Part shown: one piece after another, positions 1 to 64,000 of the stretch
Numbering within the stretch: position 1 is the stretch's first letter
Layout: every line of letters starts with the position of its first letter
Virus record (IMG/VR): IMGVR_UViG_3300020577_005800
Location: 6,044 to 70,043 of that record
DNA length: 64,000 bases
Source: a virus
Taxonomy: Duplodnaviria; Caudoviricetes
Direction: 5' to 3' (one strand)
Translations under genes and position numbers: made by a program
The notes under the pieces: generated by a model
What the model was told of the DNA's origin: nothing
What the model saw: only the letters and a program-made list of their open reading frames with translations
Databases searched by the model: none

Positions 1-1290
1 GACGAGCGCACGTGGGGCACGCCCCGCAACACGCCCGAGGGCGGCCCGTACAAGGGCCTCACGTGGACGCATATCCACGCCACGCCCGATCTGAAGTTCA
101 TGCGCCAGTCCCTCCGCCAGACCGCGGAACAGGACATGGCGGTGAAGCGCGAGGAGTACGGGATGCTCCAGCGAGCTCTCAGCGAGCACACGGAACAGGA
201 TGCGCGCACCGCGCTCCATCTCCTCACCAGCGGGACGCTGTTCCGCGCCGAGAAGTGCGTCGAGATCGCGAAATGGTTCCTTTCGCTCTACGAGATCAAG
301 GCGAAGGGTCGCAATAGGGACAACCTCATCTGGCATGCGGTGGCGGGTGCGCCTGTCGGGTTCTGCCACATCCGCGGCGGCATGATCGGCACGCTGCTGG
401 AGGACGTTACCAACGGTCTCGCCGTCGAAACCATCAAGGCGCGCTTCGACGAGAAGATGAATCCGCTCAAGTACCAGCGCCCGACCGCGCCTCCCTCGGC
501 CGGCACCATCGCCCAGGCTGAGAAGGCGTTCGAGCCGTACGCTGCGTCCCTCCGACGCCGGTTCGCCAAGCTCTCCGACATGCGCCCGTTGTGGCGCCCG
601 CGCGTCACCGAAAGCCAGCCCACGCCGGGGACGCTGTTCGGCCATCTCCTGCCGCAGAGGCAGACCGCTCCCACGATCGCAGCGCCCGATCAGACGATGA
701 CGTGGCGCAAGTTCTTCGAGACGGTGCTGTCGACCCCGGGCGCGGCGCAGTCGATCGAGTTCTACGTGCCTGCCACGGGGTCATTCTGCGGCATCCTCAC
801 GGCGGCTGACATGAACGCCCCGGCCATCCTTCAGTGGGACCGAGAGGACGACCGCAACCCGGTGTCGTGGTATCTGTACCAGACGCCCCTCCGCACCCTC
901 CGCAAGGGTTCGTCGGCTGATCGCTGGGGGCTCAAGCCCTACTCCTGGGTGCCGGTGACGGCCATCTCGCTCCAGCCCAATATGTGGGCCGCTGAGCCCC
1001 GTTTCCTCAATCAGGGTCAGGGCATCATCTTCTCGCTCCAGGGCGCGATCGACAAGGGAGTGGAGGGGCTCGCGCTGTTCCCGGAGACGCTCAAGAGCGA
1101 GTTCCACGGCGTTCGCGCCGTGATCGAGGCATACTCGGGACGCGCCAAGCCCGAGGGAATCAACGAGGCGGAGGCGAATGGAATTATTCTCCAGCGCACG
1201 GAGATGAGCGGTGACAATTGGCTCGCCAAGTTCCGTGTGACCGACAGCCATGGGCAGGTGCGCACCATTCTGCTGGATCGGTGGGACTGA
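1..1290 (+). CDS. Conserved phage/bacterial hypothetical protein, 5'-truncated by the window edge
   Basis: The frame of ORF 100..1290 is open back to base 1 (DERTWGTPRN...). The LKYQRPTAPPSAGTIAQAEK...LRRRFAKL segment resembles a widespread uncharacterised family. Confidence 0.8.
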   Translation, partial: DERTWGTPRNTPEGGPYKGLTWTHIHATPDLKFMRQSLRQTAEQDMAVKREEYGMLQRALSEHTEQDARTALHLLTSGTLFRAEKCVEIAKWFLSLYEIKAKGRNRDNLIWHAVAGAPVGFCHIRGGMIGTLLEDVTNGLAVETIKARFDEKMNPLKYQRPTAPPSAGTIAQAEKAFEPYAASLRRRFAKLSDMRPLWRPRVTESQPTPGTLFGHLLPQRQTAPTIAAPDQTMTWRKFFETVLSTPGAAQSIEFYVPATGSFCGILTAADMNAPAILQWDREDDRNPVSWYLYQTPLRTLRKGSSADRWGLKPYSWVPVTAISLQPNMWAAEPRFLNQGQGIIFSLQGAIDKGVEGLALFPETLKSEFHGVRAVIEAYSGRAKPEGINEAEANGIILQRTEMSGDNWLAKFRVTDSHGQVRTILLDRWD

Positions 1291-1292
1291 CC

Positions 1293-1538
1293 ATGGGATA
1301 CGCACGAGCGCTGGGCTACATCATGGAGAAGCGACATGGTTCAGACGGCACACAGACGACGGGCAAGGTACTGCGCGGGTTCGCCGCGATGACTCCGGAG
1401 CGGAGGCGCGAAATCTCGTCCAAGGGCGGTAAGTCCGTCCCGGCCGAGAAGCGAGGGTTCTCCAGGGACCCCAACCTCGCTCGCGAGGCGGGCAAGAAGG
1501 CCGGGCAGATGCGCAAGCCCATGACGCAGGGGATGTGA
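1293..1538 (+). CDS. KGG-repeat stress-induced protein (YciG/GsiB-like)
   Basis: RGFAAMTPERRREISSKGGK...AREAGKKAG motif. ATG at 1293 (alternative 1323) follows the upstream stop. Confidence 0.85.
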   Translation: MGYARALGYIMEKRHGSDGTQTTGKVLRGFAAMTPERRREISSKGGKSVPAEKRGFSRDPNLAREAGKKAGQMRKPMTQGM

Positions 1539-1539
1539 C

Positions 1540-1833
1540 ATGAACACCACGAACCTCAACTTCGGACAGGCGATCGAAGCTCTCAAGAACGGCTGCAAGG
1601 TCGCTCGCGAAGGCTGGAACGGCAAGGGGATGTGGCTGGCGTACATGCCTCCCGTCGTCATCCCAGAGGCGCTCGTGAACGGTAGGACGAAGAAGTTCGT
1701 CCCCATCGGCGATCTCAACGTCGGTGGCTACATCGCGATGTGGACCGCGCAGGGAGTGTGGCAGCCGGGATGGCTCGCGTCCCAGCCGGACATGCTGGCG
1801 ACCGACTGGACGATCGTCGAAGCGGTGTTCTGA
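1540..1833 (+). CDS. DUF2829 family protein (Tad2-like anti-defence sponge candidate)
   Basis: NFGQAIEALKNGCKVAREGWNGKGMW...WLASQPDMLATDW are the DUF2829 signature motifs. Confidence 0.9.
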   Translation: MNTTNLNFGQAIEALKNGCKVAREGWNGKGMWLAYMPPVVIPEALVNGRTKKFVPIGDLNVGGYIAMWTAQGVWQPGWLASQPDMLATDWTIVEAVF

Positions 1834-1854
1834 CCTCAATATGGATCTAACTAC

Positions 1855-1878
1855 GGTTGCTCTCAATTGAGAGCAACC
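1855..1878. promoter_or_regulatory. Perfect 24-bp palindrome, operator-like
   Basis: GGTTGCTCTCAA|TTGAGAGCAACC, intergenic, just upstream of the AGGAG RBS of 1898. Confidence 0.6.
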
Positions 1879-1897
1879 TCCGTACCAGGAGAGTAAA

Positions 1898-2305
1898 ATG
1901 ATTCATTCTCGTCACATCGGCATGTTCATCGAAGAACACGAGTCGCCCACTCCGGAGTTCCGTGTGCTCCGGTGCATCCAGATGTTCGATGTGAACGCGA
2001 TGCCCAACAAGAAGGGCGAGGTGAAGTGCCGGCGCACTCATTTCGTGGCGCTCGGTACGCCGCCCGAGCCCGTCACTCTGTTCGACGCGGAGGGCAATCC
2101 CATGTGCTCGCCGGAACCCGAGTGGGAGACCAAGATCCGCAAGTACGAGGAAGACATCCCGCTCGACCGCCACATCAAGCTGCCCGAGAAGACCACGACG
2201 CTCGCGGAGTTCAAGGGCAAGGACGAGGCGTGGGAGACGCTGGACTGGGCGGTCCTCGCGTTCGCGGCCGACATGCACAAACAGCCGGAATCGGCCGATG
2301 AATGA
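1898..2305 (+). CDS. Hypothetical protein
   Basis: 135-aa ORF with AGGAG RBS and phage-like codon usage. Confidence 0.75.
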   Translation: MIHSRHIGMFIEEHESPTPEFRVLRCIQMFDVNAMPNKKGEVKCRRTHFVALGTPPEPVTLFDAEGNPMCSPEPEWETKIRKYEEDIPLDRHIKLPEKTTTLAEFKGKDEAWETLDWAVLAFAADMHKQPESADE

Positions 2306-2471
2306 GTGGATTCCGGGCGAGATCATCGTCGTGCGCCAAGTACGAGATCGAGTACGAGGGCGCCCCTCGATGGCTGCTGTCGTCGCACTACTCGCACTAG
2401 ACAAAGGATTCATTTGCGTGGTAGGAGAAAGGCTCGCGCGTCTGTCCGACCCAGATTGTAGCCGGGCGTAG
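2298..2471 (+). CDS. Small hypothetical protein (MNEWIPGEIIVVRQ...)
   Basis: 57-aa ORF read by hand; its start overlaps the end of the upstream ORF. Confidence 0.5.
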   Translation: MNEWIPGEIIVVRQVRDRVRGRPSMAAVVALLALDKGFICVVGERLARLSDPDCSRA

Positions 2472-2598
2472 GCTGTAGACGTGCTAGTAGGCGAGGGATT
2501 CTCCTCGGGGGCTCTCACTCCGCAATTCTCAGATGGTCCTCGCCCGCGCTAGTGACGGAGCGCGCATACATTTGCTGTCTGAGTTAGATGACGGGTCT

Positions 2599-2631
2599 GG
2601 CCGGCGCCGATACAGCCGGCCGTCTCTTTTT
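2599..2631 (+). terminator. Rho-independent terminator candidate
   Basis: GGCCGGC/GCCGGCC stem followed by GTCTCTTTTT. Confidence 0.55.
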
Positions 2632-2642
2632 AAGGAGCACCC

Positions 2643-2741
2643 ATGAACGATTGGCAAAGTGTCCTGGCGTTTGTGATTGTCTACATCTGCCTGCCGGTGA
2701 CCGCGATTTTTTCGCTTGGTTATCTCGTCGGGCAATGCTGA
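2643..2741 (+). CDS. Small single-pass membrane protein
   Basis: MNDWQSVLAFVIVYICLPVTAIFSLGYLVGQC with AAGGAG RBS; below the ORF-track cutoff. Confidence 0.55.
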   Translation: MNDWQSVLAFVIVYICLPVTAIFSLGYLVGQC

Positions 2742-2752
2742 GGAGAGAATCC

Positions 2753-2899
2753 ATGCAAGCTCTGTCCGAAATTTCCGACGTTCGCGCTCGTCTCGAAATC
2801 CTCAAGCGCAAGGTGCTGGAGGCCGAGACCGAACTCAAGGCCGTCGAGGAGAAGGACGCGCCTACAACCTCGCCAAGGTCTCTAATGTGGAGGCGGTGA
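2753..2899 (+). CDS. Small coiled-coil hypothetical protein
   Basis: AGGAG RBS, then ATG 2753 within ORF 2588..2899. Confidence 0.6.
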   Translation: MQALSEISDVRARLEILKRKVLEAETELKAVEEKDAPTTSPRSLMWRR

Positions 2900-2900
2900 A

Positions 2901-3293
2901 ATGAGTGCTTGGGAAGGCAGCGCGTGGCAGCGTGCGCGCGAAGAGGAAGCGAAGAAGGCAGAAGCCAAGTCCATCGTCGGAAGTGTGTACCTCGCGAGCG
3001 CCGCCAAGCAGGATGCGGACAATCACGCCATGCGCGAGGACGCTCGACAGAAGAGGGAGCGGCAGGACGCGAACGAGAAGGCAGAAATCGCGCTGCGGGC
3101 CATCTATGACAGAATTCGACAGGCCGCGATGAAGGGCGAGCGCATCCTCTCGGTCTCCGACTACGACTGGATGGGCGGAGGGCTCGTCAACGAGGTCATC
3201 GTCGAGAAACTTCAGGCGTCCGGATATCGCGTTCACAAGATGCCGCCCTGCATGGACCCGGGCACGAACTACCAGATTCGGTGGGATGGGTAG
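2901..3293 (+). CDS. Hypothetical protein
   Basis: 130-aa ORF, GGAGG RBS, tightly packed. Confidence 0.7.
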   Translation: MSAWEGSAWQRAREEEAKKAEAKSIVGSVYLASAAKQDADNHAMREDARQKRERQDANEKAEIALRAIYDRIRQAAMKGERILSVSDYDWMGGGLVNEVIVEKLQASGYRVHKMPPCMDPGTNYQIRWDG

Positions 3294-3294
3294 C

Positions 3295-3696
3295 ATGGAA
3301 ACCGACCTCACCGGCATGGATCAGGTGCCGACGGAGAAAGAGCAGTATTTCTCGGCGATGCTGGCCGAGGGCGTGGTGATGGTTCATCTGGACCCTCGTC
3401 GACCCGATGTCGTGGTTCCTTCGCAGTTCAAGAAGGATGAAATCCTGCGGGTGAACATCGCCGTCGGATTCAACCTGCCGGTGTTTCGGATCGAGCACGA
3501 GGGCATCGTCGCAATGCTGTCGTTCAGTCGACGGAACTTCCTTTGCACGATTCCGTGGACGGCGATTTTCTGTCTCACTCTTCCCGATAAGGGACATGCC
3601 GGTAAGGTCTGGCCGGAGAGCTTCCCTCCTGAATTTAAGCAAATCGACAACTCCCCTACCCCGGAGTTCGCTCCGGCTACCGACGAGGTTCTATGA
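3295..3696 (+). CDS. sspB: SspB-like ClpXP adaptor (myxobacterial-type stringent starvation protein B)
   Basis: GVVMVHLDPRRPDVVVP...LSFS...TIPWTAIF matches the short SspB form I recall from Myxococcota. Confidence 0.8.
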   Translation: METDLTGMDQVPTEKEQYFSAMLAEGVVMVHLDPRRPDVVVPSQFKKDEILRVNIAVGFNLPVFRIEHEGIVAMLSFSRRNFLCTIPWTAIFCLTLPDKGHAGKVWPESFPPEFKQIDNSPTPEFAPATDEVL

Positions 3697-4877
3697 GCGA
3701 GATCATCAGACTGGCGAATCTCTACAAGCGCGACTCCAAGGGTGCTCTGCGTAAGTGGGGTATCGAGCAGCGCGAACATCAGTACCGCACGGTGTCAGGG
3801 GCCGAAGGAGCCACGCTCGTGCGGTCGGAGTGGACGGATGCGCAGACCACGAACGCCGGCCGAGCGAATGAGCGCGGACCCAAGGAACAGGCCGATTTCG
3901 AGATCGCTGCCGCATACAAGAAGAAGCGCGACGAGGGGTATTGCGACACGGTGGATGCCGCGCTCGTGAGCACCTTCCGCGAGCCCATGCTGGCCGAGAA
4001 GTACGCGCCCAAGCACGTCACGTTCCCGGTCTACTCCCAACCCAAGCTCGACGGAATTCGCTGCCTTGCGAGGAAGGACGGGCTCTGGAGTCGGAACGGC
4101 AAGCCCATCGTCTCGTGTCCACACATCATGGAGGCGCTCCATAATGTATTCGTCGACTACCCCAATCTGGTCATCGACGGTGAACTCTACAATCACGACC
4201 TGAAGGCAGAGTTCGAGCAGATCGTCTCGCTCACGAAGAAGCAGAAGCCGACGGATGCAGACCTCGCGAAGTCGAAAGCACTGATTCAGTATCACGTGTT
4301 CGATATTCAGTCGGCGGACGAGTACACCGCCCGCTGGATGTTCATCGACGAGAAACTGTTCGATTTCTCGGAGATGTTCATCGACGAGAAACTGTTCGAT
4401 TTCTCGGAAGATGAGGAAGACAACGGAGGGTACGGACTGCCGTCCTGTATTCAGCGCGTCTACTCGGCCTATTGCCCCGATCAGGAGCATCTCGACCTCG
4501 TGTACCGGAACTACCTCGGGGAGGGGTATGAGGGTCAGATGATCCGCAATCCCAAGTCCCAGTACGAGTTCAAGCGCACCAAGAATCTCCTGAAGCGCAA
4601 GGAGTTCCTGGACCAGGAATTCATCATTCACGACATCGTGGAAGGCGTCGGCAACCGCTCTGGGATGGCGGGTCGAATCGAGTACAAGACGAAGGACGGC
4701 AAGGTGTTCGGCAGCGGTATTCGCGGAGGCGTCGAGCACAATCGAATGCTTCTGGAGCAGCGCGCCAGTTACATCGGAGGCACCGGAACGGTTAGATTTC
4801 AGAACTGGACAGAGGACGGGGTTCCGAGGTTCCCTGTGACCGTCTCGGTCTGGGCCAAGGGGGCTCAGCGACTCTGA
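3693..4877 (+). CDS. lig: ATP-dependent DNA ligase with N-terminal WGR-like extension
   Basis: Motif I QPKLDGIR, IDGELY, YHVFD, GYEGQMIR, LLKRK and a C-terminal OB fold (GVPRFP). Confidence 0.95.
   Translation: MSEIIRLANLYKRDSKGALRKWGIEQREHQYRTVSGAEGATLVRSEWTDAQTTNAGRANERGPKEQADFEIAAAYKKKRDEGYCDTVDAALVSTFREPMLAEKYAPKHVTFPVYSQPKLDGIRCLARKDGLWSRNGKPIVSCPHIMEALHNVFVDYPNLVIDGELYNHDLKAEFEQIVSLTKKQKPTDADLAKSKALIQYHVFDIQSADEYTARWMFIDEKLFDFSEMFIDEKLFDFSEDEEDNGGYGLPSCIQRVYSAYCPDQEHLDLVYRNYLGEGYEGQMIRNPKSQYEFKRTKNLLKRKEFLDQEFIIHDIVEGVGNRSGMAGRIEYKTKDGKVFGSGIRGGVEHNRMLLEQRASYIGGTGTVRFQNWTEDGVPRFPVTVSVWAKGAQRL
4337..4408 (+). repeat. Perfect 36-bp tandem duplication inside the ligase (MFIDEKLFDFSE x2)
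   Basis: GATGTTCATCGACGAGAAACTGTTCGATTTCTCGGA at 4337-4372 and 4373-4408. Confidence 0.95.
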
Positions 4878-4880
4878 GAG

Positions 4881-5339
4881 GTGCCTATGTCCTTCGCCCA
4901 TGAACAATACGAACTCCCGTCCTTCGAGCGCTCCGAACCCAAGCCGGAGCCCCAACCCAAGGACGAGTGGGTCCAGAAGTTCTTGGACGAGGGTCATCTC
5001 GACGCTGCCGATTGCCTCGTGTATGTCGCGAGTCCGTGTCGTGCCCCCACCAAGGAAGGGCACCTCATCAATCTCGACTACGCGCGCGAGGCGCTCAAGG
5101 ATGCGGTGGTCACACGCGGCGAGGTCGCGGTGGCCCCGCATCTGCTCTATACCCAGATTCTCGACGACATGATTCCGTCGGAGGCTGCGGTGGGGATGCG
5201 TATCGGTCTGCGTCTTTTGACTCAATGTGATATCCTCGCGGTCTACCAGGACCGAGGTATCTCGGAGGGAATGAAGCGTGAAATCGAACTCGCCCGATTC
5301 TTCGGAATCGAAGTCGTCTATCGCAACCTCTACAACTGA
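4881..5339 (+). CDS. DUF4406-like / nucleoside 2-deoxyribosyltransferase-fold protein
   Basis: VYVASP...APHLLYTQILDD...LLTQCD...ISEGMKREIELA pattern. Confidence 0.75.
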   Translation: MPMSFAHEQYELPSFERSEPKPEPQPKDEWVQKFLDEGHLDAADCLVYVASPCRAPTKEGHLINLDYAREALKDAVVTRGEVAVAPHLLYTQILDDMIPSEAAVGMRIGLRLLTQCDILAVYQDRGISEGMKREIELARFFGIEVVYRNLYN

Positions 5340-5499
5340 ACCTCCGACGCTGAAGAGTTCGCTGGAGTGCGCAATCGAGTGCTTTACCAGCGCCTTAGAC
5401 TCGTTGGAGAAGGGCAATCTCCCCGGCTGTATGGCGTTCATGGCGGCTGGGGCGTTCTACTTCTATGTAGCGTGCGCGCTACTCCCGAGGAAATGATTC

Positions 5500-6225
5500 A
5501 TGGGCGTCAAGTATGTCACGCGCTCGTCCCACGGCAACGTGCAGACCGCGCCCCCGCGCTTCCGATTCACGTTCGACAGAACGGGTAATCTGGACCATCT
5601 GAACCAACTCGTGATGGAACTCGTCGATAAGACGAGCACCCAGCAGTGGTCTCCGGATTTGGTTCAGTTCGTCCATGTGAATCTCCTGTGGGCGAAGATT
5701 CAGCCGTTCATCGGCCGGGGTCTGCATAAGGAGATGACGCGCCCGATGTTCTACGGTGCGCTCAAGTCCATTGCGTTCCAGCCGGAGCGGGCTGAACGCA
5801 AGAACAGCATCATCCGCTCGACGGGCAAGGCGCTGCCTCTCTGCGTGACGAAGCTGCCGGAGATGAAGGCAGGGCGTATCCCCAACAACACCACCTGCGA
5901 ATTGGATTTTAGCAAATTCGACCTCGCGCTCCTCGGCAAGCTGCTCAACGAGAAGAACGAGGAATGGACGACGCTGGATATTGAGCAGTGTCTTCCTATT
6001 TTCCAGTTCTGCCGCGAGTTCACCGGATCGGTTACGGCGGTGGTCGAGCACGAAGGGAAGCGGGTTGACATTTCCCGCGTAGCAGGGCTAGATGCGGACA
6101 ATCTCGCGCCGGGCGTGAAGCACTGGGAGATTCATTCAATCCTCCGCACCCCGCTCGGGGAACACGTGCTCCCGAATCCGACGCGCCTGCCGCCGTACTA
6201 TATTCCGGCGATTTTCGAGGAGTAA
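5500..6225 (+). CDS. Hypothetical protein
   Basis: 241-aa ORF with RBS. Confidence 0.75.
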   Translation: MGVKYVTRSSHGNVQTAPPRFRFTFDRTGNLDHLNQLVMELVDKTSTQQWSPDLVQFVHVNLLWAKIQPFIGRGLHKEMTRPMFYGALKSIAFQPERAERKNSIIRSTGKALPLCVTKLPEMKAGRIPNNTTCELDFSKFDLALLGKLLNEKNEEWTTLDIEQCLPIFQFCREFTGSVTAVVEHEGKRVDISRVAGLDADNLAPGVKHWEIHSILRTPLGEHVLPNPTRLPPYYIPAIFEE

Positions 6226-6229
6226 TCAA

Positions 6230-6634
6230 ATGACCAAGCCGCTGACCGCTCAGATCAACATCACCGATTCCGAGACGGGCGCCGTCTTCCCAGGCATCCT
6301 CTTCCGCCTCTCGCCGTGCTCGCGCGGTGGGGTGGAGGCGACGGATATCGAGATGTTCTCGTATCTCGTTGCCAAGGTCGTGGATGACCTCACCGTGAAG
6401 TATGATCGCGTCCTGACCCAGTTCGCGCACGCGCGTTCGCAGCCGGAAGAGGCCGAGGGCATCGATCGCGTGCGCCGCTGCTATCACGTGCTGCTCGGTA
6501 TCAACGAGGCCGCCGTCGTGGTGAAGGGCTTCCTCGCCGAGTTCCCGAACGCTGCGCAGCAGAAGGCTCGTTCGAGCGAGACCGCGCTTCGCATCATGGA
6601 GCGCGTCATGGGTCTCCCGTTCTTTCCCGGTTGA
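6230..6634 (+). CDS. Hypothetical protein
   Basis: 134-aa ORF, GAGGAG RBS. Confidence 0.75.
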   Translation: MTKPLTAQINITDSETGAVFPGILFRLSPCSRGGVEATDIEMFSYLVAKVVDDLTVKYDRVLTQFAHARSQPEEAEGIDRVRRCYHVLLGINEAAVVVKGFLAEFPNAAQQKARSSETALRIMERVMGLPFFPG

Positions 6635-6713
6635 CAATCGGGCCAGAAAAGGCGATTTAATCATTCGTCCGTCGCGCCGGAAACGCGACAAAGCAACAAC
6701 CCTGGAGGCAGAC

Positions 6714-6995
6714 ATGAGTGACGAGAAGACGATTTCGGTTTCCGACGCCAAGGCGGTCGTGAAGAACTGGAAGAACGCGCGCAAGGAGGTCGAAGAGGCC
6801 CAGGCGCTCGTCGAGCAGAAGAAGGAGGCCCTGAACGACATCGCGAACAACGCCGTCGCGAGTCTCTCGGGCATCCTGTTCCGCGAGAAGGACGGCACGC
6901 TCCGTTTCTTCGGCGGCACCCGTGGCGGCAACATCACGCTTCGCGCGTCCCCGCCGAAGATGAACGTCGCCGAGCGTCGGGTCATCGACCTCTGA
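6714..6995 (+). CDS. Hypothetical protein
   Basis: 93-aa ORF, GGAGG RBS. Confidence 0.75.
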   Translation: MSDEKTISVSDAKAVVKNWKNARKEVEEAQALVEQKKEALNDIANNAVASLSGILFREKDGTLRFFGGTRGGNITLRASPPKMNVAERRVIDL

Positions 6996-7002
6996 GAATG
7001 AA

Positions 7003-7039
7003 CTACTAATTTCCTACTAAAGTCGGTAGGAATTAGTAG
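7003..7039. terminator. AT-rich hairpin, possible terminator or processing site
   Basis: CTACTAAT(T)TCCTAC/GTAGGAATTAGTAG inverted repeat with one bulge, intergenic. Confidence 0.45.
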
Positions 7040-7069
7040 ATAGACACAGCAACCCAAGGAGCACAGCAC

Positions 7070-7393
7070 ATGAGTGACACCCCAACCCCGGCCGAGGTCG
7101 CGGCCAACTTCCAGAACGGCATGTTCAGCGTCGTCGACACCCGCACGGGCGCGAATCTCGTCGTGGGCCTCAAGACCAAGGCGGCGGCGATCAAGGCAGC
7201 CGAGGACACCGACGAGTTCCAGGAGCTTCAGGAGGGCCAGAGCCTCGCGATCACCAAGGTCGTCGACGAGGTGGTCCCGGTCTTCAAGCGCACCGCCGCT
7301 ACGAAGCCGAAGGCCGGCAAGAAGCGCGCGAAGGTCCAGGAGGACGCTGCCGAGAAGGCGGCCGAGACCGACGAGGACGGCGACGACGAGTGA
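7070..7393 (+). CDS. Hypothetical protein with Lys/Ala-rich and acidic tail
   Basis: 107-aa ORF, AAGGAG RBS. Confidence 0.75.
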   Translation: MSDTPTPAEVAANFQNGMFSVVDTRTGANLVVGLKTKAAAIKAAEDTDEFQELQEGQSLAITKVVDEVVPVFKRTAATKPKAGKKRAKVQEDAAEKAAETDEDGDDE

Positions 7394-7516
7394 AATCCGA
7401 CTCCACGCCCTGATAGGGCTCTGAGTCCGATGAGCGAGAGGGAGTAATCCCACCTCTCGTGCTCTTGCCGGGATTGTGCCCCGCCTTCGCGATTTGTCCC
7501 GAGGGCGCGGCTTCAT
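7394..7516 (+). ncRNA. Unassigned structured RNA candidate upstream of tRNA-Pro
   Basis: Nested stems GACTC/GAGTC around GCCC/GGGC; GAGC-GAGAG-GGA(GTAA)TCC-CTCTC-GCTC hairpin; 12-pair hairpin with one mismatch at 7478-7511. Confidence 0.4.
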
Positions 7517-7593
7517 CTGGAATTAGCTCAGCTTGGTAGAGCGTCGGCTTTGGGAGCCGAATGTCGCAGGTTCAAGTCCTGCATTCCAGACCA
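7517..7593 (+). tRNA. trnP: tRNA-Pro(TGG)
   Basis: Full cloverleaf: CTGGAAT/ATTCCAG acceptor, TCGGC-TT-TGG-GA-GCCGA anticodon arm, TTCAAGT T-loop, encoded CCA. Confidence 0.97.
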
Positions 7594-7689
7594 GACATCC
7601 GGAGGCATACCGGATTAGTCATATCCTACAGGTGCTCGTGCCGCGAGGCCCTGTCAGGATCTCATGTGAGTGACGTAGGTATGACGCCC
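7594..7689 (+). ncRNA. Structured inter-tRNA spacer
   Basis: Hairpins ATCCGG/CCGGAT and ATCCT-ACAGG...CCTGT-AGGAT; alternative long-range pairings CATACC/GGTATG and GTCA/TGAC. Confidence 0.35.
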
Positions 7690-7725
7690 GCCCTCGTCGG
7701 AGGTCCACCCGAGACGAGGGCACCA
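7690..7725 (+). ncRNA. CCA-tailed tRNA-like minihelix candidate
   Basis: GCCCTCGTC...GACGAGGGC-A-CCA, ending one base before tRNA-Asn. Confidence 0.45.
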
Positions 7726-7726
7726 T

Positions 7727-7804
7727 GGCTGGGTAGCTCAGTTGGTTTAGAGCAGCGGGCTGTTAACCCGCTTGTCGGACGTTCGAGTCGTCCCCCGGCC
7801 TCCA
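7727..7804 (+). tRNA. trnN: tRNA-Asn(GTT)
   Basis: Cloverleaf with GCGGG-CT-GTT-AA-CCCGC anticodon arm, TTCGAGT T-loop and CCA; discriminator is T. Confidence 0.95.
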
Positions 7805-7812
7805 GTTGCTTT

Positions 7813-7866
7813 CGACCCCCGCGCGTGAGTCTCGACGATTCCTCTCGCGCGGGGTCGCCTCTTTTA
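7813..7866 (+). terminator. Long hairpin with T-tract between tRNA-Asn and tRNA-Glu
   Basis: CGACCCC(C)GCGCG/CGCGCGGGGTCG followed by CCTCTTTT. Confidence 0.5.
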
Positions 7867-7867
7867 T

Positions 7868-7943
7868 GGGGCGTTCGTCCAGCGGTCTAGGACGCTGGCC
7901 TTTCACGCCAGTAACACGGGTTCAAATCCCGTACGCCCTACCA
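7868..7943 (+). tRNA. trnE: tRNA-Glu(TTC)
   Basis: Cloverleaf with CTGGC-CT-TTC-AC-GCCAG anticodon arm, TTCAAAT T-loop and CCA. Confidence 0.97.
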
Positions 7944-7960
7944 ACGGAGAAAGGAATCAA

Positions 7961-8671
7961 ATGCTGAACGACAATTACTGGGAGAAGGTGATTGCGGATG
8001 GTTCGGTTCGTCCCCTGAAGGGGCATCTCACGTGTGAGAAGTACCACCAGAGCGTGGTGGAGCACGTGGAGGGAATCGGAGACATCCCCATCTCTGGCGT
8101 CACCGAAGGCGGGCTCGTCATCGTCGGGACGGACGACACCGAAGCGGAAGACGTGAAGGCGTTCATGCTCCGTGTTCGCATCGTAGGAGAAGACCCCGAG
8201 GCATGGAAGTTCCGCTTCTTCGGTAAGGAGCGCGACTACCGAACCAACTTCGAGACGCAGCGTATTCGCCCTGGGGTGATCATCGCTGTGCGCGGCGTCG
8301 CGGGCGCGAACCAGAGCAAGAACTCGCACATCATCGACATTCGCTACGACGAAATCGTGGCGATCGGCACGCCCAGGGGAGAGTCCCCCGCGATGCTCCC
8401 GGCCCCGGGCTGGGTGCTCGTGGAGCATCTCGACCCCGAGCCCAAGAGCCGGCTGCATATCAGCGCCGGGGCCGAGCAGATCACTCAGGAGGGTAATGTG
8501 CGTTGGGGACGGGTCATCGGGCTCGCTCGGGGCACTGATTCCTTCGGACTCTCGCTGGGCGATGAAATCTGCTTCCCCTCGCACGGCGGTGTCGGGGCGA
8601 CGGAACTCGTGCAGTTCGAGGATGGTCGCCTGCGCTGCTTGCCGCTCGACGACGTGTACGGTACGCGATGA
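7961..8671 (+). CDS. Tandem GroES/Cpn10-like co-chaperonin
   Basis: Two GroES-like units: RPLKGHL...GVIIAV...IRYDEIVAI and PAPGWVLVE...GRVIGL...GDEICF...LDDVYG. Confidence 0.65.
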   Translation: MLNDNYWEKVIADGSVRPLKGHLTCEKYHQSVVEHVEGIGDIPISGVTEGGLVIVGTDDTEAEDVKAFMLRVRIVGEDPEAWKFRFFGKERDYRTNFETQRIRPGVIIAVRGVAGANQSKNSHIIDIRYDEIVAIGTPRGESPAMLPAPGWVLVEHLDPEPKSRLHISAGAEQITQEGNVRWGRVIGLARGTDSFGLSLGDEICFPSHGGVGATELVQFEDGRLRCLPLDDVYGTR

Positions 8672-9057
8672 AAGTCCCAGTCCAACGAGAGCCGGCTATC
8701 TTTGACAAGCATACGTATCCGTGCCGGATTTCGTTGGTCTGGCACCCTCGTGCCTGGAAAGCGTTCTGTGAGCGACTCGGGCTGGTGGATCGGAAGTACG
8801 AGTCCGATTCTGCCGCCCGCGTGTCGGTCTTCTCGAAAGATGAGTGCTATGACGAGATCGTGATTGTCTTTTATCTTGAGTATTTGATGTCCCGCGATCG
8901 GGACTGCATCCTCGGGCTGATTGCTCACGAACTCGTTCACGTTCTCCAGTACGTGGAAGAAGCAATCAACGGCAAGCTCGGAGACGAGGGACAGGCGTAT
9001 CTCGTCCAAGGGCTGATGATGTGGGCGCTCGACGAATTGAAGAGGTTCCTGAGATGA
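8668..9057 (+). CDS. HExxH metallopeptidase-like protein
   Basis: IAHELVHVLQY motif with downstream EGQAY. Confidence 0.6.
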   Translation: MKVPVQREPAIFDKHTYPCRISLVWHPRAWKAFCERLGLVDRKYESDSAARVSVFSKDECYDEIVIVFYLEYLMSRDRDCILGLIAHELVHVLQYVEEAINGKLGDEGQAYLVQGLMMWALDELKRFLR

Positions 9058-9206
9058 GTGCTCGTAATCGGTACAAGCGCGAGAGGCGGCTCCGCTTACA
9101 GAGGGAGCGCGAGCGCCCAACACCCAATTTCGTCATCGACGGCATCATCAAAGAGATGCGGAAGATCGCCCGTCATCTCTGTATCGCCGACGTGATCGAG
9201 GGATAG
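9054..9206 (+). CDS. Small basic hypothetical protein
   Basis: ATG overlaps the upstream TGA (ATGA). Confidence 0.5.
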   Translation: MSARNRYKRERRLRLQRERERPTPNFVIDGIIKEMRKIARHLCIADVIEG

Positions 9207-9207
9207 G

Positions 9208-9942
9208 ATGTTCGTCCCCAGAGGCAAGTTTTCGCGCGGGGTCGCAGACCTGAAGCGGCGATTGCGGAAGATGATAATTCCGCCCATCCCGCACGTGCCT
9301 TTGATTGCCTTCCCGACCGTTTATCAGGGGCTCGACCGTTACACGCATTTTCGGATAAAGGCGCCGGTTGAGCCCCTGGAACTTGGGGACCTCGAACGCA
9401 TCGTCCAGTTCTACCTCGATCAGGAGAACTGGGATTATGCGTTTGCCTCTATCGCCGCGACGTATTTGGGAGACCTGGACACCACTGTGACGACTCGCAT
9501 GGTGTGGTTCCAGGGAGCACCAGGACGTTCGCGTGTGTGGTGGAGGCACGATAACGTGCTTCTGCCAGTGCCGATGACTGGGGCTGTCCGCGCCGTTGTG
9601 GAGACGTGGTGGGCGTTGTCGGGCGGGTATCGCGCTGAATGGGCGATGAAGGTTGACCGACACGACTGGAGGAAGCACGTCGTTTCACTGGGAGGCCCAA
9701 TAACGCTGCACTGGCCTCGCGAGAACCCTGTTGCCGTGGTGTCGCGGCTGATGCGGTGCTTCGAGGAAAAGCGCGGTTATCCGGTGCTGGCGAAGTATGA
9801 ATATCCCGATCACGAGCCGTTCGACGAATGCTGGCTCACGGAGCAGTGTCAGATGCTACCCGTGGAGCTACTCGACCGTGTTCGTCAAAGGAATCGCAAT
9901 CGTTTGCGATCCGCCGCCCCCAATCTTCCCACGAAGTCATAA
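9208..9942 (+). CDS. Hypothetical protein
   Basis: 244-aa ORF. Confidence 0.7.
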   Translation: MFVPRGKFSRGVADLKRRLRKMIIPPIPHVPLIAFPTVYQGLDRYTHFRIKAPVEPLELGDLERIVQFYLDQENWDYAFASIAATYLGDLDTTVTTRMVWFQGAPGRSRVWWRHDNVLLPVPMTGAVRAVVETWWALSGGYRAEWAMKVDRHDWRKHVVSLGGPITLHWPRENPVAVVSRLMRCFEEKRGYPVLAKYEYPDHEPFDECWLTEQCQMLPVELLDRVRQRNRNRLRSAAPNLPTKS

Positions 9943-10264
9943 CAGCCGGATGAAGCGCTAGAGCGTAAACCCGTACGGGCCAATTCTCGCTCACTGCTAG
10001 TCGTCCGTCAACGAGCACGCATTTCATACCCAGAGCCCCGAGAGCGTGGCGCAAGTCACGTAGTTCCTTGGGGTCTTTCGGTACGGTCAGGAATGGTGTA
10101 TTAGCCAAGAACGCATGCTGGAAATGCTTGAGAGCGCTTGCGCACTCAGGTGTCCAGCGACGGCCTTTGCGGTCTTCTCCCTTACGGGCCAACTCTCCGG
10201 TGTGAACGCTAAATGATTCAATCCGGATGCCTCGGTTACGTAGGTGTTGCTCAAGCAGGTTCAC
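9836..10264 (-). CDS. Hypothetical protein on the minus strand
   Basis: GTG start with GAGGT RBS; fills an otherwise empty gap; 3' end overlaps the preceding + gene by about 107 nt. Confidence 0.45.
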   Translation of the reverse strand: MNLLEQHLRNRGIRIESFSVHTGELARKGEDRKGRRWTPECASALKHFQHAFLANTPFLTVPKDPKELRDLRHALGALGMKCVLVDGRLAVSENWPVRVYALALHPAVMTSWEDWGRRIANDCDSFDEHGRVAPRVASDTAP

Positions 10265-10275
10265 GGGCCACCTCA

Positions 10276-10300
10276 GTTACATCTCTGTTGAGATTGTAAC
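10276..10300. promoter_or_regulatory. Inverted repeat between divergent genes
   Basis: GTTACATCTC-TGTT-GAGATTGTAAC with one bulge. Confidence 0.45.
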
Positions 10301-10333
10301 CGTCTCGTGGTACCTCCACAAGATGGAGGTGGT

Positions 10334-10846
10334 ATGGAACCACAACGCCCCGGCTGGCAGCACTGTCTCCCGGAAGAAATGAAGCAAATGATGGAGGTCA
10401 CGGATGCTGATCTCGACGACACGGCGGACGGTCTCCGGCGCATGGAGACTCTCGCTCGCGTGTCGTTTCGTCGTGCGTTGGAGGGCGTAGCCCAGCAACA
10501 GTACGCTCCTAGCGAAATCGTGGAGATGGGCGACAGCCGTGACGTTCCGGTGATTTCGCCTCTGTCCGACAAGGATGTCTCCAAGCGGGTCGAAGTCGCG
10601 CTCACGGCCGAGAAGGCTGTCTATGAGATGCGCAAGACGCGACTCGAACTGAAGAAGGAGCACGCGGACAAGGTGAAGGACAAGCCGAAGCCGGCGAATC
10701 TCACATTCCAGATTACCGCGCCCTCGCCAAGCAATCAGGTTCAGAAGCTCATTCGCTTGGGCCGGACCAAGGACGCGCGCGAACTCGCGAAGTACCACAA
10801 TCTGGATTACGAGGTGCTGGAAGCTGAACTTTCGGTGGAAGCATGA
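10334..10846 (+). CDS. terS: Probable terminase small subunit
   Basis: Directly upstream of TerL with ATGA overlap; helical and charged; GGAGGT RBS before ATG 10334. Confidence 0.55.
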   Translation: MEPQRPGWQHCLPEEMKQMMEVTDADLDDTADGLRRMETLARVSFRRALEGVAQQQYAPSEIVEMGDSRDVPVISPLSDKDVSKRVEVALTAEKAVYEMRKTRLELKKEHADKVKDKPKPANLTFQITAPSPSNQVQKLIRLGRTKDARELAKYHNLDYEVLEAELSVEA

Positions 10847-13371
10847 GCGTCGTACGTGTCAAAGACGGCGGCCTCGCCTTCGACCAGCGAATGGAGGAAA
10901 TCCTGGTCTGGCCGGGACAGGCGGATTTCCTTCAGGCGTCAGCGAAGAAGATCGGCCTCTTTACGGGCGCCGGCTACGGCAAGTGCTTTAGGAAGGATAC
11001 CGAGATCCTTATGGCCTCTGGAGAGGTCAGAAAGGTACAAGACATCGTGATCGGAGATCGTGTCGCAGGACTTACGGGAACTCGGATAGTTCAAAATACC
11101 GCACGAGGATTTGGACAGATGTTCGAGGTGCGTCCTGTTAAAGGTGAGTCGCATTTTGTTAATGCTGATCACATCCTTACGTTGGTGTGCAGCGGGACCA
11201 AGGAGTTCTCGAAGTGGAAGGATGGAGACCTTCGAGACGTGCCGGTGAGGGAGTGGCTGACCTGGGGTCCGGCCATGAAGAAGCGTTGGAAATTGTTCAA
11301 GGTTGGTTTAGATTTTGAGGGTAACAAGGCGCCGATTGAAGTGGACCCATACGTGTTTGGACTGCTGTTGGGCGACGGAAACATTACTCAGACAGTCGGT
11401 TTCACCACCATGTCTCCAGTGCTCGTGGAGGCGTTTAAGACAGAAGCCGCACGCTTCGGCTTGCATGTCACCACTTCAGGGGAGGATAGAACAGCGCCGA
11501 CTTACTATGCTGTAGGAACTGCCGGGAAGACCAATCCGCTGACTACGGCTTTGAGGAAACTAAGAATTTTCGGTAAGACCTCGGCCGACAAATTCATTCC
11601 TTTTGAGTACAAAACAGGGTCGAGAGAGGTTAGACAGCAAATTCTTGCGGGTCTGATGGATACCGACGGCTCGGTCAATCTCAATTGCTACGATTATGTC
11701 TCCAAGTCGAAGCAGTTGGCCGATGATGTGGTATTTATTGCTCGCTCCTTGGGAATTTCGGCGACCATCAACCAGTGCGTGAAATCTTGCCAAACTGGAG
11801 CAGCGGGAACATACTGGAGAGTTTCACTCTCGGACGTGAGTCAGATTCCGTCGCGTATAAAACCCGTTCCCGAGCGACGCCAGATCAAGAATCCGTTGCG
11901 TACAGGATTCGACATTATTCCTCTAGGCAATGAGGAGTATTACGGGTTTGCCTTGGACGGGGATGCGCGCTTCCTGTTGGCCGACTTCACGGTGACTCAC
12001 AACTCGAAGGTGCTCGTCATGCGCGCCTTGATGGATCACGCCAAGCAGGATGGCTGGTGGGAGGGCCGTCTGGACTACGACGAGAACCCGCTTGTGATGG
12101 TCATGGCCGCTCCGAATTCTGCATATCTGACTCGACGTACGGTGCCGGAATTTCGAGGCACTCTAGCGTCGTGGGAGGAGAAGATCGGCCGCCAACTCAC
12201 AAAGCCCACCGGACGCGCCCGCAACGGCTGGTTTGATTCAAAAGACGAACGTCGCTGCGAGATGGCGAACGGGGTCAAGTTCCTGTTCTACGGCATGCAC
12301 GACGAGAAGGCCGCCGTCGCATCGGACATTATCGCGCTGTACATGGACGAGGCGACGATGCTCGAAAACGAGCAAATCTACTCGCGCGCCAAGAACCGCG
12401 TTCGTGACTCTCGCGGCATGGACGGCTTCCTTCTCGTGGCCTGTGTAGGCACGCCCGAGAAGGGACACTTCATGTACGACGAGTTCTACGACCCGGACAC
12501 CGATATTCCTCGCGCAGGCGTCCAGGTGTTCGCGGATACGTCGCTGAACAACCCCACCCTCACGTGGAAATTCTGTGACGACATGGTGGGCAACTCGGAA
12601 GCCTATATCGAAATGCAGGCAATGGGTAAGTGGGTGAAAGGCATTGGCGGCCAGCGCTTCGCTCACCTATTTGAGGAAGAACGGCATCTCAAGGTGTTGG
12701 ACTGGCCTGTCGATTATCCCGGTATCAAGTACGACATCGGCTGGGATCCAGGCTGGTCCACCGGGTCCGTCATCGTTGCCTATCACCATCCCCAGAAAAA
12801 CATTTGGTGCATTTACGACGAAATCGTCATTCAGGGAATGAACACTGAGGATGCCGCCAAGGAACTCCTCAAGCGCGGGTACAATTGGAATAACATTCGC
12901 TATATCGGGATGGACCCTCGCGATGCGAGCAAGCACCGTTCGAGCGGCAAGCACACCGATGCGGACATTGTTTTCAAGGTTCTGCGCGTTCGCCCGCACT
13001 ACAAGGACGTGCGAGGCTACAACGCCGTATTGCGGTTGCGTCTTGAGGCGCTGGAAGAATTGCTTAAAAATGACCGCATCGTCTTCAACAAGCGCCTGAA
13101 GCCGACCAACCGTAAGAAAGGCGGAATCATCAACGGAATCAAGAACTTCGCGCTCGAAGCCATCAAGGACATGGACGAGAAGTTCGAGGACAAGCCCGAC
13201 GCGGCCACCATCAAATACTGGAAGCATCCGATCGATGCGCTCCACTACATCCTGATGGAGTACGAGCACAACACCTACGGCAAGGCCGTGCGCGACTTCA
13301 AGGCGGATAAGTTGGCAGCGAAGACGTTCGGCGGCTTCAAGAAGTACAGTCGGCACACACGGAGGTCATAA
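10843..13371 (+). CDS. terL: Terminase large subunit containing an intein
   Basis: Walker A GAGYGK|S split by the intein, Walker B LYMDEA, coupling motif VGTP, nuclease IGWDPG and HPIDALHY. Confidence 0.93.
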   Translation: MSVVRVKDGGLAFDQRMEEILVWPGQADFLQASAKKIGLFTGAGYGKCFRKDTEILMASGEVRKVQDIVIGDRVAGLTGTRIVQNTARGFGQMFEVRPVKGESHFVNADHILTLVCSGTKEFSKWKDGDLRDVPVREWLTWGPAMKKRWKLFKVGLDFEGNKAPIEVDPYVFGLLLGDGNITQTVGFTTMSPVLVEAFKTEAARFGLHVTTSGEDRTAPTYYAVGTAGKTNPLTTALRKLRIFGKTSADKFIPFEYKTGSREVRQQILAGLMDTDGSVNLNCYDYVSKSKQLADDVVFIARSLGISATINQCVKSCQTGAAGTYWRVSLSDVSQIPSRIKPVPERRQIKNPLRTGFDIIPLGNEEYYGFALDGDARFLLADFTVTHNSKVLVMRALMDHAKQDGWWEGRLDYDENPLVMVMAAPNSAYLTRRTVPEFRGTLASWEEKIGRQLTKPTGRARNGWFDSKDERRCEMANGVKFLFYGMHDEKAAVASDIIALYMDEATMLENEQIYSRAKNRVRDSRGMDGFLLVACVGTPEKGHFMYDEFYDPDTDIPRAGVQVFADTSLNNPTLTWKFCDDMVGNSEAYIEMQAMGKWVKGIGGQRFAHLFEEERHLKVLDWPVDYPGIKYDIGWDPGWSTGSVIVAYHHPQKNIWCIYDEIVIQGMNTEDAAKELLKRGYNWNNIRYIGMDPRDASKHRSSGKHTDADIVFKVLRVRPHYKDVRGYNAVLRLRLEALEELLKNDRIVFNKRLKPTNRKKGGIINGIKNFALEAIKDMDEKFEDKPDAATIKYWKHPIDALHYILMEYEHNTYGKAVRDFKADKLAAKTFGGFKKYSRHTRRS
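10984..12003 (+). mobile_element. 340-aa intein with LAGLIDADG homing endonuclease
   Basis: Begins CFRKDTEIL, ends FTVTHN followed by Ser; motifs GLLLGDG and LAGLMDTDG. Confidence 0.95.
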
Positions 13372-15092
13372 TGTACGTTGCTCACGATCTTGCGAATCCC
13401 ACCGCGACGTATGTGCCGGAGGAACTCGACGAGCTTCATGCTCAGCGCCGAGGCCACAAGAAATACAAGGAGTGGCTCTCATCTGAGTACACCGCTGAGA
13501 TGCGTCGTCGTAAGGACTACTACGACGGCACTCAGGTTGTGCAGAATGCGTCGCTGCTGGAGCAAGTGGACACCATCACACCGGATACGTGGAGAAGTAC
13601 GCTCTCCGGGCCGGGCTGGGACAACGTTCGCGCTATGCTGCCAGACGCGACGAAGGAATCCATTGTCCAGCCGATGACCATCAATCTCACGCCCGTCATC
13701 ATCAACAACCGACAGGTTGTCTATATGGTGCCGGCGAAGCGTCGAGATATCGTGAAGGACGGCAAGAAGGACGAGGAAGCCTCGAAGACGCTTGCCGTCC
13801 TGATGAAGGGCTGTCGTCACGATCTGATTTCGGATCAGTTGTGCAAGTGGACTGGCTTGTTCGCAACGGCGTTCCAGATGGTGACGTTTGACGAGCGCTA
13901 CAACCGTCTGAAGAAGACGAATCTGGAGCCGTGGCGCGTTCACGTCATCCCGTCGGCCGAGGCTCCCGACGATATCCAGCATCCTGATTGCTGCGTGGCA
14001 ATCTCCCAGAATGTCGCGTGGGAGTCGAAGCAGGACAAAACCGACGGTGGACGGACCGTGTGGCAGGTTTGGTGGCGTGATCTGTATTGGTACGAAACCG
14101 TCGAAAATCAGCCCTTCATGGATCCGGACTGCACCGAACCCGGCGTCAACGTCAATCCCTACACCGACGTGAACGGGGAGTCGGTGAAGCCGATCATCGT
14201 GACGCACGAGAATATCACGACGCAGATCCACGACCCGGGCTCGGACATGATCGTTCTCCAGAATCAAGCGATCGATCGCCATCTGACCGCTGTCGGAAAC
14301 ACGATGGAGTTTCAGGGATTCGGTGTTCCGGTGTTCACAGGCACCACGGTGGAAGAAGTCGCAGCCCAGGGGTATGCGCCCGCGTCTCCTATCGTGCTCC
14401 GTGACGATCAGGCGAAGTTCTCGTTCGAGCACCCCGCCGCGCCCGTGTCGGAGTTCGTGGCGGCCGTGAATCGCATGCTGAAGATGTTCGCACGTCTCCA
14501 GAGCGTCGATCCGGACATGGTGGATTCGGAGTCCAAAATTCAGTCCGGTGTGTCTCGTGCGCTCAGCCGCATGGCTCTCACGGAGCGGCGTGAACAGGAA
14601 TTCCCGAAGTGGCTGGAGTACGAGTGGGAGTCGATGTGGCTTTGCGCCATTATCTGGAACACTCACACCAAGTCGAAGAAGAAGCTCCCCACGGTCCATC
14701 GCTTCCCGACGGTCGACGAAACGGTGACGATGGAGTGCGAGTTCGGAGACTTGGAGCCCGTGGTGGATCCGCTCGCCGATTCGATCGCCATCAAGGGCCT
14801 GATGGATCTGGGTGTCGTGTCCCTGCCCGAGGTCATCGCCGCGAAGCGCCGTATCAGCATCACGGCGGCCGAGCACGTGGCGGAAATCGTCAAGAAGCAG
14901 AACGACAAGTATCGCCCTGCGACGTTGCTCGACATGGCGAGGGCTGCTGGTCCTGGAGGTCCACCGCGTATCGGTCAGAACGGCAATCGCCCGATGAACG
15001 AGGACAAGGAGCCTTCACGGGCGGGCGGGAACACCACGGCTTTCAGTGGCAATCAGAAGGTCGGAGCGCAGGGTCCGCAGGGCGCTAAGTAA
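13371..15092 (+). CDS. Portal protein (SPP1 gp6-like)
   Basis: Follows TerL; 573 aa; YYDG, NLTPVIIN and SGVSR motifs. Confidence 0.85.
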   Translation: MYVAHDLANPTATYVPEELDELHAQRRGHKKYKEWLSSEYTAEMRRRKDYYDGTQVVQNASLLEQVDTITPDTWRSTLSGPGWDNVRAMLPDATKESIVQPMTINLTPVIINNRQVVYMVPAKRRDIVKDGKKDEEASKTLAVLMKGCRHDLISDQLCKWTGLFATAFQMVTFDERYNRLKKTNLEPWRVHVIPSAEAPDDIQHPDCCVAISQNVAWESKQDKTDGGRTVWQVWWRDLYWYETVENQPFMDPDCTEPGVNVNPYTDVNGESVKPIIVTHENITTQIHDPGSDMIVLQNQAIDRHLTAVGNTMEFQGFGVPVFTGTTVEEVAAQGYAPASPIVLRDDQAKFSFEHPAAPVSEFVAAVNRMLKMFARLQSVDPDMVDSESKIQSGVSRALSRMALTERREQEFPKWLEYEWESMWLCAIIWNTHTKSKKKLPTVHRFPTVDETVTMECEFGDLEPVVDPLADSIAIKGLMDLGVVSLPEVIAAKRRISITAAEHVAEIVKKQNDKYRPATLLDMARAAGPGGPPRIGQNGNRPMNEDKEPSRAGGNTTAFSGNQKVGAQGPQGAK

Positions 15093-15805
15093 TGGATGAG
15101 CTTTGGGCCGAACTGGCGGGCATTTCCGATTCCTTCCTCGAAGAGGCGGAGTCGGTTGTGCCCTTGCTGGCAGATAAAATTCTGCGAGAACTGAACCCCG
15201 AGTCCGACGAGGATCTCGTCAATCTGGGATTTTGGTTGGCGCTGCTGCTGGAACTGATTGAAGAGAATCTCATCAAGCGAGTGCCTTTGGACCAGCGGGC
15301 CGAGGCTCTCACTCAGCAGTTCGGTCAGCAAGTGGTTGACACTTCTCCGCTTATTGCGCAGATGCGCTCGAATGTCGGTGTCATGGCGGCTCACGTCACG
15401 ACGAAGACGAGCGAAGCCATTATGAATCAAAAACGCGGAGAGGAACTGATTCAAGCTATCGAAAAGGCGATTGAATCCGGGCTGGCTGACTTCGTTCGCT
15501 CGCTCGACACCTCCATGTCCATGTACGACCGACTCTTCATGGAAGAGGTAGGACGTGGAGGGACTGGAGTGTGGCGATATGCCGGACCTTCGGATGCACG
15601 CAATCGTCCGTTCTGCGGCGCCATTGTGCGCAATAAGATCCTGTATACCGATAGCGGGATCGAGAAGCTCAATAATCATCCGCTTCTGCACTCGTATGTG
15701 CCGCCGAACGTCAAGATGCTCTGTGGCGGGTACAACTGCCGGCATGTCTGGGTGCCTGTCACCCGCGCACAAATCAGTGCTTTAGGATGGACGGTGGAGT
15801 CGTGA
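15092..15805 (+). CDS. Head morphogenesis / minor capsid protein (gpF/gp7-like)
   Basis: WRYAGPSDARNRPFC...GGYNCRHVWVPV motif. Confidence 0.85.
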   Translation: MDELWAELAGISDSFLEEAESVVPLLADKILRELNPESDEDLVNLGFWLALLLELIEENLIKRVPLDQRAEALTQQFGQQVVDTSPLIAQMRSNVGVMAAHVTTKTSEAIMNQKRGEELIQAIEKAIESGLADFVRSLDTSMSMYDRLFMEEVGRGGTGVWRYAGPSDARNRPFCGAIVRNKILYTDSGIEKLNNHPLLHSYVPPNVKMLCGGYNCRHVWVPVTRAQISALGWTVES

Positions 15806-16329
15806 GTTTCAAGGGCACCATCAAGCTCGACTGGAGAGCATCGACAACTTCCGACTTGCGTCGGGCTATTCGTACAAAGCTGGCGCCGATGATTCGCGAT
15901 CTCATCCGGAATCGCGTGCGTCTGCAAGGCATGGGCGCGGATGCCAAGCTCGCCGGCTATCACGAGGGACCTCTCGTTGTGGACGAGAACCGCAAGAAAA
16001 AGAAGTCTCCGAGCGGAGGGCTGCCGAAGTTCTATAAGGGCGGCTACAAGCAATATCGCAAGGATGTCGGGCTCGAAGAGGATAAGTTCGTGCTTGAGAA
16101 CACAGGCGCTCTCTGGCGCGACTGGCGTCATTTCCCCATCGCCGCAAGCACTGAGCCTCTCCTGTTCGGCTTCGGAGCCGCCATCAACGACGAGGTGGCC
16201 GAGGCAGCTATGAAGGGCTCTGAGAAGGGTCCACGCGACGATATGTTCGACCTCAATCAGGCGGAACTCGACAGCCTGGGCGGGGAAGCGCTCGAACTCG
16301 TTTTGGATAAAATATGGGGTGTCCGATAG
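15802..16329 (+). CDS. Virion morphogenesis (neck-type) protein
   Basis: Position, basic composition and LENTGAL motif; GTGA overlap with the upstream stop. Confidence 0.5.
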   Translation: MSFKGTIKLDWRASTTSDLRRAIRTKLAPMIRDLIRNRVRLQGMGADAKLAGYHEGPLVVDENRKKKKSPSGGLPKFYKGGYKQYRKDVGLEEDKFVLENTGALWRDWRHFPIAASTEPLLFGFGAAINDEVAEAAMKGSEKGPRDDMFDLNQAELDSLGGEALELVLDKIWGVR

Positions 16330-16333
16330 GGTG

Positions 16334-16363
16334 TTGACGACCGTCGGTTACAATCGCTACTGT
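16334..16363 (+). promoter_or_regulatory. Sigma70-like promoter candidate for the scaffold/capsid genes
   Basis: TTGACG-N18-TACTGT. Confidence 0.35.
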
Positions 16364-16435
16364 ACGCACACATAGGCATGGCGCCCATGACCCGGGCCTC
16401 CGCCGGGTAACCAACGGAGAGTAAGGGAGCGCCGC

Positions 16436-17044
16436 ATGAGTACGCAGGGAGCGCCCGGCAGCGAAGCCGGAACTGACAAGACCAATAACGACACCCCCTC
16501 CGAGATCGAGAAGCTGAAGGCCGAGGTTTCGCGCCTTACCGGGGCTCTCGGAAATCGGAACAAGGAATTCGAGGAACTCAAGACCAAGAGCGAGAGGGCC
16601 TCGATGACCGAGACGGAACGACTGAAGGCCGAACTCGCCGAGGCGAGCGATCGGGCTCAGGAGTTCGAGCGGGCAGTGAAGGAGAAGGATGCGGTGATCG
16701 CGAAGCAGGAGAAGGTGACTTCTCTCGTGAGCGCGGGCCTGAAGCATCCTGACTTCGCCGACGCGATTCTCAAGCGATACGACGGCAAGGAGGACTTCGA
16801 TGCCTTCGTCGGTCGCATCAAGGAAGACGACAAGTACCGTGGCGTCTTCGGAGAGGGTGCCGTTCAGACGCCAGCGGCGCCTCCGGCCCCTGGTACTTCC
16901 GGGTCGCGCGACCGCAAGAAGGCGAGCGTGATCACCGACGAGGATCGCGCGTACGCCCTTCGGACCTACGGCAGCGACAAGGCTCGCGCTGACAAGTTCC
17001 TGAAGAACCTGGAAGCGACCCGTGCTACCAAGCGAGAGGCGTGA
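16436..17044 (+). CDS. Capsid scaffolding protein
   Basis: Coiled-coil with a P/G-rich linker, upstream of the capsid genes. Confidence 0.75.
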   Translation: MSTQGAPGSEAGTDKTNNDTPSEIEKLKAEVSRLTGALGNRNKEFEELKTKSERASMTETERLKAELAEASDRAQEFERAVKEKDAVIAKQEKVTSLVSAGLKHPDFADAILKRYDGKEDFDAFVGRIKEDDKYRGVFGEGAVQTPAAPPAPGTSGSRDRKKASVITDEDRAYALRTYGSDKARADKFLKNLEATRATKREA

Positions 17045-17045
17045 C

Positions 17046-17576
17046 ATGAGCAAGGACAACCCCAAGCAGACCCCAGAAGCAATCATTCCTCCGGCCGCTC
17101 CCGCCCCGGCTCCTGCCGCGAAGCAGGAGAAGCCGAAGACGCTCGCCGAGCGCGTGAGGGCCAAGCTCGAAGCGGAGAGTCAGTCGTTCCGACCGACGCT
17201 CCTGGAGGGCAAGGCCGGCATGTTCGATCTCAAGCTCTATGGGCAGGACTACACGGCGGGCGGCCTCCTGGAGGCGCGCTTCGTCGAGAACCGGGACGAG
17301 CGACTCAGCATCGTTCACGCGAAGGGGTATCGGTCGCCGAGCCACTACGATCCGGAACTCAAGGACATCACGCAGGGCGGGCTCAAGCTGATGCTCCGTC
17401 CGAAGACGCATGGCGATATCGAGCGTCACCATCTCGACAAGATCATGCGCGAGCAGTTGGCCTCTGCCAACCCCGTGAACAACGCGGAAGCTCAGAAGGC
17501 GCGACAGGAATCCGGGGCGATCATCGAACAGGTCGACGCGCCCACGAAGAAGGAAGAGGTCATTCGTCCGGCCTAA
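17046..17576 (+). CDS. Head-region hypothetical protein
   Basis: ATG 17046 follows the scaffold stop; Pro/Ala-rich N-terminus. Confidence 0.65.
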   Translation: MSKDNPKQTPEAIIPPAAPAPAPAAKQEKPKTLAERVRAKLEAESQSFRPTLLEGKAGMFDLKLYGQDYTAGGLLEARFVENRDERLSIVHAKGYRSPSHYDPELKDITQGGLKLMLRPKTHGDIERHHLDKIMREQLASANPVNNAEAQKARQESGAIIEQVDAPTKKEEVIRPA

Positions 17577-17602
17577 TTCGGACTGACTAGAAGGAGGGCA
17601 CC

Positions 17603-18094
17603 ATGCCAGGATTTCGGGTTCTCAAGGAAAGCCGTATGACGCGGCATCGGTGCGCGGCGTCGCAGACCATCGCGGTCGGTGATCTCGTGTGCTTCAATTC
17701 GGCGGGTAACGTCGTGATCGCGGATGCGACCAGCACCAAGATTCTTGGTGTGGCAGGCTCGGCGGTGACGAGTTCGGCCGCGAATGATCCAATTCTCGTG
17801 TACGACGATCCGGCTGCGGAGTTCCTCTGCAAGGCGGACAACTCGGCCCAGGCCACGCAGACCAAGGTCGGTGAGACCCACGACATCGTGGTTTCGAGCG
17901 GCACCTTCCTCGCGGATCTGGACGCGACCGCCACGAACGTTCTGTTCGTGAAGCGCGGCGTCTCGGCCGACTTCGATCCGCTGCTCACGGGCCGCACGAT
18001 CGAGGGCAGCACTGGCGCGGGCAACTGGACTCCTGCGTGGGATTCCACCGCATACATCGTCGTGCAGATCGCGGCGCACGAACTCAAGGCGTAA
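17603..18094 (+). CDS. Capsid cement/decoration protein
   Basis: IAVGDLV...KILGVA...VYDDP beta-rich pattern directly before the major capsid; AAGGAGG RBS. Confidence 0.7.
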   Translation: MPGFRVLKESRMTRHRCAASQTIAVGDLVCFNSAGNVVIADATSTKILGVAGSAVTSSAANDPILVYDDPAAEFLCKADNSAQATQTKVGETHDIVVSSGTFLADLDATATNVLFVKRGVSADFDPLLTGRTIEGSTGAGNWTPAWDSTAYIVVQIAAHELKA

Positions 18095-18142
18095 TAGTCC
18101 TGAGTTTCCTCAATCCACTCACCTTCCGTTAGGAGGTAGATC

Positions 18143-19075
18143 ATGTCCGGACAGGCTTCAATTGCGGGCCTCCCACGGGAGGTCGACGATCGGTATCGTG
18201 CCCATTTCTTCGAGGCGTGGGACGTTCGTCTCGACGAGGCTCTCCCCCTCGTTCGTCAGACGTTCCTTCAGGGTGATGATCGCTATCGCGTGAACGAGAA
18301 CTATCTCGGCCTCGCGACTGCTCCGCTGTCGAACGAAGGCGCGAAGTATGATTACTTTGCTCCGTCGGCCGGCAAGGAGACGATCGTCACCACGGATATC
18401 TACAAGTTCGGCATGAAGGCCACCGAGGAGCTTCGTCTCTTTGGCCGGTCGCGCATCGTCGAGCGGTATCCGGAACTGATGGCGGCGGTCATGGATCACA
18501 CCGTCAAGGTGATGATCTTCGACATGCTGAATCGCGCGTTCAACACCTCGTACCCGACCAAGTACGACACCACCAAGCCGCTCTGCGCGACGGATCATCC
18601 GCTCGCTGGTGGCGGCACGGGCTCGAATGCTCTCGCGACGCCAGCGGACCTCTCGGAGACGACTGCCGAGGCGATGCTCGAACTGCTCGCGCGTACCCCG
18701 AACGAGACGGGTATCGTGGGCAATTCGTACAAGCCGCGTCTGCTCGTCACGTCGCAGGCCAACTGGGGCAACAACGTTCGCCTGACCGGCTCGGAGTATA
18801 CCACGGATGTGTCGAGCAATCGTGGTCCGAACACCATCAGCGCGATCGCGAAGTCCTACAAGCTCCAGACGTACGTCAACCCGCTCCTGTCGGATGCGGA
18901 TGCGACGTTCCTCCTGAGCGATCAGAGCCCGCTCAACGTCGTGTGGGCGCGACTCCCAGTGCTCTACCCGGGCTTCGTCATCCAGGGTACGGATGACTGG
19001 GCCTGGCACGTCAAGATGCAACTGGCCGTGATCGCCGACAACTGGCGAGGCATCATCGGCACTGCTGGCGCGTAA
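18143..19075 (+). CDS. Major capsid protein (Mu gpT-like, HK97 fold)
   Basis: 310 aa; KPLCATDHPL, PRLLV, NPLLSDADATFL and NWRGIIGTAGA end motif. Confidence 0.9.
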   Translation: MSGQASIAGLPREVDDRYRAHFFEAWDVRLDEALPLVRQTFLQGDDRYRVNENYLGLATAPLSNEGAKYDYFAPSAGKETIVTTDIYKFGMKATEELRLFGRSRIVERYPELMAAVMDHTVKVMIFDMLNRAFNTSYPTKYDTTKPLCATDHPLAGGGTGSNALATPADLSETTAEAMLELLARTPNETGIVGNSYKPRLLVTSQANWGNNVRLTGSEYTTDVSSNRGPNTISAIAKSYKLQTYVNPLLSDADATFLLSDQSPLNVVWARLPVLYPGFVIQGTDDWAWHVKMQLAVIADNWRGIIGTAGA

Positions 19076-19458
19076 TGAGATTAACCGTCGGGAGTGATGG
19101 GCGAGACCATCGCCCGACGTGTCCTCAGTGCCGGCAGCGTCCACTTAATCAAACCTGGGTGAACGCTGCCGGCATACGCTCCTATCGTTCTTTGTGCGAA
19201 TTATGCCGTCGAGAGAAGGTGGGCAAAGGCAAGAATAGCGGAATTCGTGGCTATCGCTGGAGAGCCCTACAAACCTATCCGCACGTTTGTGTTCGCTGTG
19301 GCTTCATACCCGAACACGTTTGTCAGATTCACGTTGACCACATCAACGGAAATCATCACGATAATCGTCCCGAGAATTGGCAATTGCTTTGTGCTAATTG
19401 CCATGAACTCAAGACGGTGCTCAGTGGAGATCGTTTTCAGAAACGGGAGAGCGGCTGA
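19075..19458 (+). CDS. HNH endonuclease
   Basis: CVRCG...HVDHINGNHHDNRPENWQLLCANCH. Confidence 0.92.
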   Translation: MRLTVGSDGRDHRPTCPQCRQRPLNQTWVNAAGIRSYRSLCELCRREKVGKGKNSGIRGYRWRALQTYPHVCVRCGFIPEHVCQIHVDHINGNHHDNRPENWQLLCANCHELKTVLSGDRFQKRESG

Positions 19459-20432
19459 TGTCGAACTACAACGTGCTGATTTACCAGCAGGGAGGCACGT
19501 TGCACCTTGATGAGGTGCTACCGGACCAGCCGACTGCTGCGACTATCACGATCACTACGCTGGCTGGTCAGGCTCTCTCCACCATTCATTCGTCGTTCGA
19601 TGACGTGTCGGCGGCGGCCTGCACTTTGGATAATTTGGTCCTGACACTCCCGGCGAAGTCTCAGCCGTGGAAGACGGTCGCACCCAGCGGAACGGCGGGG
19701 ACCATCGGTGACATGACCGCGGAAGGCCGCCGCTTTTTGCTCAATCGAGGTGGACGCAAACTCTACGTCAAGGTGAGCGAGTTCGACACGGCTCTTGGCG
19801 CTGTGACGGAAGTTCGCTTCGACGAAGGGATTGATTTCAGCCTCAAGGTCGGAGACACGCTCAAGGGCATTCGTGTTTCATACGCCGTGGATTGGTCGGA
19901 TGTGACCGACGATTTCACGGGTCGAGTCATGGCTACTTGGCGTGTAACGGTCGGCGGTGTGGTTTATCCATTTCGCCGAATCTATGACGTGGTTCGCCAG
20001 ACTCTTCATTGCCCGGCTACGTGGGCCGATGTCGTGCGTCTCCGCAAGGATGCGGACAATGAACTGTCCCAGGTGAAGGACAAGGAGTCGCTCGTGCGGC
20101 AGGCGTGGGACGAAATCGTTCGAGACCTGTATGCGTCGGGTATTCGACACAATCTCGTCGTGCAGGACGGGTCGACTGTTCTTCGTGACGCGACGGTAAT
20201 TCAGACCATTCGCAATGCTGTCTTCCATCAGTCGTTGCCAATTCCGCCTGGGTATATCGGGCAGGCCGAGGACTACATCAAGATGCTGGAAAGGGACCGC
20301 TCGTCCATCCTCGGCGTGTTCCGGCCTGCTATTGATGAAGATCAGGACGGCACCGTGCAGACTAACGAGGTCGCTCAGTCTCCTCGTCGTGTGTGGTTCC
20401 GCAGGGTTGCGATGCCGAAGGGGAATGACTAA
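19458..20432 (+). CDS. Head-tail connector/adaptor-region protein
   Basis: Position between capsid and tail genes; 324 aa. Confidence 0.55.
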   Translation: MSNYNVLIYQQGGTLHLDEVLPDQPTAATITITTLAGQALSTIHSSFDDVSAAACTLDNLVLTLPAKSQPWKTVAPSGTAGTIGDMTAEGRRFLLNRGGRKLYVKVSEFDTALGAVTEVRFDEGIDFSLKVGDTLKGIRVSYAVDWSDVTDDFTGRVMATWRVTVGGVVYPFRRIYDVVRQTLHCPATWADVVRLRKDADNELSQVKDKESLVRQAWDEIVRDLYASGIRHNLVVQDGSTVLRDATVIQTIRNAVFHQSLPIPPGYIGQAEDYIKMLERDRSSILGVFRPAIDEDQDGTVQTNEVAQSPRRVWFRRVAMPKGND

Positions 20433-20911
20433 TGGCAATGGATTGCGTCATGCGAGGAATTTATACCTTTCTGTGTCGGGATGCGGACACAGGAGAAGGC
20501 GGCCTCGCGCCCACGACCACTGACCTCCATGCTGATTGCTTCTCGCGCTACATGGAGCATCGACTGGATGTCGTGATGGGCGAGGCTATCGATCGCAAGG
20601 TGCAAATTGAATACGGCGGGCTTTCGGAGATGCCTCCACTCGCCAATGGCACCGGGACGAAACGTCGCCGCATCTTCAAAATCAACATTCGTATCGGGTA
20701 CTTCGCAGGGGATCACAATGACGAAACCCACGCCGTCATTGCGGCCGATGACCATCTGATTCAGGTGGAGATTGCCCGTCCGGCCAATTACCCAGCGTCT
20801 TGCGAGGGCATTTGCGTCGAAGGTATCATCCCGTTGTCGAGTGAAGTGATCACTCTCGACACCAATCGCTACATTCTGGAAATCACGGCGCGGGTCCAGG
20901 TCTACGGATAA
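20432..20911 (+). CDS. Tail terminator-like protein
   Basis: Position just before the tail tube; beta-rich C-terminus. Confidence 0.45.
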   Translation: MAMDCVMRGIYTFLCRDADTGEGGLAPTTTDLHADCFSRYMEHRLDVVMGEAIDRKVQIEYGGLSEMPPLANGTGTKRRRIFKINIRIGYFAGDHNDETHAVIAADDHLIQVEIARPANYPASCEGICVEGIIPLSSEVITLDTNRYILEITARVQVYG

Positions 20912-20932
20912 TCGGCCGGGAGGTAGGTCACC

Positions 20933-22351
20933 ATGACGACAGGCAAGCGCTCTGAGTTTTTCTCGCTGTGGTATATGCCAGAGGCGTCCTACGGGACTGA
21001 CCCGGGCATCGTTGCGGCCACCGATGTGACTGGTGGTACGGGCGCTGAAACGTACATGCTCCAGCCCAACGCGACCTATCGCGCCTATGCGCGACTCGCG
21101 GAGAAGCCCTCGGGCCTTCCCAAGCAGCCGCTTGTCGAAGTTCCCCAGGTGTTTTCGACCCACGATTTCGATACCTGCAAGGCACTCGGAATCAAGGATT
21201 CGGGCGAAGTCACGTTCACGTTCAACATGCACGGCACGGTGACGGACTACGGGTCGACGGGCAATACCGGGCGCACCCAGCCGCCGCCGTGGCTTCGACT
21301 CGCGGGTAGTGCGCTCGGCAAGCTCCTGGGTAATATCACCGGCCAGTCTGGCGGTACGGCAGACACCGTGGCGGGCGTACCTACCGACGGCGATACCTTC
21401 CCAGTCACCACGGGCACGGTCGACGAGGGCCACGTCATCGGAATGAATGGCCCAGGTACGAGCGTCGACTTCGAGATCCTCCGACCAACTGCGGTGGGCT
21501 CGGCGACCACGATTACTGCGTCGGCATACTACGGGGTGACCTTCGGGTTCACTGCCACGCCGGTTGCCGCGGAAGCGGTCTATTACGCTTGTCAGGCGGC
21601 GTTCGACAAGCGTTTCGAGGATGTGTCGGAGTCGTTCACGCTGCTTCTTCAGCGGCCTGATTCTGCGGCGACTCTGCTCATCACGGGTGCTCGCGCGAAT
21701 TCGTGGGAAATCACGACTGCCGTTGGCACGGTGCCGAAGATCAAGATCAGCTTCATCTACAAGAACTTCGCGTACACCACGGACACCATCGACGCCGAGC
21801 CCGATTACTACTCGAACGTCTATCCGTGCAGCCATGTGACTCAGGGTGCGAAGCTCTGGCTCGTTTGGGACAACAACAATGACGGCTCGATTGGCGCGAC
21901 GGAGCGCAAGACCGACATGGAGATTGCCAGCGCTTCCATCAAGTGGAACGCGGGCTATACGCGCCGGAAGGCCAGCACCGCAAGCAACGGCATCTCGGAG
22001 GTCATGTCGACTGGCATGAGCACGTTCGAGATGAGTTTCGAGGTCCTGTACAACCACGACTGGCAGCGCTATCTCGGTCTCTGCTGCTCGGATGTCTTCG
22101 GCTCGCTGGCGGTCGCCTACTGGGAGCCGCAGGTGAATTTCATCCGGACGGCTGCGAGCACTCTGCGCACGGGTGCGTGGTTCTGTTTCGTGACGGCCGC
22201 GCACATGATCGAGGATCCGGGCACCGAAGGTTCGCAGGATGGCGTGATGGGCCAGACCATTCGCCTGTCGGCGGGCAACTACAGCGGCGATACGGGCAAC
22301 TTCGCCACCACGACCCACGTGGATACGAAGTTCGTCATCGGCGTCGTCTAA
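20933..22351 (+). CDS. Major tail (tube) protein
   Basis: EASYGTDP N-terminal motif, Thr/Gly-rich, directly upstream of the chaperone and tape measure. Confidence 0.7.
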   Translation: MTTGKRSEFFSLWYMPEASYGTDPGIVAATDVTGGTGAETYMLQPNATYRAYARLAEKPSGLPKQPLVEVPQVFSTHDFDTCKALGIKDSGEVTFTFNMHGTVTDYGSTGNTGRTQPPPWLRLAGSALGKLLGNITGQSGGTADTVAGVPTDGDTFPVTTGTVDEGHVIGMNGPGTSVDFEILRPTAVGSATTITASAYYGVTFGFTATPVAAEAVYYACQAAFDKRFEDVSESFTLLLQRPDSAATLLITGARANSWEITTAVGTVPKIKISFIYKNFAYTTDTIDAEPDYYSNVYPCSHVTQGAKLWLVWDNNNDGSIGATERKTDMEIASASIKWNAGYTRRKASTASNGISEVMSTGMSTFEMSFEVLYNHDWQRYLGLCCSDVFGSLAVAYWEPQVNFIRTAASTLRTGAWFCFVTAAHMIEDPGTEGSQDGVMGQTIRLSAGNYSGDTGNFATTTHVDTKFVIGVV

Positions 22352-22433
22352 TCAACTGAGCGAGGGTTCCTTCCACACTGGAAGGATTAAATTGGCGAAA
22401 GACTACCAAGCCCTCGCTCTTTCCGGAGGAACT

Positions 22434-22919
22434 ATGGCGCGTCAAGCGAAGATGCTGGCCTCATCGGCGAAGATCAAGTTCATCGCGTACGATGATTCGG
22501 CCATCAAGCAGGATGAGACGATCGTCGAGAGGTATCGCGAATATCTCAAGTCGGGCGATCACACGAAGCTCGAACTCGATCCGGACAAGTCTCCGGCGTA
22601 CTACTACTTTCGGCCGCTCAAGGCTCAGTGGTTGCATGAGTTGAATCTCGCGCTCCAGCCCGACAGCGATCCGAGCGAGATGTACGAAGCCGGGAAGACC
22701 TTTCTGGCTCAGATTCTCATTGGGTGCGATGACCATCCAATGGTGACTGAGTTCCAGGACAACGGCGAACTCATCTCCGAGCACGTGAAGTGGGAGCCCG
22801 GCACCCCCGCACGCGAGGGTCTCGTGGCATCCATCCTTGCTGACGAGATGTTCTGCTCGTACGCGACGATGTACCTGTACAACATCAGCCGCCTCACGGA
22901 GACGGAAAAAAAGCGATAA
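22434..22919 (+). CDS. Tail assembly chaperone (gpG-like)
   Basis: GGAGGA RBS, ATG 22434 (alternative TTG 22392); ends at the slippery sequence. Confidence 0.75.
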   Translation: MARQAKMLASSAKIKFIAYDDSAIKQDETIVERYREYLKSGDHTKLELDPDKSPAYYYFRPLKAQWLHELNLALQPDSDPSEMYEAGKTFLAQILIGCDDHPMVTEFQDNGELISEHVKWEPGTPAREGLVASILADEMFCSYATMYLYNISRLTETEKKR

Positions 22920-23275
22920 AGCTGGTCTGTTGGCAGGATGACTGGCCGTGGTTGAAGCAGAAATGCCATGCCTGCGGCGGCGCCAAAGAGTCAGACGAGG
23001 TAGTCAGGAAGAACCTCGGCTGTGACGGACCAGCGAAATTCCCCCATGTTCTTCCTTGCGGAAATGAGAAAATCGAGTTGCCGGGCTGTCCTCGTAGAGC
23101 GATGGAGCCGGCGCTAGATTTCATGCGTGTTTTCCGATGGTCTGAGAAGGGACGACTCCAGTACCTCTATCCGAGCGGCGATCTACCTGCGAAGATGGGC
23201 GAGGCACTGGATATGATTGAATCTCAGATTGACGCGCGAATGGCCCGCAAGATGGAGGCGCAGGAGAACAAATGA
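22907..23275 (+). CDS. -1 frameshift extension of the tail chaperone (gpGT-like)
   Basis: A AAA AAG heptamer at 22907-22913; the -1 frame is open to TGA at 23275, overlapping the tape measure ATG. Confidence 0.85.
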   Translation, partial: KKAIKLVCWQDDWPWLKQKCHACGGAKESDEVVRKNLGCDGPAKFPHVLPCGNEKIELPGCPRRAMEPALDFMRVFRWSEKGRLQYLYPSGDLPAKMGEALDMIESQIDARMARKMEAQENK

Positions 23276-26200
23276 GTCGTACCGCCCAGGCAAGATTGCA
23301 GGTTCAGGTCGAAGATTCGGCCTTGGATAGTCACGTCACGAAGGTGAAGACGACGCAAACTGCCTGGGCGGACCTCAAGCAGAATCTTGTCGATGTGGCG
23401 CAAACCGATTTCAAGGCAGCGACCGCAGGCATGGGCGAACTCTCTAAGCATCTGGAGAGCATCGTCAAGTCTGTGCGCGGCGTGAAGGGAGGTCTTGGGG
23501 CGTCGTTTGGGCAGATCGGCACTGCGGCGAAGGACGCTGCTCCTCACGTTCATGCAATCGCGACAAGCGCTCAGAATCTTGCTCCTGCGGCTGAACAGGT
23601 TGCTATCAAGGTGCGCGATTGGGCCAAGGCGCAGAATGCCTTGAATCGGTCGTTGAACACGACGGTCGATCGTGCGGACTCGCTTATCAAGCAGCAAGGA
23701 GCGCTCGACGCTCATTTCAATAAATTTGGCGTCCAGATGGCCTCGTTCAACGCGGCGCTCAGGAGCCAGGGTCAGCAGCTTCTTCAGGTTGTTCAGGCGT
23801 TCGCTGCCTTCAACAAGGCCACGCAGCAAGCCGCCAAGAACCAGAAGGCCGCCGCCGAGGAGTCTAAGGGTTTCTGGGCCACGCTGGCCTCGGCCGAGCG
23901 CACCTTCATCCGTCACGCTACCACGATGTTCATTTTCGGTCAGTGGATTACCGAAATCCACGAGGGCATGCGGTCTGCGGCGCAGCTTGCCGACCTGAAT
24001 AATACGCTGGGCAAGTCCGTTGAGGGCTTCACGCAGAAGATGGAGGACGCGCAGGAGGCGACCAAGGGAACGGTCACTGAACTTGAACTGGCTAAGAATC
24101 TCGCACTCATGTCGAGCTTCGACATCCCGATCGACAAGTTTGCCCAGAACATGGGTTTGATTCAAAAGCTGTCGATCCGCACCGGACAAGACGCCACGTT
24201 CCTGATGGAGTCGTTCTCGCGCGGTATCTCGCGTTTGAGCCCGGCGATTCTGGATAACCTCGGTCTTCAGGTCAGCCTCAAGCAGTCGTACGAAGCCTTT
24301 GCTGCGTCGGTCGGCAAAAGCACCGATGCACTCACCGCGCAGGAAAAGAAGATGGCGGTGATGAACGAGGTTATTCGACAGGCCAAGGATCTGACTAAGG
24401 ATGTTGATCCTGCTACGTCGCTTCAGGCCCGTCTCGATCGAATGACCGCGAAGATTAGCGACTTTTTCACCAATCTCAAGAAGGACATCCTGGAAGGGCT
24501 GACTTATGCCTTTGCGGACGCGGCAGATCGCGCCGGCATCATGGCCGATAAAACGGCAATCGCTCTGAAGAACCTCCGAGACATGGGCAAGGTCGGGAAG
24601 AAAGACAACGACGTTGTGGGTAATGAGTCGTTTAACGCCATGGCTGGCTGGGCTCAGAACATGGTTGTTTCCGACTTTATGAAAGACCGGAACGCCGTCG
24701 ACTTCTTCACCAAGCAGAAGTTGAAGGATATGTACGACCTCAAGGTGTTGGCTGAATTGACTCTGCCGGAATTGGAGGCTGTGCAGGCGGCTCATAAGCG
24801 CGAAGCTGATATGTACAATGTCGCCGCTATCGCTGCGGAACGCGCTCGTGATATGCGCATCGAAGCGGCTCGCGCGTACGAGGAATTTCGCAAGGCCCAG
24901 GCCGAGGGTGAGGATACAAACTCCGAAGACATGCAGGAGTTGTGGTCCTCCTACGCTGTAAATTCGACGGGCGAAGGCGTCTATCAAAAGTTTGCCGAGC
25001 GCGGTCTCTCGGAACTGAAGTTGGTCGAGAAGGCTTTCGAGGATGTGAAGGAGAAAGCCAAGCAATTCCAAGACACAGCCTCACAGGACGCATATCTCCA
25101 GCAGATGAACGATAAACTGGAGCACTGGCGCGCCGAGATCGTTCGCGTGTTCAATCAGGATCTTTCCGTTGATGCGATTCAGGACGCTCTCGGTCCCTAC
25201 ATGGATGGATGGGGAGGCAGATGGGCCAGCACTGCCCAGACTATTGCGGAGTTCGACAAGGAGACCGTGGAATCGGTCAATAAGACCTCGGCCGAATTCA
25301 AGAAGAGGAACGCTGAGCAGCGTAAGTTGATCGATGGCGCGACTGATTTGGTGCAGTCGGAACGCGATATTCTGTCGTCCATGCAGGGCCAGACTCAGAT
25401 TCAGATTGAGTACGCCAAATTGAAGCAAAATGCCGAGGAGCAGGAGAAGAAGTTCCTCGAAATGCGCAAAGAGTCTCACGTCTTGGACGTGGAGAACGGC
25501 AAGTACACGGTCGAACAGGTACAGGCTCAGGCCAAAATCGCGGCGGATGCGCTGGCTAATCTCCAGAGCATGGAGCGCAAGGTCGAACTCGATAAGCAAG
25601 TCACGCGATATATGACCGAGACTTCGTTCTTGAGCAAGCAGGCTCAGGAAGCCGAAGCTCGGGCGCTCGCCAACGGAATGACTCGTTTGCAGGTCGAGAA
25701 GAAGTTCCTGGAGAACCGCGAAGCCGTTAAGCAGATGACGATTCAGTTGGCTCTCGCGGAGGCTGCTCTCGCGATTGCTATCGGTGCTGGCGACAAGGTG
25801 ATGCAAGCGGTCGCTACCGGACAGATCACCGACTACAAGGCCATCATTGAGCAATTGAAGAAGGATCTGGTGTTCTACGGTAACACGCTGGAGCGATTCC
25901 CGAAGGGCAGCGGAGGAAAGAAGGACAAGAAGGAAGAACTCGCGAAGTGGAAGGGCGCGGAGCATGAGGATTTGGAATTCCGACGACTCGGAGTAACCCA
26001 GGTCGGCAATGCCATTCACGTCTGGCAGGAGCAGTACGTTCAGGAGTGGGACAAGGGCTGGAATCAGTGGCTTGAGCCGCAACTCAAGGAGCGCAAGGAC
26101 AAGCTCTGGAAGATGTTGGTCAACCCCGACTTCGGAGACGATACGGCGTCCAATTTCGGGACGGGCGGGCGTGCTTTCTTCAACCTTGGAGGCGATTCGC

Positions 26201-26880
26201 TTCTCGGTGAGAATGTCCAGGGCATGATCGACAAGAACAAGGAGTCGATCGCTGAGATGATGTCGATGATGACTGAAGAGAATATGCCCATTCTCTCTCA
26301 GTATATCGAGCAGTTGTACGCAGCCAATCGACCACTCGAAGAACACATGAAGCTGATGCACGATCTCTCCACGGTCATTGGAGATATCGGTATTGGTATC
26401 GAGAACGCTTTCGGTGGAGGTGCTGAACTCATTGGCGAAGATTGGCTAAATTCGCTCGACGCACTGGGTACGTCGCTGGGTAACATTTCTCAGGCGCTTG
26501 CCGAGAACGCTAGCGGCTATGACCTCGTGTCTGCCGCGCTTCCGGCCATGCGCACTTTCACGAAAGAGTTCATCAAGGACCAGCGCACCCGCGCCGGTAT
26601 CGAGGCACTGATGAATGCCGCCGCTGCATGGGCCGCCTGGGGCAACTGGCCGAAGGTCGCTGCTCATACTACCGCTGCTGTCATGTACGGCATGGTTGCT
26701 GGGGGTATCGGACTCAAGCTCCCCTCGAAGCAGGCGAAGGACGAGAAGGATGCCGCGAACTATTCTGGTGCTCCTATTCACCTTCACCTCTATGGAGAAA
26801 TGGTAATGACCGAAGGCGAGCGAGGCGCCATGATGGAGCGCGCTGTTCAGCTTGCGCGGTCGGAAGGGAGAATTCAGTAA
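23272..26880 (+). CDS. Tape measure protein
   Basis: 1202 aa, Ala-rich and helical; SRLSPAILDNLGL motif; hydrophobic C-terminal segments. Confidence 0.92.
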   Translation: MSRTAQARLQVQVEDSALDSHVTKVKTTQTAWADLKQNLVDVAQTDFKAATAGMGELSKHLESIVKSVRGVKGGLGASFGQIGTAAKDAAPHVHAIATSAQNLAPAAEQVAIKVRDWAKAQNALNRSLNTTVDRADSLIKQQGALDAHFNKFGVQMASFNAALRSQGQQLLQVVQAFAAFNKATQQAAKNQKAAAEESKGFWATLASAERTFIRHATTMFIFGQWITEIHEGMRSAAQLADLNNTLGKSVEGFTQKMEDAQEATKGTVTELELAKNLALMSSFDIPIDKFAQNMGLIQKLSIRTGQDATFLMESFSRGISRLSPAILDNLGLQVSLKQSYEAFAASVGKSTDALTAQEKKMAVMNEVIRQAKDLTKDVDPATSLQARLDRMTAKISDFFTNLKKDILEGLTYAFADAADRAGIMADKTAIALKNLRDMGKVGKKDNDVVGNESFNAMAGWAQNMVVSDFMKDRNAVDFFTKQKLKDMYDLKVLAELTLPELEAVQAAHKREADMYNVAAIAAERARDMRIEAARAYEEFRKAQAEGEDTNSEDMQELWSSYAVNSTGEGVYQKFAERGLSELKLVEKAFEDVKEKAKQFQDTASQDAYLQQMNDKLEHWRAEIVRVFNQDLSVDAIQDALGPYMDGWGGRWASTAQTIAEFDKETVESVNKTSAEFKKRNAEQRKLIDGATDLVQSERDILSSMQGQTQIQIEYAKLKQNAEEQEKKFLEMRKESHVLDVENGKYTVEQVQAQAKIAADALANLQSMERKVELDKQVTRYMTETSFLSKQAQEAEARALANGMTRLQVEKKFLENREAVKQMTIQLALAEAALAIAIGAGDKVMQAVATGQITDYKAIIEQLKKDLVFYGNTLERFPKGSGGKKDKKEELAKWKGAEHEDLEFRRLGVTQVGNAIHVWQEQYVQEWDKGWNQWLEPQLKERKDKLWKMLVNPDFGDDTASNFGTGGRAFFNLGGDSLLGENVQGMIDKNKESIAEMMSMMTEENMPILSQYIEQLYAANRPLEEHMKLMHDLSTVIGDIGIGIENAFGGGAELIGEDWLNSLDALGTSLGNISQALAENASGYDLVSAALPAMRTFTKEFIKDQRTRAGIEALMNAAAAWAAWGNWPKVAAHTTAAVMYGMVAGGIGLKLPSKQAKDEKDAANYSGAPIHLHLYGEMVMTEGERGAMMERAVQLARSEGRIQ

Positions 26881-27716
26881 TGGCGGCACCGACCTGTCAG
26901 TCTAGTTTGTTCATGGGGGATTGCCTCGCGGACATGGAGTACGAGTTCGAGGTCTACTACGACGGCATCTACCAAAGCACTGTGAGTCTTCAAAAAGGGT
27001 CTTGGTTCGCTAATGCGTGGGTGTTCTGGGCTTGGATGGCGGTTCAGATTGGTAGTGGAGGTGCGGAGCCTCGTCTCTATATGGGAGGTTCCTTTGACGA
27101 TCGAATTACTCGACAGATGTTAGTAGCCATCCTAGACAATCTCTATACCACGGTCTGTGTAACAGGCAGCGGCACTTTCCTGGACGAAATCGGATACCCC
27201 AATTACGCCAGTTATGAGGCTTATGCGCCTAACTGCACGTGGCACACTACCTATCCAATCAGCCAGTTCGATCGAGGAATGGTTAATTTGGACGGCACCA
27301 CGACTCGGGGACATAACGGGACCAACTATTCGATTCGCGGGTTGACGCAGGGTCATAGACGCATCAGCGTCACTTTGGACCAGACTGTCTCCGAGCAGTA
27401 TGACCGGAATTGCTGGCTGGAGATTTGGAGAAAGCGCTGGCGCGTAGGTCGATCGGTTTCCTGCTGGCCGCTCTTTGCAGATGAACTTACAAACGGAGAC
27501 TTCACGGATACCGCTTCGGGACCTGATTACGATCCGTCCCAGTTCGGACGCTTCGAGATTCTGGTGTGCGCCCCTTCTGCCGATGAACATTGGAAGATTC
27601 GTCGATTGGTTGAGACACGAAATACGGTGTCGATGCAGGACGAATACGACTTCTATGTCCGACCCGATGTGCCTCTGGACGTGCCCATTAAACCTCAAAC
27701 CTACAGGATCTTCTAA
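26880..27716 (+). CDS. Tail-tip (distal tail-like) protein
   Basis: ATG overlaps the tape measure TAA. Confidence 0.6.
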   Translation: MAAPTCQSSLFMGDCLADMEYEFEVYYDGIYQSTVSLQKGSWFANAWVFWAWMAVQIGSGGAEPRLYMGGSFDDRITRQMLVAILDNLYTTVCVTGSGTFLDEIGYPNYASYEAYAPNCTWHTTYPISQFDRGMVNLDGTTTRGHNGTNYSIRGLTQGHRRISVTLDQTVSEQYDRNCWLEIWRKRWRVGRSVSCWPLFADELTNGDFTDTASGPDYDPSQFGRFEILVCAPSADEHWKIRRLVETRNTVSMQDEYDFYVRPDVPLDVPIKPQTYRIF

Positions 27717-29056
27717 TGGCACAACTTCTTGTTCCCAGCGCATACAGCACTATTGCTGCTGCCCTTACTGCTGCCGCTGCCGGTGATGAGATCGTCATCT
27801 CGGCAGGCACGTACACGGAAGCGCTGACCTATACGAGCAAGAACAGCATTGTTATGAGGGCTGCTCAAGGAGAGACTGTAGTCATTACCGGCACGAGTAC
27901 GTTGTTGACGTTGAGTACGAGCGCGCAGTTCAACACGTTTCGAGGTATCACGTTCAAGAGAACTGGCAACTCCACTGCTCGCATGATTTTCGGGTCAGTG
28001 ACCTCGGCATATTCCAACATTTTCATCGACTGCATCTTCGATTGCAGCGAAATGACTGCAACGACTTCTACGTTGCCGTTTGTTGCCGTGGTCGCAGGTA
28101 GTAGCGGGTTTCCCACCATCATGCGTCGTTGCAAGTTCGTCGGTAACGGTTCGACTGTGCAGTGGTCCAACGTGCTGCTTATCTTGGCCAACAGCATCGG
28201 CTCAGGCAATGACACGTTAGTAGAGTCGTGCGTGTTCTACAACATCACGTCCAGCAACGTGAGTACGAATCGTTTCGTTTACTGGAGCGTCGGAGCCGCA
28301 GGAACGGTGGTCTTTAGGAACTGCACCTTTCGTAGCATCCGCTCCTATCGACAGGTGATTCGTATCTTTGCTGGTGCGGGCAGTACGTACTACATCTACA
28401 ATTGCGTGGACTATAACCACACGATGAACTCGCCCAACTCCGGCGAGGGTATGTTCGTGGTGTCGACCGGCAGTGGTATTGTCCGGAATAACACGGTCCA
28501 CAATACCTCGGGCTCGTCATTTGTCATCGCCTCGCCCGATACCTCCGGAAACGTGTATGGGGATTCGTCGCTGGATATCAACGGAGTGCCTCCGCAGACG
28601 ACGAGTAGCATTCTGTATCGCGCAGGTGTGTCTGTCGCTGCCGCAGAAACGAGGTGTTGGCGGGATTATCTCGGCAAGACGTTCTATACGACGCCAAGCC
28701 GAGGAGCTTACGAGATTTTCCCATCCGGAGACCCGTGGCGCGCGATGCTGTTCCTCAAGTACAAATATGCGCTTCCGACAGTAGGATTGACGTGGAACGT
28801 GACAGGACAGTCCGCTGCTACGTTGCCCTCTACCTGGAGAGCATTCAATTCCCCGATGGAACTTGCTGAATTCGTGGAACTTGCAATCAATGGTAATACC
28901 CAAGGCTATAAGATCGGAGCCGAGTTCTGGTTCGATATGTTCAACATGCGCTACCGCTCTACGTGCTATGTTGGAACGTTCTCGTTGAGCACTGCTGCGG
29001 CGGCTGCTATGCTGTTCGGCACCCAATCTCTGACTTTGCAGACAGATACGGGGTGA
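27716..29056 (+). CDS. Right-handed beta-helix (pectin-lyase-like) tail protein
   Basis: YSTIAAALTAAAAGDEIVISAGTYTE start with repeated F-x-N/D-C-x-F coils. Confidence 0.8.
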   Translation: MAQLLVPSAYSTIAAALTAAAAGDEIVISAGTYTEALTYTSKNSIVMRAAQGETVVITGTSTLLTLSTSAQFNTFRGITFKRTGNSTARMIFGSVTSAYSNIFIDCIFDCSEMTATTSTLPFVAVVAGSSGFPTIMRRCKFVGNGSTVQWSNVLLILANSIGSGNDTLVESCVFYNITSSNVSTNRFVYWSVGAAGTVVFRNCTFRSIRSYRQVIRIFAGAGSTYYIYNCVDYNHTMNSPNSGEGMFVVSTGSGIVRNNTVHNTSGSSFVIASPDTSGNVYGDSSLDINGVPPQTTSSILYRAGVSVAAAETRCWRDYLGKTFYTTPSRGAYEIFPSGDPWRAMLFLKYKYALPTVGLTWNVTGQSAATLPSTWRAFNSPMELAEFVELAINGNTQGYKIGAEFWFDMFNMRYRSTCYVGTFSLSTAAAAAMLFGTQSLTLQTDTG

Positions 29057-29476
29057 ATGATGGCACTCTCGGCGGACATGAATACGATACTCTTGAATTA
29101 CGCGCTCGACGAAGATCCTCAAGGTGAAGAGGACTCCAGCATCGTTGAGCGGTTTGCGAACGGCTATGTTCGTGGAGAGGCGTTACCTAGCGGGTCATAT
29201 CGCAATGTATTCTTCTTCCACGGTATCTCTAACAAGGAAGAGTACATCCCGACCTACGGCACGGATGTGGATACCCGTCGGATTTTGGATCAATTCTACG
29301 CAGGCGGTGAATTGCGGGTGTATCGCGATTTCCCTGCCGATCTAACTGCTTGGACTGAAATCAATACGAATGGTTATTCGGACATCACGTCTATGAAAGT
29401 CGGCGATGAGATGTACCCGTGGTTCGATAATACGATGACTCGCTTCTCATTCGACCTTGTTGGTGTGGGGGTCTAA
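29057..29476 (+). CDS. Minor tail protein
   Basis: Contiguous within the tail operon. Confidence 0.6.
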   Translation: MMALSADMNTILLNYALDEDPQGEEDSSIVERFANGYVRGEALPSGSYRNVFFFHGISNKEEYIPTYGTDVDTRRILDQFYAGGELRVYRDFPADLTAWTEINTNGYSDITSMKVGDEMYPWFDNTMTRFSFDLVGVGV

Positions 29477-32338
29477 ATGACGACGTATCGTGATCTGGTA
29501 AGCCAGTATCCCCGAGGAATGAAGTGGGCTTTTGCTCTGACTTTGCAGGGCATTCCCGACATTTTCTCGTGTGGTATGGCTGCTTGGGGTACGATTAACG
29601 GACGTAGTACGGATCGTCCCGGTACGCTGACAACTCGTGATTTCCAGTTGAGCTTTCGTTCTGACCCTCAGAATCCATTGGTCACTGGATCGGGTTTGAG
29701 CGTCACTTTAATCGACGACGGTACAGACTACCTGAACACTCTGTTCGCTCCCGACTACGAAGGCTCGTACACTCACCTGAAACAGACCCTTACGGCTGCT
29801 TCAGCGTCTACTACAGCGACCGTCGAGAACGCTTCGCAAATTTCCATCGGGTATGCTTATGCGGGCTTGGAAACCTTCAATGTGACGGCCAGAGACACTG
29901 TTGCTAACACTCTGACTGTCACTCGGGCGCGCTTTGATACGGTGAGGCGAACGTTCAATTACGTAGGAGGTCGTGGGGTCAAGATTACGACTTCTCCTCG
30001 TCTGATGGAGGGTCGTATTGCTGAAATTTGGGTTGCCCCAGTAGATTCAGCAACCGGGGCCGCTATCGTGTCCGATGCCGCTCCTATCTGGGCAGGAGTG
30101 CTCAAGCAGGTTCGCCAGTCCGACGAGAGTATCGAACTTCAGCTTGAGCCTCTGGATTCCATTCTTCAGACGGCGTGGCCCTCGGTCTTGCCGGCCGGGG
30201 CGCTGTACCAGAGATTGAATCAATTCAACCTCAACTACGGCCACTGGACGATGCGTATCGCGACGCTCGGGTATAACGGCTCGGTCACCAATACGGAGTA
30301 TCGCGACCTGCAACTCGGTGAGTATAACAACGTGGGTACTTTCACTGTCGCTACTCCGGCCACGGGTATGTACTCGTTGCAGTACATCGTTAAGCTGATT
30401 CAGGACACGCTTGCGAATTACTTGGCTACTACGACAGACGAGCCGTTTTACGGGGCAGGCAATCGACCTTTCAAGAATCGAATTTCGATGGCTGTCGTGC
30501 AGGTGGACGAGGATCGACTGAAGGTAGTCGGGCAATTGAGTCCTAATGCTGCCACGCTCGGCACCGGAGGCAGCCTCACTGCCCGTATCGAGTTCCGTGA
30601 TAATGTCGGTATCTTCACGAAGATCGGGAGATTTTCGCCACTGGAAATCGGTTCGCGCGAGCAAGTCCTCAAGAATCTGAGGAATAACTATACCTACATC
30701 ACGGAAGGCGACGACTCGATCGATCTCTACTGCGATAACCCAGACTATCCTTTCTCTGTCGCCTTTAAGGACTACCTGTCGGGCAATAGTCAGGGGTATG
30801 TACGTATCGCCGACGGGTCAGATGTTGAGATTATCGCATACACAGGCGTCACCATTGATACCAACGACAAGCGTAAGGTGACCATCACCGGCTGTATTCG
30901 AGGACTTGGAGGAACCAAGCCTCGGAAGTGGGGATACGACGACGACGCGAGGACTAGCGTTCAGACGAAGGCAACGGTCACTCAGTTGTTGATGATGTCT
31001 TCGCCGATGGGATTCTCGGCAGGACTTACGCCTCTCTATATGGATCAAATCGTTGGCGGGCTGCTCATGTCCACCACGGATCCGGGTCAGCAGGGAGGCA
31101 CTTACCACGACTATCTGTATGGCTACGGTATGGGCATGCAGATGCCTGCCCGCTATGTGGATTACGAAGGCATGCAAGCGATTGCCTATGCAACTGGGTC
31201 GTTCCAGGCGAATCGGTTCTGGGTAGATGAGGGAGGAAAAGGAAAGGACCAGTTTTCTGAGTTGCTGAAGCTCGCAGGCATGTATCTCGTCGCAAAACGA
31301 TTCACTCGTGGCGGGACGCAGTATTTCGGGCTGAGCCTGGAAACCATCACGGTCCCCGCATATACGCAGTACAACGATACGTTCACCGATACAGAGCGTA
31401 GGTCTGGATCGGAAGTCGAAAAGGACCACAATAATCGTCTGCTGATCAATTCGGTGATGATCAAGCCTTTCGGCCCGACCTCCTGGGGCCAGAAGGAATC
31501 GGATGGGCAGCCTCTTTACGAGTGGGATGAGTGGTCCATTGCGGAGCACGGAGCATCAAAAACACTGGAATTCAAACCGAGCGTGTTTTTCAATACGTTC
31601 GATGACCGTACCCTCGGTCTCTCGTTCCAGGGCCGTGACGCTCAAGCGGCTCAGTTGACTTCTTCGGCCTCGCGCTGGTTCGGCGCCTTTGGCCGGGGCA
31701 ACTATATTCTGTCGTGCGAGGCGGCTGCCCCGGTCGGATACAAGTACCAGATCGGGGATCGGATTCTGTATTCGTTCTCCGGAGTCAGAAATCCCCAAGG
31801 GTCTCTGGGAATGACGGGCTCGGTCGGGAAGGTGACTGCAATCGAGCACTACTACGGGTCACGAGCCAAGACGCATATCTCGGCCCGCCTCGCGTATGAG
31901 GACGTATCGGAACTCGCTCCGTGTGCTCGCGTGACTGCTATTACGTCGAGCACGTTGACGGTCGATGCGAACTATTTCAGTGCCACAAGTCAATTTATTC
32001 CGTTCACCACTACTCGTGGAGCGACGGACGCTGAGTGGTTCGATCCGATTGACTACGGCGGGAATATCTACTGCATTATCTGGACGGAGGGAGAATACGC
32101 AGCGTCCGTCGCTTCTTTTCAGGTCACTTCGCGCACGGGCAATACGTTGACCGTCAATACCAACATGACGGCTCTGACAGTCGCTACCAATCTGGGACTC
32201 GGTAAACGCACGATTATGAGCTTCGCGGTGTATTCCGCAAGTCTAGGCACGAGTCTTCAGCGACAGTATGCTCACGCGGCGAGCAATAGTTCGCCTCCGC
32301 TGCTGGACAGCACGAATGCGGCTAAGGAGTATTTCTAA
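29477..32338 (+). CDS. Large tail-tip/hub protein
   Basis: 953 aa, beta-rich, in the tail operon. Confidence 0.65.
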   Translation: MTTYRDLVSQYPRGMKWAFALTLQGIPDIFSCGMAAWGTINGRSTDRPGTLTTRDFQLSFRSDPQNPLVTGSGLSVTLIDDGTDYLNTLFAPDYEGSYTHLKQTLTAASASTTATVENASQISIGYAYAGLETFNVTARDTVANTLTVTRARFDTVRRTFNYVGGRGVKITTSPRLMEGRIAEIWVAPVDSATGAAIVSDAAPIWAGVLKQVRQSDESIELQLEPLDSILQTAWPSVLPAGALYQRLNQFNLNYGHWTMRIATLGYNGSVTNTEYRDLQLGEYNNVGTFTVATPATGMYSLQYIVKLIQDTLANYLATTTDEPFYGAGNRPFKNRISMAVVQVDEDRLKVVGQLSPNAATLGTGGSLTARIEFRDNVGIFTKIGRFSPLEIGSREQVLKNLRNNYTYITEGDDSIDLYCDNPDYPFSVAFKDYLSGNSQGYVRIADGSDVEIIAYTGVTIDTNDKRKVTITGCIRGLGGTKPRKWGYDDDARTSVQTKATVTQLLMMSSPMGFSAGLTPLYMDQIVGGLLMSTTDPGQQGGTYHDYLYGYGMGMQMPARYVDYEGMQAIAYATGSFQANRFWVDEGGKGKDQFSELLKLAGMYLVAKRFTRGGTQYFGLSLETITVPAYTQYNDTFTDTERRSGSEVEKDHNNRLLINSVMIKPFGPTSWGQKESDGQPLYEWDEWSIAEHGASKTLEFKPSVFFNTFDDRTLGLSFQGRDAQAAQLTSSASRWFGAFGRGNYILSCEAAAPVGYKYQIGDRILYSFSGVRNPQGSLGMTGSVGKVTAIEHYYGSRAKTHISARLAYEDVSELAPCARVTAITSSTLTVDANYFSATSQFIPFTTTRGATDAEWFDPIDYGGNIYCIIWTEGEYAASVASFQVTSRTGNTLTVNTNMTALTVATNLGLGKRTIMSFAVYSASLGTSLQRQYAHAASNSSPPLLDSTNAAKEYF

Positions 32339-33465
32339 TGACCTATTCACAAGATGCGTCGTTCCGCTTTCGTCCTTATCGCGACGGGGAATTCGATCCC
32401 CAGCGCCCTGTCATCATCGGAGCCGAAACTTCTGGTAATTATCGCCGAGGAACGCAGGATATTGCCTATAACCAGAACACGCTTTGGGGACAAATCGGCC
32501 ATCCGCTCATCAACGATGCGCAGGGTGTGAACATTACGCTGACCGCTGCTGCGACCAATTACGATGTGGCGGTCTACAAGTTCCCCATTCCTTGGTATCT
32601 GAATTCAGGTACGAGCAGTGGACGCAAGTATCTGAAGGTGTCGATGGTTGCGAGTGTCAGCGCCGGTACTGCGACGCTGAAGGGGCGCGTCGGAACTCTG
32701 GCAGGCACTACGACCGCAGGCTCGACGTTCGGCGCCGCTGTTTCCACCGTCACGATGAACATCCCCATCGACCACGGCTCGCAGTATGACTACGTGATTC
32801 TGACACTACGAGGTACGAGCGCCGGTGCTGTGGTGTCACTCTATGGGATCTTCGGATGGATTCTGCCATTCACGTCGGCGGCCGATCTCGGTTCGGGTAC
32901 TGCGGCGTATCGTGCAGACATCTATCATCCGGTCGACAGCACTGCGCAAACGGCCGTGAATATGCCGTTGAACGTGCATCTGATGAGATCGTACAATCAG
33001 GCCAATGAGGTGATGTATCGGCAGAACGTACGGCCGGTAGTCACCTATTGCAATCAAAAGAACTACGGTACGTTGTTCGCCGCATCGACAGGTACAGGCC
33101 AAATCAGTATGGTCATGGGTTCATCGGCTTCTACTCGACAGACTTCTCGCGAATGGTTGTACTTCCCAAGACAGGGCGTGGTCGGACTTGCCGTGTTCAT
33201 TGATGCCTATGTCAGCGCTTGGGCTAGTGCGGCTGATAATTGCACGGTGAACGTAGGTTTTTCTGGGTTCCCGCCGTATCGGTTCACGGTGAACAAGGCA
33301 AATGCCTTTTCGTCGTCTACTTGGCTGGTGGAGAACTTCGGCAACACCATCTCCGTGCCGAACGGCCCGGGTCCCTACTTCCTCCAGATTTACCCGGAGT
33401 CGAATAGCAATAAGACTGTCAACCTCATGGGCGTCTCCATCTTCGAGTACAATCGGGGGCAATAA
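32338..33465 (+). CDS. Tail-tip/receptor-binding candidate
   Basis: Thr/Ser/Gly-rich, beta-sandwich-like composition. Confidence 0.55.
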   Translation: MTYSQDASFRFRPYRDGEFDPQRPVIIGAETSGNYRRGTQDIAYNQNTLWGQIGHPLINDAQGVNITLTAAATNYDVAVYKFPIPWYLNSGTSSGRKYLKVSMVASVSAGTATLKGRVGTLAGTTTAGSTFGAAVSTVTMNIPIDHGSQYDYVILTLRGTSAGAVVSLYGIFGWILPFTSAADLGSGTAAYRADIYHPVDSTAQTAVNMPLNVHLMRSYNQANEVMYRQNVRPVVTYCNQKNYGTLFAASTGTGQISMVMGSSASTRQTSREWLYFPRQGVVGLAVFIDAYVSAWASAADNCTVNVGFSGFPPYRFTVNKANAFSSSTWLVENFGNTISVPNGPGPYFLQIYPESNSNKTVNLMGVSIFEYNRGQ

Positions 33466-34061
33466 TGGCAGTCGAATATACCGGCAAAAATGTACTGACC
33501 TATAAGCAGGAGGATTATCGTGTCATCAAAAACGGCACGACCAATACCTCCGAGTTGATGATTCGCACGACCAACAATCAAACGTGGCTCGCGGTGCAGG
33601 ACGTACCTGCGTGCAACTTCTTGAATAGTGCGAGCGGTGCTGTTTGGAACTCGGTGGATGGGCGCTGTCTTGTGCGTGTTCCGCCTTTTGTTACACACGT
33701 CGAGATGTGGTTCTTGTGTAAGCGCGACGACGTGACCTCCGCCACGCAGTTGCCGTACGTCGAAATTGAATCCACAAACACAGGGCTCATTTCTCGCAAC
33801 AATCTCGTACTTGGCGGTTCGGATTCGACGGGCAAGGGCGGTATTGAAAACGAACTCACGGCGGCCATGTGGTTGATGTTCTCGGGCATTGCCGTGGAAT
33901 CTGGCTCAATCGCTCCCCGTGCGCTGAAGGTCCGGAGCAGTACGGATATGAATACGTGGATCGAAGACACGATTAAATTCCGCACGTCAACGAATATGTT
34001 GCTGTATACCGGCTTCTGGCGCGCTATTCCTACGGACGGGCCGTTGATTTCTCAGACCTAG
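33465..34061 (+). CDS. Minor tail protein
   Basis: Last ORF of the tail operon. Confidence 0.55.
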   Translation: MAVEYTGKNVLTYKQEDYRVIKNGTTNTSELMIRTTNNQTWLAVQDVPACNFLNSASGAVWNSVDGRCLVRVPPFVTHVEMWFLCKRDDVTSATQLPYVEIESTNTGLISRNNLVLGGSDSTGKGGIENELTAAMWLMFSGIAVESGSIAPRALKVRSSTDMNTWIEDTIKFRTSTNMLLYTGFWRAIPTDGPLISQT

Positions 34062-34112
34062 TTGACCTCCAGAGACCTGTTGGGTTACGTTCAACAGAAT
34101 GGGAGGTGCGTT

Positions 34113-34913
34113 ATGAAGCACATCATTCTGACCATCATCAAGCTGAGCGATCTTCCCGACGCACCCTCGTTGCTGTCGAAATGCTTCAGTTTTTTCAATC
34201 CCGTCGTCGACGGTCGAGCCACGTACCTGCGTAATTTCACGGCCCTATCGTGCAAATTCAATCAGTATCCTCAGGCGGGTGCTCTGGCTGATGCTGCTGG
34301 AATCGAGCGCCAGTCCTGGGAATGGCTCAGTTTCCGCAACCTCGAACAGGCGAAGAAGGAAGGTGCCGCCCACGGCAAGGCTGCCCGAAAGCATCAATCC
34401 AAGATGCACTGGGCCAATGGCGAGGCCGAATGGGCCGGCACAGGCAAGTTTCCGAAGACGTTCGAGCCCTACAAGTCGATGGAGGCGTACATCGACGCCT
34501 TCAAGAACGAGACGGATTCCAAGCTGACCTATAACGGGTTCTCGTGGGCGGTGACTTCGGATGGTCGCCGGCTGCACGACAAGCAACTCATTCGCAAGTT
34601 CGATGCTTGGGGACCGATGAACTACGGCACCTCTCGAACGGGAATCATCAAATTCTGGACTCCGAAGTGTTTCAAATACGGTGGTGTCCCTCCGGTCATT
34701 CCGATGGTCGGCGTTGGGCGAATCGGGAATGACGGTCAGTGGGGATTCTGGGACACCCACAAGCATCTCCTCACTTCCACCCCGGTTGACGGTGTGGCTT
34801 TCTTTTTCGGCAACGGCGCGAAGTCGATGATGCTGGAAGGTAACGCAGCACACCCTCCGCTTGTGAAATGCGCCGAGGAATTGCGTCAAATCTGGGCGGA
34901 GGTGCGGGCATGA
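34113..34913 (+). CDS. Putative endolysin (family not recognised)
   Basis: Soluble 266-aa ORF with GGAGGT RBS, directly before several membrane ORFs. Confidence 0.4.
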   Translation: MKHIILTIIKLSDLPDAPSLLSKCFSFFNPVVDGRATYLRNFTALSCKFNQYPQAGALADAAGIERQSWEWLSFRNLEQAKKEGAAHGKAARKHQSKMHWANGEAEWAGTGKFPKTFEPYKSMEAYIDAFKNETDSKLTYNGFSWAVTSDGRRLHDKQLIRKFDAWGPMNYGTSRTGIIKFWTPKCFKYGGVPPVIPMVGVGRIGNDGQWGFWDTHKHLLTSTPVDGVAFFFGNGAKSMMLEGNAAHPPLVKCAEELRQIWAEVRA

Positions 34914-35299
34914 CTCAGGCAATAACGAAGAAGCAACTTACAGCCTGGAGTAAGATTGCTGCGTGGGCCGTTGGCGTAATTTTTACCATTTGTGGCGCTG
35001 TTTGGGGCACCGCGCTGGTGATGGCAGCCAAGGAGACACGCATCGACAAGATCGAGGAAACGGCCAAGGCTAGCGCTGTCTGGGTTCAGGAAGCCGACAA
35101 AGAAAAACAGTCGTGGGGAATTACTGTCCCCGGACTGAAGGAAGAGGTCTCTGGCTTACGCCAAGATGTGAAGGCTCTGACTGTCGAAGTAGGCAAACTG
35201 ACTACGGCCATCACGGTTCGGGAAAAACTCTCGGAGCGTTTCTGGTCCGTTGACTGGCCTGGAATCACGCGCCGGGTCGAGAAGATGGAGGAAAAGTAA
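34910..35299 (+). CDS. Membrane protein with coiled coil (holin/antiholin-like)
   Basis: N-terminal TM WAVGVIFTICGAVWGTALV. Confidence 0.55.
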   Translation: MTQAITKKQLTAWSKIAAWAVGVIFTICGAVWGTALVMAAKETRIDKIEETAKASAVWVQEADKEKQSWGITVPGLKEEVSGLRQDVKALTVEVGKLTTAITVREKLSERFWSVDWPGITRRVEKMEEK

Positions 35300-35301
35300 T
35301 C

Positions 35302-35568
35302 ATGGTCAGTAAGATGAGTAAGGTTTGGGCTCTCGTCATCGCAGCCGGCTGGACTCTTTTCGGAGTCGGTGTCGTGCTACTCAGCGAGATTTTCCTGCGT
35401 GGACGTGGCGCGGACAACACGGCCGTTTCGGCGTTGACCATTGTTGGGACCACGATCGCTGCCGCCGGCCCAGGAGTCGCGAAGTGGTTCACCGGAGATT
35501 CGCCTGAGTCTGTTCATGTTGCCAGCCCTGTTGCCGATACGGAGCAGAAGGAGTCGGAGGACAAGTGA
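35302..35568 (+). CDS. Holin-like protein with two TM segments
   Basis: Two hydrophobic segments and a charged C-terminal tail. Confidence 0.55.
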   Translation: MVSKMSKVWALVIAAGWTLFGVGVVLLSEIFLRGRGADNTAVSALTIVGTTIAAAGPGVAKWFTGDSPESVHVASPVADTEQKESEDK

Positions 35569-35939
35569 AGGCTTTCTTTCAGAAATTCTGGTGGATAGTC
35601 GTCGCGCTGGCTCTGGCCGGGTTTGCTTACTTTCGCCACATCAAGCAGAAGGCTGCCAAAGCGAAGGTGCTCGAAGAGATGGCGCTGAGTCGCATCAAAT
35701 TCGACGAGCAGTACAAAGAGATTGGGGTGAAGGACCGGCAGAAAGCTAGGGACCTTCGAGTGGAACGAGCGAAGGCCGAAGCGGCGTTGAAGGAGAAGCA
35801 GGATGAAATCGATCGCGCGATTTCTGGGGACGATGATGCTCTTATTCGTGCTTGGAATCGGGCCTTTGGCGCAAGCCCAAGACTCGACACCGGACACGAC
35901 GGTGATCCGGATCAACCGGGCGGACCCCGACTGTTCTGA
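35565..35939 (+). CDS. Inner-membrane spanin-like protein
   Basis: N-terminal TM FWWIVVALALAGFAYF followed by a coiled coil. Confidence 0.5.
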   Translation: MKAFFQKFWWIVVALALAGFAYFRHIKQKAAKAKVLEEMALSRIKFDEQYKEIGVKDRQKARDLRVERAKAEAALKEKQDEIDRAISGDDDALIRAWNRAFGASPRLDTGHDGDPDQPGGPRLF

Positions 35940-36276
35940 ATTTCTCCTCCAGGTTGGTCTTGAATTTGGTGGGACATATGGCGCCGTGTGTCCCACATTC
36001 TCCGGCTTCCTCGTGAAGAGGAGTGATATGGAGAATGCACTCAAACTCAAGAAGGACTACGACGACTTAGTTCTCGCCAAGCAGTTCGACGACCGAACGA
36101 ATCAGGACAAAATCGAGTCGTTGGAGGAAACCATCGACACAAAGGATAGAGAAATCGTGGGGCTTCAACGTCTCATTCTCGATTCCGACGAATTCGTCAT
36201 TTACGAGAGCCCCTGGTTCTGGGGCTTCGTAGGACTCGTGGCTGGCGGTGTCGCCGGCTATTTCATCGCAAACTAG
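35803..36276 (+). CDS. Exported coiled-coil protein with C-terminal TM, overlapping the spanin-like gene
   Basis: Signal peptide (AQA cleavage site), coiled coil, C-terminal WFWGFVGLVAGGVAGYF. Confidence 0.55.
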   Translation: MKSIARFLGTMMLLFVLGIGPLAQAQDSTPDTTVIRINRADPDCSEFLLQVGLEFGGTYGAVCPTFSGFLVKRSDMENALKLKKDYDDLVLAKQFDDRTNQDKIESLEETIDTKDREIVGLQRLILDSDEFVIYESPWFWGFVGLVAGGVAGYFIAN

Positions 36277-36285
36277 GAGGCCACC

Positions 36286-36657
36286 ATGCCACGACATAGC
36301 CAGCAAACCATTCGAGCGTCTGGAGCGACGGCGGCCAGCGCTGAAAGTACCGCAATTGATCTCTGGGGCGAGAACTTTGGGCATCATGCCCATCATATCG
36401 CCGAGCGAGCCGTGTGTTATCTGGACTGCACTGTCAAGGTCGGCACCACGCTCGACGTGACGATTCAGGACTCCCCAGACGGGACTACGTGGTATGACGT
36501 TGGAGCGTTCGCCCAGGTCACTGCGGTGTCGTCCAAGCGTTTGTCGGTCGCCGGCCCTCTGGGACGCTACGTGCGTGCGAAGTGGGTCATCGCAGGGGGT
36601 TCGTTCACGTTCTCCGTGTCTGCGGAATGGGAGCGCCCGCTCACGGAGCCGAAGTAA
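36286..36657 (+). CDS. Small beta-sandwich protein, possibly virion-associated
   Basis: LDVTIQDSPDGTTWYDV...GRYVRAKW pattern; AGGAGG RBS. Confidence 0.6.
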   Translation: MPRHSQQTIRASGATAASAESTAIDLWGENFGHHAHHIAERAVCYLDCTVKVGTTLDVTIQDSPDGTTWYDVGAFAQVTAVSSKRLSVAGPLGRYVRAKWVIAGGSFTFSVSAEWERPLTEPK

Positions 36658-36660
36658 TCT

Positions 36661-37857
36661 GTGGGCCGCAAGGCTCCTGTCGTCAACGAACTGATCGAGG
36701 CGCTGGGGAGGAAGTATCTTCTCAGGCGTCCCGAGTTCGTCAACGCTCACAAGAAGGCCAAAAAGGCAGGTTTCGACCTCACCCCTGAACAATATCGAGC
36801 GCTGTTGGCAGACGTTAAGAATCTGAAGCAGTTGTTCAAGTTGACTGATGTCGATGAGACGAAGCACGAGATTCTGGATTTCACGGTAAATCAGTGGTCT
36901 CGCGGCAACACCCAGGTGAAAGCGCGCCTGCGGCCCAAGAGCACCAAGCAGCCGTTGGTTCGTCCGGAATTCATCCCTCCTGTCGTCACGATTCGCAAGC
37001 CGAAGAAGACGGGCATGGAGGTGATGTGCATTCCAGACACCCACATTGGGTATTTCGAGGAAGATGGCTGTCTACATCCGACACACAATCCGACGGCGAT
37101 GGCACTTATCGTGGAAGCCGCTCGGTATTTCCAGCCTAAAGTAGTCATTTTCCTCGGCGACCTTCTGGACCTTCCTACGTTCAGCACGTTCCTCCAGGAC
37201 CCGTCACATCGACAGGTCTGTAATTGGGCGTTGCAGACGGCGGTCGATTTCCTCAAGGCGGTGCGTGAAGCATGTCCGAGGGCGGAGATTCTGTTCATTC
37301 AAGGCAATCACGAGGAGCGGATTGCCAAGATGACCAAGACGTTTCTGCCGGAGCTTCAGGGGCTCAAACGCCCTGGAGAGGATGAGGCGCTCTTGAGCGT
37401 ATCATATCTTCTCCGTCTGACCGAGATGAATATCGCCTACATCGGCCCGTACGGAGAGCATCATTTCCGTAGCGGTGTCCGGTACATGCACGGCGAACTC
37501 ATTGGGGCAGCGGGCGGACTCACGGTTGCCAAGCTCCTGAAGGAGTATGCGGAGGATACGGTCACAGGCCACGTTCATCGGCTTGAGGTCGCGTTCCGAA
37601 CGTGGCATCGAAACGACGAAATCTACTACACTTACGCGATGGACTGTGGCACTCTCGCCCGCATTGACGGGAAGGTTCCCGGCCCGAGATATCCGGATTG
37701 GCAGCTAGGTTTTGGCTCAATCTGGTTCGGCAACGAACCTCACGTCTTCCCCATTCGCGGCGACATGATGTCCGTGATGGGAATCATCTTTTCCGCGAAC
37801 GCGACTCTGGTCGACAAGTTCTCGGCGAAGGGCGACGCGGAGGCCGAAGATGAGTGA
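36661..37857 (+). CDS. Calcineurin-like metallophosphoesterase
   Basis: PDTH, LGDLLD, GNHE, MHG and GHVHR motifs. Confidence 0.9.
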   Translation: MGRKAPVVNELIEALGRKYLLRRPEFVNAHKKAKKAGFDLTPEQYRALLADVKNLKQLFKLTDVDETKHEILDFTVNQWSRGNTQVKARLRPKSTKQPLVRPEFIPPVVTIRKPKKTGMEVMCIPDTHIGYFEEDGCLHPTHNPTAMALIVEAARYFQPKVVIFLGDLLDLPTFSTFLQDPSHRQVCNWALQTAVDFLKAVREACPRAEILFIQGNHEERIAKMTKTFLPELQGLKRPGEDEALLSVSYLLRLTEMNIAYIGPYGEHHFRSGVRYMHGELIGAAGGLTVAKLLKEYAEDTVTGHVHRLEVAFRTWHRNDEIYYTYAMDCGTLARIDGKVPGPRYPDWQLGFGSIWFGNEPHVFPIRGDMMSVMGIIFSANATLVDKFSAKGDAEAEDE

Positions 37858-39220
37858 GCAACTTTCGTTCCTGGATAACCTCCCTATTCCGGTGCAACCG
37901 GCTCCCAAGGAGGTCACCTACTCCGCCTCGCAGATTTCGACGTATCGCTTGTGCGCTCGTCGTTGGTACTACGAGAAGATCGCCAAGTTGCCGCAGCCCA
38001 TCAAGCCGGGCACGGAACTCGGCACTCAGATGCACGCACTTCTGGAGAAGTACGTCGAACTCGGAGAGCGCACGGACGAACCAATTCTGGAGCAAGTGTG
38101 GGACTCCGAATTGATGAAATCGGTGCTCGCGCTGTCGAAGGATCAGGTCCACGTCGAAAGCGAATGCACGTTCGTGATGAACGGCAAGCGCGTCAACGGC
38201 CGCATCGACCTGTGCTGGCGCGAAGGCCGTACGATGTACATCCTGGACCACAAAACGACCAAGGACTTTCGCTACGCGAAGAAGCCGGACGAGGCGCTGA
38301 GCGACCCTCAGACTCTCGTCTACGCTCATTGGGCGTTCCAGGACCCCGACGTGGACACGGTGATTTTCATTTATCACTACATCCGCACGGTAAAGCCCAC
38401 GGCACCTCGTATCGTCCGCATCCAGCACAGCCGTGAGACCATTTCGCCCTTGCTCGACGGCATGGATGCGGATATGACGGAGATGGCGCGGCTCCGAGAC
38501 CTTCCCGAGACCTCCGCTCCGCAGAATACGGACGCTTGCTGGGCCTTCGGTGGATGTCCTTTCCGCGAGCGTTGTTTCAGCGTCAGCATGACTGGGACGA
38601 TCGGTCAGATGGTGACGCAAACGAATACTTCTTCCACGGAGAATGCTATGAACCCGACCGACCTCAATTCGTTCCTCAGTGGGCTCCCGGTTCCGACCGC
38701 GCAGAACCCCTCGCCAGCCGCCCAGCCCTCGAAGCCCTCTGCCCCGGTCGCGACCGCGCCAGAAACCCCGAAGGAGCCCGAAGCACCTAAGCAGGAGAAG
38801 CCCAAGACGACGGGAGGACTCAAGCTCGGGTCGCAGATGCCGCAGACGGAGACGAGCACTCCTGCGCCCGTGCCGAAGACGGAGACGCGCACGCCAGTTC
38901 CCGTCCCCGGTGCCGGTCTTCCGATCGTCATTTTCGGTGGACACATCTGCGATGAATCCGCCGTCACGTTGGAGGAGTTCGCTCAGCCCTTCATCGACGC
39001 CTACACGCAGGGTCCGGGCAAGGGCGCCCACTATCTCACCGTGGAGTTCAACAAGGCGGAGCGAGTCATCGCGGTGGAGACGATGGTGGCGATTCACACC
39101 GGAAAGGTCACTCTCCCTCCTGTGCTCGTCGTCGACCGCGAGAGCGTTCTCGGTCGGTTCTTCCGGTGCGAGGCCCGCTACCTGAAGGGCAAGGCGCGCG
39201 TCATCGTCGCTGACCGTTAA
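37850..39220 (+). CDS. PD-(D/E)XK (RecB/Cas4-like) exonuclease with Pro-rich linker and C-terminal domain
   Basis: SASQI..C, GTQMH, GRID, ILDHKT, Q..Y and CWAFGGCPFRERC. Confidence 0.88.
   Translation: MSEQLSFLDNLPIPVQPAPKEVTYSASQISTYRLCARRWYYEKIAKLPQPIKPGTELGTQMHALLEKYVELGERTDEPILEQVWDSELMKSVLALSKDQVHVESECTFVMNGKRVNGRIDLCWREGRTMYILDHKTTKDFRYAKKPDEALSDPQTLVYAHWAFQDPDVDTVIFIYHYIRTVKPTAPRIVRIQHSRETISPLLDGMDADMTEMARLRDLPETSAPQNTDACWAFGGCPFRERCFSVSMTGTIGQMVTQTNTSSTENAMNPTDLNSFLSGLPVPTAQNPSPAAQPSKPSAPVATAPETPKEPEAPKQEKPKTTGGLKLGSQMPQTETSTPAPVPKTETRTPVPVPGAGLPIVIFGGHICDESAVTLEEFAQPFIDAYTQGPGKGAHYLTVEFNKAERVIAVETMVAIHTGKVTLPPVLVVDRESVLGRFFRCEARYLKGKARVIVADR
38838..38903 (+). repeat. Imperfect 33-bp tandem repeat in the nuclease linker
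   Basis: TGCCGCAGACGGAGACGAGCAC... and TGCCGAAGACGGAGACGCGCAC... Confidence 0.7.
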
Positions 39221-39236
39221 GGTTTCCCTGGTCGTA

Positions 39237-39265
39237 TTGAGCGCGCGGGAGAGGCGGGGTATGCT
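39237..39265 (+). promoter_or_regulatory. Sigma70-like promoter upstream of the primase
   Basis: TTGAGC-N17-TATGCT. Confidence 0.55.
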
Positions 39266-39300
39266 CCTCTCGCACGACTGTCTCTTGTTGACTGGGAGGC

Positions 39301-41736
39301 TTGATGACTCGCGTCCACGTATGGGACGACCGATACATTCGGTCGTGGCAAGGGGAGGAGGTGGATATTCCACCGGCCTACCCAATTGTGGACTGGACCA
39401 CAGCGCTGAAGTTCGTCTATCGCACCGATGCTCACTTCTGCCCCGCTCGAATTGATGGAGTTGATGAGCATCATCCCCGCCTGAATCTCGAACTCGCCCA
39501 GCCGTACAAGGACAAGGTTGTCTTCGATGTCATCGTGGTGGATGTCGACGGCCCTGGGCATAAATGCTCGGATGAATGGTGGGCGGAGCAGAATGATAAA
39601 ATCCGCCTGACTCCGTGGGACGGAGGAATTCGGTATCGTACGCGCGGTGGTTATCGCATCGTCTGGGAATTGCCCTACTCCATGGGCATCGACGATTATC
39701 TCCGTCATCATGCGGCGCTTCGCAACGCGCTGAAGAATATTGGCGTTCCAGTAGATGAGGCGCCCGTTCTCCTCACCTGGAATGTGTCCTATCGCCTGCC
39801 GTTCGTCACACGGGACGGCAAGATGCAGAACCACGAGTTCATCGACTCGGAGAATGCGGTTCTTCCTACGGGACTGCTGGAACTTTCGGTACGTCCCGAC
39901 GGACGGCTTACGCTGGGCGCGGAGCTTGCGAAGGTATCAATTCCGGTCGACCTCTCGGAGGCGGCTGGTGCCGGCAACCGGAACTCGTATCTGCACAAGG
40001 TCTGCTCCTCCCTGCGAAATCTGTCGTGGCTGGACGAGGAACTGGCGACCGAGTTTCTGAATGTCGTCAACGAGTTCAAGTGCAGCCCTCCGCTCACCCC
40101 GCGAGAGGCCAGCCGAGAGATTCCTGGCATCGTCAAGTCGGTGTTTCGGTCGTACAAGCCGATGGAGGACACCGACCTGGAAGATGAGGAGATTCCCCGT
40201 ACGGAGATCGATCTCCGCAACGGAGAATTGCATAAATCTGTCGAGGAAGTTATCGAAGTCCTGAAGGATTCGCCCAACCTCTACGTGCGCAGCGGCAAGC
40301 TCGTCCGCATCATCAACAAGCACATCGATCTGCTGCCGAAGGACGCACTCTCGACGCTCATGTCGCGACAGGCAGCGTTCTTCAAGTACGTCCCCGTCAA
40401 GGACGGTATGAAGCGCGTCGCCTCCAATCCTCCGGAGGATTTGCGTAATTGCGTCTTCGCCGAAGGCACGTACCCAGGCATTCGCGAATTGGAGCAAGTG
40501 CTCACGTGTCCTACGATGCGTCCGGACGGAGAACTGCTTACTCACCCCGGATACGATGAAGAGACGAAGACGTACCTCAATCCGGACTTCATCGTGAGCC
40601 TGCCGGATTACGTCTCGAAGGAAGAAGCGGCTGCCGCTCTCGCGCGGCTGAAGGCACCCTTCCGTCAATTCCCGTTCGTGAGCGCGGCGCACTACAGCGG
40701 CCTCATTGCGGCGATTATGACCCCGATTCTGCGTCTCGCGATTCAGGGGCCGACTCCACTGTTCATCTTCGATTCTCCTACTCCTGGCACGGGTAAGGGT
40801 CTCCTCGCCGACGCGGTGTCTCTCATCAGTCTCGGGCGCAAGGCCGATGTTATGTCCATGACCGACGATACCGAGTTGGAGAAGCGCATCACCGCGCTCT
40901 TGGGGGCGTCTACTCAGGTGGTGCTCATCGACAACATCAAGAACGGCACGGCGCTCGGCAGCCCTCATCTGGATGCGGTGCTCACCTCAAATGTGTGGAT
41001 GGGTCGTACGCTCTCTAAGTCGGAAATGGTTCGTTATCGGAACATGGCGACGTGGGTCGCGACGGGATGTCAGATTCGGATCGAAGGCGACCTCAAGCGG
41101 CGCTCTATTCGCTGCTATATCGACGCCAAGATGGAGAACCCGGAGAATCGCAAGTTCGATATCGAAGACCTAGGTCAGTATCTCATCGACAATCGCGCCG
41201 ATCTTGTGAGAGACATTCTCCTGATTGCCCGTGGGCGTCATCAGGCGGGGAAGGTGCCTGCGTCCACGTATGGCTCGTTCGGTGCGTGGAGCTATTGGGT
41301 GCGTGAGGCCCTCCTGTGGCTGGGGGAGGCGGATCCTCTTCTTACCCAGGAAGCACTCAAGGCGAACTCGCCCGTCAACACCTGGGGTCGCGTGCTTGAA
41401 TGTCTGATGGGTATTTTCCAGAGCAAGGAAAATGCGGCAATTCTGTCGGACTTGTTCTACGTCAAGGACGTGTGGGATGCTGCTATCGAGCAACTGAAAC
41501 GCCGCAACGCGCCCCAGCAGTTCTATGACGGCTTGCAGGCGGCCATCGGCGAGTTGATGCGCGACGGAACGATCAAGGACATTCAACGCATTCTGGTGAG
41601 TTGGACGGATCGTGTGGTCGGTGGTCTGCGCCTCGTGGCAGGCGAGAGTGATCTGAAGGGAGTCCCGTACCGGATCGAGCGGGTTGAGCCGGTGCTTGAT
41701 GTCAGTGGAGGAAAGAATGGCGCTTATTCCGCATAA
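39301..41736 (+). CDS. Primase-polymerase/PriCT fused to a P-loop helicase-like domain
   Basis: DVDGPGH and YRTRGGYRIVW (AEP-like), GNRN PriCT motif, SPTPGTGKG Walker A, LIDN. Confidence 0.85.
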   Translation: MMTRVHVWDDRYIRSWQGEEVDIPPAYPIVDWTTALKFVYRTDAHFCPARIDGVDEHHPRLNLELAQPYKDKVVFDVIVVDVDGPGHKCSDEWWAEQNDKIRLTPWDGGIRYRTRGGYRIVWELPYSMGIDDYLRHHAALRNALKNIGVPVDEAPVLLTWNVSYRLPFVTRDGKMQNHEFIDSENAVLPTGLLELSVRPDGRLTLGAELAKVSIPVDLSEAAGAGNRNSYLHKVCSSLRNLSWLDEELATEFLNVVNEFKCSPPLTPREASREIPGIVKSVFRSYKPMEDTDLEDEEIPRTEIDLRNGELHKSVEEVIEVLKDSPNLYVRSGKLVRIINKHIDLLPKDALSTLMSRQAAFFKYVPVKDGMKRVASNPPEDLRNCVFAEGTYPGIRELEQVLTCPTMRPDGELLTHPGYDEETKTYLNPDFIVSLPDYVSKEEAAAALARLKAPFRQFPFVSAAHYSGLIAAIMTPILRLAIQGPTPLFIFDSPTPGTGKGLLADAVSLISLGRKADVMSMTDDTELEKRITALLGASTQVVLIDNIKNGTALGSPHLDAVLTSNVWMGRTLSKSEMVRYRNMATWVATGCQIRIEGDLKRRSIRCYIDAKMENPENRKFDIEDLGQYLIDNRADLVRDILLIARGRHQAGKVPASTYGSFGAWSYWVREALLWLGEADPLLTQEALKANSPVNTWGRVLECLMGIFQSKENAAILSDLFYVKDVWDAAIEQLKRRNAPQQFYDGLQAAIGELMRDGTIKDIQRILVSWTDRVVGGLRLVAGESDLKGVPYRIERVEPVLDVSGGKNGAYSA

Positions 41737-43840
41737 CGAGCGCGTGTATTACACGCTGCCCCAGGACGTGATCGACGAGGCCCAGAAGGCGCGTTCTCCA
41801 TTCCGGAATATCGAACAGGAGGTCACGTACTACCGCACCTATTCCGCCAAGATTGGCGATCGAAACGAGGTGTGGTGGGAGACGTGCAAGCGCGTCATCG
41901 AAGGCTGTTGGTCCATCTATCTGTGGAACTGGCAGAAGCGGAACATTCCGGTGCCGGTTGATATCGGGGATCGCCTCGCGCGCACAATGTTCTGGGCGAT
42001 GTTCCGACTTCAGTGGGTCCCGGCCGGGCGCGGGCTCCAGCACATGGGTCGTGAGGTCATGTGGGAGAAAGGGTCGGCGATCCTGAACAACTGCGGATTC
42101 ATTTCTACGGGAAACATGCACACGAAGGGATTCGCATATCCGTTCGAGTTCCTGATGGACATGAGTATGCTCGGCGTTGGTGTCGGGCTCGATACGCAGG
42201 GAGAGGGGTATTCGGTTAAGTGCCCTTCCGATACTACGCAGACTCAGTACCTTGTCGCAGACACACGTGAGGGATGGGTCGATATGCTGACCACGTTCCT
42301 CAATGCCTTCGACGGCAAGGACTGTCTCTATCCGTCTTGGGATTTCTCCGAGGTGCGTAAGTATGGCGCCGATCTCAAGCTGATGGGAGGAAAGGCGTCC
42401 GGTCCAACGCCACTCGCGCGCATGCTGGTGGAACTCCTGTGGGTTCTCGTGCCAGGACACAAGTTCGTGGTCGACATCACAGATGAAACCGGCCGTGTCG
42501 AGCGCATCTCCGAAAGCATTCCTTCTTGGCGTTTTTGGACCCAGTTCAAGAACGTGCAGCGGTTGGATATCGTCGGTCTGGATGGATTCGAGGCGTACGC
42601 CATCGCCGACAACCAGATCGCTGATATCGCCAACATCATTGGCAAATGCGTCGTTTCTGGAGGCATCAGGCGCTCGGCCGAGATCGTGCTGGGCAAGTTC
42701 TCGTCAAAGGCGTTCCGTGATCGCAAGCGCAATGACATGCTTCGCGATGCGTGGCGCTGGTGCTCCAACAACTCCGCAGTAGTGGATGATCATCTTGCTC
42801 CGAGTCAGTGCAATACCATCGGCAACGAAGTAGGGGACTACGGCGACGTGGGCGTGTTCTGGCGAGGGCTCACGCGCGAGATGGGCCGCACCGGAGAATT
42901 GCTCGAAGACCCGAACGTCGTCGGATGCAACCCGTGCGGTGAGCAACCGGAGGACGACGAGGAACTCTGCAATCTGGGCGAGACGGCGCCCTTCAACTGC
43001 AACTCGCTCGACGAATGGGGCGTCTCTGCGCTCTGCACCTACTACTACTGCAAGGCGGTCTCGCTCCTGCCAGTTCATCGCGCCGTCACCCAGTCGGTGA
43101 TCGACCGCAATCGCCGTATGGGTATCTCCATGACGGGGGTGCTGCCAGCGCTGGAGAAGTTCGGGGAAGATTCCTTCTGGAAGAAGTGCGATGAGATGTA
43201 CTCGGTCCTTCGTGCCACCGATCGCATCTGGTCGAAGGATATCGGCGTCGGCGAATCTATCCGTCTCACGAGTCTGAAGCCGTCGGGCACGGTGTCTCTC
43301 GTGCTCGGCGTGCCTTCGGGCATGTTGCCGGACAAGGCCGAATTCTCCATCCGACGCATTCGCCTGGAGAACACCTCGCCGCTCATTCGTATCCTTCAGG
43401 ACCACGGCTACCACTGCGAGCCCGATCTCGCTGCCCCTGCAACGACGGTGGTGGAGTTCCTGGTGAAAGCGTCTTCCAGCCGCACCAGCGCGAATTTCTC
43501 CATGGTGGAGCAACTCGACTTGGTGGAGGACATCCAGCGGTATTGGTCGGACAACATGGTGTCGAACACCATCGGTTTCCGGGCTCACGAGCAGAAGGAC
43601 ATCGGTCCCGAAATCTTCAAGCGACAAGGGCGGGTGAAGTCACTGGCCTTCCTGGCGCTGGAGGACCACAAGTACAAGCAAGCTCCCTACGAGGCTGTGT
43701 CGCGAGAGGTGTATGAGGCGAAGGCGGAACGATTGATTCCGTTCAGTCTCTCGGAGGCGCTGCCCTTCTACGTCCACGAGAACGACGAGAAGTTCTGCGA
43801 CGGTGAGAAGTGCTCCGTTGGGTCGGTGATGGTGGCATGA
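41717..43840 (+). CDS. nrdJ: Class II (adenosylcobalamin-dependent) ribonucleotide reductase, monomeric type
   Basis: PAGRGL, NNCGF, GGIRRSA, GCNPCGEQ, KPSGTVS; GGAGGA RBS before ATG 41717. Confidence 0.93.
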   Translation: MALIPHNERVYYTLPQDVIDEAQKARSPFRNIEQEVTYYRTYSAKIGDRNEVWWETCKRVIEGCWSIYLWNWQKRNIPVPVDIGDRLARTMFWAMFRLQWVPAGRGLQHMGREVMWEKGSAILNNCGFISTGNMHTKGFAYPFEFLMDMSMLGVGVGLDTQGEGYSVKCPSDTTQTQYLVADTREGWVDMLTTFLNAFDGKDCLYPSWDFSEVRKYGADLKLMGGKASGPTPLARMLVELLWVLVPGHKFVVDITDETGRVERISESIPSWRFWTQFKNVQRLDIVGLDGFEAYAIADNQIADIANIIGKCVVSGGIRRSAEIVLGKFSSKAFRDRKRNDMLRDAWRWCSNNSAVVDDHLAPSQCNTIGNEVGDYGDVGVFWRGLTREMGRTGELLEDPNVVGCNPCGEQPEDDEELCNLGETAPFNCNSLDEWGVSALCTYYYCKAVSLLPVHRAVTQSVIDRNRRMGISMTGVLPALEKFGEDSFWKKCDEMYSVLRATDRIWSKDIGVGESIRLTSLKPSGTVSLVLGVPSGMLPDKAEFSIRRIRLENTSPLIRILQDHGYHCEPDLAAPATTVVEFLVKASSSRTSANFSMVEQLDLVEDIQRYWSDNMVSNTIGFRAHEQKDIGPEIFKRQGRVKSLAFLALEDHKYKQAPYEAVSREVYEAKAERLIPFSLSEALPFYVHENDEKFCDGEKCSVGSVMVA

Positions 43841-44440
43841 AACTCTCTGCTCCTGTAGCCCGCGCTTACGAGCGCCCGAGCCCGGTCACCCTTCCGTCTG
43901 GAGAACGCCACTGGCTCATCACGGACAAAGGTGACCCTGATGCACGTGCCCTCGTGGACGGAGAAGTGACCACGGGAATTCCTCACTACTCACGACAGAG
44001 CCCCGGCTCCCGACTATTCACCCGCAACGGTCAGAACCTCGTGTTCATCACGGAGGACAAACTGGCAGTGTGGGTGACCTTCCGTCCAACCCCTGGGAAG
44101 GCCACTCGGAGTGACAAGTTGGATGCTTGGGAGTGTGCTCTGTTCCGCAACGATGGGCCGTACAAGTCGAGCGTCCTGATCCGCGAAGCAGTTCTCCTCT
44201 CGTGCGCAATTTGGGGGGGCTCTGCCGAAAGACGGATTTATCACATTCGTCAAGCCGGAGTGTCTGCGAACCGAGATAGCGGGTTATTGCTACAAGCGCG
44301 CAGGATGGCGGAGGGTCGGACACTCTTCGGACGGAAAACCACTGCTTCGAGCCCCTCGCCCCGCCCAGATTCCTCATTGGGGTCAGTGGCGGTTCGTAGG
44401 CAATCGCGGCGGCAAACTTCGCATCGAACTGGGAGGCTAG
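43837..44440 (+). pseudogene. Mom-like GNAT-fold protein interrupted by a +1 frameshift at a G7 tract
   Basis: HYSRQ...WECALFRND..SSVLIREA in frame 0 continues as LPKDGFITFVK...GYCYKRAGWRRVG in the +1 frame after G44213-44219. That frame stops at 44440, one base before the next ATG. Confidence 0.7.
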
Positions 44441-44441
44441 A

Positions 44442-46277
44442 ATGGCATTCTTCGATGTGAATAGCCTCTTCGGTCCTGCGAAGCCCGTAGCCGTCATTGA
44501 TGCCCCTTCCGCGGGGTCGTCGATGGCGTGGCTCGGAGTGCCGGTCCCGAAGGCAGAGCCCGTCAAAATCGACCTCCCGGAAATCATCTTCTCCAAGTTC
44601 AAGGGGCCGATCGAAGACGAGTGGGAACGGGTGCTCGCCATTCCTCGTGTGGAGGAGTGCGACCCTTCGGCGGTGGATTGGCTGCATCGCACGCGCAAAT
44701 TCGAGCTACGACCCATCCAGGCTCAGACGCTTGCGGCTATCGCCCAATACCACGGGTTGTTCGGGGATATCACTGTCGGCGCCGGCAAGACGTTGATCGC
44801 GTGGTTGTCTGGTGTCGTGATGAAGTCACGTAAGTACGTCATTATGATGCCCGCTACCAATGTCGAGCCGTTCAAGGGCGAGATTGATAAATTCCGGCAT
44901 CACTTCGTCGAGCCCGAAGTCGACCCTCAGATCATCTCCTACAACCTGCTTTCGAGCGCCAAGAGCAGCGACATTCTGGACCGGCTGAAGCCTGACCTCA
45001 TTGTCGCAGATGAGGCGCATACCTTGATGAATGACAGCGCTCGAACGAAACGACTGAACCGTTACTTCGAGTCCAATCCAGAGTGCCGCCTCGTGGTCAT
45101 GTCTGGCACATTCATCGACAAGAAGCCGTCGAAGCTCGCCAAGCTAGTGAAATATACCCTTCGGGATCGTGCCTTCATGCCAACTCACGGGAAGGCGTTG
45201 GATGTCTGGGCAGAGTGTGTGGACTTGGATGGCAAGCCCAGTGAGCCTGACTGGCACTTTTTCAATAAATTGGCTCAGGCTGAAGGCATCGACATCGGGA
45301 ACTACTACGGCGAGGAACGTGCATCGAAGGCGCGGAAGGTCGTCTACTCCCGTATGAGCACGACCCCGGGCGTCATTTCAGCGACCAAGGCTTCGCTGGA
45401 TACTCCGATTATCTGTCGCAAAATCATGTCGACAGACAAGAAGGGGAAAATCGACGTTCCCGATGAGATCCATATGGCGCTGCGCCGTATCCAGACGGAG
45501 GAAGAGACGCCAGACGGAGAAGACATCATCCTCGATGACGCGCAAAGGGCTCGCTTGTCGAAGAATGTCAGCCTTGGATTTTTCTACCGCTGGGCATGGG
45601 AAGAAGTCGGAGGCAAGGACGAGGAATGGCTCCTTCGCCGCCGGGCGTGGCATCGGGCGCTCCGTCACGAACTCGAAGACAAGGCAACGGTCGGGTACGA
45701 TTCGCCGCTGCTGGTAACGAATAAAATCTCGCACGACTTCCTGATGGATCGCAGCATTGCGGATAATTCGCTGCTGCATATGTATTATCGGGACTGGCGC
45801 GAGGTGAAAGATCGGCCGGTGCCTCCCACGGTGCCTGTTTGGATTAGCTCGTATGTCTTCGACTGGCTGAAGGAATACCTCGCGACCTGTCCTCCTACTC
45901 TCATCTGGTATACGTCGAAGGCGTGTGAACAGGCGCTTGCCGCCCTGGGTCTTCCCGTGTACGGTCAGGGGTCTGAGGTGCCTACGGACGGCCGCACGTG
46001 CGCGGTGTCCATCGCAGTCCACGGAACGGGTAAAAACCTCCAGCCGTGGCACCACAACCTCATTATCGAGCCAATGACGAGTGCCAAGGCGTGGGAGCAA
46101 TTGATGGGTCGTACCCATCGCCCAGGCCAGATGGCGGATTGCGTCTATTTCGACATCCTCTGCCATACGCATGTATTGAAAGAGGCTATCGACAAGGCGA
46201 TGGAAGGGGCGGTATTCGTCAAAGAACTGAACGGGGCGGATCAACGACTGCTCCTCGCAAACTGGGAGAATGCCTAA
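44442..46277 (+). CDS. Superfamily 2 (SNF2/DEAD-like) helicase
   Basis: LRPIQ, VGAGKT, VADEAH, MSGT and QLMGRTHRPGQ. Confidence 0.92.
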   Translation: MAFFDVNSLFGPAKPVAVIDAPSAGSSMAWLGVPVPKAEPVKIDLPEIIFSKFKGPIEDEWERVLAIPRVEECDPSAVDWLHRTRKFELRPIQAQTLAAIAQYHGLFGDITVGAGKTLIAWLSGVVMKSRKYVIMMPATNVEPFKGEIDKFRHHFVEPEVDPQIISYNLLSSAKSSDILDRLKPDLIVADEAHTLMNDSARTKRLNRYFESNPECRLVVMSGTFIDKKPSKLAKLVKYTLRDRAFMPTHGKALDVWAECVDLDGKPSEPDWHFFNKLAQAEGIDIGNYYGEERASKARKVVYSRMSTTPGVISATKASLDTPIICRKIMSTDKKGKIDVPDEIHMALRRIQTEEETPDGEDIILDDAQRARLSKNVSLGFFYRWAWEEVGGKDEEWLLRRRAWHRALRHELEDKATVGYDSPLLVTNKISHDFLMDRSIADNSLLHMYYRDWREVKDRPVPPTVPVWISSYVFDWLKEYLATCPPTLIWYTSKACEQALAALGLPVYGQGSEVPTDGRTCAVSIAVHGTGKNLQPWHHNLIIEPMTSAKAWEQLMGRTHRPGQMADCVYFDILCHTHVLKEAIDKAMEGAVFVKELNGADQRLLLANWENA

Positions 46278-46939
46278 TGTCTGCTGAAGTGCTGGAAGTG
46301 CGCGTCGTGAATAAGTACAGCCCATATCGCAGTGTCATCCGCAGCCTCGGGTTGGCTGGTCCTCAGACCTTCCTCAAGGTGTGGGATGAGATTCAGGCGA
46401 ACAAGGTCTTCGAGGTCGCGTCTGTCCTCGAACATGCCGGTCGCGCTGATGCAATCGTGACGGAGGCGAACTGCGTGCTCGCCGGGGAAATGATTGCAAT
46501 CTTCCACGATCCGACCGATGATACTGTCGCGGTCGTTCGTCGCGCTGAAGAGGGGATTGTCGAAGTCTTCCACGTCGGCGAGATGCTCCTCCACCTCTAC
46601 GATGAACTCCGTGTTCGGCTCGCGTGGGCGCAGTGCCCCAAGGTCGACTGGACGCGCGTGCCCTTGGCGTCGAAGGCCGGCATGCTGATGAACTCGCTCT
46701 CGTGCCTTCTCGGCATGGGGCTGGTGATGCACCCGTCCATGCAGGATGGGACGCTCACTGTCGCGCGTGGCAACGAGGATGCGGTCGCGTTCCAGATCGA
46801 GGAACTCATCCGCGTTTTGAATCAAATCTTCCAAACCGCCCTCCCCGGTCAGATTCGGGACCCCGAGGAAGTGTGGTTGTTGCTCAAGAAGGCAACGTTC
46901 GTGGTGAAGAGTCCTGATTTTAGCGAAAAGGTGGTGTGA
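46277..46939 (+). CDS. Hypothetical protein
   Basis: ATG overlaps the helicase TAA. Confidence 0.7.
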   Translation: MSAEVLEVRVVNKYSPYRSVIRSLGLAGPQTFLKVWDEIQANKVFEVASVLEHAGRADAIVTEANCVLAGEMIAIFHDPTDDTVAVVRRAEEGIVEVFHVGEMLLHLYDELRVRLAWAQCPKVDWTRVPLASKAGMLMNSLSCLLGMGLVMHPSMQDGTLTVARGNEDAVAFQIEELIRVLNQIFQTALPGQIRDPEEVWLLLKKATFVVKSPDFSEKVV

Positions 46940-46940
46940 C

Positions 46941-47465
46941 ATGGGCGCAATCGGAAAGCAGGTCGCTGGTGCGAAGATGGGTCGTGGCAACGGCTCGTTC
47001 GCGGTCGAAGGTCTCTACGACGAGATGACGGTCACGGACGTGTCGGTGTTCGATGGTGAGGAGAACGGACTGACCCACGTCGTCGTGGAACTGTCGGTGC
47101 AGAAGTTCATCCCGCGTGGGGAGTCGAAGCTGGAGGATCAGCCCCCGGGCTCGACGGTCACTTGGATGCAGGTGATCAAGCCGGAGATCAAGAAGACGAT
47201 CCTCGGCAATCTCAAGCGGGCCGCGCTGATCTTCATCCGCCAGTTGGCGCGCAACGCGGGTCAGGCTGGGTGGGACAAGATCGACGAGTCGAGTGTGACG
47301 GAAGACGTGATCGACAATCACATCTTCTGCCAGAACTCGAAGCTCATCGGTCTCCAGATCGCCGGCGAGGCGAAGCTCAAGAAGAAGAAGAAGTCGGACG
47401 GCTTCATCACGCTTCTCGACTTCAAGAACGTCGAGCCCCAGGCGCGCGAAACCCAGACGGCGTAA
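46941..47465 (+). CDS. Putative single-stranded DNA-binding protein
   Basis: Beta-rich ORF between the helicase and polymerase; function inferred from position only. Confidence 0.4.
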   Translation: MGAIGKQVAGAKMGRGNGSFAVEGLYDEMTVTDVSVFDGEENGLTHVVVELSVQKFIPRGESKLEDQPPGSTVTWMQVIKPEIKKTILGNLKRAALIFIRQLARNAGQAGWDKIDESSVTEDVIDNHIFCQNSKLIGLQIAGEAKLKKKKKSDGFITLLDFKNVEPQARETQTA

Positions 47466-47577
47466 TCCCAACCCGACGATGCAATGAGACACGTAGCGAC
47501 CTGAAAAAGCCTTGGTGCCGGGCGTGCTAGGAGGTGGAACGCCTCCCTTCGTCGGATCCCTTTCAGGAGAAAAAGGA

Positions 47578-47919
47578 ATGATTCACTACATCCATAATTC
47601 CCTCGGTGCCGGCCACTTCACGATGGCGTTCGAGGTGCTCCCGCAGACGTGGTGGGACCGTCTCTGGAAGAAGTTCGACGTGCGATGGGCACTGGCCTAT
47701 TGCTTACCGCGAGACGAATACTCCCAGGAGGAAGGGGAGCGTATCGCGGCAGCGCGACTCCAGTTCATCAACAAGCGCCCGTCTCTGCGTTCGCGCGGGT
47801 TCGTCGGGATCCTGCGCTTGCCGGTCAGGCTGTCCCATATGATGCGTTTGCGCCTGCATCGTATCGCGCGGGAGAACACGCCGGAAATCTGGTCGCGCAA
47901 TATCGAGATCAATGACTGA
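47578..47919 (+). CDS. Hypothetical protein
   Basis: AGGAG/AAGGA RBS before ATG 47578. Confidence 0.65.
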   Translation: MIHYIHNSLGAGHFTMAFEVLPQTWWDRLWKKFDVRWALAYCLPRDEYSQEEGERIAAARLQFINKRPSLRSRGFVGILRLPVRLSHMMRLRLHRIARENTPEIWSRNIEIND

Positions 47920-48112
47920 AACGCTCCGGAATGGGCGCAGAGTCGCAAAGATTACCCCTCGCTCCGGGCGATGGAAGATTGAATGCTTCCTGAATCTCGC
48001 CAGTGACGGTGAGCCTGACGACTTGGAGAATGTGGGCGGGCGTCTCTTCGACAAGGAGATACCCGCTCGCGAGTGGGCTAAGCACTACCTCGAAAAGGGA
48101 CGACTGGGATGA
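47912..48112 (+). CDS. Hypothetical protein
   Basis: Overlapping start and stop packing. Confidence 0.55.
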   Translation: MTETLRNGRRVAKITPRSGRWKIECFLNLASDGEPDDLENVGGRLFDKEIPAREWAKHYLEKGRLG

Positions 48113-48229
48113 AAAGCTGGTGTCCGTTTTGCGGAGGCACTCACCCCTCCGACACGTGGCCTTGTAGAGAAGAAACTACCTCAATACCGTCGGCCGATGT
48201 CGCGGAATTGATTGCTAAGGAGGATAGTC

Positions 48230-48439
48230 ATGACACGCAAAATCACGATCATCATCGAAGACGACGGACAGCAGCCGGTGGAGCAGATCATCAATCCGTT
48301 CATTTACCCGACGATCCCTGGACCCTCATGGGTGCCTTGGATTCCGACTCCACTGCCGCAGCAACTTCCGGGTGACAGCACGGGCACGCCGTATCCGACG
48401 TGGCAGCCCTACATCATCTGCGCAGTGCCGACGAACTAA
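48230..48439 (+). CDS. Pro-rich small protein
   Basis: AAGGAGG RBS before ATG 48230. Confidence 0.55.
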   Translation: MTRKITIIIEDDGQQPVEQIINPFIYPTIPGPSWVPWIPTPLPQQLPGDSTGTPYPTWQPYIICAVPTN

Positions 48440-48449
48440 GGAGTAAATC

Positions 48450-50606
48450 GTGAAGTGCCTTTTTCCGCCCGTTGTCGACCCCGGCTCGTTCGTTACGTGG
48501 GACACGGAAACCCACCTCATCGAACCCGGCAATCTGACTCCCAAGCTCGTCTGCGTGCAGATGCAGCCGTGGATCAATCGGCAGGAGGGTCCCTCCTATG
48601 TCTTCGGCGCTACCGAGGAAGGTAAGCGCCAGGGCATCGGACTGATTTTGGACATTCTGGAAAACAAGCCAGAAATCTCCATCATTGCCCAGAACGGATT
48701 CTACGACTGGGGTGTGCTGCTGAATTATCTCGGCTGGGACATGAAGTACGTCCGGCTGGTGTTCGCCGCATTCCGGCGCGGGCAGATTCGCGACACCACG
48801 GTTCGTGGTAAGCTCGTGGCGCTGGAGAATGACTGGCTCGATTACGACCCGACCATCAACAAGAAGGCGCCCGTCTTCTCGTTGGAGGAATTGGTCCAGA
48901 AGTGGTGCGGCTGCAAGGTGGAGGGGAAGCACGGGCCGGATGTCTGGCGCCTTCGCTACGCTGAATTGGACGGCAAGCCGGCGAACGAGTGGCCGGCGGC
49001 TGCTTTCGAGTATGCGATGATGGACCCAGTCTGGGTCGGGCGTGTGTGGAACGCCATGGTGGCGAACTCACAGCCCAGCCCTGACGAAATCTTCCAGACG
49101 CGCTCTGCGTGGTGTCTCCATCTCGCGGGCGTCTGGGGCATTAAGGTCGACGAGATTGCCACGGACAACCTGGAAAACAAGGTCATCCCGGCTATCGAGG
49201 CTGGCATTCAGAACCTCGTCAAGCTCGGCGTTTACTACCAGCCCGTGAAGTGGGACAACGACCGTTGGTATGCCGACATGCTGAAGGTGTGGCCGAATAT
49301 GCCACGCACGGCCAGCGGCAAACCGAGCACGAGCAAGGATACGATGCTCGAACTGATGCGTCGAAGTGGAGGCAATCGCGTTTTCACACCTGGGCTGAAG
49401 ATCGAGACTCGTATGGACCTCTTCCCCGATTACGTCCTGGAGGACGGCCCGCCGAAGAAGGACACCACCAAGCTCAAGGAGATGGTCAAGGCCGGCTACA
49501 AGGCCAAGGGACTCGCGGTTCCGGAGACCAAGAAGGGCGACATCTCCACGGCGCGTAAGACGCTGAAGCAAGTTCCGGCGCTGGAGCCGCTGGTGAACAT
49601 CGGGTCGCTTCAGAAGATCAAGACGACATACCTGCCCATCTTCAAGAAGCATTGGATTTTCAACCCTCGTTGGAACTTCCTCGTTGCGACCGGGCGCGTC
49701 TCCGTCAACTACATCAACAACATGCCCCGTGTGGAAGGCGTGCGCGAGTGCTTCAAAGCGCGTGACGGATATTTGCTCGTTTCCGTGGATTACGCCCAGG
49801 CGGAACTCTGCTCGCTCGCGCAAGTGAATATCGATCTGTTCGGGCACTCGGAGATGGCGCGGCTCATCAAGGAGGGCATCGACCTTCATCTCCATCTCGT
49901 CTCGAAGATGAAGAACAAGCCGTACGAATGGCTCGTCGCGAACAAGAAGAACCCCGAGGTGAAGGACTGGAGACAGGCAGCCAAGGCCGCCAACTTCGGT
50001 TTCCCTGGAGGATTGGGAATTGAGAAATTCATGGTCTACGCCGCCGACTCTTACGGGGTCGACCTGGACGAGGACGAAGCGCAGGAATTGAAAGATTCCT
50101 GGTTCGAGACTTATCCGGAGATGCGTCAGTATTTCCGGTGGATCAACAACAAGCTGCGTGGTGGTGAGTCGTTCACCGCTGTCCAGCACCGGACGGGTAG
50201 AAAGCGTGGTCGCGTTGGTTACACCGATGGCGCGAATACCTTCTTCCAGGGGCTCACTGCCGATGGTGCCAAGAACGCGATGATACAATTGACGGAGGAG
50301 ATGTGGCTTGACGCCGACTCGCCTCTGTACGAATGTCGACTTGTGGCATTCATCTACGACGAGATGTTGGTCGAGATCAAAGACCGTGGTCCGGTGGCGA
50401 ACACGGTCGCGTGCAAGCGCATCTGCGATGTCATGTCCTCGGCCATGCAGGAGTTCACTCCCGACGTGCCCGCCAAGTGCGAGCCGGCCCTGATGCGTAA
50501 TTGGTGCAAGGCTGCGGAGATGGTGTGGGGCGAGGTCGACGGTCAGAAGGTGCTTCTGCCTTGGGAGGAACGCCCGCAGGCATCAAAGGAGAAGATGGTA
50601 GCATGA
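48450..50606 (+). CDS. polA: Family A DNA polymerase with 3'-5' exonuclease
   Basis: ExoI DTET, ExoII NGFYD, motif A DYAQAE, motif B RQAAKAANFGFPGG, motif C IYDE. Confidence 0.95.
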   Translation: MKCLFPPVVDPGSFVTWDTETHLIEPGNLTPKLVCVQMQPWINRQEGPSYVFGATEEGKRQGIGLILDILENKPEISIIAQNGFYDWGVLLNYLGWDMKYVRLVFAAFRRGQIRDTTVRGKLVALENDWLDYDPTINKKAPVFSLEELVQKWCGCKVEGKHGPDVWRLRYAELDGKPANEWPAAAFEYAMMDPVWVGRVWNAMVANSQPSPDEIFQTRSAWCLHLAGVWGIKVDEIATDNLENKVIPAIEAGIQNLVKLGVYYQPVKWDNDRWYADMLKVWPNMPRTASGKPSTSKDTMLELMRRSGGNRVFTPGLKIETRMDLFPDYVLEDGPPKKDTTKLKEMVKAGYKAKGLAVPETKKGDISTARKTLKQVPALEPLVNIGSLQKIKTTYLPIFKKHWIFNPRWNFLVATGRVSVNYINNMPRVEGVRECFKARDGYLLVSVDYAQAELCSLAQVNIDLFGHSEMARLIKEGIDLHLHLVSKMKNKPYEWLVANKKNPEVKDWRQAAKAANFGFPGGLGIEKFMVYAADSYGVDLDEDEAQELKDSWFETYPEMRQYFRWINNKLRGGESFTAVQHRTGRKRGRVGYTDGANTFFQGLTADGAKNAMIQLTEEMWLDADSPLYECRLVAFIYDEMLVEIKDRGPVANTVACKRICDVMSSAMQEFTPDVPAKCEPALMRNWCKAAEMVWGEVDGQKVLLPWEERPQASKEKMVA

Positions 50607-50809
50607 GAACGCACCTCCAGGCTGTGAGCCGTCCGTTCGGCGACCTCGCGACGCAGATCGTCGAGACGCTGCCGCGCAACCCCGAGCGCACCGTCGCGCT
50701 CCGCAAGCTGCTGGTGCGGCTGGACGAGGACCCGCGGCCAGTCGTGACGGTCGACGCGCCCGAGGCGTGCGAGCCACCGCCCGACCTCTGTCCGGCGGTG
50801 AGCCGGTGA
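50603..50809 (+). CDS. Chimeric small protein with an Acb2/Tad1-like hairpin N-terminal fragment
   Basis: HLQAVSRPFGDLATQIVETLPRNPERTVALRKLL, then diverges; the EAKDAAVRA ending I recall for this family is absent. Confidence 0.45.
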   Translation: MRTHLQAVSRPFGDLATQIVETLPRNPERTVALRKLLVRLDEDPRPVVTVDAPEACEPPPDLCPAVSR

Positions 50810-51624
50810 AGGCACCGTCGCCAGCGCCGCTCTACGCGACGATTCTGCCCGTGCTCGTCGAGCACGCGCGCGCCCTCGGCTATGCCCTCGCGGTCCACGG
50901 CACGCTCGCCCGCGACCTAGACCTCGTCGCGGTCCCATGGGTCGATGGAGCGGCGCCCGCTGAGGACCTGGTGCGGTCGCTGGCGCAGCAGATCGCGTGG
51001 ACGCAGGACAATCTGGGGTACCTCGTCCAGGGCCCTGAGAAGAAGCCGCACGGCCGCCTAGCATGGACAATTCCGCTCGTCGGCGACGCCTTCGTGGACC
51101 TGTCGGTGTGCAACGGGTCGGGGATGCGCCCACCACCGAAGGCCGACGCAGCCGTGACCACCTGCGTCTATCCACCAGGCTTCGAGCGCGACCTGTCTGT
51201 CCCGTGCACGAGGTGCGGACTGACAGCCGACATCGAGGCAATCGCGAACGGACTCCCGCCTACACCGTGCTCGGCAGCGCCCGAGAAGGAGAACACCATG
51301 GACTTCGGAGAAGCTCTGCGTGCCCTGAAGGAGGATGCGACTGAAGGCAGAAAGTATGATTCCGGCAAGGATGATTACTCTCTAATCCCTCCGAAGGCCC
51401 TCGCTGGTCTGGTACGTGTGCTGACCTTCGGAGCGCGTAAATATGCCCGAGATAATTGGCGTTTCGTGCCTGACAGGCGCACGCGCTACTTCTCGGCGGC
51501 CATGCGGCATATGTGGGCGTGGTTCCGTGGCGAGAAGAACGACCCGGAGACTGGAGAGAACCATCTCCACCATGCGGCATGCTGCATTAGCTTTCTGGCT
51601 GACGAGGATGAGGACAAGCAGTAA
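50806..51624 (+). CDS. In-frame fusion of a nucleotidyltransferase-like domain and a DUF5664 dATP/dGTP diphosphohydrolase domain
   Basis: GYALAVHGTLARDLDLVAVPW, then GRKYDSGK..YSLIP..LTFGARKY..NW...AMRH..AW.....D.ETG..HLHHA. An internal AAGGAG RBS with ATG at 51298 could give a separate DUF5664 protein. Confidence 0.75.
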   Translation: MKAPSPAPLYATILPVLVEHARALGYALAVHGTLARDLDLVAVPWVDGAAPAEDLVRSLAQQIAWTQDNLGYLVQGPEKKPHGRLAWTIPLVGDAFVDLSVCNGSGMRPPPKADAAVTTCVYPPGFERDLSVPCTRCGLTADIEAIANGLPPTPCSAAPEKENTMDFGEALRALKEDATEGRKYDSGKDDYSLIPPKALAGLVRVLTFGARKYARDNWRFVPDRRTRYFSAAMRHMWAWFRGEKNDPETGENHLHHAACCISFLADEDEDKQ

Positions 51625-51700
51625 TGGACTGGACTACCTTCGCTCAAACCCTCATCATCCTGTTTGTGATCTGGCTTCTGTGCGGTGGAGATGATTGAAA

Positions 51701-51901
51701 ATGGCTCGTTCGCATCGCAAGTCTGGTCCTGATTTCCGCATTCTTCGTCCCGACCTCGAAGTCGACCGCAAGGCTTGTCGTAAGCCCGTGCGAGATTCTG
51801 AGGATGAGGATATCTCCGCGGAGGTCGACGCTGAAGTCGAGAACGCCTTTCGGGAGATGATGGAGGAGCAGGGTAGAGGTTCGGGGCCGTACCGCGTATG
51901 A
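51701..51901 (+). CDS. Small hypothetical protein
   Basis: Tightly packed, flanked by two ~24-aa hydrophobic ORFs starting at 51624 and 51898. Confidence 0.5.
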   Translation: MARSHRKSGPDFRILRPDLEVDRKACRKPVRDSEDEDISAEVDAEVENAFREMMEEQGRGSGPYRV

Positions 51902-52024
51902 GCCAGCAAGAATTTATTGTTCTCTGTCTGTTCATCGCGCTGGTGGTGTTCCTCACAGGAGAAGACATATGAAGTTCACAAGACAGGCCGATAAGGCTCT
52001 CTTGGAGAAGATCAAGGAGGCGAA

Positions 52025-52864
52025 GTGAGCAACATCTGGGCCAAGGTTGTTGCGTGCTCCGTTAACCCGAGCAACGTGCGCCTCACCACGTTGGAGGTGT
52101 CGTTCCCTCGATACATCCTGCCGGAGGTGAACACCCATCGCGTGTTCTCACGTAACACCGCGAGCCATCGTGCGCTCCCGGCAACGTTCGTACTCCAGCA
52201 AGTGACCGAAAACCCGTTCATTCCTCATCGCTTCCCGGTGGAGCAGAAGGGGATGCAGGCCAAAACGTGGATCACGGCGCAGGAGCAACCCGAAGAGTAC
52301 AACTCCTTGCGAACGCTGTGGCTTCAGGCCCGTGATCAGGCGGTCGACATCGCCGATACGATGCGAAAACGCCGTGTCCACAAGCAGTGCATCAACCGTC
52401 TCGTGGAGCCGTTTGCGTGGACCAGGATGGTCATCACCGCGACGGAATGGGCTAATTTCCGCAACCTCCGAACGGATGAGGCAGCGGACGACAACATCCA
52501 GATCCTCGCTCACGCGATGGGGGATGCGCTCGACAACGCGACCCCGACGTTCGTGCCGTTGAACGATTGGCATCTTCCCTATGTGCAGCCAGAGGAGCGG
52601 GACCTCGCGATCTTCGACAGGATTCGGCTCTGTGTAGGGCGCTGTGCTCGCACCAGCTACCTCACGCACGACAAGCGGCGGGATGTCCAGAAGGATTTAG
52701 ACCTTCACGATGACCTCGTAACCGACGGGCACATGAGCCCCACGGAGCATGCCGCCCAGGCTGTGATGATCAGTCTCAAGAAGTCCAACTTCAACGACAC
52801 GTGGTTGCAGTACCGCAAGCAACTCATCGGCGAGGCGGTCTGGGCTGGTAGGAGGACCGCATGA
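52025..52864 (+). CDS. thyX: Flavin-dependent thymidylate synthase
   Basis: EVNTHRVFSRNTASHR signature, FRNLR and HMSPTEH. Confidence 0.92.
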   Translation: MSNIWAKVVACSVNPSNVRLTTLEVSFPRYILPEVNTHRVFSRNTASHRALPATFVLQQVTENPFIPHRFPVEQKGMQAKTWITAQEQPEEYNSLRTLWLQARDQAVDIADTMRKRRVHKQCINRLVEPFAWTRMVITATEWANFRNLRTDEAADDNIQILAHAMGDALDNATPTFVPLNDWHLPYVQPEERDLAIFDRIRLCVGRCARTSYLTHDKRRDVQKDLDLHDDLVTDGHMSPTEHAAQAVMISLKKSNFNDTWLQYRKQLIGEAVWAGRRTA

Positions 52865-53235
52865 AGTTGGCTCGTATGCTACCTCACGAACCCTCTTCTA
52901 AGGTAGGGACGCAGGGGTTACAGAACGGAGCAAAAATCTCTGGCCCTGGGGTCTTGACTTCTGCTGATCCGGCAACTAAGGTCCGCGAGGTTCGCAGGCC
53001 GCTCCAGAAATGGACTGATTCCGAACTCGCGAAGGCACAAGCTGACATCTTGGAATATGAGGTCGATGACGACATCTGGCCGAAGGGCCGACCCGAGTGG
53101 ACCATGCGTGTTCATCGTGCCTCTTACGAAGCCGCGTACTCGGTTGATCCTGCCTGGGCGGAAAAGACCATCAGGGTCAACGACCGCGATGTGTTCCTCC
53201 AAGTGTGGCGCGAGATAGCGCTCAGAGCGAGTTAA
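52861..53235 (+). CDS. Hypothetical protein
   Basis: ATGA overlap with the thyX stop. Confidence 0.6.
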   Translation: MKLARMLPHEPSSKVGTQGLQNGAKISGPGVLTSADPATKVREVRRPLQKWTDSELAKAQADILEYEVDDDIWPKGRPEWTMRVHRASYEAAYSVDPAWAEKTIRVNDRDVFLQVWREIALRAS

Positions 53236-53237
53236 GC

Positions 53238-53780
53238 ATGCAACTGCACACGCAAAAAGCCATGTTCTCCAGCGGCTCCTCGAACTGGGGGACGCCGTTC
53301 CCGTTCGTGAGACAACTGGAGAAATCATTCAATCGCGTCTTCGATCTGGACCCTTGCGTGGGCAAGCAGGTATATGCGAAGGCGCCGAAGTTCTATACGC
53401 CAGCCGACAACGGATTGCTTCAGCAGTGGTTCGGCAACGTGTTCGGCAACTGGCCCTGGGCGGGTGACGACTCCGACGGTATCGAGGCATGGCTCGACAA
53501 GACCGTCTCTGAGGTCACCAAGGGCGAAGGAAACATCTGGGTCGCGTCCCTGACCCCCGCTCGCACGGATACGAAGTGGTTCCATCACTACGTCTTTCGT
53601 CGCGCCGACGCGGTGTATTTCATCAAAGGACGTATCCAGTTCATCGACATGGACACGGGCGCTCCGCGTAAGGGCGGCGCTCCGTTTCCCGTGGCTCTCG
53701 GCATCTACAACAACCGCGCTCGGCTGGGAGGCGATCTCCATGTCGGGCGCTTGACCAATACAGGGAGACTCCTTCCGTGA
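53238..53780 (+). CDS. Phage Dam-family DNA N6-adenine methyltransferase with variant motif IV (NWPW)
   Basis: WGTP, FDLDPC, NGL.Q.W.G.VFGNWPW, PARTDTKWFH, FIKGRI.F and APFP. Confidence 0.85.
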   Translation: MQLHTQKAMFSSGSSNWGTPFPFVRQLEKSFNRVFDLDPCVGKQVYAKAPKFYTPADNGLLQQWFGNVFGNWPWAGDDSDGIEAWLDKTVSEVTKGEGNIWVASLTPARTDTKWFHHYVFRRADAVYFIKGRIQFIDMDTGAPRKGGAPFPVALGIYNNRARLGGDLHVGRLTNTGRLLP

Positions 53781-53992
53781 AAGGATTCATTTTCGCTCTC
53801 GTGCTGCTCGCTTCGTGCGGTCAGCCCACGGCCTCGGACTTTCGGAGTTGTCCGAAGATCAAACCGGCGCTGTGCTGGAGTGACCGCCGTGGGGTTTTCG
53901 TGTGCGAGGTCTGTCTCCCGACGCAGGGGCACGACAACCGCAAGCCGGAGGCCGATGACTACATCCCCATGCCCATCTACGTTCCGCAGTGA
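53777..53992 (+). CDS. Small Cys-rich lipoprotein
   Basis: Signal peptide with lipobox LASC. Confidence 0.55.
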   Translation: MKGFIFALVLLASCGQPTASDFRSCPKIKPALCWSDRRGVFVCEVCLPTQGHDNRKPEADDYIPMPIYVPQ

Positions 53993-54000
53993 GGTCCGAC

Positions 54001-54273
54001 ATGAAAGGATTCATTCTCCTCGCTGAAGACCTCCGCGTCCTCAGACGGGACAGCATCACCGGCCCCATCCGAACGGATTCAAAACTGCGTCACTACTTCA
54101 ACTGTCATCACAGCGGGGCCGAGAGCGAGCCCTTGGTGCTGAACTCGATCGAGGATGCGGAGAAGATCGCGGAGGCGTACTGCGGTGCGGAGTGTCGGGG
54201 TATTCGTCGCGCGAGTGTGTTCTCCTACTGCTCGTCCTTCAAGGCCCAGGTGATCGTTGCGAGGGACGCATGA
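54001..54273 (+). CDS. Hypothetical protein
   Basis: GAGG RBS. Confidence 0.6.
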   Translation: MKGFILLAEDLRVLRRDSITGPIRTDSKLRHYFNCHHSGAESEPLVLNSIEDAEKIAEAYCGAECRGIRRASVFSYCSSFKAQVIVARDA

Positions 54274-54650
54274 GCGCGGAACTGTTCGTGATCGTGGAGA
54301 AGATGGGTGCCGAGGAAGCGGACATGCCCTTCGAGTCCATAAGCTTCGTCGGCACAACACCGGACATCACCAAGGGCCTCGGCTCGTTCGATGACGGAGT
54401 GCCTGAGTCGGCGGTGGTGCTGTTCGGGGATCCGGAAGAGGCCGAGGGCTGGCTCAGCGACATAGACTGGGAGAAGATCCTCGGCGTCCATACCCTTCAG
54501 GTGGAGATGCCCGCGCAGGCATTCATTCCGCTCAACCCTCGGGCGGCTTCGGCTACGTTGGGCTTCCTCAACCCGCAGGACGCAGCGAAGTACCTCGGGA
54601 CCCTGCCCAACGCCGAGGGTTACGAGATCGTGTCCGTTCCGCTGAATTAG
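54270..54650 (+). CDS. Acidic hypothetical protein
   Basis: ATGA overlap with the upstream stop. Confidence 0.65.
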   Translation: MSAELFVIVEKMGAEEADMPFESISFVGTTPDITKGLGSFDDGVPESAVVLFGDPEEAEGWLSDIDWEKILGVHTLQVEMPAQAFIPLNPRAASATLGFLNPQDAAKYLGTLPNAEGYEIVSVPLN

Positions 54651-54819
54651 TCCTTTTCTTCCTCGCACGGTGAGTATAGAACCGTGCTCGAAGGTGAGAG
54701 AATCTGAAAGTTAGTTCAGGTTGCTCGATCCGTAGGGACTACCGGCCCTTCTGTCGGCTGCTTTCCTGACCTGTCGAAAACCTGAACAATTTCGCGCCCC
54801 GCACGAAAAGGATGAAAAC

Positions 54820-55773
54820 ATGGTTGACTCGAAAAGAGCGGTTCCCAATTCTGACTCAACGACGGAGGACAGCCCCTCCGGTGAGAAGAAGGAAACCGAA
54901 ATGATGCCCCAGACGATCCCGCAGCCGAAGAACAAGACCCAGTTCGACGCCAAGCGCTTCTCTGGGTTTCACTTCGACCCGAACGAGTGCGTGCTCATCG
55001 GACTCGACGAGGGCGACAAGAGCCATCCCCTCTACGACCCCCGTGTCAATCTCCCCATCAACGAGTCGCTGGTGAAGTCCATTCTCGCCGATGGTGTTCT
55101 CCAACCGATCCGCGTAAAGACGGATGGAGACGGACGCCCGGTGGTGGTGATGGGTCGCCAGCGCGTGAAGGCAGCCCGGGAGGCGAACAAGCGCTTGGTG
55201 GCCGAGGGGATGGAGCCGCGCATCAAGGTGCCGGCGCTGTCCATCTCCAAGGGCACCGACGACATGGAACTTCAGGGGTACGGTATCGCCGAGAACGCGA
55301 TCCGCAAGGACGACAACGCGCTCGTGCTCGCGGACAAGTGCCACGAGTTCTTGAAGTTCAACGGGGACAGTGCCGAGGCGCGGGAGTACCTCGCGACCTG
55401 CATCGGGCACGGCGTCAAGCGCATCGACGAGCTTCTGACCCTTCGGGAACTCGACAAGGAGACGAAGGACCAGATCCGCAAGGGCAACATGGGCGTCGAA
55501 GCGGCCCTCTTCCTGGCGAAGGTGCCGAAGGAGCAGCGCCAGCAGACGATCAAGCTCGCCGCCGAGAAGGGTGAGAAGATCACGACGAAGAAGGCGCGCG
55601 AGACCCTCCGCAAGAGTAAGGGGAAGGTCAACGAGATCCCCACGCGGAAGGTGATGAAGGAGAAGCTCGCGGAGGCCAAGGAGCGGCGCAAGAGCGTGCG
55701 CACCGAGACCTTCGAGGCGACGCTCCTGTGGGTCATGGGCAAGGGTCCGTGCCCCATCGATCAGGAGCAGTGA
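54820..55773 (+). CDS. ParB/Srx N-terminal domain protein (start may be 54901)
   Basis: LVKSILADGVLQPIRV...VMGRQRVKAA...AENAIRKD, then an HTH-like region. Confidence 0.85.
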   Translation: MVDSKRAVPNSDSTTEDSPSGEKKETEMMPQTIPQPKNKTQFDAKRFSGFHFDPNECVLIGLDEGDKSHPLYDPRVNLPINESLVKSILADGVLQPIRVKTDGDGRPVVVMGRQRVKAAREANKRLVAEGMEPRIKVPALSISKGTDDMELQGYGIAENAIRKDDNALVLADKCHEFLKFNGDSAEAREYLATCIGHGVKRIDELLTLRELDKETKDQIRKGNMGVEAALFLAKVPKEQRQQTIKLAAEKGEKITTKKARETLRKSKGKVNEIPTRKVMKEKLAEAKERRKSVRTETFEATLLWVMGKGPCPIDQEQ

Positions 55774-55779
55774 CCTACT

Positions 55780-55822
55780 CGCTCGCTTCGCTCGCTGGAA
55801 CTAAATGCGAGCGAAGCGAGCG
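55780..55822. terminator. 16-bp perfect inverted repeat after the ParB-like gene
   Basis: CGCTCGCTTCGCTCGC-N11-GCGAGCGAAGCGAGCG; no T-tract. Confidence 0.55.
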
Positions 55823-55865
55823 TTGGTGGATTGACTAAATTTCCAACGAGAGTATGGTCCTAGAC

Positions 55866-56240
55866 ATGAAAACCGCCGCACTCATCCTCCTCTTCCTCGT
55901 CTCGGGTTGTATTGAGCAGTCGAGCCCCGGGCGTGCGTCCAGTCCTACGGTCTCCTCCTGCGAGGAACCCGAGCCGCTCGAATGTCGAGTGGCCGCGTTC
56001 ATCCCGTTCGATGGGGAGGGCGTCTCGCTATTAGAGATCCGCAACAACGTGGAGTGGGACGGCCAGCCCGCCCGTATCCCCGAGGTCGTGGAACTCCTGG
56101 AGACCTACGACCTCCGCTACGACTGGGGCACGGAGCGATACGGCTGGATTGATTCCTTCCGCCAGCGTGAGGCTCTCAACCACTTCTGCATCGATCCCGA
56201 AGCGTATTATAGCGAAAACCGTAGCCCTGATGGAGGCTAG
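55866..56240 (+). CDS. Lipoprotein
   Basis: MKTAALILLFLVSGC lipobox; TTGACT-N16-TATGGT at 55831-55858 upstream. Confidence 0.7.
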   Translation: MKTAALILLFLVSGCIEQSSPGRASSPTVSSCEEPEPLECRVAAFIPFDGEGVSLLEIRNNVEWDGQPARIPEVVELLETYDLRYDWGTERYGWIDSFRQREALNHFCIDPEAYYSENRSPDGG

Positions 56241-56363
56241 CTGAGTGCGTGTACTTGCGCGTCGAGACGCAGCGAACCTCGCGTTCGTCCCGTTGAGAGC
56301 AACACAGAGCCTCCAGATTCACTTTCAGGGGCTTTTGTGTTTTCATAAGGGTAGGAGGACATC

Positions 56364-56702
56364 ATGGCTCTTGGAGACGTGCTGAAACAGATTGGCTCCG
56401 ATGTCGGCGCTGGCATGACTTTCACCCTCGGAGACCTCGCGCTGCTCACGGAATTGGTGGGCAAGCTGGAGAGGAATCGTCACTTCATCGGTAATGCCGT
56501 GGACGTGGGTTGCGCCTGCATGAACTTCCGGATGGCGCTGGAGCGTCACGGAGGGGAGATTCAGAAGGCGATGCAGCCTGTTCGCCGACCCGATCCCTGC
56601 ACCGAGCAAACCCCGTGCTGCGACCGCCGAAACGAATACAACGGGTTCAACAGCGGGCCACACATCTTCGAGTGCCCGAAGGGCTGTGCCTGCCATGACT
56701 AA
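56364..56702 (+). CDS. Hypothetical protein with C-terminal Cys cluster
   Basis: AGGAGG RBS. Confidence 0.65.
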   Translation: MALGDVLKQIGSDVGAGMTFTLGDLALLTELVGKLERNRHFIGNAVDVGCACMNFRMALERHGGEIQKAMQPVRRPDPCTEQTPCCDRRNEYNGFNSGPHIFECPKGCACHD

Positions 56703-56895
56703 TTTCCTCCTGCTGCTCATTGCTATCTACGCAGAGGCGGTTTATCAATCTGGTGATGTGTTCACGCGCCGACGTGCCCTCAATCGGGCTTTCAATGTCG
56801 CAGCGGACAAGGCCAGCACTCGACTCGATGTCGAACTCTGCAAGCAACTGTACGCCCTTCGCCATGAATGGACGGCTCACGAGAGGGAGAAATGA
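56695..56895 (+). CDS. Small hypothetical protein with hydrophobic N-terminus
   Basis: Overlap packing with its neighbours. Confidence 0.5.
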   Translation: MTNFLLLLIAIYAEAVYQSGDVFTRRRALNRAFNVAADKASTRLDVELCKQLYALRHEWTAHEREK

Positions 56896-57560
56896 AGCAA
56901 AAGCACCTGGAAATGAGAATCGAGCAGTGCATTGCGCTGTCGAAGGTCTCCAACTGCCCCAGACGTAAGTTCGGCGCCGTGCTGCTCGACCCCGAGCGCA
57001 ATGTCGTGCTGATGGATGGATACAACGGAGGTCCGCGGGGAGGCAAGGGTGACCTCTGCGCCGGCTGGTATTGTAAGCGTGATGGGCTGAAACCGGAGGA
57101 TTTCCACTTCCATCCGAGCAAGGCGGAGTGCGGGCGAGTGCTCATCGTCCACAAGGCGTCCAACAAGACGATGAGGAAGATATATCCGAACTCCACGACC
57201 TCGTATGAGGCATTCCTTCCTGAGAGCAGTGCTCAGGACTTCGTGAAAGAACTCTGTGACGCAAACCCGCCTATTCCCTCGGGCCAGAACCACGAGCAAG
57301 GCTGCCATCATGCGGAAATGAATGTCATCTGCAACGCGGCTGCTAGTGGGGTGAAGACCTCGGGCGCATGGCTGGTCATCACGGGTGAGCCCTGCCTGAT
57401 GTGCGCCAAACTGATTCATCACGCAGGCATCACCAAGGTCATCGTGGTGGACGGAGGGTACAGCGGCCCGAACGGGCTGGAGTATCTCCGCGAGGCGGGT
57501 GTGCGGGTGGAGAAGAGGGACGGCCCCAAGGACCCGAGAACTTCATGCTCTGGGTCCTGA
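56892..57560 (+). CDS. dCMP deaminase
   Basis: SNCPRRKFGAV, GYNG, HAEMN and PCLMCAK zinc motifs. Confidence 0.92.
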   Translation: MKQKHLEMRIEQCIALSKVSNCPRRKFGAVLLDPERNVVLMDGYNGGPRGGKGDLCAGWYCKRDGLKPEDFHFHPSKAECGRVLIVHKASNKTMRKIYPNSTTSYEAFLPESSAQDFVKELCDANPPIPSGQNHEQGCHHAEMNVICNAAASGVKTSGAWLVITGEPCLMCAKLIHHAGITKVIVVDGGYSGPNGLEYLREAGVRVEKRDGPKDPRTSCSGS

Positions 57561-57707
57561 TATCCACTCGGCGCTTGCGAAAAGGGATAATTCCTGCGAC
57601 AAGCGCTACTGTACTCGCGACTCGCACTGGACGCCTGTCTGCGTTGCGGTTGTCGCGGCGACTGCGACGAATACGCGGTGAAACTCAAGACCGAAAAGGA
57701 GGAGAAG

Positions 57708-58001
57708 ATGTCCAAGATTCCGTCCGCTGAAGACCTGAGGAATGCCCTCGCCAAGGCCCGCGAGCATGCGGACACCAACATGGAGACCGAACTCAACAAG
57801 GCGAAAGCACTCATCTACGAGCACGTGATCGAGCATCAGAAGAAGGGGGACAGGAAGTTCACTCTCGCTACTCGTCTTGTGCCTCTCAGCAGCCAGGAGA
57901 GTGTTCAGGCCCTTCGCATGTGGAGTCAGGCGGCCGGAGTCACCATCTGCCTCGTGGACGACCAGCGCGACGGCAACTACTGGGACATCTCGTGGAGGTA
58001 A
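57708..58001 (+). CDS. Hypothetical protein
   Basis: AAGGAGG RBS. Confidence 0.65.
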   Translation: MSKIPSAEDLRNALAKAREHADTNMETELNKAKALIYEHVIEHQKKGDRKFTLATRLVPLSSQESVQALRMWSQAAGVTICLVDDQRDGNYWDISWR

Positions 58002-58143
58002 CCTTCCCCGAGCGGCGACCGAAGGCACGTCCCGACCTCGCGCACTTCTCCATGCGGTGGAAAGTGGTAGGGGACGGGCCAGTGCCTTCGGTCTGTGACG
58101 CCGTGAAAGTATTCCGTTCGTCTACTTGTGAGGTGCTGGAGGT

Positions 58144-58836
58144 GTGCGTAACCTCTGTGCAGCCCGAGGGAGATGGACAATGGGTAGCGGATTTCGTGAA
58201 CATTCCGAAGATACCGAGCGCTCGCAACTGATCGCCTTCCTGCGTCCGTGGGCAGAAAAGAGTAAATTGGCGAGGGAAATCCTTGCTTGCGCCGAGAAGG
58301 CGTCTATGGTGGAAGACATGAAGGCACGCACCTCCGTCAACATCGAAGTCGCCAAGCCCCGTCGCTGCCAATTCCGCTACAACGCGAAGCCGATCGAGGC
58401 CGCCAAGTCTGGTCTCGACCACATCCGCGACGTGCTGAATGAAGCATTCTCCCCGCTCTGGGACCTCGTGTCGTACGAGCGGGGAGGTGCGTTCGAGACG
58501 CAGATTCCGTGCCAGTGGGGTGTGGCGTCCGTCACTCTCGAACCCGACCTCCCTGTGTGGGTCGGCGAGATGACCGACGAGGGGCTGGGCGAGGGAGATT
58601 TGATGCTTCTCCGGCAAGTGCCGGTCGGGGGCAAGTTCTACGTCCACAGTTCTCCGGGGCTTTTCAATGACGAACGCTCGCCGGGGAAGTGGGAGATGCC
58701 GGGGCTGGTGCGTTCGCATCCCAGGTCGACCATCACGCTCGTCGTTGAGTTCCCCGCCATCGGGGTGGAGTGGATGAGGGCGAAGGCCGCTCTCAACAAG
58801 GCAGGCTGCTTCGACATCATGGAGCTTTCGCAATGA
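58144..58836 (+). CDS. Hypothetical protein (start uncertain)
   Basis: 230-aa ORF. Confidence 0.55.
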   Translation: MRNLCAARGRWTMGSGFREHSEDTERSQLIAFLRPWAEKSKLAREILACAEKASMVEDMKARTSVNIEVAKPRRCQFRYNAKPIEAAKSGLDHIRDVLNEAFSPLWDLVSYERGGAFETQIPCQWGVASVTLEPDLPVWVGEMTDEGLGEGDLMLLRQVPVGGKFYVHSSPGLFNDERSPGKWEMPGLVRSHPRSTITLVVEFPAIGVEWMRAKAALNKAGCFDIMELSQ

Positions 58837-59063
58837 GTAAGGTCGTCATCGACTTCGCAGGCACCGACCCGATCAAGACCCGCATCATCCAGAAGATGGC
58901 TGAGGACTACATCCGCAACGTGCGTGCGGTGCTCTCCATCGACAAGGATGATGCGGTCCACGTGCTCATCGCGGACGCGCCTGAGGGAATGGCTCTGTTC
59001 ATCGGACACGAACCGCCCGCAACGACCGATAACTTCTACCAGGCACCCCAGGCTAAGGCATGA
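58833..59063 (+). CDS. Small hypothetical protein
   Basis: ATGA overlap with the upstream stop. Confidence 0.55.
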   Translation: MSKVVIDFAGTDPIKTRIIQKMAEDYIRNVRAVLSIDKDDAVHVLIADAPEGMALFIGHEPPATTDNFYQAPQAKA

Positions 59064-59119
59064 TGACGACCATCGACCAGCGAGGTGTTAGAGTGTGTGA
59101 CCCACACAGGCCGTTTGCC

Positions 59120-59188
59120 TAACCCTCCCTCTAACTAACCCTCCCCTGTAAGAGACGGGTGGGGTAAATAAGGGGGTAGGGTAAATGA
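59120..59188. promoter_or_regulatory. Symmetric C-rich/G-rich element, copy 1
   Basis: Two TAACCCTCCC motifs followed by two inverted G-rich motifs, ending GGGGTAGGGTAAATGA. Confidence 0.6.
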
Positions 59189-59206
59189 AAATCCCAAAGA
59201 GGTCGT

Positions 59207-59707
59207 ATGGCTTCACTCGTCAAGCAACGCATCTTCGATCTCGTCCACGACATCATCGAAGGCCCGATGTGCTTGGATAAGGCAATCCTCCTGGCAGTGG
59301 TCGCGCACGCGGGGCAGAAGGATAAGGGCAACAACTCCTACATCCGCCATCCTCTGCGTGTCATGGAGCAGATGGACGGCGAGTATGAGATGTGTGTCGC
59401 CGTGGTCCATGACGTAGTGGAGGACACGGAGTTCGCTCTCAGTGACCTACGGGTGCTCGGCTTCACGCAGGACCAAATCGACGCCATGGACGCCCTGACC
59501 AAGCGGGAGGGCGAGGACTACCTGGACTCCATTCGCAACCGTGTGGCGCCGTCCGTGGTGTCGAGCAAGGTGAAGGAGAAGGACATCCGCGACAATATGG
59601 CTCTGTGGCGCCTGAAGAACAGGAAGCTCACGGAGAAGGACATGACCCGGATGCAGAACTACATCGACGCCCTGGAATTGCTGGGAAAATTACGGGCGCG
59701 GGGTTAA
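59207..59707 (+). CDS. HD-domain (p)ppGpp hydrolase-like protein (SpoT-HD/Mesh1 family)
   Basis: AHAGQ.D....YIRHPLRV, VHDVVEDT and VKEKDIRDN. Confidence 0.88.
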   Translation: MASLVKQRIFDLVHDIIEGPMCLDKAILLAVVAHAGQKDKGNNSYIRHPLRVMEQMDGEYEMCVAVVHDVVEDTEFALSDLRVLGFTQDQIDAMDALTKREGEDYLDSIRNRVAPSVVSSKVKEKDIRDNMALWRLKNRKLTEKDMTRMQNYIDALELLGKLRARG

Positions 59708-60004
59708 TGACTAAATTCTGGGCTGCCTCGGCCGACTAAGAATTCAGCCGTATAGGACCAGAAAAAATATAGCCCGTATGTGGCCCCCGACCTATAGGTG
59801 TCGCCCCTCCCGAGGGCCGCGAGATCAGGGAGCTACCGAGGGCTCGCCGATCGGGGCTACACCTGTAACCGAGCGATCGCTCTGGTGTAACCCGACCAAG
59901 TGACCGTTCGGTCGCCTTTCCGCCCCTCACCTTATAGAGGCGCGGGACGCTTGCCGCTGAGCACAGGATCGGCACCTCGGGCGCGGGGTCAACGCTGGCA
60001 CACT

Positions 60005-60060
60005 TCACGCAATGCTTTTCCTCGCCGCAACGACGCGGTAGGAGGAAAAGCATTGCGTGA
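60005..60060 (+). promoter_or_regulatory. 19-bp stem sequestering an RBS and start codon
   Basis: TCACGCAATGCTTTTCCTC (60005-60023) pairs perfectly with GAGGAAAAGCATTGCGTGA (60042-60060). Confidence 0.75.
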
Positions 60061-60607
60061 GAACGTCAAAGCCGCCGAAGAAGCGTTGAGAACCGCTGAA
60101 ACGGCGCTCAAAGGTACGCCGGCCGAAAGCCTCGGGGCCGCTCGTGCCGAGGTGAAGCGCGCTCGAAAGGCGCTGGCGGAGGCTCAAGCCGCCTATCTCG
60201 CGACCGTCAACCCCGACGATGATCAAGCCGTGATCGATCTGGCGATGATGCTCGGCCGGAGCGATCCCCCTAACGAATCCCGCACGGAATCGATCCGGCA
60301 AGCGATGAAAGCAGGTGCGTCGTACGAAGTGATCGGCTGGATCGCTACCTCGGTGCGCGTGTTTCGTAACACTTCGATCGTGCTCCCGGCGGGGCGCTAT
60401 GAATCATGTTCGCGTGGCAAGGGCTGGTGCCGACTCGGCAAGGGCTCGGCCGCTCAATGGGGTGATCGTGTCAACGGAGGCTATCAGGTTGACACCCCGG
60501 GCAAATGGATCGTGGGGTCCAATGACGGCTACAACCGCAAGGGCGAAACCACCTGGACGGTGGAACACGTCAAGATCGGCGAAAACACCTGGACGATCGC
60601 GAACTAA
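60053..60607 (+). CDS. Hypothetical early protein (coiled coil plus Trp/Gly-rich beta domain)
   Basis: AGGAGG at 60040-60045, then an in-frame TTG at 60053. Confidence 0.7.
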   Translation: MRENVKAAEEALRTAETALKGTPAESLGAARAEVKRARKALAEAQAAYLATVNPDDDQAVIDLAMMLGRSDPPNESRTESIRQAMKAGASYEVIGWIATSVRVFRNTSIVLPAGRYESCSRGKGWCRLGKGSAAQWGDRVNGGYQVDTPGKWIVGSNDGYNRKGETTWTVEHVKIGENTWTIAN

Positions 60608-60663
60608 CGCGCTCGCGAACCAAAACCCCAAAACCAAACGCCTGAACCGTAGGAGGAAAATCA

Positions 60664-61005
60664 ATGCTGGCGCTCGAATACAAGCCCGAAACCCTGGGCC
60701 GCGAAGATCGGATCTATTCGTGGGCGCTCCGGATGATGCGAAGCGGCGAGCGGCATTCGGTCGTTGCGCACGTCTCGCGAGTGCTCGCGCGTTCCCCGAG
60801 CAACCCGAACGATCGGCGCGGGGTCAAGCTCCCCGAGGGGCCGATCGTGTCCATGAAAGGGCGCGAGCCGATCGCGCTCTATCACAACCCCAACCCGGAA
60901 ACGGTCACCCTCTACCACGGCAACGGGGTGCGCACGATCGATAACCCCGCGTTGCTCGTGTACTACCCCGGCAACGGTGCGCCGTGCGTTATGGTGCTCA
61001 AGTGA
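60664..61005 (+). CDS. Hypothetical early protein
   Basis: AGGAGG RBS. Confidence 0.7.
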   Translation: MLALEYKPETLGREDRIYSWALRMMRSGERHSVVAHVSRVLARSPSNPNDRRGVKLPEGPIVSMKGREPIALYHNPNPETVTLYHGNGVRTIDNPALLVYYPGNGAPCVMVLK

Positions 61006-61628
61006 ACCGCCCCGAGGATAAGCGGATCGTGCGGGTCCGTGTAGAACAGGATCCGGACTGTGACGGGCCGTTGACTTGGGGTCAGTGGGAATTGCGGTTG
61101 TTCGATACGTGCCGCATTCGCACGGGTAACGGAATCATCGCGGCCAATGCGGATGATTACTTTCGCTCGGCCGATTCGTGGGGCGATATCGGGGACGTGC
61201 CGATCGGCGTTCAGGCTCGAATCCGTGCCGGAAATGCCGAATTCGTGCGCCTGGACGATCACGGCTCCAACGGCTACCGCTTCCACGCCACGGAGCGCCG
61301 CCCCAATGGGATCCTGTGGTATGTCGGCAAGCTGGAAGGCAACCCGATCCCCCGAGGCCAGCACCTCGAAAGCATGATCGAAACGATCGATCACTGGGTG
61401 CAGGGCGAATGCTACGGCTACACGATCACGGATGAAACGACCGGCGAGGAAGATTCTTGTTGGGGTTTCATCGGCGCCGAGCATATCGGCACGGAGCTTG
61501 CGAGCCTGTGTAGCGATGCACGGATCCTCACGATCGATGGTGATTCGGCGTGGGTTGTGTCCAAGTGGATTCAGCCGGACCCGGAAGCCGATTCCCTCCC
61601 CTACAACGACAACAACGGCGCGGACTAA
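61002..61628 (+). CDS. Conserved phage early protein
   Basis: WVQGECYGYTITD...DSCWGFIG motif; GTGA overlap. Confidence 0.7.
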   Translation: MNRPEDKRIVRVRVEQDPDCDGPLTWGQWELRLFDTCRIRTGNGIIAANADDYFRSADSWGDIGDVPIGVQARIRAGNAEFVRLDDHGSNGYRFHATERRPNGILWYVGKLEGNPIPRGQHLESMIETIDHWVQGECYGYTITDETTGEEDSCWGFIGAEHIGTELASLCSDARILTIDGDSAWVVSKWIQPDPEADSLPYNDNNGAD

Positions 61629-61640
61629 GGAGCACTCGAA

Positions 61641-62282
61641 ATGAATCCGTTTCAGGCAATCGATCGCGCGGCCGAGGATTACCGCTCCAACCTGAACCCC
61701 GGCGCGGGCGCGGTCTCGGGCGCGGGGTCGGCGCTCCGGTTCGGGCGCTGGCTCGCGTCCACGCTCAAAGCGAGCGCGTACGAAGGCGACGACACGATCG
61801 AAGCAATCGAGGGGCACCTTTCGGATCTCAAGCAAGGCGGGTGCGGGGCCGTGGTCGGCGCGTGGCCGTGGGAAACGCACAAGATCCGCGAAGTGTACGC
61901 CGAGCACGAGGATCCGATCCTGGACGTGTGCGACCGGATCCGGCTCCGTGAGAACCCGCGCGAGCCGTTCGATACGCTGGCGGTCAACCGCACGTGGAAG
62001 GCGATCGAAACCGAAGCGCCCCGCCTGTGGACCATGGCGCGCGAGTACATGGCACGACACCCGGCGCGAGGGGTCGCGTTGACCCCGGCCGCAAAGGAGC
62101 TTTTGCGTTGGCTCCGCAAATGGAATTACACCCCGGGCGATGATCCGTTGTTCGCGACGGACCACGCGACCCTTTCCCACTGTGGGATCGGCGTCGACCC
62201 GGCCGCGCTGGAACTGGCGCGTAACTGGCTCGATAAGCACGCGGGGCCGGGGCTCGCGGCGGCGCTTCGGAGGCTCAAGTAA
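61641..62282 (+). CDS. Hypothetical early protein
   Basis: AAGGAG RBS. Confidence 0.7.
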   Translation: MNPFQAIDRAAEDYRSNLNPGAGAVSGAGSALRFGRWLASTLKASAYEGDDTIEAIEGHLSDLKQGGCGAVVGAWPWETHKIREVYAEHEDPILDVCDRIRLRENPREPFDTLAVNRTWKAIETEAPRLWTMAREYMARHPARGVALTPAAKELLRWLRKWNYTPGDDPLFATDHATLSHCGIGVDPAALELARNWLDKHAGPGLAAALRRLK

Positions 62283-62491
62283 TGGTCTACGTTTTCCGCT
62301 TCACGGGCACGATCAAGGGAAGCCTTGGACACTCCCGGGAATTCGTCGGGATCGTCAACGTGGAATCATCCGAAGGGCCGGACAAGGAAGGGAAACCGCC
62401 CGCGTCCGTGTCCGATGAAGGATGGCGCAAGGCGCTTCCCTTCTACGAAACGCACGAGCACCTTTCATGCTCAATCACGGTCGACAAATGA
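62282..62491 (+). CDS. Small hypothetical protein
   Basis: TAATG overlap. Confidence 0.6.
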   Translation: MVYVFRFTGTIKGSLGHSREFVGIVNVESSEGPDKEGKPPASVSDEGWRKALPFYETHEHLSCSITVDK

Positions 62492-62898
62492 CCGCGTGCG
62501 GGTGTCCCGTCAACGCTCCCGAAGCCAACCCCGAGCAATGGGATTGCCCTTGTGGCGACCATTGCCCGCACTGCAACAAAGGTAATACCGTGGATCAACC
62601 GACCGATCTGGAATACGCCGCGAAACGCTACGGGCTCAACCGCCCCGAGGGTGCGCGCATCCTGAATGCCCCGAAATGGGCGCGGGAATACGTCTACGCG
62701 CTCGAAAGCGTGATCACCCGTGCCTGTGTCGCCGTGCGCCTGGACGCCGGCAACGACGGCAACGGCAACCCGGGACCGCTGGCGAACGCGATCACGATGA
62801 GCACGACCGCGAGCGAATACCGTAGCACCGTGAAGGAATACGGGCCGGGTTCGATCGCGCGCCTCGGGGCCTTCAAAGCGTTGGGGGTGCGCCAGTGA
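62488..62898 (+). CDS. Hypothetical protein with N-terminal Cys cluster
   Basis: CGC...CPCGDHCPHC; ATGA overlap. Confidence 0.65.
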   Translation: MTACGCPVNAPEANPEQWDCPCGDHCPHCNKGNTVDQPTDLEYAAKRYGLNRPEGARILNAPKWAREYVYALESVITRACVAVRLDAGNDGNGNPGPLANAITMSTTASEYRSTVKEYGPGSIARLGAFKALGVRQ

Positions 62899-62967
62899 TC
62901 GCCGTGCTCGGGTTCATTCTGTGGATCGTGCTCTATGTCGTGCTCGGGTGCGCGGGAGGGTGATCAA

Positions 62968-63417
62968 ATGCTTCCGTCCGTCAAAACGCTGGAAACCATC
63001 GCCGACAATTGCACCGATGCGAAACTGATTCGGGCCGTGCTCGAATTGTTCGATAAGGACGGCCCCGGAAGCGCGAACGCCGACGAATGGCGCGACCTGC
63101 AAGCCAAGGATCTGAGGTGGGCGCGCCTGGACGTGCCCTATTCGTGGCGGGGCTATCACAACTCACACAGGGTACGGCTCGCGCTCGAATTCTGCGATCG
63201 CATCCTCGGCACGTGCGGCGTGGAAAGCGCGATCGATGATCCCCACGGGTTCAGCCCGCACAACGGCCCGGACTACGCGATCGATTACTGTAACACGGGC
63301 GACACTTACGGGTTGACCCTGTGTTACGTGACGACTCCGAAACGGGATTACTTCACGGTCGCATCATGGGGTGATATCCTGGAAGCGCTCGAAAAGCGGG
63401 GAGCTAAGTTCCAATGA
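62968..63417 (+). CDS. Conserved phage early protein
   Basis: GVE...YCNTGDTYGLTL motif; GGAGGG RBS. Confidence 0.7.
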   Translation: MLPSVKTLETIADNCTDAKLIRAVLELFDKDGPGSANADEWRDLQAKDLRWARLDVPYSWRGYHNSHRVRLALEFCDRILGTCGVESAIDDPHGFSPHNGPDYAIDYCNTGDTYGLTLCYVTTPKRDYFTVASWGDILEALEKRGAKFQ

Positions 63418-63514
63418 GTCGCACAATGGCGCTAGACTCCGATCAATGGACCTATGCACAGGCGCTAGAGGCATTCGCCCGAGCGCCGAGCATCCTGGAC
63501 GAAATCACAAGGCC

Positions 63515-63583
63515 AAACCCTCCCCTTAAATAACCCTCCCCTCTAAAGGGCGGGGTAGGATAATCGAGGGGTAGGGTAAATGA
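63515..63583. promoter_or_regulatory. Symmetric C-rich/G-rich element, copy 2
   Basis: Same layout as 59120-59188, with an identical terminal 16-mer. Confidence 0.6.
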
Positions 63584-63602
63584 CTTCACGGAGGGAGTAG
63601 CA

Positions 63603-63821
63603 ATGCGCGTGCGTTACTATCGCGAGCCGAACGGGGATTACCTGTGCGCCAACTTGGACACCCGCCGGGGTGATTCCGTGGACGTGCGAGGGGCGGCCCT
63701 GGAAGGCTCCATTTCGAGCGTATGCACGAACACGGCAACCATGGGCTACCTCGGGACCTGTAAGCAGGTTCGGCCGTCCAGGGTGCCCGAGAAATGGCGC
63801 AAGGCGGTTGCCTGGACGTGA
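63603..63821 (+). CDS. Small hypothetical protein
   Basis: GGAGGGAG RBS. Confidence 0.65.
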   Translation: MRVRYYREPNGDYLCANLDTRRGDSVDVRGAALEGSISSVCTNTATMGYLGTCKQVRPSRVPEKWRKAVAWT

Positions 63822-63836
63822 GGCCCGGTCTAGTGC

Positions 63837-63865
63837 TTGACCCTGTGTCCCGAGGGGCGTAGGGT
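63837..63865 (+). promoter_or_regulatory. Sigma70-like promoter candidate
   Basis: TTGACC-N17-TAGGGT. Confidence 0.5.
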
Positions 63866-64000
63866 GTAGAGGTGCCCGGCGGGGCTGGATACGCACGAAC
63901 GGAACGAACTGGAACCCGATCACAGGAGGGGCCGCCCATGCGCTGATTTAGTCATTGTGCCCAAGCGAGGATGATCACCAGGAAGCCTCGCACCGTCCGG

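Follow-up and report, generated by a model that had tools for sequence, protein, structure and literature searches.

A conserved phage RNA minihelix that resembles the top half of a tRNA

Among the tRNA genes of an uncultivated phage lies a 36-nt hairpin that ends, as the tRNAs of the same array do, in an encoded CCA, and the question raised by this locus is whether the hairpin is a chance structure, what is left of a tRNA gene, or an RNA in its own right, and in the last case what part it might play. The window, i.e. the whole stretch of DNA analysed here (64,000 nucleotides), covers bases 6044-70043 of a 70,043-bp record of an uncultivated virus that is about 95% complete, and identical copies of the same phage are found in wastewater and river metagenomes. 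Laboratories have worked with minihelices for forty years to study RNase P, aminoacyl-tRNA synthetases, EF-Tu and the CCA-adding enzyme. A full-text literature search returned no description of a natural, conserved, phage-encoded minihelix, Rfam 15 holds no family for the element, and the GenBank records of the phages that carry it leave the region unannotated. The comparisons presented here indicate that the minihelix is a real, conserved and selected phage RNA motif, a kind of tRNA mimic that had so far escaped annotation. Its family is marked by covariation in the stem, an invariant loop, an encoded ACCA and a single copy per genome. Cultured, genetically tractable phages of Xanthomonas and Stenotrophomonas are among its carriers, so that its role in infection can be tested directly.

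The minihelix and its tRNA array

The element lies between tRNA-Pro and tRNA-Asn (Table 1). The sequence-only reading of this DNA had described a 9-bp stem with a discriminator A and an encoded CCA, placed one base ahead of tRNA-Asn and lacking D and anticodon arms, and our analysis confirmed this description: ARAGORN and Rfam agree on G7727 as the start of tRNA-Asn, and no tRNA was found in 7594-7726 by ARAGORN (thresholds of 60-80%, intron mode included) or by Rfam (E <= 10), which at the same cutoff found no tmRNA or other family in this interval. The 14-nt loop is too small to hold the arms that are missing from a cloverleaf. The 36-mer has a fold energy of -21.4 kcal/mol (z = -4.0), and the fold of 7594-7726 as a whole gives z = -3.07. 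The base at position -1 of the minihelix is C and not the preferred U, which makes the leader an unusual one. A CCA is encoded in all three tRNAs of the array (Pro, Asn and Glu), and no gene for a CCA-adding enzyme was found in the genome.

Table 1. Coordinates of the minihelix and of the surrounding features in the window
Feature	Position	Strand	Description
tRNA-Pro(TGG)	7517-7593	+	First gene of the array; encoded CCA; ARAGORN, Rfam
Structured spacer, tRNA-Pro to minihelix	7594-7689	+	96 nt; long irregular hairpin whose closing pairs abut G7690
Minihelix 5' arm	7690-7698	+	Perfect 9-bp pairing with 7713-7721; G7690 is equivalent to tRNA position +1
Minihelix apical part	7699-7712	+	14 nt, GGAGGUCCACCCGA, invariant; predicted 3x2 internal loop, two G-C pairs and 5-nt loop
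Minihelix 3' arm	7713-7721	+	Pairs with 5' arm
Minihelix tail	7722-7725	+	Unpaired discriminator A7722, then encoded CCA (7723-7725)
Spacer U	7726	+	1 nt; position -1 of the tRNA-Asn precursor
tRNA-Asn(GTT)	7727-7804	+	Encoded CCA; ARAGORN; Rfam tRNA, 65.2 bits
tRNA-Glu(TTC)	7868-7943	+	Last gene of the array; encoded CCA; ARAGORN, Rfam

The minihelix has the ends of the RNase P model minihelices of McClain, Guerrier-Takada and Altman (reviewed in PMC11143913), i.e. a single hairpin without D or anticodon arm, with a G+1/C+72 pair at its end, a purine left unpaired at position 73, a 3' CCA and a predicted stack length similar to the ~12 bp of the models. The models are made in the laboratory and have 7 + 5 bp and a true T-loop, whereas the phage element is natural and has 9 bp and an invariant apex that falls outside the T-loop consensus. 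Two other classes of structured RNA were considered and rejected. The hairpin is followed by ACCAUGG and not by the U run of an intrinsic terminator, and the terminator scan makes no call there; a tmRNA, the two-piece form included, was found neither by ARAGORN in the whole window nor by Rfam in 7300-8000.

If we consider this genome by itself, the CCA tail is statistically no better than chance. Both strands of the 70-kb genome contain 226 perfect hairpins of at least 7 bp, and four of these are followed by NCCA, where ~1/64 is expected; at 9 bp or more there are 24 hairpins, one of which has the tail. We regard the element as real because the same loop and ACCA recur on a covarying stem in many other phages.

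Elsewhere in the array, the interval between tRNA-Asn and tRNA-Glu (7805-7867) holds a GC-rich hairpin and then a T run. A stem at 7836-7857 is terminator-like according to the scan, and on inspection the arms can be drawn longer, from about 7813 to 7854. If this terminator works, tRNA-Glu would depend on read-through or on a promoter of its own. The 123 nt ahead of tRNA-Pro (7394-7516) are likewise highly structured.

Conservation, genomic contexts and variants

The family came to light through a BLAST match aimed at the tRNAs. In Stenotrophomonas phage A1432 this match continued for 29 nt beyond the 5' end of tRNA-Asn, and there a 9-bp hairpin with the same 14-nt loop, ACCA and a single U precede tRNA-Ile. 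Four of its stem pairs are altered on both sides relative to the window. The paper on A1432 names only the tRNA-Ile (PMC11236537). About twenty phages share the element, with Xanthomonas, Stenotrophomonas and Variovorax as known hosts. The cultured carriers, found by BLAST with the A1432 region, number eleven: ten Bradleyvirinae (Mesyanzhinovviridae; A1432, Bosa, DLP4, Elanor, Xp12, DoCa6, AXL_1, DoCa5, Mallos and Xoo-sp2), in which the element directly follows the large terminase gene, and the unclassified Variovorax phage VBv52. The uncultivated carriers are the window phage and the contigs L013, L014/L033, L017, L018, L032 and L040.

Ten distinct 36-nt sequences were aligned (alignment A1), and all 90 of their 90 pair cells are paired, as against about 50% when the register is slid; compensatory changes affect seven of the nine stem pairs, and none of 500 shuffles reaches the observed values. 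The first G-C pair is invariant in A1 (10/10), the one exception in the family being L018, with a C-C mismatch at the end, and Xp12 and L018 have a tenth pair or a terminal mismatch. The 14-nt loop is identical in 17/17 tabulated elements, an invariance that is partly imposed by searches anchored on the loop, with Pseudomonas phage PaMx74 the only element with a diverged loop. The ACCA is kept in every member of the family, whether a tRNA, a terminator or an open reading frame comes next. In all four wobble pairs the U belongs to the 5' arm and the G to the 3' arm, and the opposite strand would have C-A mismatches in their place; thus the helix can arise only in RNA of the tRNA sense. By covariance model, the window, Bosa, A1432, Xoo-sp2, Mallos and the L017 contig have exactly one copy each.

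Matches to the loop motif that arise by chance, in bacteria, metagenomes or viral contigs, never form the hairpin. An IMG/VR scan with the loop and its closing pair (16 nt; CCA not demanded) gave nine matches; five are perfect 9-bp hairpins, and every one of these has the ACCA, while the remaining four are non-hairpins in coding DNA and the tail is present in none of them. The loop followed by CACCA matched nine times in 185,579 bacterial and archaeal genomes (0/9 hairpins) and 21 times in JGI metagenomes, where three of the matches are family hairpins. With two relaxed loop patterns there were 143 matches in the fetched IMG/VR loci, none of them a family hairpin or a hairpin bearing a single-site variant of the loop, and patterns for the exact stem and for tRNA-Asn had no match in IMG/VR. 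The lack of hairpins among the bacterial and archaeal matches marks the element as specific to phages. A BLAST overlap at the CCA in the Stenotrophomonas jumbo phage RAS14 was rejected, since the 'CACCAA' there occurs by chance and has no hairpin.

Among close relatives of the window phage, five Logan contigs (L003-L007) match the region at 100% and leave no variation to analyse, and contigs from four more runs on the phage show no differences; the sole relative at 87% identity is a 3,268-bp JGI contig (sample 3300071358), with a gap of 556 nt vs 568 nt. Two wastewater metatranscriptome runs contain the region as identical contigs of low depth, about that of the flanking genes, at which RNA ends are not resolvable. 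The downstream 236-aa gene has 45-55% relatives in L002, L008 and L009, all of which lack the tRNA array.

The surroundings of the element differ from one carrier to the next. A tRNA follows after 1-6 nt in the window, A1432, Xoo-sp2, Elanor, VBv52, DoCa5, PaMx74 and L017, and its type varies among Asn, Ile, Met, a tRNA-like gene whose anticodon loop carries a 22-nt insert and a tRNA with an 8-nt anticodon loop. Such spacing is typical of the family, and supports the earlier expectation that 5' processing of tRNA-Asn would nearly free the 3' end of the hairpin. In Mallos, L013, L014 and L033 the next feature, ~10 nt on, is an intrinsic terminator. In L018 a tail gene and a tail-chaperone gene are separated by 60 nt, and the element is by itself in this gap, with the ribosome-binding site of the chaperone gene next to it. 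Upstream of the element, the Bradleyvirinae have a conserved, structured non-coding RNA of ~170 nt that begins at the TerL stop codon (alignment A2); its closing helix ends 2 nt ahead of the minihelix and shows one compensatory change, in Xp12. By nhmmer the window flanks 7394-7516 and 7594-7689 have no similarity to this RNA, and we rejected the idea that they are a split homologue of it, the resemblances at TCCGAC and CCGATGAG not being significant.

The gene contents of the carriers differ as well. The only proteins detectably common to the window phage and Bosa are a 551-aa protein and a DNA ligase, and no common protein was detected between the window phage and Mallos; on these grounds we rejected a phage-encoded partner protein present in all carriers. 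Because the contexts vary and the window phage and Bosa have only these two detectable proteins in common, the element is an autonomous, portable module that behaves like a tRNA gene without its lower half and occupies a 'tRNA slot'. The 551-aa protein itself (5678-7333 of the genome, up to 1290 of the window; 79-1734 of L212) belongs to phrog_1735, has no Pfam or PDB match, and is 34% identical to its homologue in Bosa and 36% identical to that in the L017 contig.

Some relatives have lost or replaced parts of the design. PaMx74 retains the position, an 8-bp stem and the ACCA, with a different apical part of 17 nt, and folds into 13 pairs with a tetraloop (8 + 1 + 4 bp). In FMYAK-P1 and DoCa10 the conserved loop is absent, and a plain hairpin of 13 bp, with 5 nt in its loop, precedes AACCACCA. 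Donnerlittchen has no hairpin, its tRNA-Met directly following the upstream RNA. The three apical designs (the main one with 9 bp, internal loop and 2 bp, that of PaMx74, and that of FMYAK-P1 and DoCa10) converge on a similar rod length, all with CCA, so that the designs have in common a rod about 13-14 stacked layers long, with CCA at its end. The specific loop is retained in most members and not in all, and may be dispensable; FMYAK-P1, DoCa10 and Donnerlittchen suggest that in some members the role is more generic.

In FMYAK-P1 (L060 1286-1324) and DoCa10 (L061 1642-1680), the tail of the replacement hairpin, AACCACCA, is a doubled CCA. It is reminiscent of the CCACCA tag by which unstable tRNAs are marked for decay, a resemblance that may be coincidental.

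A proposed processed tRNA mimic and the competing explanations

The reading that we favour, at a probability of roughly one half, is that the minihelix is a conserved, portable mimic of the tRNA top half, matured by the tRNA-processing enzymes of the host, with a loop that would bind a partner, probably from the host. Its processing, its stability and its partner we infer as follows. Maturation by RNase P is proposed because the invariant features of the element match the known determinants of RNase P substrates: bacterial RNase P recognises the G+1/C+72 pair, a purine discriminator and the CCA, which pairs with the P15 loop, and the E. coli RNase P RNA cleaves model hairpins that join an acceptor stem to a T stem-loop (PMC11143913). 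Polycistronic tRNAs of E. coli are also separated by RNase P (PMC2190699). A cut at the 5' end of tRNA-Asn would leave the minihelix ending in ACCA-U, which exonuclease trimming would convert to CCA-OH, and a second cut by RNase P, 5' of G7690, would release a stable 36-nt RNA. If this 5' cut does not take place (the upstream helix that abuts G7690 could hinder it), the spacer would stay attached and yield a CCA-ended RNA of ~132 nt. The invariant apical part would lengthen the stack to about 13-14 layers, and the loop would be read by a sequence-specific partner, because it is identical in phages with almost no genes in common; since the carriers have almost no proteins in common, this partner is probably a host factor, presumably one that handles tRNA acceptor ends. 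Several observations count against the proposal: in the window the tRNAs on both sides make an extra processing signal redundant; the element lacks a canonical T-loop and has a 9-bp stem where the models have 7 + 5 bp; its leader has C at position -1 and an upstream hairpin that closes against G7690; and FMYAK-P1, DoCa10 and Donnerlittchen lack the loop, whose invariance owes something to loop-anchored searches.

Other roles for the loop were tried and set aside. As an antisense sequence or mimic it was rejected, since its matches with at most two mismatches in two bacterial genomes are at the level of a reversed-pattern control. Complementary runs of at least 9 nt show no clear excess over mononucleotide shuffles (11 observed vs ~17 expected in the phage's own genome, 27 vs ~16.5 in Bosa and 22 vs ~16 in Mallos) and no common target. 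By inspection we also considered the loop as a K-turn, T-loop, CsrA GGA site or Shine-Dalgarno mimic, and dismissed these readings because the PaMx74 variant has none of the motifs.

The element might act merely as a processing signal akin to a t-element, recruiting RNase P to define the ends of its neighbours and leaving the released hairpin as a functionless by-product, and this we regard as doubtful. Several contexts speak for it: the minihelix ends the ~170-nt conserved non-coding RNA in Bradleyvirinae, a tRNA-Met takes its place directly after that RNA in Donnerlittchen, a generic 13-bp hairpin with CCA is substituted in FMYAK-P1 and DoCa10, and the site in L018, between a tail gene and a chaperone gene, is a typical point of mRNA processing; the t-elements of plant mitochondria act likewise (PMC1920247). 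Such a signal would be superfluous, however, in the window, where the two flanking tRNAs already supply RNase P sites, and in most Bradleyvirinae too, where a tRNA follows within 1-6 nt, and a mere signal needs no identical 14-nt loop across phages with almost no common genes. If instead the hairpin were retained as a 3'-terminal cap, it would be a tRNA-like 3' end that keeps 3' exonucleases out and that the CCA-adding enzyme repairs. Such a role, that of a 'telomere', has been proposed for the corresponding ends of plant RNA viruses. A cap would suit the structured domain that abuts the minihelix in the window, the closing helix (with its compensatory change in Xp12) that stops 2 nt short of it in Bradleyvirinae, and L018, where it directly follows the stop codon of a tail gene of an abundant class. 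The upstream partner is wholly different between contexts, however, the transcripts of Mallos, L013 and L014 are already protected by the 3' hairpin of a terminator, and a cap does not require the invariant G+1/C+72 pair, and we therefore consider this explanation improbable.

The element could also serve in host takeover or against host defences, as an anticodon-less, CCA-ended decoy or inhibitor whose loop binds one host enzyme that acts on acceptor ends, in effect an 'aptamer on a tRNA handle'; we think this unlikely, if slightly less so than a cap. Candidate targets would be a CCA-modifying toxin of the CapRel or MenT type, an acceptor-stem nuclease, RNase P or the CCA-adding enzyme. The narrower form put forward by the sequence-only reading, in which the minihelix is a decoy for defence enzymes that attack the CCA end of tRNAs (toxSAS/CapRel pyrophosphokinases and MenT nucleotidyltransferases), perhaps together with a phage HD hydrolase, is a shade more improbable than the cap. 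It is compatible with all the structural findings: the element offers exactly an acceptor end, without an anticodon, it is phage-specific and conserved, and the invariant loop could confer high affinity for one partner. The hydrolase did not materialise, however, as no HD-domain gene (PF01966, PF13023, PF12917) was detected in the 70-kb genome; a single-copy gene would face a very large tRNA pool and would need very high affinity, the loop is naturally lost or replaced in close relatives, and we found no such decoy described in the literature. Least credible by far is the absence of any function, with the hairpin a product of chance, the remains of a decayed tRNA, the 3' fragment of a tRNA that integration left behind, or a DNA palindrome bound by protein. 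The chance rate of hairpins with NCCA in this genome would fit, as would the distant relatives (L002, L008 and L009) that lack the whole tRNA array. Against it stand the compensatory changes on both arms, the strand-specific wobbles and the retention of ACCA in all contexts. The relatives keep the minihelix and its CCA, with a full tRNA in its place in none of them, which rules out the deletion remnant that the earlier reading had named as a possible refutation, and an att site or tRNA 3' fragment was rejected, as it would comprise the 3' arm alone, whereas both arms are present here and covary. The lack of any exact-loop hairpin among the 185,579 bacterial and archaeal genomes also counts against an att fragment, and the A1432 paper reports no integrase gene (PMC11236537).

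The element can be compared with several known systems. In MALAT1/mascRNA, a tRNA-like fold defines the end of the neighbouring transcript. The t-elements of plant mitochondria have the same arrangement, a tRNA-like fold beside other RNAs where cuts by RNase P or RNase Z set the ends (Forner et al. 2007, PMC1920247). Both are degenerate cloverleaves of eukaryotic organelles or nuclei with no encoded CCA, whereas the phage element is a bare minihelix with an encoded CCA, found in phages of proteobacteria and also between two true tRNAs. Phage RNAs other than tRNAs that are matured by the tRNA-processing machinery include the species 1 and 2 RNAs of T4, the M3 RNA of phi80 and the C4 antisense RNA of P1/P7. 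These are unlike the element in size and sequence, and Rfam, which holds C4, has no match on it; to our knowledge none of them is a 36-nt CCA-minihelix. The tRNA-like structures of plant RNA viruses (Tymovirus, RF00233) and the tRNA-like domain of tmRNA share with the element an acceptor arm that ends in CCA. Their arm is built from a pseudoknot or from distant strands and is aminoacylated, whereas that of the phage element is a local helix without G3:U70, and the only RF00233 match in the region falls on tRNA-Glu. If the minihelix is only punctuation for RNase P, the t-element principle would hold in phages too; should it have its own target, it would represent a new class of small phage RNA that acts on the tRNA-handling machinery or on tRNA-directed immunity.

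Structured RNAs beside the minihelix

In Bradleyvirinae, the large terminase gene is followed by 0.6-0.9 kb of unannotated non-coding DNA (Bosa, L050 1173-1813; also L051-L055, L060, L061 and L010 1325-2320), and this seemingly 'empty' stretch is packed with structured RNAs. Its order is the ~170-nt structured RNA, the minihelix, a tRNA or tRNA-like gene, a conserved stretch of ~270 nt and a terminator, and the parts other than tRNAs have no match in Rfam. Two contigs of uncultivated carriers, L040 (2815-3091, minus strand) and L017 (5079-5327, minus strand), encode a complete permuted (two-piece) tmRNA (RF04321, 112 bits), which is separate from the minihelix and located two tRNAs downstream of it.

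The genes that follow the minihelix are themselves unusual in places. In Bosavirus a tRNA-like gene of 90-95 nt (L051 1382-1471, L053 1384-1478 and L054 1382-1471) has about 22 extra bases in its anticodon loop; Rfam scores it as a tRNA at 35 bits, ARAGORN is inconsistent and calls it Asn or Leu, and it may be an intron-containing or a non-decoding tRNA. In L017 the gene next after the minihelix (5730-5803, minus strand; Rfam tRNA, 47 bits) has an 8-nt anticodon loop in which ARAGORN reads a four-base anticodon, gcgg. Xoo-sp2 and FMYAK-P1 are said to lack tRNAs in the A1432 paper (PMC11236537); in Xoo-sp2, both ARAGORN and Rfam find an unannotated tRNA-Met(CAT), at 11369-11441 of the IMG/VR contig L012, which appears to be this phage.
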